Part shown: in pieces, positions 1 through 39,634 of the stretch
How positions within the stretch are numbered: position 1 is the stretch's first letter
How the letters are laid out: each line of letters opens with the position of its first letter
Assembly: GCF_006345805.1 (NCBI RefSeq)
Contig: NW_021835406.1
Span: 1-39,634 of the forward strand
DNA length: 39,634 bases
Direction: 5' to 3'
Origin: Octopus sinensis
Taxonomy: Eukaryota
Program-made: the position numbers and the translations under genes
Notes under the pieces: generated by a model
Told to the model about the DNA's origin: nothing
Databases searched by the model: none
The model's input: the letters and a program-made list of their open reading frames with translations, nothing else

Positions 1-96
1 TATATAAATCGGAGCTGGAGGGGGTGGTTGAAGCCATGTCGGTAGGGGGAGTTCGTAAGAGTTCTTACGTAGGTCGATTATGTTGCATCCAAACAA

Positions 97-260
97 GTGA
101 TGATAAGAAGTGAAAGTAATATTAGTGCCAATGGTGATGATGGTGATGCAGAGTATGATGATGATGATGCTGGTGCTAGCGGGACTCATAGAGTTGATGC
201 TGGTGGTGCCAGCCGTGGCCGTGGCTGCGGTGGTGGTGGTGGTCATGATGACGGCTGCAG
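97..260. repeat. Degenerate GAT/GGT trinucleotide tract
   Basis: Runs of gat/ggt/gct; explains the overlapping D/G-, M/V- and H-rich ORFs. Confidence 0.85.
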
Positions 261-384
261 TCTTGCAAGTGATTTTCAAATGTCACAGATCGAGAAGCCA
301 TACAACTACAGCAGCTGCGTCGATTTTTCAAAAGCAACACTTCAATTGAAAACGCCATGTGTGTGAAACAATAAGCTGTCTTGT

Positions 385-791
385 CATATGTATATATATA
401 TACGAGTCAATTAAACTCATATAGCTCTAACACACATACACACACATGCACACACTATACAACCATGCGTAAGCGAGTGTATATAAATACATATCAGAAA
501 CGAAGATGGGAATATACACATGCAGGTGTTGTCTTCTGGCAGATGTAATACGCGCACGCACAAACATACATACACACATACTCATATGTATATATATATA
601 TATAAAAAAATCTATATATAAATATATATTTATATATACATATGTGTGTATAAGTGTGAATATAAGTGTGTGTGTAATTACACACAATTATACAGCACAA
701 AGATATAAACACATACATATTTTCACACTTATACACACATATGTAAACTCATAGAGACAAATGGAAATACATCATTATTGTTTTTATGTAT

Positions 792-843
<52 letters not shown>

Positions 844-855
844 CATATACACACC

Positions 856-927
<72 letters not shown>

Positions 928-957
928 TATACATATATATATATATATACATATATA
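385..957. repeat. Compound (TA)n/(CA)n microsatellite block
   Basis: Direct reading; purest (TA)n at ~793-840 and (CA)n at ~859-897. Confidence 0.95.
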
Positions 958-1080
958 TTGGCCTGCTCGCAAGCCAGGGGGTGGCGTCATTTGAAGGCTA
1001 AAACAATGCGAAACGCATTGTGACCAGCGATGTGTAGCAACATCTCATAGCCTGGTCGGTCACGGTGATCACGGTGATAT
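958..1080 (+). mobile_element. Probable 3' tail of a SINE/LINE with several stem-loops
   Basis: GC-rich island inside TA repeats; hairpin ACAATGC/GCATTGT; ends in a tandem CACGGTGAT x2. Resembles an octopus SINE tail from memory only. Confidence 0.45.
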
Positions 1081-1184
1081 ACATATATATACTTGTATAT
1101 ATATGTATATATATGCATATATATATTTATATGTATATGTGTGAGCATATATATATGTCCCTATGTATATGTATATATTTATGT

Positions 1185-1398
1185 TTATGTTTACCAGTTT
1201 CAGCTCTTGAGCTGTGGCCATGCTGGGGCACCGCCATTGTGGTGAAAGAGTACAGCAGGATCACCACCCCCTGCCGGAGCCTCGTAGAGCTTTTAGGTGT
1301 TTCGCTCAATAAACACACCAACCGCCCGGTCTGAGAATCGAAACCGCGATTCCTGCGACGCGAGTCCGCTGCCCTAACCACTAGGCCATTGCGCCTCC
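1185..1398 (-). mobile_element. SINE: family-B head joined to a family-C-type tail
   Basis: 1237-1398 is the reverse complement of the head at 11149; 1191-1235 matches the GGCGGTGC.CCAGCATGGCC tail of the copy at 8398-8445. Confidence 0.75.
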
Positions 1399-1472
1399 AT
1401 ATACGCCTATATATATACATATAGATAGATAGATAGATAGATATAAGTTTATATGGTAAATATATATGTATA

Positions 1473-1503
<31 letters not shown>

Positions 1504-1585
1504 AATATATATATGTATATATAAATATAATATATAGCATATACACACACACAACACACCATACATATATATATACATACATACA

Positions 1586-1620
<35 letters not shown>

Positions 1621-1660
1621 TATATTATATATATATATATATATATATTACATACAATAT

Positions 1661-1987
1661 TGAAGGCGCGTGGCTTTTTGATTCGGGCATTCCACTCACG
1701 TTCGGAAGGCCGTTATTTCAATTCCCGGTGACGCGTTGTGTCCTTGAGCAAGGCACTTTATCTTATGTTGCTCCAGTCTACTCACCTAACAAAAATGAGT
1801 AGTACCTGTATTTCAAAGGGGCCAGCTTTATCACATTCTGTGTCACGCTGAATCTCTCCGAGAACTACGTTAAGAGTACCCAGGTGTCTGTGGAGCGCTC
1901 AGCAACTTGCACGTTGATTTCACGAGTATGCTGTTCCGTTGATCGTATCAGCTGGGACTCTCGTCGTCGTAACCGACGGAGTGCTCC
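1661..1987 (+). mobile_element. tRNA-derived CORE-type SINE (family-E head, family-B tail)
   Basis: Head TGAAGGCGCGTGGCT, CORE-like GTGTCCTTGAGCAAGGCACTTT, then the same 3' half as 11351-11530 ending TCGTCGTAACCGACGGAGTG. Confidence 0.85.
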
Positions 1988-2039
1988 TATACACACACAC
2001 AGACACACACACACACGCGCGCGCGCACACACACACACG

Positions 2040-2121
<82 letters not shown>

Positions 2122-2130
2122 CATATATAA
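1988..2130. repeat. (CA)n then (TA)n microsatellite
   Basis: Direct reading. Confidence 0.95.
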
Positions 2131-2384
2131 ACGTTTTACCTATATATACACAGTTTCCCTCTACCAAGTCCACTGAAAAGGCTTTGGTCGGCCCGGGGCT
2201 CCAGCAGGGTTTCCTTAGATCGTAAGCAGATTTGCACATGATATTTCTGGCTGCAACCTGTATGGCGAGGACCTTTACCCAGAAGTTGATTTCCGTCAGA
2301 CTTTTGACCAAAACTTTTGTATTTTTCGGCCTTGAATGTATGTGCTTCTTAGAGACAATGAACTTCTCTGCGGTTTTTTTCAAT

Positions 2385-2512
2385 CACATCCACTAACAAG
2401 GCATTGGTCGTTCTTAAGTTGTAGGAAGCGACAATTGTTCAAGGTTCCACTCTGTGGGACTGGACCCGTAAAACATTTGGCTGCAAAGCGGTTTTCTTAA
2501 CCACCAAGCCGT
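2385..2512 (-). mobile_element. Degenerate family-C SINE 5' part (a second fragment lies at ~2140-2205)
   Basis: Diverged match to the reverse complement of 8060-8190. Confidence 0.6.
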
Positions 2513-2724
2513 GTAGAAAACGTATGTATTTACATACTTTGTACCAAAGATCTACCGAAATTTACTTTAGCCTTTAACCCGTCGAAACTCGATAAACTAA
2601 TATACAGACCAAAATAGATGTAACTCTCTTTAGTCTGCCGAATAATAAATGGGAGCTTCAGCGTATGTTAGAACTGTATCGTGTCGTCGTCATCATTATC
2701 AATATCATTACTATTAAGGCTGTG

Positions 2725-3085
2725 AAGGCGGCAAGCTGGCAGAATCGTTAGCACGCTTAGTGGTGTTTTGTCTGCCGTAACGTTCTGAGTTCAAATTCCG
2801 CCGAGGTCGACTTTGACAATCATCCTTTCGGGGTCGATAAATTAAGTACCAGTTACGCACTGGGGTCCATGTAATCGACTTACGCCCTCCTCCAATATCA
2901 AGCCTTGTTCATTGATAGAAGAGATTATTTCAATTATTAAGACGGCAAGCTGTCAAAATCGTTAGTGCCCCGGATAAAATGCTTAACGGCGTTTCGTCCG
3001 TCATTAAGATCTGAGTTTCCATTCCACCGACGTCGACTTTGCCTTTCATATCTTCGGGGTCGATGAATTAAGTACCAGCTGAACA
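2725..3085 (+). mobile_element. Two adjacent family-A SINE monomers (2725-~2925 and ~2939-3085)
   Basis: A-box-like TGGCAGAATCGTT, B-box-like GAGTTCAAATTCC, conserved GCCTTTCATCCTTTCGGGGTCGATAAATTAAGTACCAG core (resembles the Meta/MESC SINE domain, from memory). Confidence 0.85.
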
Positions 3086-3359
3086 CTTGTGTCAAGATAA
3101 TCGACACATCACCACTATCACCACCACCACAATCACCGCCTCCATCATGGTCATCATCATCGTCATCATCATGGTCATCATCATCGTCATCACTATTATT
3201 AGCGACATCCAGATCTTTATTCATTCAAAATTTTCGCATTGCTACAACTGCAAACACTTCAGTGTAAACAAATGCAAACAATGAGTCGGCCACTTGAAAG
3301 ATATCTTCGTCGAGTGGGTTTCACTAACGGAGAAAACGAGAGAGGGGAGACAGCCAGGA

Positions 3360-3451
3360 GAAAGAGAGAGAGAGAGAGATAGAGAGACAAGAGGAAGGTG
3401 CAGAAGGCTACACATTTATATATGTATATATATATTATATATATATATATC

Positions 3452-3484
<33 letters not shown>

Positions 3485-3520
3485 GTATATGTATATGTGG
3501 ATTATATATATATATTTATC

Positions 3521-3551
<31 letters not shown>

Positions 3552-3719
3552 TATACATATATATATATGCATATATGTATATATACATTTATATATTTGT
3601 ATATGTGCCTATATATATGTATTTATATATGTATATATATATGTATATATAATGTATGTTATATATGTATAGATATATATATATATATATATATATATAG
3701 ATAGATATATTTATATATT

Positions 3720-3761
<42 letters not shown>

Positions 3762-3790
3762 TATTATATATATACATACATACATACACC
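3360..3790. repeat. (GA)n and long interrupted (TA)n block
   Basis: Direct reading. Confidence 0.95.
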
Positions 3791-3870
3791 CATTAGCACA
3801 TACACAAGCACACATATACTTAACGGAGGAGTGAAAAAGATATACACAGTAAGAGAGAGAGAGAGAAAGT

Positions 3871-3902
<32 letters not shown>

Positions 3903-4185
3903 CTATAAGTGAACAAAGACTAATAAACTAAAAGGTTTTATATTGTTTCACAAATGTTCCTCAATGATTATGGCGATGGCGGAGAACGTAAAGTGCAACT
4001 TTATATCAAGTATATTAAATATTTGGTTGTATTTAATTGACAAAGCTTCTCTGTCGCTTTCTCGTAATTGCTTCACATCTCCTCAAAGTTCTTGTTTGGA
4101 ATCTGCCTGTAGACAGAACGGAAATGACCAAAACCGGAAGTGCATTTAGTCTGCGTGTTTCAGCTTTTAATACCTGAGAACATGT

Positions 4186-4370
4186 AAGGCAACAAGTTGG
4201 CAGAATCGTTTGCACTCCGGACAAAATTCTTAGCGGTATTTCGTCCGACTCTCTCCTTCATCGTTTCGGAGTCGATAATGGTATTTCGTCCGCTTTGCCC
4301 TTCATCGTTTCGGGGTCGATAAATAAGTATCAGTTGAGCACGGGGGTCGATGTAATCGACTAACCCTCCC
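4186..4370 (+). mobile_element. Rearranged family-A SINE (B box deleted, core partly duplicated)
   Basis: GTATTTCGTCCG...TTCATCGTTTCGG.GTCGATAA occurs twice; no GAGTTC B box. Confidence 0.75.
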
Positions 4371-4394
4371 TCGCCTCTGGTGTTTAGTGAGTTG

Positions 4395-4550
4395 CATTCA
4401 TGAGCGTAAGCTCGTCTGGGGTTCAATTCCTGGATCGGGCGGTGCTTTATGTCAGTCAGCAAAACATTTCATTTCGTTGGTCTAATCAACTTAGCTGTAT
4501 ATGAGTTACCCTGCGACCGACTGGGGTGCCATTAAGAGGAGATATTGTGA
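4395..4550 (+). mobile_element. Old CORE-type SINE with a V-like central domain
   Basis: B-box-like GGTTCAATTCC, decayed CORE, and ACTTAGCTG...CCCTGCGACCGACTGG shared with 5018, 12590 and 32850. Confidence 0.5.
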
Positions 4551-5017
4551 TCTACTATAGGTAACCGACCTATCCTATCAGTCCTAGGATTAAAGGCAAA
4601 TATTCACGGTTTATATTAAACAGGAATAAAATCAACTTCCAGTAAACTAAACATACATCTTCTCACATGAATTTTACAGCAGATGCGTTTGAGGGTAATT
4701 TTAACTATGTCGATCTCACCGAACAAGGAAAACTTACGAGGATCACAGGCGCCAAAAAATTTCGCCTCGCGAATCCGATAAGTGAAGAATAAAAGATCTT
4801 TAGTCCTTAACACATAGGTTTTAGAGCCCGTCTCTCGTTTTGTCCCAGCGTCCCAATATATTTTAATTCTAATATGAGTACCAGAATATTTTTTCACTGT
4901 ATCATATGTGGGACAAGAATCATATAGATAGGTTTTTTTTTTTCCATTTACCCACGACTCATTGGTGGGTCATTTAATAAATTGTATTTTGCTAAATATA
5001 TACTTTGTAAAGACTTT

Positions 5018-5185
5018 TGAATAAGTGGTTAGGATGTTGAATTCATGGTCTAAAGATTGTGGTTTCGATTCCTAGACTAGACGACGCGTTGTATTCTTCA
5101 GAAAATCGTTTTATTCCACGTTACTCGAGATCACTCAGCTGGCAAATGTTATCCTGCGGGGGACCGGTGCTTCGTCCAAGGTGAA
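5018..5185 (+). mobile_element. Old CORE-type SINE with a V-like central domain
   Basis: AGTGGTTAG...GGTTTCGATTCC head; CACTCAGCTGG...CCTGCGGGGGACCGG. Confidence 0.55.
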
Positions 5186-5357
5186 TAGATGTGATACGGA
5201 AACTAGGAATCCTGCTCTATTATTCTATATGACACAGGAAGGAATTATATACCTTTTTGCTAACTCTTTTTTTTTTTTTTACTTCATTACATGATGAAAC
5301 AAAACAAAAGTTCATTATAAAATATAAAAGGAATATGCTGTTCTAGTGCACCACAAT

Positions 5358-5909
5358 CCTTTCTACTATAGGCCCAAGCCCTGAAATTTGCAGGGGGTGG
5401 GATAGTCGATTACATCGACCCCAGTGCATATCTGGTACTTAATTTATCGACCTCGAAAGGGTGAAAGGCAAAGTCGAACACGGCAATTTGCCCGGCATTT
5501 TGCCCGGGGTGTAACGATTCTTTTCTAATCTAGGCACAAGGCCCGAAATTTTGGGGGAAGAGGCCAGTCAATTAGATCGACCCCAGTACGCAACTGGTGC
5601 TTAATTTATCGACCTAGAAAAGCAAAGTCGACCTCGGCGGAATTTGAACTTACAACGTAGAGGCAGACGAAATACCCATTTCTTTATTACCCACAAGGAG
5701 CTAAACATAGAGGGGACAAACATGGACAGACATAGGTATTAAGTCGATTACATCGACCCTAGTGTGTAACTGGTACTTAATTTATCGAGCCCAAAAGGAT
5801 GAAAGGCAAAGTCGACCTCGGCGGAATTTGAACTCACAACGTAGCGGCAGACGAAATACCGCTAAGCATTCCAGCCAGCCTGCTAACGACTCTGCCAGCT
5901 CGCCGCCTT
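5358..5909 (-). mobile_element. Family-A SINE dimer (5521-5909) abutting an older deleted monomer (5358-5520)
   Basis: B boxes at 5646 and 5830 (184 bp apart) with the conserved inter-unit linker. Confidence 0.9.
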
Positions 5910-6551
5910 CTAGAGCCCCCATAATTAGGTTCTTAAGCAATCGTATTGTGCCATCTCCAAAAATGCTCGTAGAAAAGAAATATTGAACTGACTCACGGGA
6001 TGTTCGGCTGGGTTTTGCATATACACCTAGAAGACATTCCGGCGATTCGTGTTCGAGTCGAGGTGTTAGATGCTAACCAAAATTCGTTTTTCACCAAGTA
6101 GCCAAAGTCTTTATTTTCCGGGAAACCCATCAGTATTTTATAGGGATATATTTAGAAATATCAGCCAGAAAATTCTAAGATCACACAATGATGTTAGAAA
6201 GACAGGACACACTTGAAAATGGATTCCTAGATATACTGTACCGGAGACAAATACGGGAAAATTTTGGCTCACAGGTCTGTTCGATCAAAGTTGATATGGG
6301 TCTAATTTGAAGAAGAAAATGTATCCACAACCATCAACTAGGGGGCTTCTTTGTGGTTGTCTGGCCTGTTAGAAATAGCAGTTGAATCTTCCTCAAATAA
6401 CACTTTGTCATGAGTGAATAAAAAAGAAGAGTTCCATCGGCTTCGTCATTTATGAGGAAGGATTGTTATGGCTGGACGCATTTGAACGTCGGCCCGCTTA
6501 AACTCGATCCCTACAACAACAACAAACACAACTACAACAACAACAGCGATA

Positions 6552-6582
<31 letters not shown>

Positions 6583-6707
6583 GTCGATTGGCCGCTCTTC
6601 ACTGCTATTCCTCGCATCTAAAAATAATAAAATAAACAGCTTCTACTTAAACAATAAACAATTGCAAAGATAAGATTTAGGTCATTCAGCTTGTATAATA
6701 AATGCAT

Positions 6708-6742
<35 letters not shown>

Positions 6743-7189
6743 TTGTGTGTGTGTATGTATGTGTGTGTATGTATGTATACACATATCTGTGTATAGATGT
6801 ATATATTTAAACTATGTGTGAAATAATGGTGTATTCTGCTCAACTGCACTTAATGACAAGAATATACAAGACAACAATGAATGCATCTGTGTAAGGGTGT
6901 GTTTGTGTGTATATATGTATGTATGTGTGAGTGCGTGCGTGTATGTGTGGCTGGGTGGTTGGTTGGTTGGTTGGGTGGAAAAAGTTGGTATATTTCGGTA
7001 GAAATCTGTGGGTATGTGTGCAGGTGTTTGTTTGCATGTATGCACGTGTCTCTGCGTAAAAGTGTATTTGATGGTGACTATATATATATATATATATATA
7101 TATACATGTGTGACTGTGAATTTGGGGTGGGCCCAAACCTAAGAATTATAAAAATGCTGTTGGTGCAACAAAACTCAGCAAGCAGTCAG

Positions 7190-7590
<401 letters not shown>

Positions 7591-7599
7591 ATGGAATCT

Positions 7600-7892
7600 C
7601 CTGTCGAAGCGGCATATGAGTGTTCCGCGTTTGGGTGAACGACCTGCACAAATGATATATTTGCAGTGGTCAAATGTTTGTGTTGTGCATTAGGTCACTC
7701 CCACCATAAAATCGACATTGCTTGTACAGCTGCACAAGTGTACCACTCATCAGATGTGGAAAAGATTTGCAGAGCAACTTGAAATAAAGTGTTTTGCACA
7801 AGAACAAAACGCATCTCCAGATCCGAGAATCGAACCCACGATCTCGCAAACCTGAATGCAATACCCTAACAACTAGCTCACACGCCTTCACA
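7600..7892 (-). mobile_element. Old CORE-type SINE (family-E-like head, distinct body)
   Basis: Reverse complement starts GTGAAGGCGTGTG, has GGTTCGATTCTC and a CORE-like block; body GCTCTGCAA...ATGTCGATTT is shared with 30084-30270. Confidence 0.6.
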
Positions 7893-8059
7893 CACACACA
7901 CTTCAAGAAAATCTAACAGGTTTTAGTTGAACATACCAATGTGATCATAGTTGTAGGATTCTGTTGAAGAAGGATCTATTTCGTTTTGGCTAGGTCGTTA
8001 CCCGGCAGCGTAACGACGGATACGACTATATTTCAATAAATTAAACATCAATTAAACAT

Positions 8060-8465
8060 GAGTGACTGTGTGGTAAGTAGCTTGTTTACCAACCACATGG
8101 TTCCGGGTTCAGTCCCACTGCGTGGCATCTTGGGCAAGTGCCTTCTACTATAGCCTCGGGCCGACCAAAGCCTTGTGAGTGGATTTGGTAGACGGAAACT
8201 GAAAGAAGCCCGTCGTATATATGTATATATATGCGTGTGTGTGTTTGTGTGTCTGTGTTTGTCCCCCTAGCATTGCTTGACAACCGATGCTGGTGTGTTT
8301 ATGTCCCCGTTACTTAGCGGTTCGGCAAAAGAGACCGATAGAATAAGTACTGGGCTTACAAAAGAATAAGTCCCGGGGTCGAGTTGCTCGACTAAAGGCG
8401 GTGCTCCAGCATGGCCGCAGTCAAATGACTGAAACAAGTAAAAGAGAAAAAGAGTAAAAGAGAGA
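8060..8465 (+). mobile_element. Near full-length young family-C CORE-SINE
   Basis: tRNA-like head, TCTTGGGCAAGTG CORE motif, internal (TA)/(TG) tract, 3' (TAAAAGAG)-like tandem tail; very high identity to 30524-30919. Confidence 0.9.
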
Positions 8466-8623
8466 AATTCTCATTGGATTATTTAGTCTTATATAAATAA
8501 TACCATGAAAAAGGAGCGAATGATCATGCTTAGAAACGGCACTGACCTGGGGCTAAATAGCAACAATAGGATATGAGTGGAAGTTTCTTTTTCCTTTCTT
8601 CCATTATTTATTTCTACTTTTCT

Positions 8624-8813
8624 AAGGCGGTAAGCTGGCAGAGTCGTTAGCGTGTTAGACATAATGCGTCGCTACGTTCTGAGTTCAAATCCCACCGCTC
8701 TCAACTTTGCCTTTCGTTCTTTCGGAGTCGATAAATTAAGTACCAATGAAATACTGGAGTCGATGTAATCGACTTTTCACCTCCCTCAAAATTTCAGGCC
8801 TTGTGCCTACAGG
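8624..8813 (+). mobile_element. Family-A SINE monomer with a 22-bp target-site duplication
   Basis: ATTATTTA(T/C)TTCTACTTTTCTA at 8603-8624 and 8814-8835 (21/22 identical). Confidence 0.85.
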
Positions 8814-9484
8814 ATTATTTACTTCTACTTTTCTATGTCCTTTTTCGTCTGAGAAACATTATCTATGTCATGACCATGCCCTGCACAAAAAAGAAAAATA
8901 CAACCCCGAGGAAGCATTATTTGTTGACAATCCGACAGAAAAAAGATTTAATGGGGTAGTCACTTGAGCTTTCTAAGAATTGTTAAAATTTATTCCGTGA
9001 TTCCTATGGCTGAGAATCAGAAAGCATCTTAAAATATACAAGGCTTCTTCCATAGTAAGTAGAATAAAAATCTTCAAAATATGTGTATCTTTCGATGTAA
9101 CAGACTTTCTCGTTTTCATGCCATCTATAAACATCTGTTAAACAAACATACATACATACTTACCTACCTACATACATACATACATACACGTACATATGGT
9201 GTATTTAAGAAAAGAACATTGTCAGTTCATGTTACTGGTAGTTTCAAAATTACACAAAGGCATGTTAAGTTCCTTCTGTATTTATTTTCAATAGATTTAC
9301 TTGACTTGTACACTTGACTCGCTCAAGATATGGACTGCTTTCGGCGCACAAACAGACTCAAGAACCCATGCGATATACACGCGTGCGCGTGCATAGTCAC
9401 AGACACACGCAATCACACACACACACACTCACACAGATGTACGCACACACTCATGCATACACAAACACATACGTATTTCTTTAT

Positions 9485-10054
9485 AACACAGCGGGGACAA
9501 ACAAGGATAGACAAAGAGATTAAGTCGATTACATCGATCCAATACGTAACTGGTACTTACTTAATCGACCCCGAAAGGATGAAAGGCAAAGTCGACCTCG
9601 TCGGAATGTGAAGTCACAATGTAACGGCAGACGAAATACCTATTTCTTTACTACCCACAAGGGGCTAAACACAAAGAGGACAAACTAGAACAGACAAACG
9701 GATTAAGTCAATTATATCGACCCCAGTGCGTAACTGGTACTTATTTAATCGACCCCGAAAGGATGGAAGGCAAAGTCGACCTCGGCGGAATTTGAACTCA
9801 GAACGTAGTGGCAGACGAAATACCTATTACTTTACTACCCACAAGGGGATAAACACAGAGGGGCCAAACAAGGACAGACAAAAGGATTAAGTCGATTATA
9901 TCGACCCCATGCGTAACTGGTACTTAATTTATCGACCCTGAAAGGATGAAAGGCAAAGTCGACCTCGGCGGAATTTGAACTCAGAACGTAACGGCAGACG
10001 AAATACCGCTAAGCATTTCGCCCGGTGTGCTAACAGTTCTGCCAGCTTGCCGCC
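9485..10054 (-). mobile_element. Family-A SINE trimer ending in a partial linker
   Basis: GACGAAATACC at 9630, 9814 and 9997 (periods 184 and 183 bp). Confidence 0.9.
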
Positions 10055-10665
10055 ATACACAAACGCATATAAACACGCATACCTCTGCAGGGAAGGACAA
10101 AGGGAGTGACCGATAGATAGAGAAACAGAGAGAAAGAGTGAGAAAGACCACACACACACACACACAATATATATAATACACACACAAATGAATGAAAAAT
10201 ACGCAATTATAACAACGCTGGTAGGAAATGTTCGCGTCTACAATGAATCTACAGTTGAAGGCTTTTATTATTTTATATTATTGTAATGAAAGTCGTTTTC
10301 TTGTTAATTCAAACCCATCATGTCTAATTATAATGGGATATCTCATGACAAAAATACTTTACTCAAGTCTCAACAGAATCATCGTCAATGAGTTATTCTT
10401 TCGAGAATTGAGGAAAGAAAGCCGGAAAAGAAAAATTGAACATTTTCATGTTAATGACTCGTTTTATTGTACTCTCTACTCCAAGAACATACGATGACTA
10501 AAGCGGGGACAAAGGCTTTGATGCCTCATTAATTTTAGCTTTTTATTTTGAGAATAATATCGCTTGATTCCCAAATCATTTTTGCATCCTAATTTCGACG
10601 AAAAATTTGTCGTTTTAGCTGATACATTCAATAGCTATGGCGTTTGTATTATTTGTACCGATTTG

Positions 10666-11101
10666 AGAGACGGCGAGTTGGCAGAAACGTTAGCACGCCG
10701 GGCGAAATGCTTAGCAATATTTCGTCTGTCTTTGTCTTCTGAGTTCGAATTCCGCTGAGGTTGACTTTGCCATTCATCCTTTTAGGATCGATAATTTAAG
10801 TACCAGTTACGCACTGGGGTCGGTGTGATCGACTTAATCCGTTTGCCTGCCTTTGTTTGTCCTTTCTATGTTTAGCCCCTTGTAGGCAATAAAGAAATAA
10901 GACACTTTAGCACGCCGGACGAAATGCTTAGCAGTATTTCGTCTGTCTTTATGTTCTGAGTTCGAATTCCACCGCGGTCGACTTTGCCTTTCATCCTTTC
11001 GGGGTCGATAAATTAAGTCGCAGTTGCGTACTGGGGTCGACCTAATCGACATCCCCGTCTTCCCTAAAATTTTGGGATTTGTGCCTAGATTAGAAAGGAT
11101 C
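10666..11101 (+). mobile_element. Family-A SINE dimer with a 15-bp TSD
   Basis: B boxes at 10741 and 10958 (217 bp); ATTTGTACCGA(T/A)TTG at 10651-10665 and 11102-11116. Confidence 0.9.
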
Positions 11102-11148
11102 ATTTGTACCGAATTGGCCTGCTTTCAGTCAAATGCTATTATCTTATT

Positions 11149-11538
11149 GGGGAGGCGCAATGGCCCAGTGGTTAGGGCAGTGGACTCGCGGTCATAGGAT
11201 TGCGGTTTCGATTCCCAGACCGGGCGTTGTGAGTGTTTATTGAGCGAAAACACCTAAAAAGCTCCACGAGGCTCCGGCAGGGGATGGTGGTGATCCCTGC
11301 TGTACTCTTTCACCACAACTTTCTCTCATTCTTACTTCCTGTTTCTGTTGTACCTGTATTTCAAAGGGCCGGCCTTGTCACTCTCTGTGTCACGCTGAAT
11401 ATCCCCGAGAACTACGTTAAGGGTACACGTGTCTGTGGAGTGCTCAGCCACTTACATGTTAATTTCACGAGCAGGCTGTTCCGTTGATTCGGATCAACCA
11501 GAACCCTCGTCGTTGTAACCGACGGAGTGCTTCCATCC
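11149..11538 (+). mobile_element. Full-length family-B tRNA-derived SINE with an 11-bp TSD
   Basis: A box TGGCCCAGTGG, B box GGTTTCGATTCC; perfect ATTATCTTATT at 11138-11148 and 11539-11549. Confidence 0.92.
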
Positions 11539-11564
11539 ATTATCTTATTACTATTTTCTATTTT

Positions 11565-12230
11565 TCCTTTTTGCAGGTGTTAAACTGCGGCCATGCTGGG
11601 TCACCGCCTTGTAGGATTTAGTTGAAGAAATTGAACCCGTTGGTTAAGCTTTTGTTTGTTTTTGAAGTTTTGTACTTTTTTTGCAGTAGCTCTTTTGCCA
11701 ATACACTAAGTCATGGAGACGAAAACAAACGAACACCAGTTGTCAAACGGTGGGGTGAGGAGACCAACTGAACATTAAACTCGCGCAAACACACACACGC
11801 ACGCAAAAACACACAACAATTTCCATTCATTGACTTATATTCATTTGATTGCGGTCATACTGGATCACCGCCTTAAACGTATTCTGTCGAAGAAATGAAC
11901 CCCCAGGACTTGTTCTTTTTAAGCCTAGTACCTACTTATTCTATTGGTCTCCTTTGGCGAACCAGGACTTAAACATACCAACAACGACTGTCAAGCGGTG
12001 ATAGGGGGCTGGGTGACAAACACAGGCAAAAAGACACACATACATAGATATATGTATATATGTATATATACGACGGGCTTCTTTCAGTTTCCGTCTACCA
12101 AATCAACTCGCAAGGATTTCTTCGGCTCGAGGCTATGGTAAAAGACATTCGCCCAAGGCGCCACGCAGTAGGATTTAACCTGGAACCTTGTAGTTAAGAA
12201 GCAAGCTTCTTACCGTACTCCGACGTCTGG
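11565..12230 (-). mobile_element. Two diverged family-C SINEs (3' fragment ~11565-11800; near-complete ~11835-12230)
   Basis: Reverse-complement matches to the tail, body and head of 8060-8465. Confidence 0.75.
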
Positions 12231-12589
12231 CCCTTTACAAAAACCAAGGTCCTGGATCTAGCCTGGATATTAAACAGTTTGAGAACCACTGCTTTAAACT
12301 GTCGAATAAGAGAACTTAACTTCCGTCGCTCGACCTGCAGATAAGGGATTCTAATTTAAGTGGAAAACCAGCAATTTTGAAGGTTGAGGGCTTGTCGATT
12401 GTATGGAATCTAGTTTTTAAAGGATACTTTATTTATCGACCATGTAGGAATCAATGCAATACTGAAAACGGTGGCATTTGAACTCAGAAGATAATGAGTC
12501 AAAAGCAGCTGGTATGATGTGATTTGAGGGAGATTTACGTATAAGACTTATTGGTTCCTTCCCCAAGTCATTGTATACTTGTTTTGTAG

Positions 12590-12750
12590 CGTAGTAATTA
12601 CAATGTGATTGCGGTTTCGATTCTTGAATCAGGCGGTACATTGTGTTCTTGAGCAAACCATTTTAGCACATGTCAATCCACTGAGCTCTAAGTAAGTCAA
12701 CCTGTGGCGGAGTGACTCCCCCTTTCAGAGGGGGAATGTTGTGATCTTCT
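12590..12750 (+). mobile_element. Old CORE-type SINE with a V-like central domain
   Basis: GCGGTTTCGATTC, TGTGTTCTTGAGCAAA, CCACTGAGCT...AATGTTGTGATCT shared with 32850-33058. Confidence 0.5.
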
Positions 12751-12794
12751 TACTTATACTTCATGGAAATGGGTTAATGAATTCTAGGACTCGA

Positions 12795-13290
12795 GACAAT
12801 AATGAGCAGAGATGATGATGATGATGATAGTGGTGGTGATAATAATGACGATGACGACGACGAGGACGACGATGACCGCGATGACGAGGACGGCGACGAA
12901 ACAGCGGCGACGACGAAACAGCGGCGACGACGGTAACGATAAGGATGATGATACTAACATCGAGTACGACTTCAATGGTAACGACGACGACAATGATGAT
13001 GATGACGACGACGACGGGGATGATAATGACGATGATGATGATGACGATGATGATGATGATGATGATAGCTGTGGTGATGATAATAATGACGACGACGGTG
13101 ATAACGGCGGTGACGATGCTGAGGAACCGGCGGCGAAGACGGCGACGACAACGATGATGACAATGACGGCGAGGACGACGTTGGTGATGATGACGACGAC
13201 AACGGTAATGATAATGATGACAACGACGACAACGGTGGCGGTAGAGGCGATGATGATGATGAGTATGATGGTGATGATGATGATGACGGT
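12795..13290. repeat. Degenerate GAT/GAC trinucleotide tract
   Basis: Poly-D, -M/T, -H, -S and -V/I ORFs in several frames; includes a short tandem duplication at ~12892-12930. Confidence 0.9.
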
Positions 13291-13799
13291 GGGGATTCCA
13301 GCGATGCCAGTACGCATTTTCATATATCATGAGACATTTTCCCGTGTGTCCACTTTTAGTTTAAGACAAAACTGCACAATTTCTCGTTGAATTCAACTGT
13401 TATTTCGTCCCTTACCAAGTGACCAAGTCAAGCTGCCAGACCATCCCCATTCTCTTACGTTATTGAATGAAGATACCACTAGGGAAAGCGAAGGCAAATG
13501 TTTGTATACGTAGGTACACCACACACACACACCACACACACACACATACACACAAATATGTGCATGTTTCATCGTGGATACATGTTTGCGTGTTTGTGCG
13601 CATGCGCACGCAGGTGTAAGAAAAAGACGCATATATGGAGAGCTCGATGTCCAGGAATCAAGATTTTCTAAAATTGGAACGGGAGGAGAGTGGCTCCGAC
13701 TACAAGCACTTCAAGATCACTTACAAGATTTGAGTACTTACCTTCGAGACAAATGTCACCCACGTAAGCACAAAAGCACACCTGTTCGCGAAAAACATA

Positions 13800-14079
13800 T
13801 AAGTACCATATATATACATATACATATATATATATACATATATATACATATATACATATATACATATATATATATAGTATATATATATATATAATATATA
13901 TATAATTATATATATATATATATATATATGTATGTACATATATATGTTTATATGTGTTTATATGTATTTACATATACGTGTGTGTATGTACACCCACATA
14001 TACACTTATATATATATATATTATATATATGTATATATATATGTATATATACATATATATATATGTGTGTGTGTGTGTG

Positions 14080-14113
<34 letters not shown>

Positions 14114-14432
14114 CATATCTATATAAATATATACATATATATAATCATATGTATGCGAATGTGTATTATGTATATGTGTATGTATATGTAGACACATCTT
14201 TGCAGTTTGTGCCTCTGTATGTGTGAAGGTGTATGAGTGTTATTGACGATACGTGTGTGTATGAATGAATTATTATATGCATGGATGTATGAATGTATAT
14301 ATGTTTGTATGTATGTTTGTATATATGTAAGCATGCGTGTAAAAGTAAGTATGTGTGTATGAATTTTGGTACGAGCGCATATGGTGGTACATTTGAATGA
14401 TAATGCATGATCTCCATATATATAAGTGTGTG

Positions 14433-14464
<32 letters not shown>

Positions 14465-14470
14465 TGTGTG

Positions 14471-14504
<34 letters not shown>

Positions 14505-14560
14505 TGTATGTATGTATGTATGTATACAGAAGTATTAAGGCATATACATGTACGTATAAC
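13800..14560. repeat. Compound (TA)/(TG)/(TATG) microsatellite block
   Basis: Direct reading. Confidence 0.9.
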
Positions 14561-15475
14561 TAAGAGCACGCTTTTATATTGAGTATGTAAAATATTTGCT
14601 TATCTGTTTGTAAATAAGTGTTTCTCTATGTTAAAACAATATTTTATTGTAGGAAGAAGAAGAGGAATATAGGGGAGAACAAGAGAGAGAGAGAGGGAGA
14701 GAGAGAGAAAGAGAGAGGCATACAGACAGAGACAAAGACAGAAAGAAACCGATAGAGAGTAGGAGTGACCAGACGGGAAAAAGTACATGGTTTATGTAGT
14801 GGAGTTATTATTATTCCGTCGAAGTTGATGAATCATTCCGGTACTACTCGGAGTATTTCCCTGCGCGCGAATTTTGAAGCAATCTATCATTCGCAATTAT
14901 ACATACATACGTACGTACGTATGTGCGTACATACATATGTACATGTATAAATGTATACATACATATATATGCTTGTATTTATATGTGAATGTACATAAGT
15001 TTGGATATACATTTTATGTGTATATATATACTGTACGGAATAACATTGCAACCAATGGTTTCAAGCTCTGAAAGTCTCCACAATTATTGAAGCGGACCTC
15101 TTGGGAATATTGATGCTCGTATCCATTTTTAAGGACAGGACATGAGGTTTCACAAGACTACACGAGATTTCAATAGAAAATCACATATAAATGGATGTAA
15201 CTAATACAAATATCATAATTGTTACTGCCTTGAACGGATTTCTGCATTACTTCGAGTAATTTATGCTTCGATGTCTTTTGTTTGTCCATGTAATGAGTTT
15301 TTTTACTTCCAACTCTTGAACCTTCCACGTAAACTTACCACGGATGAAGCAAGAACCTTCAATGTGTAAATTGGCAATTGAGATTATTTGGACTTGCAAT
15401 GGTCATGGCAAAACGAAAATTTACTAGAAACTAAAGTCATTTGGGCTTATAATAATAATAATAATAATAATAATA

Positions 15476-15526
<51 letters not shown>

Positions 15527-15792
15527 GCCTTTGCACATCTTCTAAAGCTGGAGATGTACTAAGGTGTCAGCTGTTCACAACCAGTGAACTAAGGTAACAC
15601 TTATTTTTCGAGCACCTACCGGAGTATTCGAGCGGTTCCAATCAGTGCTGTTTTCTGCAAGTGCTCTACCCTTATTCCAGCCTTTATTTGTTCCACGTAC
15701 TTCTCGAGATTTTTGCTTTCCGTTCCCAGGGCTCTGACAATTATTGGTACTACTACCACCTTTTTCATCGACCACAACTGCTTAACCTCCCA
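15527..15792 (-). mobile_element. 5'-truncated R4/Dong-like non-LTR retrotransposon 3' end
   Basis: Encodes WEVKQLWSMKKVVVVPIIVRALGT...LQKTALIGTARILR*VLEK*, like the C-terminus of restriction-endonuclease-type LINEs; 74-nt 3' UTR; (TAA)n on both sides. Confidence 0.7.
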
Positions 15793-15812
15793 TATTATTA
15801 TTATTATTATTA

Positions 15813-15858
<46 letters not shown>

Positions 15859-16261
15859 TTGTAACATGCCACTTTAATAGGTCTCGCTTAGATCATATAC
15901 TTCGCGACTAAAAGTTCTAAAATCTTCAAACTAAAAGTTAGAAAATTGAATGAAGAGCGTTAAAATGTTAATTACTACCTTAGGTGAGAAGCGTTCTTTC
16001 TCCATCAGAAGAAAATTTTATGAAGATAGATCCAATATTCTTCCGAAGGCTTATTGAGCTAATCAAAATTTTGGACATGTTCCAGCATTCTTTCTATGAC
16101 AGTTTCCTGAAATACTGAGAGATTTCAGACTAAGAGAAAAAAGAAACAAGATTAGGAATAGTACAAAGGAAAAATATTGCTTAAAGATATATGCAATACA
16201 AGATCAGAGATATTCAAATTTCAGCCCCTATAAAACCTGAAATTCTTCTGTATGTACTTTG

Positions 16262-16262
<1 letters not shown>

Positions 16263-16320
<58 letters not shown>
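16263..16320. repeat. (TCTA)n microsatellite
   Basis: Direct reading. Confidence 0.95.
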
Positions 16321-16321
<1 letters not shown>

Positions 16322-16458
16322 GTTCAGCTAGATAACTAACAAGCATCTTTACTTTCTCTTTACACACGTACATGCATACTCATGTATATACGTATATATA
16401 TATATAATATATATATGTATAGTATATATATATAATATATATACATATATGCATATAT

Positions 16459-16497
<39 letters not shown>

Positions 16498-16869
16498 TAT
16501 ATTATATATATATATATACACATATACATATATATGTAATGCACTATAGTGCAGCTGATGACAAAAATACACGTACTCTTTACTCTCCTTCCCGTTTTCT
16601 CCCGTCCCTCACCTATTCTATATACGTATATATATGTGTGTGTGTGCGTGTGTAAGAGAGAGAGGCACACAGACAGAGAGAGAGAGGAAGTCAGACGGTA
16701 CACACACACATACATATCTTTGTATGTGTGTGCATGTACATAAGCTCCTGGGTGGGTGTGTATATAGAAGTATGGTGAAACTTAACACTGTACTTCCTCT
16801 AAGATTTATCAAAGTGGACGGCCATTAATCGACTCCTTATGCTGGATGTAAGGGTTAACACGTGTTTAA

Positions 16870-17870
16870 TAAAGGACATGGCCACAAGAACCACTCCAAG
16901 AAGCACCACTATCGCAAACACTAGCAACGTTGGCAGCACCTCCACCACCACTACCACCGACGCCAACAGCTCCACTAGCACCATAACCACCACTGCCACC
17001 ACCAACACCACCGATACCACCGCTACCGCCATCACCAATACTAGAATCACCAACATCCCTAAAGCCATTGCCAAGACCACCACTACCACCACCACCACAA
17101 CTGTCACTACTAGCACCAGCAGCACCAGCAGCACCAGCAGTAGCGCCATTGCAACCACGGCTAGCAACACAATCACAGCTGTTACTATTACCACCACCAC
17201 CCCCACCGCTACCACCACCATTACCACCACCACTACCACCACACACCACTACCACTACCACTACCACCACCACCATCACCACCACCAGCACCAGCACCAC
17301 CACCACCACACCACTAGCACCACCAGCACCACCAGCACCACACCACTATCACCACCACGACCACCCCCACCAGCACCGCTACGACCAGCACCAACACCAC
17401 CACCACCACCACCACTACCACCACCACTACCACCACGACCAGCATCACGAGCAGGATCACCACCACCACCACCACCACCACCTCCACTACCACCACCATG
17501 AATAACAACAACGTTAACACCGCTGCTATCACCATGACGTCACCGGACAACCATCACCACCGCAATACCAACAAGAGCAGTGACCATATCCACCACCTTC
17601 ACAACCACTTGTACCAATCAGCAACAACGACAACAACATCATCCATCACCGCCACTAACACTACAAGGCGACGACCACCAGCACCACAATAACTGTCGTA
17701 ACCTGCGCCACAACCGCAACCACAACCACGGCCGCAACCAGCATCACCACCACTAATAATGAAACGCTAAAACGACCAACAGTACTACAACCGCCTCAAC
17801 CACAATCGCTACCATCACCATCACCACCACCACCAACAATGAAACGATCATAACGATCACCGAGGACATA
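16870..17870. repeat. Degenerate CAC/CAG/AAC trinucleotide tract (~1 kb)
   Basis: Poly-T/P/H on plus and poly-V/G/W on minus; no unique coding content. Confidence 0.9.
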
Positions 17871-17928
17871 TATACGTGGTCACTTGAAATGCTAGAAAGA
17901 ACGACTAAATCTACATCGCACTATTGTA

Positions 17929-18504
17929 TTGGGTTGTCCGGAAAGTTTGTGCCGATTTTTAAAGGAAAGAAAAAGGTCAATAAATACTTGCCATTTCATT
18001 TTTAATCAACCAAATATCAACCATTTTGTTGCATAATGCGTCTCCATCTTTCTTTTAACTTGAAAATACCCTCTTCCCAGAATTGAGGTGGTTTCATGGC
18101 AAAGAATTCATCAAGGTTCTTTTTTTTTTATCGTTTATTACCTCATCCAGGAATTGAAATCTTAACATTAAGACTATTCTGCAGAGACCTGAATAAGTGG
18201 AATCCGAAGGGGCAATATCTGGTGAATAAGGAGGGTGGGGTAACACATCCCAGCCGAGCTGCAGCAATTTTTGTCTGGTTCCCAAAGCTTCAAGTGCCGA
18301 AATTGAACTTTCTTATCTTCCATTTTAAAGGGTTACAGAATTAACAAAGTTATAGGAACATAAACCTTCTTCCACGAAAAGATAGTTTAAACTGTGTTCT
18401 AAGTAGAGTTATAGTCAAATCCTATTTTATGGACTCAACCATGTTGTAAAATAAGTCGAAATGTAAGCTACTATAAATCGGCACGAACTTTCCAGACAAC
18501 CCAA
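17929..18504 (-). mobile_element. Internally deleted mariner (DD34D-type) transposon
   Basis: 30-bp TIRs at 17929-17958 and 18475-18504 (28/30), TA on both sides, WDVLPHPPYSPDIAPSD motif, C-terminus LDEFFAMKPPQFWEEGIFKLKERWRRIMQQNG*YLVD* with frameshifts. Confidence 0.93.
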
Positions 18505-18649
18505 TATATTTGTGCCTGAAATAAGGAAATATGGATTGAATAATGACATGGTTTGAGATATTGTAGCCTGGAGAAATAAGACTGTATTGTCTTGGATGGA
18601 GCGCTTTCGATGATATGTCTCGTCGATTTGTGTTGATTTTATGCTAAAT

Positions 18650-19075
18650 AACATGAACACGGCGATAACGACGACGATGGTAGCGATGATGCTGATAATG
18701 AGCAAAGCTACAACGGCACGAGCGCCACCACAGCAACCATCGACATTAGGAATAACAGCAACAACAAGAGCAGCAAAATATTAAGAAAATCCAACAACAG
18801 CGGCAGCAGAAAGATGAACGAATCTGCAGCAACAAAAAAACAAAAAGGAACTGCACCACCGATAGCAATAAAAATAGAAACAAGAGCAACAATAATAATA
18901 ACCATCAGCTCAACCCCAGCATCAATAATAAAGATAGTAACATCGGAGTCACCATTTACAGTAAAAGCAACGAGATAATTACGCTAATGACAACCACTCT
19001 ACCTCCACAACCATAAGCAACAAAATCTATAGCAAAATCGCTATTACACAATCGCTGACACAACAACAATAATAA
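18650..19075. repeat. Degenerate AAC/AGC/AAT trinucleotide tract
   Basis: Direct reading. Confidence 0.75.
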
Positions 19076-19084
19076 TTTCTAATG

Positions 19085-19275
19085 TAAGGACAAGGCCAGC
19101 AACTTTTAGGCAGAGGATTAATAAGTACAACTGACCATAAAACATCACTGATGCTGTTGTATCGATGCTGCGTTTTTATCGACCCTGAGGTGATAAAAGG
19201 CAAAGTTGTCCTTGGCGTGATGTGAACTTACGTTGTATAGAGCAGAACAAATATCGCATGTCGTGAATTTCCAAC
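19085..19275 (-). mobile_element. Old family-A SINE monomer
   Basis: TTTATCGACCCTGAGG...AAAGGCAAAGT...TGAACT decayed core. Confidence 0.55.
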
Positions 19276-19376
19276 GTTCTCGGTTGTTCACTGCTGGAAC
19301 AAATAGCGCAAAATTATTTTCTCCGAAGCTCTATTCATTCACCACTATTACTACGACAATAATAATTCTTTCTCTT

Positions 19377-19985
19377 AAGGCTGCGAGCTGGAAGAGACGT
19401 TAGCACGCCTGGCGAAATGCTTAGCTGTTTTTCGTCTGTATTTACGTTCTGAGTTCGAATTCCGCTGAGGTCGAATTTTGCCTTTCGGGATCGATAAATG
19501 AAGTACCAGTTACGCACTGGGGTCGATGTATTCGACTTAATCCGTTTGTCTGTCCTTGTTTGTCCCCTCTGTGTTTAGCCCCTTGTGGGCAATAAAGAAA
19601 TAAGAAACGTTAGCACGCCGGGCGAAATGCTTAGCGTATTCCATCTGCCGTTAAGTCCTGAGTTCGAATTCCGCCGAGGTCGACTTTGCCTTTCATCCTT
19701 TCGGGATCGATAAATTAAGTACCAGTCACGCACTGGGGTAGATGTAATCGACTTAATCCCTTTGTCTATTCTTGTTTGTCCTCTCTGTGTTTAGCCCCTT
19801 GTGCGTAGTAAAGAAATAGGGATTTCAGCTGTTTTACGTTCTGAGTTCAAATTCCGCCGAGGTCGACTTTGCTTTTCATCCTTTCGGGGTCGATAAATTA
19901 AGTACCAGTTGCATACTGACTTCGATATAATCGACTGGCCCACTCATTTAAAAGTTTCAGGTCTTGTGCCAAGAGTAGAAAAGAA
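19377..19985 (+). mobile_element. Family-A SINE trimer containing both junction types
   Basis: B boxes at 19451, 19660 and 19843 (209 bp, i.e. 217 minus an 8-nt deletion; then 183 bp). Confidence 0.9.
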
Positions 19986-19999
19986 TAATATTAGCTTTC

Positions 20000-20722
20000 T
20001 AATTTTGGCACTAAAAAATAATGGTATGATTATAACAATTCCAGTACTTGACTGGTACTTTATTTTATCGACCCCGAAAGGATGAATGGCAAAGTTAACC
20101 TCGGTGGAATTTGAACTCAGAATGTAAAGACCTCGAATAGAAAACTCTAGAGATTTTGCCTGACAATATTTGAAATTTTGGGGAAGGGAGATAATCGATT
20201 ATATCTTAACTGGTGCTTATCTTATCGACCCCAAAATGATGAAAGGCGAAGTTGGACTCGTCATGATTTGAGTTCAGGAATGAAAAGTCGGAACGAAGAG
20301 CAGAAAGTATTTTCTTCGGCGCTCTAACGATTCTTCTAGTTTTCCGCCTTTAATAGTCATTACTATATGCATAATACCTGAAACTTTGCGGGTGGGGACT
20401 AGCCAATTATATCGATTCTAACGCTTGTCTGCTACTTATTTCATGATGAAAAGCAAAATTGACTTCGGTGAAATTTGAACTCACAACGTAAAGACGGACA
20501 AACTGCTGTAAAACATTTTTCCAAAATTTCCTTAGATTCTGTCAACACAACGCTTTTAATAATTTTCATAATCCTTTCTACTATCGGCACAAGGCCTGAA
20601 ATCTTAGGGGAGAGGTGTTACGTCGATTACACCGACTCCAATACTCAACTGTTGTTTATTTTATCGACCCCCCACTCCGAGAAGGATGAAAGGCAAAGTC
20701 GAACGCGGCGGAATTTGAACTC
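20000..20722 (-). mobile_element. Four consecutive diverged family-A SINE monomers
   Basis: Cores at ~20000-20133, 20172-20352, 20377-20558 and 20575-20722, each with AAAGGCAAAGT...ATTTGAACTC-like sequence. Confidence 0.75.
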
Positions 20723-20846
20723 AAGTACAATTTGTAAGAGGAACAGTAAGAATATGCAAGATTTTTCTGATGTTTAATAAGCGACATTGTTTTTTCTATA
20801 TCTACATTCCAACGATGGAACTTTGCATCTTTGTGTTTTTGTTAGA
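20722..20846 (+). repeat. 125-bp direct repeat, copy 1
   Basis: About 92% identical by eye to 23073-23196. Confidence 0.9.
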
Positions 20847-20856
20847 ATCCAGCTCC

Positions 20857-21006
20857 TAAGTAGCTTGCTTACCAACCACATGGTTCCGGGTTCAGTCCCA
20901 CTGTGTGACACTTTGGGCAAGTATCTTCTACGCTAGCCTCGGGCCGACCAAAGCCTTGTGAGTGGATTTGGTAGACGCAAACTATAAGAAGCTCGTCGTA
21001 TATATG

Positions 21007-21073
<67 letters not shown>

Positions 21074-21158
21074 TTGTGTGTCTGTGTTTATGGCAACCAA
21101 TGTTTGTGTGTTTATGTCCCGTAACTTGGCGGTTCGGCAAAAGAGACCGATAGAATAA
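20857..21158 (+). mobile_element. Family-C SINE, both ends truncated
   Basis: Matches 8073-8348, with an expanded (TG)n. Confidence 0.85.
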
Positions 21159-21521
21159 AATCAGACAAAATACCGCTAGGCTAAACGCCGTTAGCTAAAT
21201 GCTAACAATTGTGTCAGCTCACCGCTTTTTATGATTGTCATAATAAGACTAACATTCCTACCAATATCATGTAACAACAACAACAACAGCAACTACAGTA
21301 CTGCCCCACCACCACCACCACTACTAACAACAACAACAACAACAACAAGTAAGCACTACACAAGACAATGGGAATAAAACAAACCACTTCAACATGACAA
21401 CCACTGGTCATCGTCTTTACGACGTCACTACATTTCGTTCATCTTTTCCTGTTCATTTAAATCATTTCTGTTGTATTTTTTTTTTTCTCTGAAATACGTT
21501 TTATTCTTATTTTATCTTTTA

Positions 21522-21778
21522 GCTTTTCATTTGTTTCAGTCATTAGACTGCGGCCGTGCTGGGGCACAGCCTTAATGAATTTTTGTCGTACCCAATCGAC
21601 CCCAGTTCTTTTTTGTTTTTATGTTTTTTTTTGTTTCTTCTAAACCTGGTATGTATTCTACCGGGATATTTCGCAGATCTGCTGGGTTACGGGGACGTAA
21701 ATATCAGCAGTGGTTGTCAAGCGGTGGAGGGTGTTAGTAGTGTTGGTGGGGGCCACACAGACAAATGCAAGCATACCG

Positions 21779-21816
<38 letters not shown>

Positions 21817-22332
21817 CACGCACACACACGCTCAAATAAACACGAGCACACACACACACACACACATAAATATATATGGTAAACGAAAGACGGAAGAAGG
21901 AATATACGAGGAATTATTATTAATCACGACAATTGTTTCGCCACACCTAGCATCGATTCCTCACGGGTGAGACATTCAACAACTGGTTCAGAAGCATCCG
22001 ACGATGCAGATGTGTGTCATCAGGTGATAAATCGACACAATTCGTTAAAATGACTGTTCTGAAATGTTTCTTCTCATTTTTTAGAATGAAAAACAGCAAA
22101 ACGAAGGAAATTTCTTCATTTACATAGAAGATAAAAACTGAAATCACAAATATAAAAAATAAACGAACACGCAATACAGCGAGAAAACTATATACACACG
22201 ACAGGCTTCTTTCAGTTTCTGTCTACCAAATCCACTCACAAAGACTGTAATAAACACATATCTAAGTTCCCACGCAGTGGGACTGAACCTGGAACCATGA
22301 GGGTAGGAAGCAAATTTCTTACCACACATAAG
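21522..22332 (-). mobile_element. Old family-C SINE in two parts (~21522-21790 and ~22190-22332), interrupted by microsatellite and a ribozyme-bearing insert
   Basis: Tail/body and head pieces are collinear with 30524-30919. Confidence 0.65.
21923..22028 (-). ncRNA. Type-I hammerhead ribozyme motif with a long, damaged stem II
   Basis: Minus strand: AUCAC-CUGAUGA-CACAC...GUGUG-GC-GAAA-C-AAUU-G-UC-GUGAU; helix I 5 bp, GUC cleavage triplet. Confidence 0.65.
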
Positions 22333-22640
22333 TATCTTCTTTATGTGTTGTCTTTTTTTTTTACATTGTTTCCCTTGTATCATTTTGCTTGTTCTTTTAG
22401 TCTGAGATGTACTTTGGCTCGCATGTAAGTTGATCTGAGGCCGTGTGCTGAAACCAAAACAATTACAGCCTGGAAGACACATATTAGCCGTTCAACGGCG
22501 CTCAAAGGCTGTTAACTTCGCTTCACACATAATGTTTGGTGTTAGCATCTTTGTCGGACTAACTGCGTGCTGATCACTTATACGGTTCTACAGAATACAC
22601 ACGCGCGCGCGCACACACATACATACATGACCATGTGTAT

Positions 22641-22834
22641 ACCGTTGGCGATATTTTTCGTCCGTCTTCCCTTCTTTAGATCTTACCTTTTCGTATGTTT
22701 CTGACGAAGAGCTCCGCTCGAAACGTTAAGCCCTCCTTCTTTCCTTCTTTCCTGAACGTCCAATAACACTATACTTGTTCCACGTCCTCGCGCTGTTGTG
22801 TTTTCTCTTTGTGTTTTCATGTTTGGATTAACTT
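22641..22834 (+). mobile_element. Probable Penelope-like element pseudo-LTR/3' fragment
   Basis: Pyrimidine-rich island between microsatellites that contains a minimal hammerhead; the PLE assignment is inferred from the ribozyme type. Confidence 0.6.
22697..22731 (+). ncRNA. Minimal type-I hammerhead ribozyme motif
   Basis: GUUU-CUGACGA-A-GAGC-UCC-GCUC-GAAA-CG-UU-AAGC; palindromic helix III (AACGUU); helix I 4 bp. Confidence 0.75.
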
Positions 22835-23072
22835 TACATAAATACATACATACATACATAAAGAAAGAAAGAAACAAACAAACAAAGAAACAAACAAAAA
22901 AAGGGAGTAATTATGGACAATAGCTCCGAAAACTCCAGAATTTCTGTCGAGATTACAAACTTACATTCATATCAATGTTGATTGTTGCACTTGGTTTTGC
23001 GAATAAATGCAAATCTCACAGTCTGGATAAGCTTCGATTTTTAGAAAAAGAAATCGACGAACTCGTACATCA

Positions 23073-23196
23073 CAAGTACAATTTGTAAGAGGAACAGTAA
23101 GTATATGCAAGATTTTTCTGAAGTTTGATAAACGACATTGTTTTTCTTTATCTACATTGCAACAATGGAACTTTGCATCTTTGTATCTTTGTTAGA
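23073..23196 (+). repeat. 124-bp direct repeat, copy 2
   Basis: About 92% identical by eye to 20722-20846. Confidence 0.9.
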
Positions 23197-23721
23197 TCGA
23201 CCCTAGCACACAAATGGTACTTAATTTATCGATCCTGAAAGCATGAAACGCAAAGTCGACCTCGGCGGAAATTGAACTCAGAATGTAAAGACAGACGAAA
23301 TACTTATTTCTTTACTACCCACAAGGGGCTTAACACAGAAAGGATAAACATGGGCAGAGAAACGGATTGAGTCGATTATATCGACCCCAGTGCGTGAGTG
23401 GTACTTATTTAATCGACCCCGAAAGGATGAAAGGCAAAGTCGACCTCGGCGGAATTTGAACTCAGAATGTAGCGGCAGACGAAATACCTATTTCTTAACT
23501 ACCCACAAGGGGATAAACACAGAGGGGACAAACAAGGACAGACAAACGGATTAAGTCGATTACATCGACCCCAGTGCGTAACTGGTACTTAATTTATTGA
23601 TCCCGAAAGAATGAAAGGCAAAGTCGACCTCGGCGGAATTTGAACTCAGGACTTAACGGCAAACGAAATATCGCTAAGCATTTCGCCCGGCATCCTAACG
23701 TTTCAGCCAGGTCGCGGCCTT
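23197..23721 (-). mobile_element. Family-A SINE trimer lacking the 3' tail
   Basis: (G/A)ACGAAATA at 23294, 23478 and 23662 (184 and 184 bp). Confidence 0.9.
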
Positions 23722-23984
23722 ACAAAAGTTACATATTTACAGAAAAAGGTTTTGCCTGTAAACTGCTGAAAATAACACATAACTTTGAGTATGCATTCTC
23801 ACTCTGAGTGAAATGATAGCAGAATATAACGAAGAGCTTTTCTTAAACAATAACCTGAGAAGGCGCATTTTACACTTTGGTTGCTTGGTAGTGATTTCAC
23901 CAATGTACTACGGGTGTAAAAAAAAAAGTGTCGAAACAATTGTAGCGGTTTTTAATCATTCATTCCATTTTCTATCATTTATAT

Positions 23985-24432
23985 CTGTATACACACACGC
24001 ACACACACACTCTCTCTCTCTCTCTCGCTCTCTCTCTCTCGCTCTCTCTCTTATCACACACACTCTCACACACACACACACACACACACACAACACACAC
24101 ACCCTGTCTCGCTCTCTCTCTCTCTGTCACTCATTCTCTCTCGCTCTCTCTCTTCATCACACACACTCACACAAACACACGCACTCTCTCGCTCTCCCTC
24201 TTCATCACACACACACACGCACACACTTTCCCTCCCGCGCTCTCTCCCTCTTCATCACACACGCACTCTTCATCACACACACACACTCACACACACACAC
24301 TCTCTCTCACTCTCTCCTTATCACTCACACACACACACACACTCTCTCTCTCTCTCTCGCTCTGTCTCCCTTTATCACACGTACACTCTCTTTATCACAC
24401 ACACTCACACACACACGCATACACACACACGT
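23985..24432. repeat. Compound (CT)n/(CA)n tract with a recurring TT(C)ATCAC hinge
   Basis: Hinge at 24051, 24153, 24201, 24251, 24269, 24318, 24372 and 24392. Confidence 0.85.
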
Positions 24433-25249
24433 GTATGATGTATAATTAAAAACGCGCAATATAACCATCCAAAGCAATTAAACTGACATAGCTTTTTAAT
24501 TTGCACCAATCTAATTCATTCAATCCTTCCTTCATTCATCCATTCATTCGTTCTTTGTTTCTCCTTCCTTTCTTTTTCTTTTCTTCCTACCATTATTTCG
24601 TCCATCCTTTCTCTTTATAGTTTTGTTATATTTTCCTTCCTTCCTTTATTGCGCTTTGTACAGATTCATTCACCATTTCTTTGCCGTTCGAGGACTTTTT
24701 TGCTTCTTGCTGATCTGGCTTATTAAATATATAACCTCTTGTCAAGAGCCCAGTCAAGTGCCTCTCTGAAGTGAAATGAAAGCGATTTTGTAGTACCTCT
24801 TGTTTCATCGCTGTCCCACACGCTCACACACACACGCAGACGGACACACACACACACACATATGTATAAGCACACACACGAGCGCATACGCTCTGAAACG
24901 CAAATATACACGCACGCTAGCAAGATAAAAAAGCACAGACATATATATACGTAAACACACATAGACGTACACACAGAAACACAGGCACACATAGGCCAAC
25001 ACATGTACACACGTATATAGAAACGGTGGAGAAGAGAGCTAAAGAGAGAGTGGGAGAGAATCAAAGACGGAGAGGGGGAAGAAATAGGAGAGAGAGGGAG
25101 CGAAGGAAGAGTAAGACAGGGAGGGTGGAAGAGGAGTAAGAGAGAGTGAGAGGATACAGAGTAAGAGAGAGAAAATAAAACTCACTTGCACGAGAACATA
25201 CACACGCACATACATTTACACACACACACACACACACATAGATATTTCG

Positions 25250-25260
25250 ATATATAATGC

Positions 25261-25291
<31 letters not shown>

Positions 25292-25296
25292 TGATT

Positions 25297-25363
<67 letters not shown>

Positions 25364-25373
25364 GATAGATGAT

Positions 25374-25465
<92 letters not shown>
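25250..25465. repeat. (GATA)n microsatellite
   Basis: Direct reading. Confidence 0.97.
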
Positions 25466-25466
<1 letters not shown>

Positions 25467-25956
25467 GAAGACAGACAAATAGATAGGCAGAAAAACATAC
25501 AAATATACGCACATTAAATATAGCTTGTTTGTGTAATTGTGTATTTGCGATTGTATAAGTGTCTGTGTATGTATGTTTGTATGTGTGTGTGTGTGTGTGT
25601 GTCCGTGTGTATTGTACTGTATTGATTTTTCGAAAGAAAGGAAAAAATGGTACTCTATACAAAATGTAGAGTACATACACTTATCATAGAAGAATGACTA
25701 CTTTCTCTGTTCCTCTTCAGAGTTACCTGTTCCCGTTTTCCAATGCTCTGGAGAGACTCAGAGTGGAGCATACACTCTTCAATTGGTGAAATTGTACTTC
25801 TGTATGAAAACAGATTCTAGCCCTTTCAAAAGAATCCCCACTTAGGTATTGGCAGGATGTCACCGGCAGTTCGATTTACGTAGCTACAGACAACATTCCT
25901 TCTTCCTGTTTATCCGTCTGCCTGTCTCTCTTTTTGTCTGCTCTTTTGTAAAAATT

Positions 25957-26278
25957 AGGGTAAAGACCCCCTTCGGTCATGAATGACCACGGTATTGCAC
26001 CAACAAGGTTTCCAACCCCGAGACACAAGTTTGTTCAAGGTGGTTTTTGCCCAAGGCTTAGCAGTTACTCATGCATACCAGCCACGCCTCTCCACGCCAC
26101 CGATGTTGTCCAAGGGAAAGGCAAAGGGGGTGAGACAGCTTGGCACCAGTGAACTGGAGCAACTGTGAAAATAAAGTGTCTTGCTCAAAAACACAGCACA
26201 AAGCCAGGTCCGGGAATCAAAATCACAACCTCATGATTGCGGCCCCGATGCTCTAACCACCGAGCCATGCACCTTCAC
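25957..26278 (-). mobile_element. Full-length family-E CORE-SINE
   Basis: Reverse complement: GTGAAGGTGCATGGCTCGGTGGTTAGAGC head, TTTTGAGCAAGACACTTTATT CORE, tail CATGACCGAAGGGGGTCTTTACC. Confidence 0.8.
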
Positions 26279-26398
26279 TGCGATTTTTCTACTATTCTAA
26301 TAGCACCCTCATCTTTGCGGAGCGTATTCAACTGGTCTCAAGGTTCTTCCACTCAATCACTCTGTCATCGTTTGATTTCTATCATTATTAAGCCACAT

Positions 26399-26612
26399 AG
26401 AGCGGTGAGCTGGCAGAAACGTTAGTACGCCGGGCAAAATGCTTAGCAGTATTTCGCCTGTCTTTATGTTCAGAGTTCAAATTCCGCCGAGGGCGACTTT
26501 GCCTTTCATCCTTACGGGGTCGATAAATTAAATACCAATTGCATACTGGGATCGATCTTATCGACTGGTCCCCTCCCCCAAACTTCCTGGCCTTGTGCCT
26601 AGAGCAGAAAAG
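26399..26612 (+). mobile_element. Family-A SINE monomer
   Basis: Complete head, core and terminal tail CCTTGTGCCTAGAGCAGAAAAG. Confidence 0.9.
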
Positions 26613-26927
26613 TATATACTTGCACACACACATATATACATATATGCATACATGCACACATACATACATTCATTCGTGCATATGCACATACATAAATACA
26701 TACATACATACATACATACATACATACGTACATAAATACATACACACATACATACATACATACACGTACATACATACATACATACATACATACACACATA
26801 CATACATACGTACATACATACATACATACACACATACATACATACATACATGCGTACATACATACATACATACACACATACATACATACATGCATACATA
26901 CGTACATACACACACACACACATACAT

Positions 26928-26958
<31 letters not shown>

Positions 26959-27085
26959 TACATACATACATACATACATACATACATACATACATACACA
27001 CACACACATACATACATACATACATACATACACACATACATACATACATACATACATACATACATACGTACATACATACATATAC
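26613..27085. repeat. (TACA)n/(CA)n microsatellite
   Basis: Direct reading. Confidence 0.95.
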
Positions 27086-27658
27086 GTGCGGACACACATA
27101 ATCACACGTAGATACAAAGAAACTTAAAGCCGGATGTATACACCTGGCACTACGAGCGCACATGCGCACGGATACACACCTGGATTATAAGAGGTAACAG
27201 AGGCGTATTCACGCTGAAGTACGCCCAAGAAACAGCCACGTGAGCAGTCACAAAAGGGAAGCCAATTGGAAATACTATACCGGCATAACTCACGTGACTA
27301 CCGTACGGCACACGCAGCCGATCACGTGCGTAAGTACGGCCAAATGAACGCGCAAGTATATCACGCAATAAATGCATACATACAGCGGCACCTGTACAAA
27401 TATACACGTATGTGTGCAAATATATGAGACCGAACAGTTTTATTATCTAGTTAGTATGTAGTATTAGATTAATGTATTGGAGAGCGGCGAACAAAATGCT
27501 ACGGTTTATTTAGATTTGATTTTGTCGTTTTTGTGTTTTTTAAACTTTTTAAGTTAAAATCTCTCACTGACATGAAATTTTTCATTTCCTCTTTCTTCCG
27601 TCCGTTATATGCTTCACTAGTAATAGAGCTGTGTAGATTTAAATAACGGATAACTTTT

Positions 27659-27805
27659 GGTGGAGTTGCACGAGGATTGGATTAGAATATCAGACAAACT
27701 TTTATGCGATATTTAGCTCCGGACTGTTATATTCTGAGTTCAAATCCCGCTAATGTCAAAATTGCCTTGCATATCTTCCGGGTTTGCTAAAAGTAAGTAC
27801 AAGTA
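27659..27805 (+). mobile_element. Highly diverged family-A SINE
   Basis: TTCTGAGTTCAAATCCCGC B box with a decayed core. Confidence 0.55.
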
Positions 27806-28344
27806 TTTATTTCTATGATAATATCTAAAACAATAAAAAGTAAGTATAATTAGATCATATAGTCTACGCAAGAAACTAGTTTCTTAGAAAATATTTTGTT
27901 GATTTTCGGAAAGGTCTTTAAGTCAGTAATAATCACACGCACTGGTTGTAGTTCATTTCTTTATCATTTATTTGTAAATTGATTAGACATATAACCAGTT
28001 GACTAATCGATTGTTTGATTGACATTAAGGTCAATCAATTAGAGGAGTAGAGAGAGAGAGAGAGTCTCTCACTGATGAGGTTGCGGAATGAGATGAATGG
28101 ATTTTGACAAACCCAGCTGATTAAGCAAACAATGCGTTAAATGTTTAAATAATTCTAATAAGTATAAAGAAGGGAAATTCAACCAGTACATATGTTTATG
28201 ATTAGCATAATGTTCCCCTCCCAAGATACAGCAAATACATTGGGTTATAAAGCCGGAAGAAATGCTGCAAAGCAGGTTATTCTGTGTGCTACGCTGACAG
28301 TTCACCGCCTTAAGTAATTGAATGATGATGATGATGATGATATA

Positions 28345-28568
28345 GACACAAGGCCTGGATTTTTGTAGGAAGGGACAATCGATCACATCAACGCTAGTAC
28401 TTGACTGGTACTTAATTCATCGACCCCCCCCCCCACCACCACCACCAAAAAAGGACGAAAGGCAAAGTCGACCTCGGCAGAATTTGAACTCAGAACTTAA
28501 TGACTGACGAAATACTGCTAACCATCATTTCGCCCGGATTGTCAACAATTCTGCCAGTTCGCTTCCTC
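28345..28568 (-). mobile_element. Family-A SINE monomer with an internal C/CCA expansion
   Basis: Head, core and tail all recognisable. Confidence 0.85.
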
Positions 28569-28569
<1 letters not shown>

Positions 28570-28666
<97 letters not shown>

Positions 28667-28688
28667 TAATAATAATAATAATAATAAT
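28570..28688. repeat. (AAT)n microsatellite
   Basis: Direct reading. Confidence 0.95.
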
Positions 28689-29096
28689 GAAAGGAGTGAA
28701 GCAGAAACAGTGCATGTGTTTCTTACTAGCATAATGACCTTCCATAAATGTAACAAGCTCTGTTTCAACATACGAGTTCACATCAAGGATCTTCGAAACC
28801 AAATATAAAACTGAATATGCAAAACCTATATGAGTAACTGAGATACTATTTTAAATGTTGGTCATATGAGCAATTAATTTCAGTGCTGCACCCATGTAGT
28901 ATTTCAAGCGTAACGACAATTCTAATTAGAAGACATAATTTAGTGTTAAATGACAAGGGCAATGCATTCCAAATTGTATGTCATCCGGTTATGAGAAATA
29001 TATATGGACTAGTAGAAAGGAACTCAATTATGTGTTATATATATATATATATTGTGTGTGTGTGTGTGTGTAACGATTGGCTTATAAATGTATGTA

Positions 29097-29305
29097 CGAG
29101 GGGGTGTTGAAAAGTTCCCGGCTTTACGGGTACGCGAAAAGTCTGGTTGGAGGCCTAACCATCGTAGTTGTTTCACAGGGCTTAGAAAAAACTGAAGGAC
29201 TGCTGCAATAAGCGCGTGAACTTGAGAGGGGGAATATGTTACATAAAATCGTAATTAACCGATCCCTCTTTAACCCAAAGCCAGGAACTTTTCAGCACAC
29301 CCACA
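29097..29305 (+). mobile_element. Mariner-derived MITE (209 bp)
   Basis: 29-bp TIRs at 29097-29125 and 29277-29305 (24/29), TA on both sides, residual QGLEKLKDCCNKRVNLRGEYVT* resembling a mariner transposase C-terminus. Confidence 0.8.
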
Positions 29306-29338
29306 TATGTATATATGTATACATGATTGTATGCATGT

Positions 29339-29393
29339 GCTTACGGCCATATCACGTTGAAAGCACCGGTTCTCGTCCGATCACCGAAGTTAA
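29339..29393 (+). pseudogene. 5S rRNA 5' fragment (nt 1-55)
   Basis: GCTTACGGCCATATCACGTTGAAAGCACCGGTTCTCGTCCGATCACCGAAGTTAA aligns without gaps to the 5' half of metazoan 5S rRNA. Confidence 0.93.
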
Positions 29394-29398
29394 ATGTA

Positions 29399-29830
29399 AA
29401 AGGGCGAGCTGGCAGAATCGTTAGCGCGCCGGACGAAATGCTTAGCGCTATTTCGCCCATCGCTACGTTCTGAGTTCAAATTCCGTCGAGGTCGACTTTG
29501 CCATTCATTCTTTCGGGATCGATAAATTAAGTACCAGTTACGCACTGGGATCGATGTAATCGACTTAATCCCTTTATCTGTCCTTGTTTGTCCCCTCTAT
29601 GTTTAGCCCCTTGTGGGCAATAAAGAAATAGGAATTGTTTGCGCGCCGGACGAAATGCTTAGCGCTAATTCGCCCTTTTCTACGTTCTGAGTTCAAATTC
29701 CGTCGAGGTCGACTTTGCCTTTCATCCTTTTGGGGTTGATAAAATAAGTACCATTTGAGTACTGGGGGTCGATGTAATCGACTGGCCTCTTCTCCTCCAA
29801 ATTTCAGGCCTTGCGCCCATGGAAAAAGAG
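29399..29830 (+). mobile_element. Family-A SINE dimer fused downstream of the 5S fragment
   Basis: B boxes at 29472 and 29689 (217 bp). Confidence 0.9.
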
Positions 29831-30083
29831 GATTGCATGCATGTATATATGGAACAACACATGAAATTGAATGATGACTAATAAGTGGTTCTCGTTGTTG
29901 TACTCGTCGTTATTGTTCTTGTTGGAAACTATGTACGTAACATCTGTGCCAACGAGTGTTTGTCACTTACTGTCGTCGAAAATCACATCCGTGCAAGTCA
30001 CAGATGAGACCGATTCTCTAATGGCTTCCTGCGGTGGCTATACTCTAGAACGACGAAACACTCATCATGGACGTATGTCTTGA

Positions 30084-30270
30084 GTGCAGGCACGTGCTCA
30101 AGCATTTAAGGGTTTCACTGAGGACTTAGAAATTGTGGTCTTGATTCCCGGAATGGGCGCACCTTATGTACTTGAGGAAAACATTTCATGTTACATTGCT
30201 CTGCAATCACATCGAGATTTGACATGCGGAGGGACACTGCGCACCTGCTCAGGAAACGTCGATTTACTCA
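30084..30270 (+). mobile_element. Old CORE-type SINE related to 7600-7892
   Basis: Decayed head and CORE; shared GCTCTGCAA...GTCGATTT body. Confidence 0.5.
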
Positions 30271-30387
30271 CTATGAGCTGATCATCTCTCTGTCCAGCCT
30301 GTTCAGCTAGAAAATGCAAAATCCTCATCTGTCGTTTTCGACACGAGAGTCCATAAGCAAAGATGTTTGCATGTGTGTGTGTGTAGA

Positions 30388-30500
30388 GGTTAAGTCCCAC
30401 TGCGTGGCACCTTGGGCAAGTGTCTTCTACTATAGCATCGGGCCAACAAAACCACCTTGTGAGTGGATTTGGTATACAGAAGCAGAAAGGAGCCCGTCGT
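30388..30500 (+). mobile_element. Family-C SINE fragment ending at its internal (TA)n
   Basis: Matches 8105-8218. Confidence 0.85.
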
Positions 30501-30523
30501 ATATATATATATATATATATATA

Positions 30524-30919
30524 CTCTTTTACTCTTTTACTTGTTTCAGTCGTTTGACTGCGGCCAAGCTGGAGAACCGCCTTTAATCGAGCAACTCGAC
30601 CCCAGGACTTATTCTTTTGTAAGCCCAGTACTTATTCTATCGGTCTCTTTTGCCGAACCGCTAAGTAACGGGGACGTAAACACACCAGCATCGGTTGTCA
30701 AGCAATGCTAGGGGGACAAACACAGACACACAAACATACACGCACACACATATATACGACAGGCTTCTTTCAGTTTCCGCCTACCAAATCCACTCACAAG
30801 GCATTGGTCGGCCCGGGGCTATAGCAGAAGACACTTGCCCAAGGTGCCACGCAGTGGGACTGAACCCGGAACCATGTGGTTGGTTAGCAAGCGACTTACC
30901 ACACATCCACTCCTGCGCC
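30524..30919 (-). mobile_element. Full-length young family-C CORE-SINE
   Basis: Head GGCGCAGGAGTGG on the minus strand; tail (TAAAAGAG)x2; TA repeats on both sides. Confidence 0.92.
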
Positions 30920-30935
30920 TATATATATATACACG

Positions 30936-30973
<38 letters not shown>

Positions 30974-30991
30974 CATATGTATATATATATG

Positions 30992-31025
<34 letters not shown>

Positions 31026-31429
31026 GAGAGAGAGAGAGAAAGAGAGAGAAGGAGAGAGTTGCAAAACATGTGCGCTCATAAAGGCGCCGTTTCTTGCCAC
31101 ACAGACTCATACTGATGGTGCCTGAGAATCACTTTGTGGTCACCTGTTTCGTTGGAATACGCATCTCTTCACTTGGTAATTCAATCCAAACGATACTTCT
31201 GTCGATCGAATTACTACATTCCTCGTCGAGCCCGACGGAGGATCGGTTAACATTATTTACATTTCCAGTGAAGTAATTATATACAAAGCGATTCCTTTTT
31301 ATACAAACACGTGTTAAATCGTTCGTTTATTCAAATGTTCACTTTATATTTTTAAAGTGCATATAAATGCGCTTTTTAAAATTTGTTTTAATTTATATAT
31401 ACACTCATCTATACAAACAAGTGACTAGT

Positions 31430-31867
31430 CACACTTCCTCCTACACAAACCAGCATACACACAGGCACATACACATACATACACACAGACACAGAAAAAT
31501 ACACGCTCACTCGCATATGCCCACACATAGAGATGCACACACACATATACATGCACAGATGCACAGTCATAGATGTAGAGTGGCGTACATATCCTCAAAG
31601 ATAAAACAGAAATGGAGATTGTACACACGCACACATACACACACACGTATTTACTTACACGTATTTACACTCACACTCACCAAGATACAGATACACAGAC
31701 ACATATGCATACACATACAATCACACAGTTACATGCATACCCTGAAGCAGAGAGTAGAACCTGAAATATGTACACACACACACGTGCAAACACAAAGACA
31801 CATGCACATAGATGTTAATATACATACTTGTGTGTATGTACACATACGTGTACTTGCATGCATATAC

Positions 31868-31920
<53 letters not shown>

Positions 31921-32190
31921 CATACATACATGTGTGTATGCATATATATATAAACACATGCATATGTGTGTGCATGCATATACACAAACACACATATATA
32001 CACACACACATATATACATATACATATATACATATATACAGACACGCACAAAATTAGATACATAAATACATATATATAAATATATATATATGAATATGTA
32101 TATGTATGTATGTATATGTATGTATATGTGTATATATAAATATATGTATGTACAGATATACATATGCATATATACATATATATGTATATA

Positions 32191-32246
<56 letters not shown>

Positions 32247-32250
32247 TATA
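31430..32250. repeat. Compound (CA)/(TA)/(TACA) low-complexity block
   Basis: Direct reading. Confidence 0.9.
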
Positions 32251-32849
32251 ATACGTAACATCTCACTTTCGACTTTCTTTATCTTTCTTTATTGACATTA
32301 TTTAGGAAAGAGGTTTATGTTTCATAAGCGGTCGCCATTTTGCAGAGATCTAATCAACGATTTCCTGTTGAATTCTTTTCTTTTTTAATATTAAATTGCT
32401 GACTTGTGGAGTTATGTCGAACAGCTGTCGTCGCGTGGAGGACGGATCTATCTCTCAGCCGATTCTAATCGCGTTGATCATACTTCACTGCCGCCTTCAT
32501 ATGGCCCGACAAATTACGCAGATTTCCTTACAGGTGAAAGGGTTAGTGTGATGGCTTAGATTAGGGGACAACATTTCTCTCTCAGGGTCCTTGAAAAGGA
32601 TCTTGTACGAAATGCGAGGGTGGGAATGGAATTCTTGCCTCTCTTTTCCCCAGTAAATTTTATGAATGAACAGTGTATGTGACAAGACTGAATAAATGAT
32701 TATTTTCTGTATATACACATCTGGATATGCGGACGTAATTTTGAAAGGCTGTACGTTAATTTGTTTTTAGGGGCAGAAACTTAGGGTTCAAAGGGTTATC
32801 ACATCATTATAATCAAACCCCGGTATGTTACAAACTTCACTTCGAGGAC

Positions 32850-33058
32850 CAGGTTACCTTGCTTCCATGGCGACCGAGATCACAACATTATCCATGAGCG
32901 GGACGTCTTGCCGTCGTAGGATTACTCACATACATCTAAGTGGACTAGAGTAACACGAGATGAGGTGTTTTACTCAAGAACAAGACGTCGGTCTGAAAAT
33001 CGAAATCATGGTCTTGTGACCGTGGGTACAACACCCAAACCAATCGACCACATGCTCT
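32850..33058 (-). mobile_element. Old CORE-type SINE with a V-like central domain
   Basis: Reverse complement has TCTTGAGTAAAACACCT and GTCCACTTAG...CCTACGACGG...AATGTTGTGATCTCGGTCGC. Confidence 0.55.
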
Positions 33059-33560
33059 CACATACACTTCTGTCGCTGTGTATATATCCTTTGCTAAATA
33101 AACCTTTTCTGAAAGATTCTTCATTCACATAACTTTCGTTGATGCAAACCCATCTGAGACGACCCTAGATTTATGACCGTTTTATATACCGTTTTAACGC
33201 TATATAAACAAAAGAATATATTGCATCAAAAATTCATGTTATGTTCCAAATGCAAGCTGGAGAGTCACAAAGATGTTTTTTTTTTCTAAATGCGCGTTAT
33301 CTTCCTAAATTAATTGAAACAAAAGTCGTGCATTTCAACAGGCAAACGGTTACAAAATGGTTAAGGAAATGATTTCTAGTGTGTGGATCTATATCTGTGT
33401 CTGTGTACGTATATGCACACACACACACACACGCTTGCATACACACGCACAAAGACAAACACACGCGCATATATCATATTTTATTCTACGATTTGAAGCA
33501 TTTCTAGTTTGTTTATAAATATTATGAATGTATATATATATATATATGTATGTATGTATG

Positions 33561-33596
<36 letters not shown>

Positions 33597-33613
33597 ATTA
33601 TATATATATATAT

Positions 33614-33656
<43 letters not shown>

Positions 33657-34404
33657 AACAGCCTGTTCTCAACTCAGTTTTGAGCCTAGAACTCCTCATA
33701 AAAACCCAGCTTCTCCTCGTCTCGATGTCTTTCGGTTCAAGACCTTCTGCATATATGCATATATGTACACTCACACACACAACACACACACACACAACAC
33801 ACACACACACACAACACACACACACACGCACACACACACACACACGCGCGCGCACGCACACACACATACCCGCACGCACAGATACACGCCTACAGGCATA
33901 CATACACATATGAAAAGATAAACATATAACCGACTGCGGAACGATTTACTTCTACTTAGCACCTAACAACGAAGAAAAAAAAATATAATAAATAAATAAA
34001 GACAAACATAAATCAACAAATAAATAAACAGGAAATGAAGAGAAACACAACATTATTTATGAAATAAAAGCAGTTTACATGCTTCGTGTTGGGGGAGGAC
34101 GAAAAGCTAGCTCGACATAGACGGGAAAATTAAAGAGATGACTTTTAAATGATCTTTGCCGTGAGTTCTTGGTCACGGACGTCGTATGCATGTCAGCAAA
34201 GAGATTTCTAATTGAAGTGTAAAGAGTGGAAGACCAGCCGAGCTCACTTGGACGGACATGTTGTATTTATATAGTGTTTAAAATGTAAAGGATAAAGAGC
34301 GGTGGTAACCAAATTATGAGGAAAAGTAAAATATTGGATACACAGACAGACAGACAGACAAAACACACATACACACCATCCACACACATGTATACATGCA
34401 AAGT

Positions 34405-34437
<33 letters not shown>

Positions 34438-34484
34438 GGCAAAATAGTACGTAGATAGATAGACAGACAGACAGATAGATAGAT

Positions 34485-34530
<46 letters not shown>

Positions 34531-34546
34531 TAATAGATAGATAGAT

Positions 34547-34621
<75 letters not shown>

Positions 34622-34630
34622 CGACAGACA

Positions 34631-34945
34631 GATTCCCAGACCGCGCACTGTGAGTGTTTATTGAACGAAAACACCTAGATCTCCACGAGGCTCCGGCTTT
34701 CGAAACCTGCTGTACTCTTTCACCAGAACTTTCTCTCACTCTTCCTTCCTGTTTCTGTTCTACCTGTTCTGTATTTCAAAGGGCCAGCCTTGTCACACTC
34801 TGTGTCACGCTGAATCTCCCTGAGGACTACGTTAAGGGTACACGTGTTTGTGGAGTGCTCAGCCACTTACATGTTAATTTCACGAGCAAGCTGTTCCGTT
34901 GATCGGATCAACTGGAACCCTCGTCATCGTAACCGACGGAGTACC
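34631..34945 (+). mobile_element. 5'-truncated family-B SINE
   Basis: Collinear with 11211-11530. Confidence 0.9.
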
Positions 34946-34947
34946 AC

Positions 34948-35092
34948 ACACGACTTCTTTCATGTTCCGTCAACCAAATCCACTCACAAGGCTTTGGCCG
35001 GCCTCTGGCTTTAGCAGAAGATAGGTGCCCAAGTGAACCTGGAACCATGTGGTTGGGAAGCAAGCTTCTTACTATACAACCATTCCTACGCC
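34948..35092 (-). mobile_element. Family-C SINE 5' part with an internal deletion
   Basis: CAAATCCACTCACAAGGCTTTGG...GGAACCATGTGGTTGG...CCTACGCC. Confidence 0.75.
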
Positions 35093-35108
35093 GTATGTGT
35101 GTGTGCGT

Positions 35109-35148
<40 letters not shown>

Positions 35149-35219
35149 ACACACACACACACACACTCACACACACACACACTGTCGATTTCTTCACATT
35201 GCACCCTTAATATTAACCC

Positions 35220-35375
35220 GGCTTTACATTCTGAGTTTAAATCCCGCAAGGGTCGACTTTCATTTCCATCCTTTCAGAGTCGATAAAAGAAGTCCCATCT
35301 GAGCACTGGGGTCGATGTTATCGGCTTCCTCCTCTCCCGAAATCGCTGGCCTTGTGCCAAAATTTGAAACCAAAT
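35220..35375 (+). mobile_element. 5'-truncated family-A SINE
   Basis: TTCTGAGTTTAAATCCC, core and tail GGCCTTGTGCC. Confidence 0.75.
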
Positions 35376-35747
35376 TATACGTGGTCAAATATCCTGGAAA
35401 TTCTTCAAGGTGGTGCTAGCATGTTCGCTGTTTAATAAGTGAATCAAGTAAAAGAATGGAATATATATCGTTGCCATTATATTAAACTGTCGTATGTCAA
35501 AACTTGACCAAATGCGTTTTTTTTACAATAGTTATTTTCGCTTGGAATAACCGGTTGTTTTGGTCAAACTGTTGTATCTCCAGCTACTCCAGATGCCAAG
35601 ATATCAAATATTGTCAAAGTGTAATACAACGGATTTACTATGGAATGGTGAAATAATTTCTTCATTTTCTGAAAAAGCAACGTTTTGGATTAACTACACT
35701 TTAGCATAATAGCAACTGTATTATACACATATACATATATAAATGCA

Positions 35748-35780
<33 letters not shown>

Positions 35781-35807
35781 GTATATATATTTATTTATTT
35801 ATCGCGA

Positions 35808-36161
35808 CACTCCGTCGGTTACGACGACGAGGGTTCCAGTTGATCCGATCAACTGAACTGCCAGCTCGTGAAATTAACGTGTAAGTGGCTAAGCACTCCA
35901 CAGACACGTGTATCCTTAACCTCGGGGAGATTCAGCGTGACACAATGTGCGACAAGGCTGGCCCTTTGAAATACAGGTAGAACAGAAACAGGAAGTAAGA
36001 GTGAGAGAAAGTTGTGGTGAAAGAGTACAGCAGGGTTCGACACCACTCACTGCCGGAGCCTCGTGGAGCTTTAGGTATTTTCGCTTAATAAACACTCACA
36101 ACGTCTGGTCTGCGAATCGAAACCGCGATCTTACGACCGTGAATCCGCTGCCCTAACCACT
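35808..36161 (-). mobile_element. Near full-length family-B SINE
   Basis: Reverse complement of ~11166-11530. Confidence 0.9.
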
Positions 36162-36204
36162 ATATATTTATATTATGCATATATGTATGTATGTATATTT
36201 TATA

Positions 36205-36350
36205 TGAGCTGAAATCCCATTGAAGTCAACTCTGCATTTTCTCTTGTTACGGTCGATAAAATAAAACACCAGTCACGTACTAAGGTCAATGTGATTGGTT
36301 ACCTGTGTCCCACTAAATTTCGGGATCGTGTCTCAAGTAGAAATGGGGTT
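36205..36350 (+). mobile_element. Highly diverged family-A SINE
   Basis: GGTCGATAAAATAAAACACCAG core remnant and tail. Confidence 0.5.
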
Positions 36351-36734
36351 ATTGATGATTAAATCAATTTCGGGCTCAACTGTGTGTATTTGCGTGTATA
36401 TGTGTCTGTGTTTGTGTGTGTGTGTGGGGGGGTATTTGTGTGTATGTGTGTCCTTGTATAGATTCGCACCTATGTCCATACATGAACAAACACATAGGTA
36501 GACTGTGTAACAGAGTATAAGTTTACGGCTATCGTAAGCACCAAAATCTCATATAAAAACTCATGCGTCATTTCTTGCTGACAGTAATGACGTTACTGTC
36601 TGTGTAGATCTAGAAATTTATTGACGTATAGTTTACAAAACCTGTTTGTATTTAAGAGATTAATACAGGCACTCTACTGTGTCACCCAATATTTCTAAAT
36701 ACGAATGTGTGTGTGTGTGTATACACACACACAC

Positions 36735-36766
<32 letters not shown>

Positions 36767-37116
36767 CACGCATACATACATACATATATTTATATCCTGA
36801 TACGCATACACGCTCATACAAATACACACACATATATATGTATGTATATATATATATATACATGGACATGTACACGTAAGCCTCCACACTCATATACACA
36901 CATATACAAACACACACACACATATATATGTTTGCATATGCATAGATAAACTGATATAGATATGCATATATATTATTAGTTAGTTAGATAGATAGATAGA
37001 TAGATAGAAGATAGATAGATAGATAGATACATGATTGCTATATATATATTATATATATGCACACACCCACAGATATATATATGTGTATATTACCATTTTA
37101 CATACACATATTCATG

Positions 37117-37169
<53 letters not shown>

Positions 37170-37788
37170 CATGTGCGTGCGGGTTTGTGTGTGTGCGTTC
37201 GTGTGTGTGTGTGTGTGGGTGTGTGTGCTTGCAGTCGTGTGTACATATTTAAATATAAATCAACCGAATCACATAATATGCAAAACAACACCCCCGGATA
37301 TTTGCAACAGTAAAACCGGAAATTAAGGATTTAACGAAGATATCCGGAGTGAATAAAAAAATAAAAATCGAAGAGGTACGAATTCAAGTGGTGGAGGGGA
37401 CTATATATGCACGCTTGTATATGTATGTAAGAATACGCACACACATACACACACACCGCACACACATACACTTACACACACGCACACACATATATATATA
37501 TATATATTCTGTTATTCTTTTAATATTTTACTCGCTTCAGCCACGCTGGAGCAACACTGCAGTCTTTCTGATTTCCTCATTCTAGGGCGTTTCACATCAC
37601 CACTCCCGTGTGTGCCTTTGCTCCAGTTGTTGGCATATTTGGTGTATAACGTAGTTTGATTCCGCTGCCCTCGTCTGCACCTCATGTCGGGGGCTGTGGG
37701 TTCATCCGGTATTGTGAAGACGATGATTTCTTAATTTTTGCAGATATCTTCATTTTTATTGCAGGGCATTGGAGAGCTAAAAATATAT

Positions 37789-38657
37789 ATTACATGGGAA
37801 AATGCGAGCGAGAGAAATAATATTCTTAAGATTATAAACCTGGAAAATTACAGGACAAGTTATTAACCTTGGGAAAATTCAGGACAACTTATTACATCTG
37901 TTAAAGTACAGAACAAAAAAAAAATTTACTTAAGATATTACAGCTATGGGTAAACTTTCAAATAAGATATTTAGATTTAGAAAATATTAGCTTTTATTAT
38001 AACTAAATATTTTATTACAGGTTATTATTTGTTATTTCTATTTAAAATAAAAAAAAATAACTCAAAATAGTTTTTGCGCTTTAAAATAATAATTTAAAAA
38101 ATTATTAGTTAATAATTAGCAATTTTAAAATAGGATATAAAAATATTAGTAGTACATAAGTAGTGAGAACAATAAATGGAAAAATAAAAAAAATTGTTAT
38201 ATATTACAGTAAAATCTACCTATAACAAAAAAATCCACAGTAAAATTTGCATGAGTTATTGCCTAAGTTATTGCCAAGTCTTCACATTTTTAGTCTTGAC
38301 CCAATGCATAATTTTTTATTTAATGAAGCTACCTACCATATATACAATTCTACTTTGCATAAATCTTTAGCTATATTAGTACTTCTGGCTCTCATTTTTC
38401 AAGTATTCTAGTGTGTCAATATTTTAACAAGCTGATAGTACCTCTTTTTAATTATAATGTTACTTTGTAAATGAAAATCAAGTAATTTTTAATATCCAAA
38501 TTTTATCTTTAGCTGTAATATTTTAACCAAAAATTTTCTTGTTCTGTACTTTACCAGATGTAATAAGTTGTCCTGAACTCTTCCAGCTTGTCCTGTAATT
38601 TTCCGGGTTTATAATCTTAGGAATATTATTTGTCTTGCTCGTATTTTTCCATGTAAT
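37789..38657. mobile_element. Long-TIR (foldback/MITE-like) non-autonomous DNA element
   Basis: Inverted arms at 37789-37946 and 38510-38657 (roughly 85-90% identical plus one ~10-nt indel) around a 563-bp very AT-rich spacer. Confidence 0.75.
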
Positions 38658-38912
38658 CCATATTATTTCCAGGCTATGCTATTATGCTAATTAATGTGTC
38701 ATTTAGCGGTGTCGTTGATAATTTTTTCCATACCTCAATGATGCTGATGACATATATCATAAGTCTCCTTATAGAAATATATTCATTAAAAAGTATAGAA
38801 GTATATTATCACCCTCAAATTTGAGAAACAAACCTCATTGCATGAGATTGATACCATGAAATTCCTCGAATTGAGCTCTATAATTTAAGCTTAATTAAAA
38901 AATAGCTTTAGA

Positions 38913-39119
38913 GATGCAGCAGGGAATCTTGTCAGTGAACAGGTCGTGGTCTCAAAGCGACGAAAATATTTTGACAAATTAAATTTAAATATTTAAGTGA
39001 ATCTAACAGTTTTTGTGTGTTTCTTAAATGGCTTATAAACACCTTCCACACTGCAATTGTTTTCGTTCCAACACACGATCTCAGATCAGGTCACTTGTTA
39101 TGCAGGTACATCTCCGTAA
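38913..39119 (+). mobile_element. Probable Penelope-like element pseudo-LTR/3' fragment
   Basis: Carries a minimal hammerhead followed by an AT-rich ATTAAA segment; boundaries approximate; PLE assignment inferred. Confidence 0.55.
38929..38977 (+). ncRNA. Minimal type-I hammerhead ribozyme motif, G3:C8 core variant
   Basis: UUGUCA-GUGAACA-G-GUCGU-(9 nt)-GCGAC-GAAA-AUAU-UU-UGACAA; helix I 6 bp perfect, stem II 5 bp, palindromic helix III. Confidence 0.7.
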
Positions 39120-39505
39120 ATACAATATCCTATTAAATTAGGTGGAAATCAAGTAGTTCGATACAATTATCTGTAAAACTCCAGAAAAGTTAAATTTCTA
39201 GATTAGGTTAGACATTGCTAGTCACCAATCTGCCTTTTCCTAATTATTTGATTATGAAATATGTAAAATCGTCGTCATAAACCCTTGACAAATATATCTG
39301 TAGATCCGATAGACATCAAAATTACTTTTTACATCATCAGCCCTAACAGAAATCTTGCCTGGACAAGAATCTATGTAACACGACTGCTCTTTAACTCTTG
39401 CAAGTCAAGGGCTTTTAACTTCATTAGGCTTTAAACATTCGCTCATATCCTCACAAACACACACATATACGTGAGTGTATGTATAAATGTATATATGTAT
39501 ATACG

Positions 39506-39634
39506 GGCGCAGGAGTGGCTGTGTGGTAAGTAGCTTGCTTACAAACCACATGGTTCCGATTTCAATCCCATTGCGTGGCTCCTTGGGCAAGTGTCTTCTA
39601 CTATAGCCTCGGACCGAATAAAGCCTTGTGAGTG
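39506..39634 (+). mobile_element. Family-C SINE 5' part, running off the window
   Basis: GGCGCAGGAGTGGCTGTGTGGTAAGTAGC head and CCTTGGGCAAGTG CORE. Confidence 0.9.

What the first reader, a model, noticed from the sequence alone, without database searches (positions are those of the whole stretch)
29325..29844. 5S rRNA-SINE chimera inserted as a single retroposition product
Seen: 5S rRNA nt 1-55 starts exactly after GATTGTATGCATGT (29325-38). A 5-7-nt linker joins it to a family-A SINE dimer, which is followed by GATTGCATGCATGT (29831-44; 13/14 identical). One duplication therefore brackets both parts. Known: reverse-transcriptase template switching yields bipartite retrogenes (U6-, U3- and 5S-L1/Alu) in mammals, and 5S-headed SINE3 families exist. 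The fragment stops inside box A and lacks box C, so the 5S promoter is incomplete. Inference: either a one-off template switch by a cephalopod LINE, or a member of an unrecognised 5S-headed SINE subfamily.
Basis: partly seen in the sequence, partly recalled or inferred. Interest (0 to 1): 0.75.

Follow-up and report, generated by a model that had tools for sequence, protein, structure and literature searches.

The report
5S rRNA piece fused to SINE
The first 55 bases of 5S ribosomal RNA are fused head-to-tail to a two-unit SINE and the whole 492-bp block sits between one 14-bp target-site duplication, so it is most likely a single, dead-on-arrival by-product of a reverse transcriptase that switched templates: a real but fairly ordinary kind of event, new only for this type of genome.

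Summary
Window 29339-29393 is 5S rRNA nt 1-55, 55/55 identical to an intact 5S gene found on a marine metagenome scaffold. No other 5S piece is in the window. It is followed by a two-unit SINE (29396-29830). The block is flanked by GATTGTATGCATGT / GATTGCATGCATGT, the only pair of that 14-mer in the window at one mismatch or fewer.

The SINE without the 5S piece has no duplication of its own. Other multi-unit copies of this SINE in the window carry single 16-18-nt duplications, so 14 nt is normal here.

One detail changes. Most of the "linker" is the SINE's own 5' leader, which leaves only 1-2 filler bases.

The element looks young throughout: the 5S part is unmutated, SINE unit 1 keeps 17 of 18 consensus CpGs, and the duplication differs at 1 of 14 bases.

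Best reading (about 0.65): one target-primed reverse transcription event. The LINE enzyme copied the SINE RNA to its 5' end, then jumped into the unpaired loop B of 5S rRNA and ran to nt 1.

The 5S piece lacks most of box A and all of IE and box C, so it cannot drive transcription.

I could not test one-off against a 5S-headed subfamily, because no cephalopod genome was reachable. Verdict: new member of a known kind, modest interest.

The parts
29325..29338 (+). 5' copy of the target-site duplication, GATTGTATGCATGT. It ends on the base before 5S nt 1.
   Evidence: Unique pair in the window at <=1 mismatch. Position-specific control.
29339..29393 (+). 5S rRNA nt 1-55. It holds the 5' strands of helices I and II and the complete helix III/loop C hairpin. 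The break lies in the unpaired 3' side of loop B (UAA|G). It contains only the first bases of box A and has no IE and no box C.
   Evidence: Rfam hit. 55/55 identity to the intact 5S gene on L001. Structure positions read from the Rfam consensus-structure line.
29394..29395 (+). Junction filler, A or AT (1-2 nt). It is assignable neither to 5S nor clearly to the SINE.
   Evidence: 5S has G at nt 56. SINE leaders in other copies begin (T)GTAAGGC or TTAAGGC.
29396..29631 (+). SINE unit 1, full length. It has a 7-nt leader GTAAAAG, then a tRNA-like head GGCGAGCTGGCAGAA... with a box-A-like TGGCAGAATCG (29410-29420) and a box-B-like GTTCAAATTCC (29474-29484), then the core, then an 'A' tail ending AATAAAGAAATAG.
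   Evidence: Collinear matches to more than 10 copies in the window. Alignment and consensus. The box assignments are by eye.
29632..29830 (+). SINE unit 2. It is 5'-truncated at about consensus position 20 (it starts GAATTGTTTGCG) and has a 'B' tail (...CAAATTTCAGGCCTTGCGCCCATGGAAAAAGAG). It shares private head variants with unit 1.
29831..29844 (+). 3' copy of the target-site duplication, GATTGCATGCATGT (13/14 identical to the 5' copy).

Best explanation
This is one target-primed reverse transcription event that produced a bipartite (really tripartite) retro-insertion.

Proposed sequence of steps:
1. A LINE endonuclease/reverse transcriptase nicked the target and primed on the 3' tail of a two-unit SINE RNA.
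2. It copied that RNA to its 5' end, through the 7-nt leader.
3. It added 1-2 extra bases.
4. It switched template into the single-stranded loop B of a 5S rRNA molecule, or onto the 3' end of a 5S 5'-fragment ending at nt 55.
5. It ran off at 5S nt 1.
6. Staggered second-strand cleavage and repair left the 14-bp duplication.

The product is dead on arrival as a 5S-driven element. The 5S piece ends inside box A and lacks IE and box C. The SINE's own A/B boxes would start transcription about 10-15 bp upstream of box A, which is downstream of the 5S piece, so the 5S head would not be copied again.

Shown directly: the anatomy, the single duplication, the exact 5S nt 1 boundary, the near-direct abutment of 5S on the SINE's 5' leader, and the matching youth of all parts.

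Inferred: template switching as the joining step, the identity of the enzyme, and one-off status.
For: - 5S nt 1-55 is identical to an intact 5S gene and starts on the base after the upstream 14-mer.
- The 14-mer pair is unique in the window and lies exactly at both ends of the 492-bp block.
- The SINE taken alone has no flanking repeat: alignment score 7, against 23 when the 5S piece is included.
- Other multi-unit copies of the same SINE are flanked by single duplications of similar length. Element G (10672-11098) has 18 nt with 2 mismatches. Element H (10051-9474) has 16 nt with 1 mismatch. Element B (19383-19983) has about 17 nt with an indel. Composite RNAs or composite cDNAs are therefore routinely inserted as one unit here.
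- The 5S piece abuts the SINE's own conserved 5' leader, as expected if the enzyme reached the end of the SINE RNA before switching.
- No remainder of 5S lies downstream of the SINE, so the SINE did not insert into a 5S gene at this locus.
- Age agreement: 5S has 0/55 changes with all CpGs intact, unit 1 keeps 17/18 consensus CpGs (the best of 21 copies), and the duplication differs at 1/14.
- Literature: LINE reverse transcriptases make 5S/LINE chimeras flanked by 7-15-bp duplications, with the 5S truncated in loops (bioRxiv 10.1101/2025.02.02.635956). Template switching from a SINE RNA to 5S rRNA is the accepted model for 5S+tRNA composite SINE heads (Nishihara 2006, as cited in PMC4758252 and PMC4824008; HaSE3 in PMC3272025).
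Against: - No empty orthologous site could be examined.
- No genome-wide copy count could be made.
- The duplication lies next to TG/TA-rich low-complexity sequence, and a loose flank alignment is not specific there.
- In human 5S/L1 chimeras the 5S part is mostly antisense and breaks at nt 46 or 90. Here it is sense and breaks at nt 55.
- Jumps of this kind usually land on the 3' end of the acceptor RNA, so an internal landing needs either a 5S fragment or microhomology. Neither is shown.
- The partner LINE is not in the window.
Confidence: 0.65

Rival explanations
1. The block is a retro-copy of a propagating source: either a 5S-headed SINE subfamily, or a master locus where this SINE sits inside a real 5S gene at nt 55 and is transcribed from the 5S start site. 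Under this reading the chimera was made once elsewhere, and this is one of several copies.
For: The insertion begins at exactly 5S nt 1, which fits transcription from a 5S start as well as it fits run-off on mature 5S rRNA. Units 1 and 2 share private variants, so the SINE part came from one particular source. The giant squid genome is reported to hold about 24,000 5S-derived loci, 'many likely SINEs' (PMC6962438). 5S+tRNA-SINE composites have become families elsewhere.
Against: The 5S piece lacks IE and box C and keeps only the start of box A, so a retro-copy has no 5S promoter. The SINE's A box lies 71 bp downstream of 5S nt 1, too far for a type-2 promoter to start at nt 1 (established pol III knowledge). 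None of the other 12 or so 5'-complete heads in the window has a 5S piece. In established SINE3 families the part upstream of the promoter boxes is the most diverged (PMC10886601), whereas here it is 55/55 identical to real 5S.
Confidence: 0.15
2. There were two independent events. A 5S-derived fragment and a SINE landed side by side at different times, and the 14-mer similarity is a by-product of local TG/TA-rich sequence.
For: The flanks are microsatellite-like, and loose alignments of the upstream flank score as high in 8% of window segments. A 4-nt ATGT occurs on both sides of the 5S piece (read), which could be taken as a tiny duplication of its own.
Against: The exact 14-mer, including the non-repetitive GATTG, is unique in the window. 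It is the only such pair in kb 29, and low-complexity hits stop at 29324. The SINE alone has no duplication. A 5S piece that is intact at its 5' end, cut at its 3' end and has no tail is the opposite of what independent LINE-mediated retroposition produces, which is 5' truncation (established knowledge). Two events would also have to hit the same base pair.
Confidence: 0.07
3. The event was the same single integration, but the 5S piece was captured at the DNA-repair step. A stray 5S cDNA or RNA fragment was used as filler when the 5' end of the SINE cDNA was joined to the chromosome by end-joining, rather than by the reverse transcriptase jumping templates.
For: It gives the same anatomy and the same single duplication. 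The 1-2 filler bases and the ATGT...ATGT microhomology around the 5S piece are typical of end-joining junctions.
Against: The 5S piece is in sense orientation and ends exactly at nt 1. That is what run-off reverse transcription on 5S RNA gives. Filler capture has no reason to respect orientation or the natural end.
Confidence: 0.08

Closest known systems
Bipartite chimeric retrogenes of mammals (U6/L1, U3/L1, 5S/L1, 5S/Alu; Buzdin et al. 2003, cited; catalogue in bioRxiv 10.1101/2025.02.02.635956)
   Same: A small pol III/abundant RNA forms the 5' part and a retroelement the 3' part. One target-site duplication of 7-15 bp surrounds both. They do not propagate further. The 5S is truncated in a loop.
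   Different: The 3' partner here is a non-poly(A), tRNA-type SINE, presumably mobilised by a non-L1 LINE. The 5S is in sense orientation and broken at nt 55 (loop B), not antisense and broken at nt 46 or 90. The host is an invertebrate, said to be a cephalopod (not verified here).
Composite 5S + tRNA SINE heads (AmnSINE1 / SINE3-type DeuSINEs, Nishihara et al. 2006; HaSE3 of Helicoverpa, PMC3272025)
   Same: A 5S sequence is fused 5' of a tRNA-derived SINE. The proposed origin is a template switch from SINE RNA to 5S rRNA.
   Different: Those are multi-copy families whose 5S part keeps boxes A, IE and C and has taken over promoter function. This copy stops at nt 55, keeps the whole tRNA-like head, and shows no sign of being multi-copy.
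Octopus tRNA-derived CORE-SINEs (OR1/OR2; Ohshima and Okada 1994, cited)
   Same: tRNA-like head with A/B-box-like motifs. The central stretch ...TTTCATCCTTTCGGGGTCGATAAATTAAGTACC resembles the CORE domain as I recall it. The element is very abundant in the window.
   Different: I had no reference sequence, so identity with OR1/OR2 is a lead from memory and not a test. The multi-unit arrangement with two tail types is not something I can match to a described family.

Membership tests
Chimeric (bipartite) retro-insertion made by LINE reverse-transcriptase template switching | Two unrelated RNA-derived parts joined in the same orientation with little or no filler | tested here: met
   5S nt 1-55 (+) is followed after 1-2 nt by the SINE's own 5' leader (+).
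Chimeric (bipartite) retro-insertion made by LINE reverse-transcriptase template switching | A single target-site duplication brackets the whole chimera, and neither part has one of its own | tested here: met
   13/14 duplication at 29325-38 and 29831-44, unique in the window. The SINE alone scores 7, which is background. Sister elements have single 16-18-nt duplications.
Chimeric (bipartite) retro-insertion made by LINE reverse-transcriptase template switching | The 5' part starts at the natural 5' end of the small RNA (run-off) | tested here: met
   Rfam model position 1 and nt 1 of the intact 5S gene both align to 29339, the base after the duplication.
Chimeric (bipartite) retro-insertion made by LINE reverse-transcriptase template switching | The orthologous empty site lacks both parts and holds one copy of the duplicated target | not testable with these tools
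   No eukaryotic genome collection was available. The SINE core is absent from the metagenome, prokaryote-genome and viral collections. The flank ORFs are not on record.
Chimeric (bipartite) retro-insertion made by LINE reverse-transcriptase template switching | The 3' part ends in the tail recognised by the mobilising LINE | tested here: inconclusive
   The tail ...GGCCTTGYGCC(N)AGAAAAG/AGG is shared by 9 or more copies and abuts the duplication. No LINE with this tail is in the window.
5S rRNA-derived SINE (SINE3 type) | The 5S-related head contains the internal pol III promoter (box A, IE, box C; about nt 50-97) | tested here: not met
   5S similarity ends at nt 55. There is only the start of box A, no IE and no box C.
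5S rRNA-derived SINE (SINE3 type) | Multi-copy family with the same head-body junction in different flanks | tested here: inconclusive
   None of the other 12 or so 5'-complete heads in the 39.6-kb window carries 5S. The genome-wide count is not testable. The junction scan of metagenomes found 0 hits, but that collection also lacks the SINE itself.
tRNA-derived SINE (SINE2), possibly the CORE-SINE superfamily | tRNA-related head with box A and box B | tested here: inconclusive
   Box-A-like TGGCAGAATCG and box-B-like GTTCAAATTCC are conserved across copies. However, ARAGORN finds no tRNA and the Rfam tRNA model gives no hit at E<=0.5.
tRNA-derived SINE (SINE2), possibly the CORE-SINE superfamily | Dispersed copies with target-site duplications and a family-specific 3' tail | tested here: met
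   More than 20 units lie on both strands across the window. Duplications flank elements G, H and B. Conserved tails are shown.
tRNA-derived SINE (SINE2), possibly the CORE-SINE superfamily | About 60-bp CORE domain shared with MIR/OR1/OR2 | not tested
   No reference CORE sequence was available. The resemblance is from memory only.

The most novel reading that the evidence does not exclude
The copy is an early member, or the founder, of a young 5S-headed SINE lineage in this genome. It would be transcribed from a source locus where the SINE sits in a live 5S gene, so the birth of a SINE3-like family from a tRNA-SINE would be caught at the stage before the 5S promoter is incorporated. A weaker version: the LINE that drives this SINE jumps to 5S rRNA loop B so often that such chimeras form a recognisable class genome-wide. 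That could also explain the very large numbers of 5S-derived loci reported in another cephalopod.
Probability: 0.12. Interest if true: 0.6.

Novelty: new member of a known kind. Interest (0 to 1): 0.35.

Why it matters
Composite SINE heads made of 5S plus tRNA (AmnSINE1, SINE3, HaSE3) are explained by a reverse transcriptase switching from a SINE RNA to 5S rRNA. What is usually seen is only the successful, long-evolved family. Here the raw product of such a switch is preserved almost unmutated, with intact boundaries: 5S nt 1 at one end, the SINE leader at the junction, and a clean duplication.

It shows that the LINE machinery driving this invertebrate SINE makes the same kind of chimera as mammalian L1. 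It also gives a concrete acceptor site, loop B of 5S.

Together with the multi-unit SINE copies nearby that carry single duplications, it suggests a switch-prone enzyme. That is relevant to how SINE modules get shuffled in molluscs.

By itself it has no likely function, and it is one locus.

Tried and rejected
1. Junction in outside data. A degenerate junction pattern against JGI metagenome contigs found 0 hits. Control scans with the SINE core found 0 hits in metagenome, prokaryote-genome and viral collections. These collections hold no DNA of this kind, so the negative result means nothing.

2. ORF trick. I looked up the ORFs that cross the junction and the downstream flank by exact sequence and found none on record. 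I also searched the junction ORF in the 5.8-billion-protein set. The single candidate was a spurious ORF over a real 5S gene. That gave a useful 5S reference and showed that the set holds no ORFs from this SINE.

3. Literature. The Walker and Doolittle 1983 paper, cited in an Octopus vulgaris genome paper and which might have supplied a cephalopod 5S sequence, is not held. Searching papers for strings of the SINE sequence found nothing. No paper links 5S-Deu-L2 with octopus.

4. SINE inserted into a 5S gene or a 5S-derived SINE at this locus. Rejected, because no 5S sequence follows the SINE.

5. The 14-mer as low-complexity background. A generic flank alignment turned out to be non-specific, so I replaced it with exact-14-mer tests. 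These reject the background explanation at roughly p<=0.02.

6. GGATT at the start of the second 14-mer as part of the SINE tail. Rejected after element G's duplication fixed the tail end at ...AGAAAGG.

7. Other small-RNA pieces at other SINE heads. None found: all sub-threshold Rfam hits are microsatellite artefacts.

8. Organism and gene context. There is no convincing coding ORF in the window and four candidate ORFs have no Pfam hit. The host could not be verified.

Full report
**What is in the sequence**

Rfam finds one family above its gathering score in the whole 39.6-kb window: 5S rRNA at 29339-29426, with 42.7 bits against a threshold of 38. The alignment is forced to be global, and only its 5' part is real.

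A search with the ORF that crosses the junction returned one protein. It is a spurious ORF over a genuine 5S gene on a TARA Oceans scaffold, L001. That scaffold carries two identical full-length 5S genes, each scoring 122 bits, in a 2.4-kb 5S-tRNA tandem unit.

Against that gene, window 29339-29393 is 55/55 identical to nt 1-55, and similarity ends at nt 56. No other 5S segment occurs anywhere in the window.

Read against the Rfam structure line, nt 53-56 (UAAG) form the unpaired 3' side of loop B. The retained piece therefore holds:
- the 5' strands of helices I and II;
- the whole helix III/loop C hairpin.

It lacks helices IV and V. By the standard positions of the 5S internal control region, it also lacks all but the first bases of box A, the intermediate element and box C.

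**The SINE**

blastn of the block against the window finds more than 20 units of the same element on both strands. All other 5'-complete copies start at GGCGAGCTGGCAGAA, preceded by a short conserved leader: GTAAGGC, TTAAGGC, TGAAGGC or TTAAAAGC. In element G the leader is delimited to six bases by its target-site duplication.

In the finding, the nine bases between 5S nt 55 and GGCGAGC read ATGTAAAAG. Of these, (T)GTAAAAG is this leader, and two other copies read TGTAAGGC. The "5-7-nt linker" therefore shrinks to 1-2 filler bases, and the 5S piece abuts the 5' end of the SINE transcript.

Unit 1 (29396-29631) is full length and ends AATAAAGAAATAG. Unit 2 (29632-29830) starts at about consensus position 20 and has a different tail...CAAATTTCAGGCCTTGCGCC-CATGGAAAAAGAG, which at least nine other copies share.

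The two units share several variants that are rare or absent in the other 19 aligned units: GCGCGCC, GGACG, AGCGCTA, TTCGCCC and CCGTCG. They therefore come from one source lineage.

The head has box-A-like and box-B-like motifs, but ARAGORN and the Rfam tRNA model do not recognise it. "tRNA-derived" therefore rests on motif resemblance and on the literature on octopus SINEs.

**Is the duplication real?**

GATTGTATGCATGT (29325-38) and GATTGCATGCATGT (29831-44) are the only matches of that 14-mer at <=1 mismatch on either strand. Dinucleotide shuffles predict 0.09. At two mismatches four more sites appear, none with GATTG.

A loose local alignment of the 38-nt upstream flank scores as high in 8% of all window segments, so that test is worthless here. 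The exact-14-mer test is not:
- Window-wide, the rate of <=1-mismatch 14-mer pairs at 300-700 nt spacing is 4.8e-4 per (position, distance) pair, and almost all of these lie in microsatellites and SINE arrays.
- In kb 29 the finding's pair is the only one.
- Allowing +/-3 nt at each end gives a conservative chance of about 0.02.
- blastn hits of the upstream low-complexity flank all stop at 29324, before the 14-mer.

**Controls from sister elements**
- Dimer G (10672-11098, +) is flanked by ATTATTTGTACCGATTTG / ATCATTTGTACCGAATTG (18 nt, 2 mismatches).
- Trimer H (10051-9474, -) is flanked by TATGCGTTTGTGTATG / TATGTGTTTGTGTATG (16 nt, 1 mismatch).
- Element B (19383-19983, +) has a probable duplication of about 17 nt with an indel.

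A 14-nt duplication is therefore normal for this family, and multi-unit elements insert as single units. Element G also fixes the 3' end of the tail at ...AGAAAGG. That removes my earlier worry that the GGATT in front of the second 14-mer belonged to the SINE.

Taken without the 5S piece, the SINE has no flanking repeat: alignment score 7, against 23 with it.

**Age**

The 5S part has 0/55 differences from a live 5S gene, and all its CpGs are intact. Unit 1 keeps 17 of 18 consensus CpGs, the highest of 21 units, where others keep as few as 3 of 8. Most of its 8% distance from the consensus is the set of variants it shares with unit 2. The duplication differs at 1 of 14 bases. All parts are compatible with one recent event. 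This is supporting evidence, not proof.

**Mechanism**

The simplest account is target-primed reverse transcription:
1. The enzyme primed on the SINE RNA tail and copied the two-unit RNA to its 5' end.
2. It added 1-2 bases.
3. It continued on 5S rRNA from nt 55 to nt 1.
4. The cDNA was joined to the upstream target end.

The anatomy is shown directly. The template switch itself is inferred. The inference rests on three points:
- the same-sense orientation of the two parts;
- the run-off at exactly nt 1;
- the known behaviour of LINE enzymes.

On that last point, human L1 makes 5S/L1 chimeras with 7-15-bp duplications and 5S breakpoints in loops. A switch from SINE RNA to 5S rRNA is also the standard model for 5S+tRNA composite SINE heads.

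The breakpoint in single-stranded loop B fits either annealing of the cDNA end to an exposed stretch or a jump onto the 3' end of a cleaved 5S 5'-fragment. I cannot tell which.

The recurrent, variable junctions between SINE units in the window fall at consensus positions of about 20-27, 58 and 70-83, often with AGAA or GGTATT microhomology between tail and head. They hint that the same enzyme switches templates often. Some of these junctions are shared between loci, so they may instead be inherited from composite masters.

**Can it propagate?**

Probably not. The 5S piece has no usable type-1 promoter. The SINE's box A lies 71 bp downstream of 5S nt 1, too far for a type-2 promoter to initiate at nt 1 (established pol III knowledge). 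Transcripts from this locus should therefore lack the 5S head.

Established SINE3 heads are most diverged upstream of the promoter boxes, whereas this piece is identical to real 5S. None of the other 12 or so 5'-complete heads in the window has a 5S piece. These points favour a one-off.

The alternative is a retro-copy from a source where the SINE sits in a live 5S gene, or a young 5S-headed subfamily. It is not excluded, and the report of about 24,000 5S-derived loci in the giant squid keeps it alive.

**What could not be done**

No eukaryotic genome collection was reachable. The SINE core itself is absent from the metagenome, prokaryote-genome and viral collections and from the protein set. 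The negative junction scan therefore carries no weight.

The empty-site test and the copy count are the decisive tests, and both remain open. The host organism could not be verified: the window has no convincing coding sequence.

**Verdict**

This is a new instance, in an invertebrate non-L1 setting, of a known kind of event: a chimeric retro-insertion by template switching. It has some illustrative value for how 5S+tRNA SINE heads arise, and no likely function of its own.

Noticed in passing
window 5368-5912, 9474-10059, 10664-11098, 19375-19983, 23192-23723, 29396-29830: Most copies of this SINE are multi-unit: one full unit with an 'A' tail, followed by one or two 5'-truncated units. The truncation points recur, at consensus positions of about 20-27, about 58 (GTATTTCG, giving a 184-nt period at two loci) and about 70-83. 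There is short microhomology between tail and head. Arrays G and H are each flanked by one duplication, so the arrays move or arise as units.
   Followed up: partly
window 29100-29302: A 203-bp MITE-like element with 26-nt terminal inverted repeats (29100-29125 / 29277-29302, 88% complementary). It ends 22 nt upstream of the 5' duplication. No second copy is in the window.
   Followed up: partly
window 18097-18312 (-): An open frame containing ...LPHPPYSPDIAPSD..., which I recall as typical of the C-terminal part of mariner-type transposases. Pfam gives no hit at E<=0.01, so this is unconfirmed.
   Followed up: partly
window 8057-8456, 12016-12214, 20857-21053, 30522-30915, 39457-39634: A second, unrelated short repeat family. 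One pair of copies is 95% identical over 233 nt in inverted orientation, 22 kb apart (I1, I7, I13, I14, I18).
   Followed up: no
L001 1-5173 (TARA Oceans scaffold): A 2.4-kb tandem unit holding one 5S rRNA gene and about nine tRNA genes on both strands, from an unidentified marine eukaryote. Its 5S is identical to the window's fragment over nt 1-55.
   Followed up: partly
window 16880-17540: About 650 bp of imperfect (CCA/ACC)n with strong strand asymmetry (GC skew -0.58). It yields long low-complexity ORFs on both strands and shows no evidence of coding.
   Followed up: no
window 29334-29338 and 29394-29397: ATGT occurs on the base just before 5S nt 1 and again just after 5S nt 55, so the 5S piece itself sits between two ATGT tetramers. 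This could be junction microhomology or chance in TG-rich sequence.
   Followed up: no
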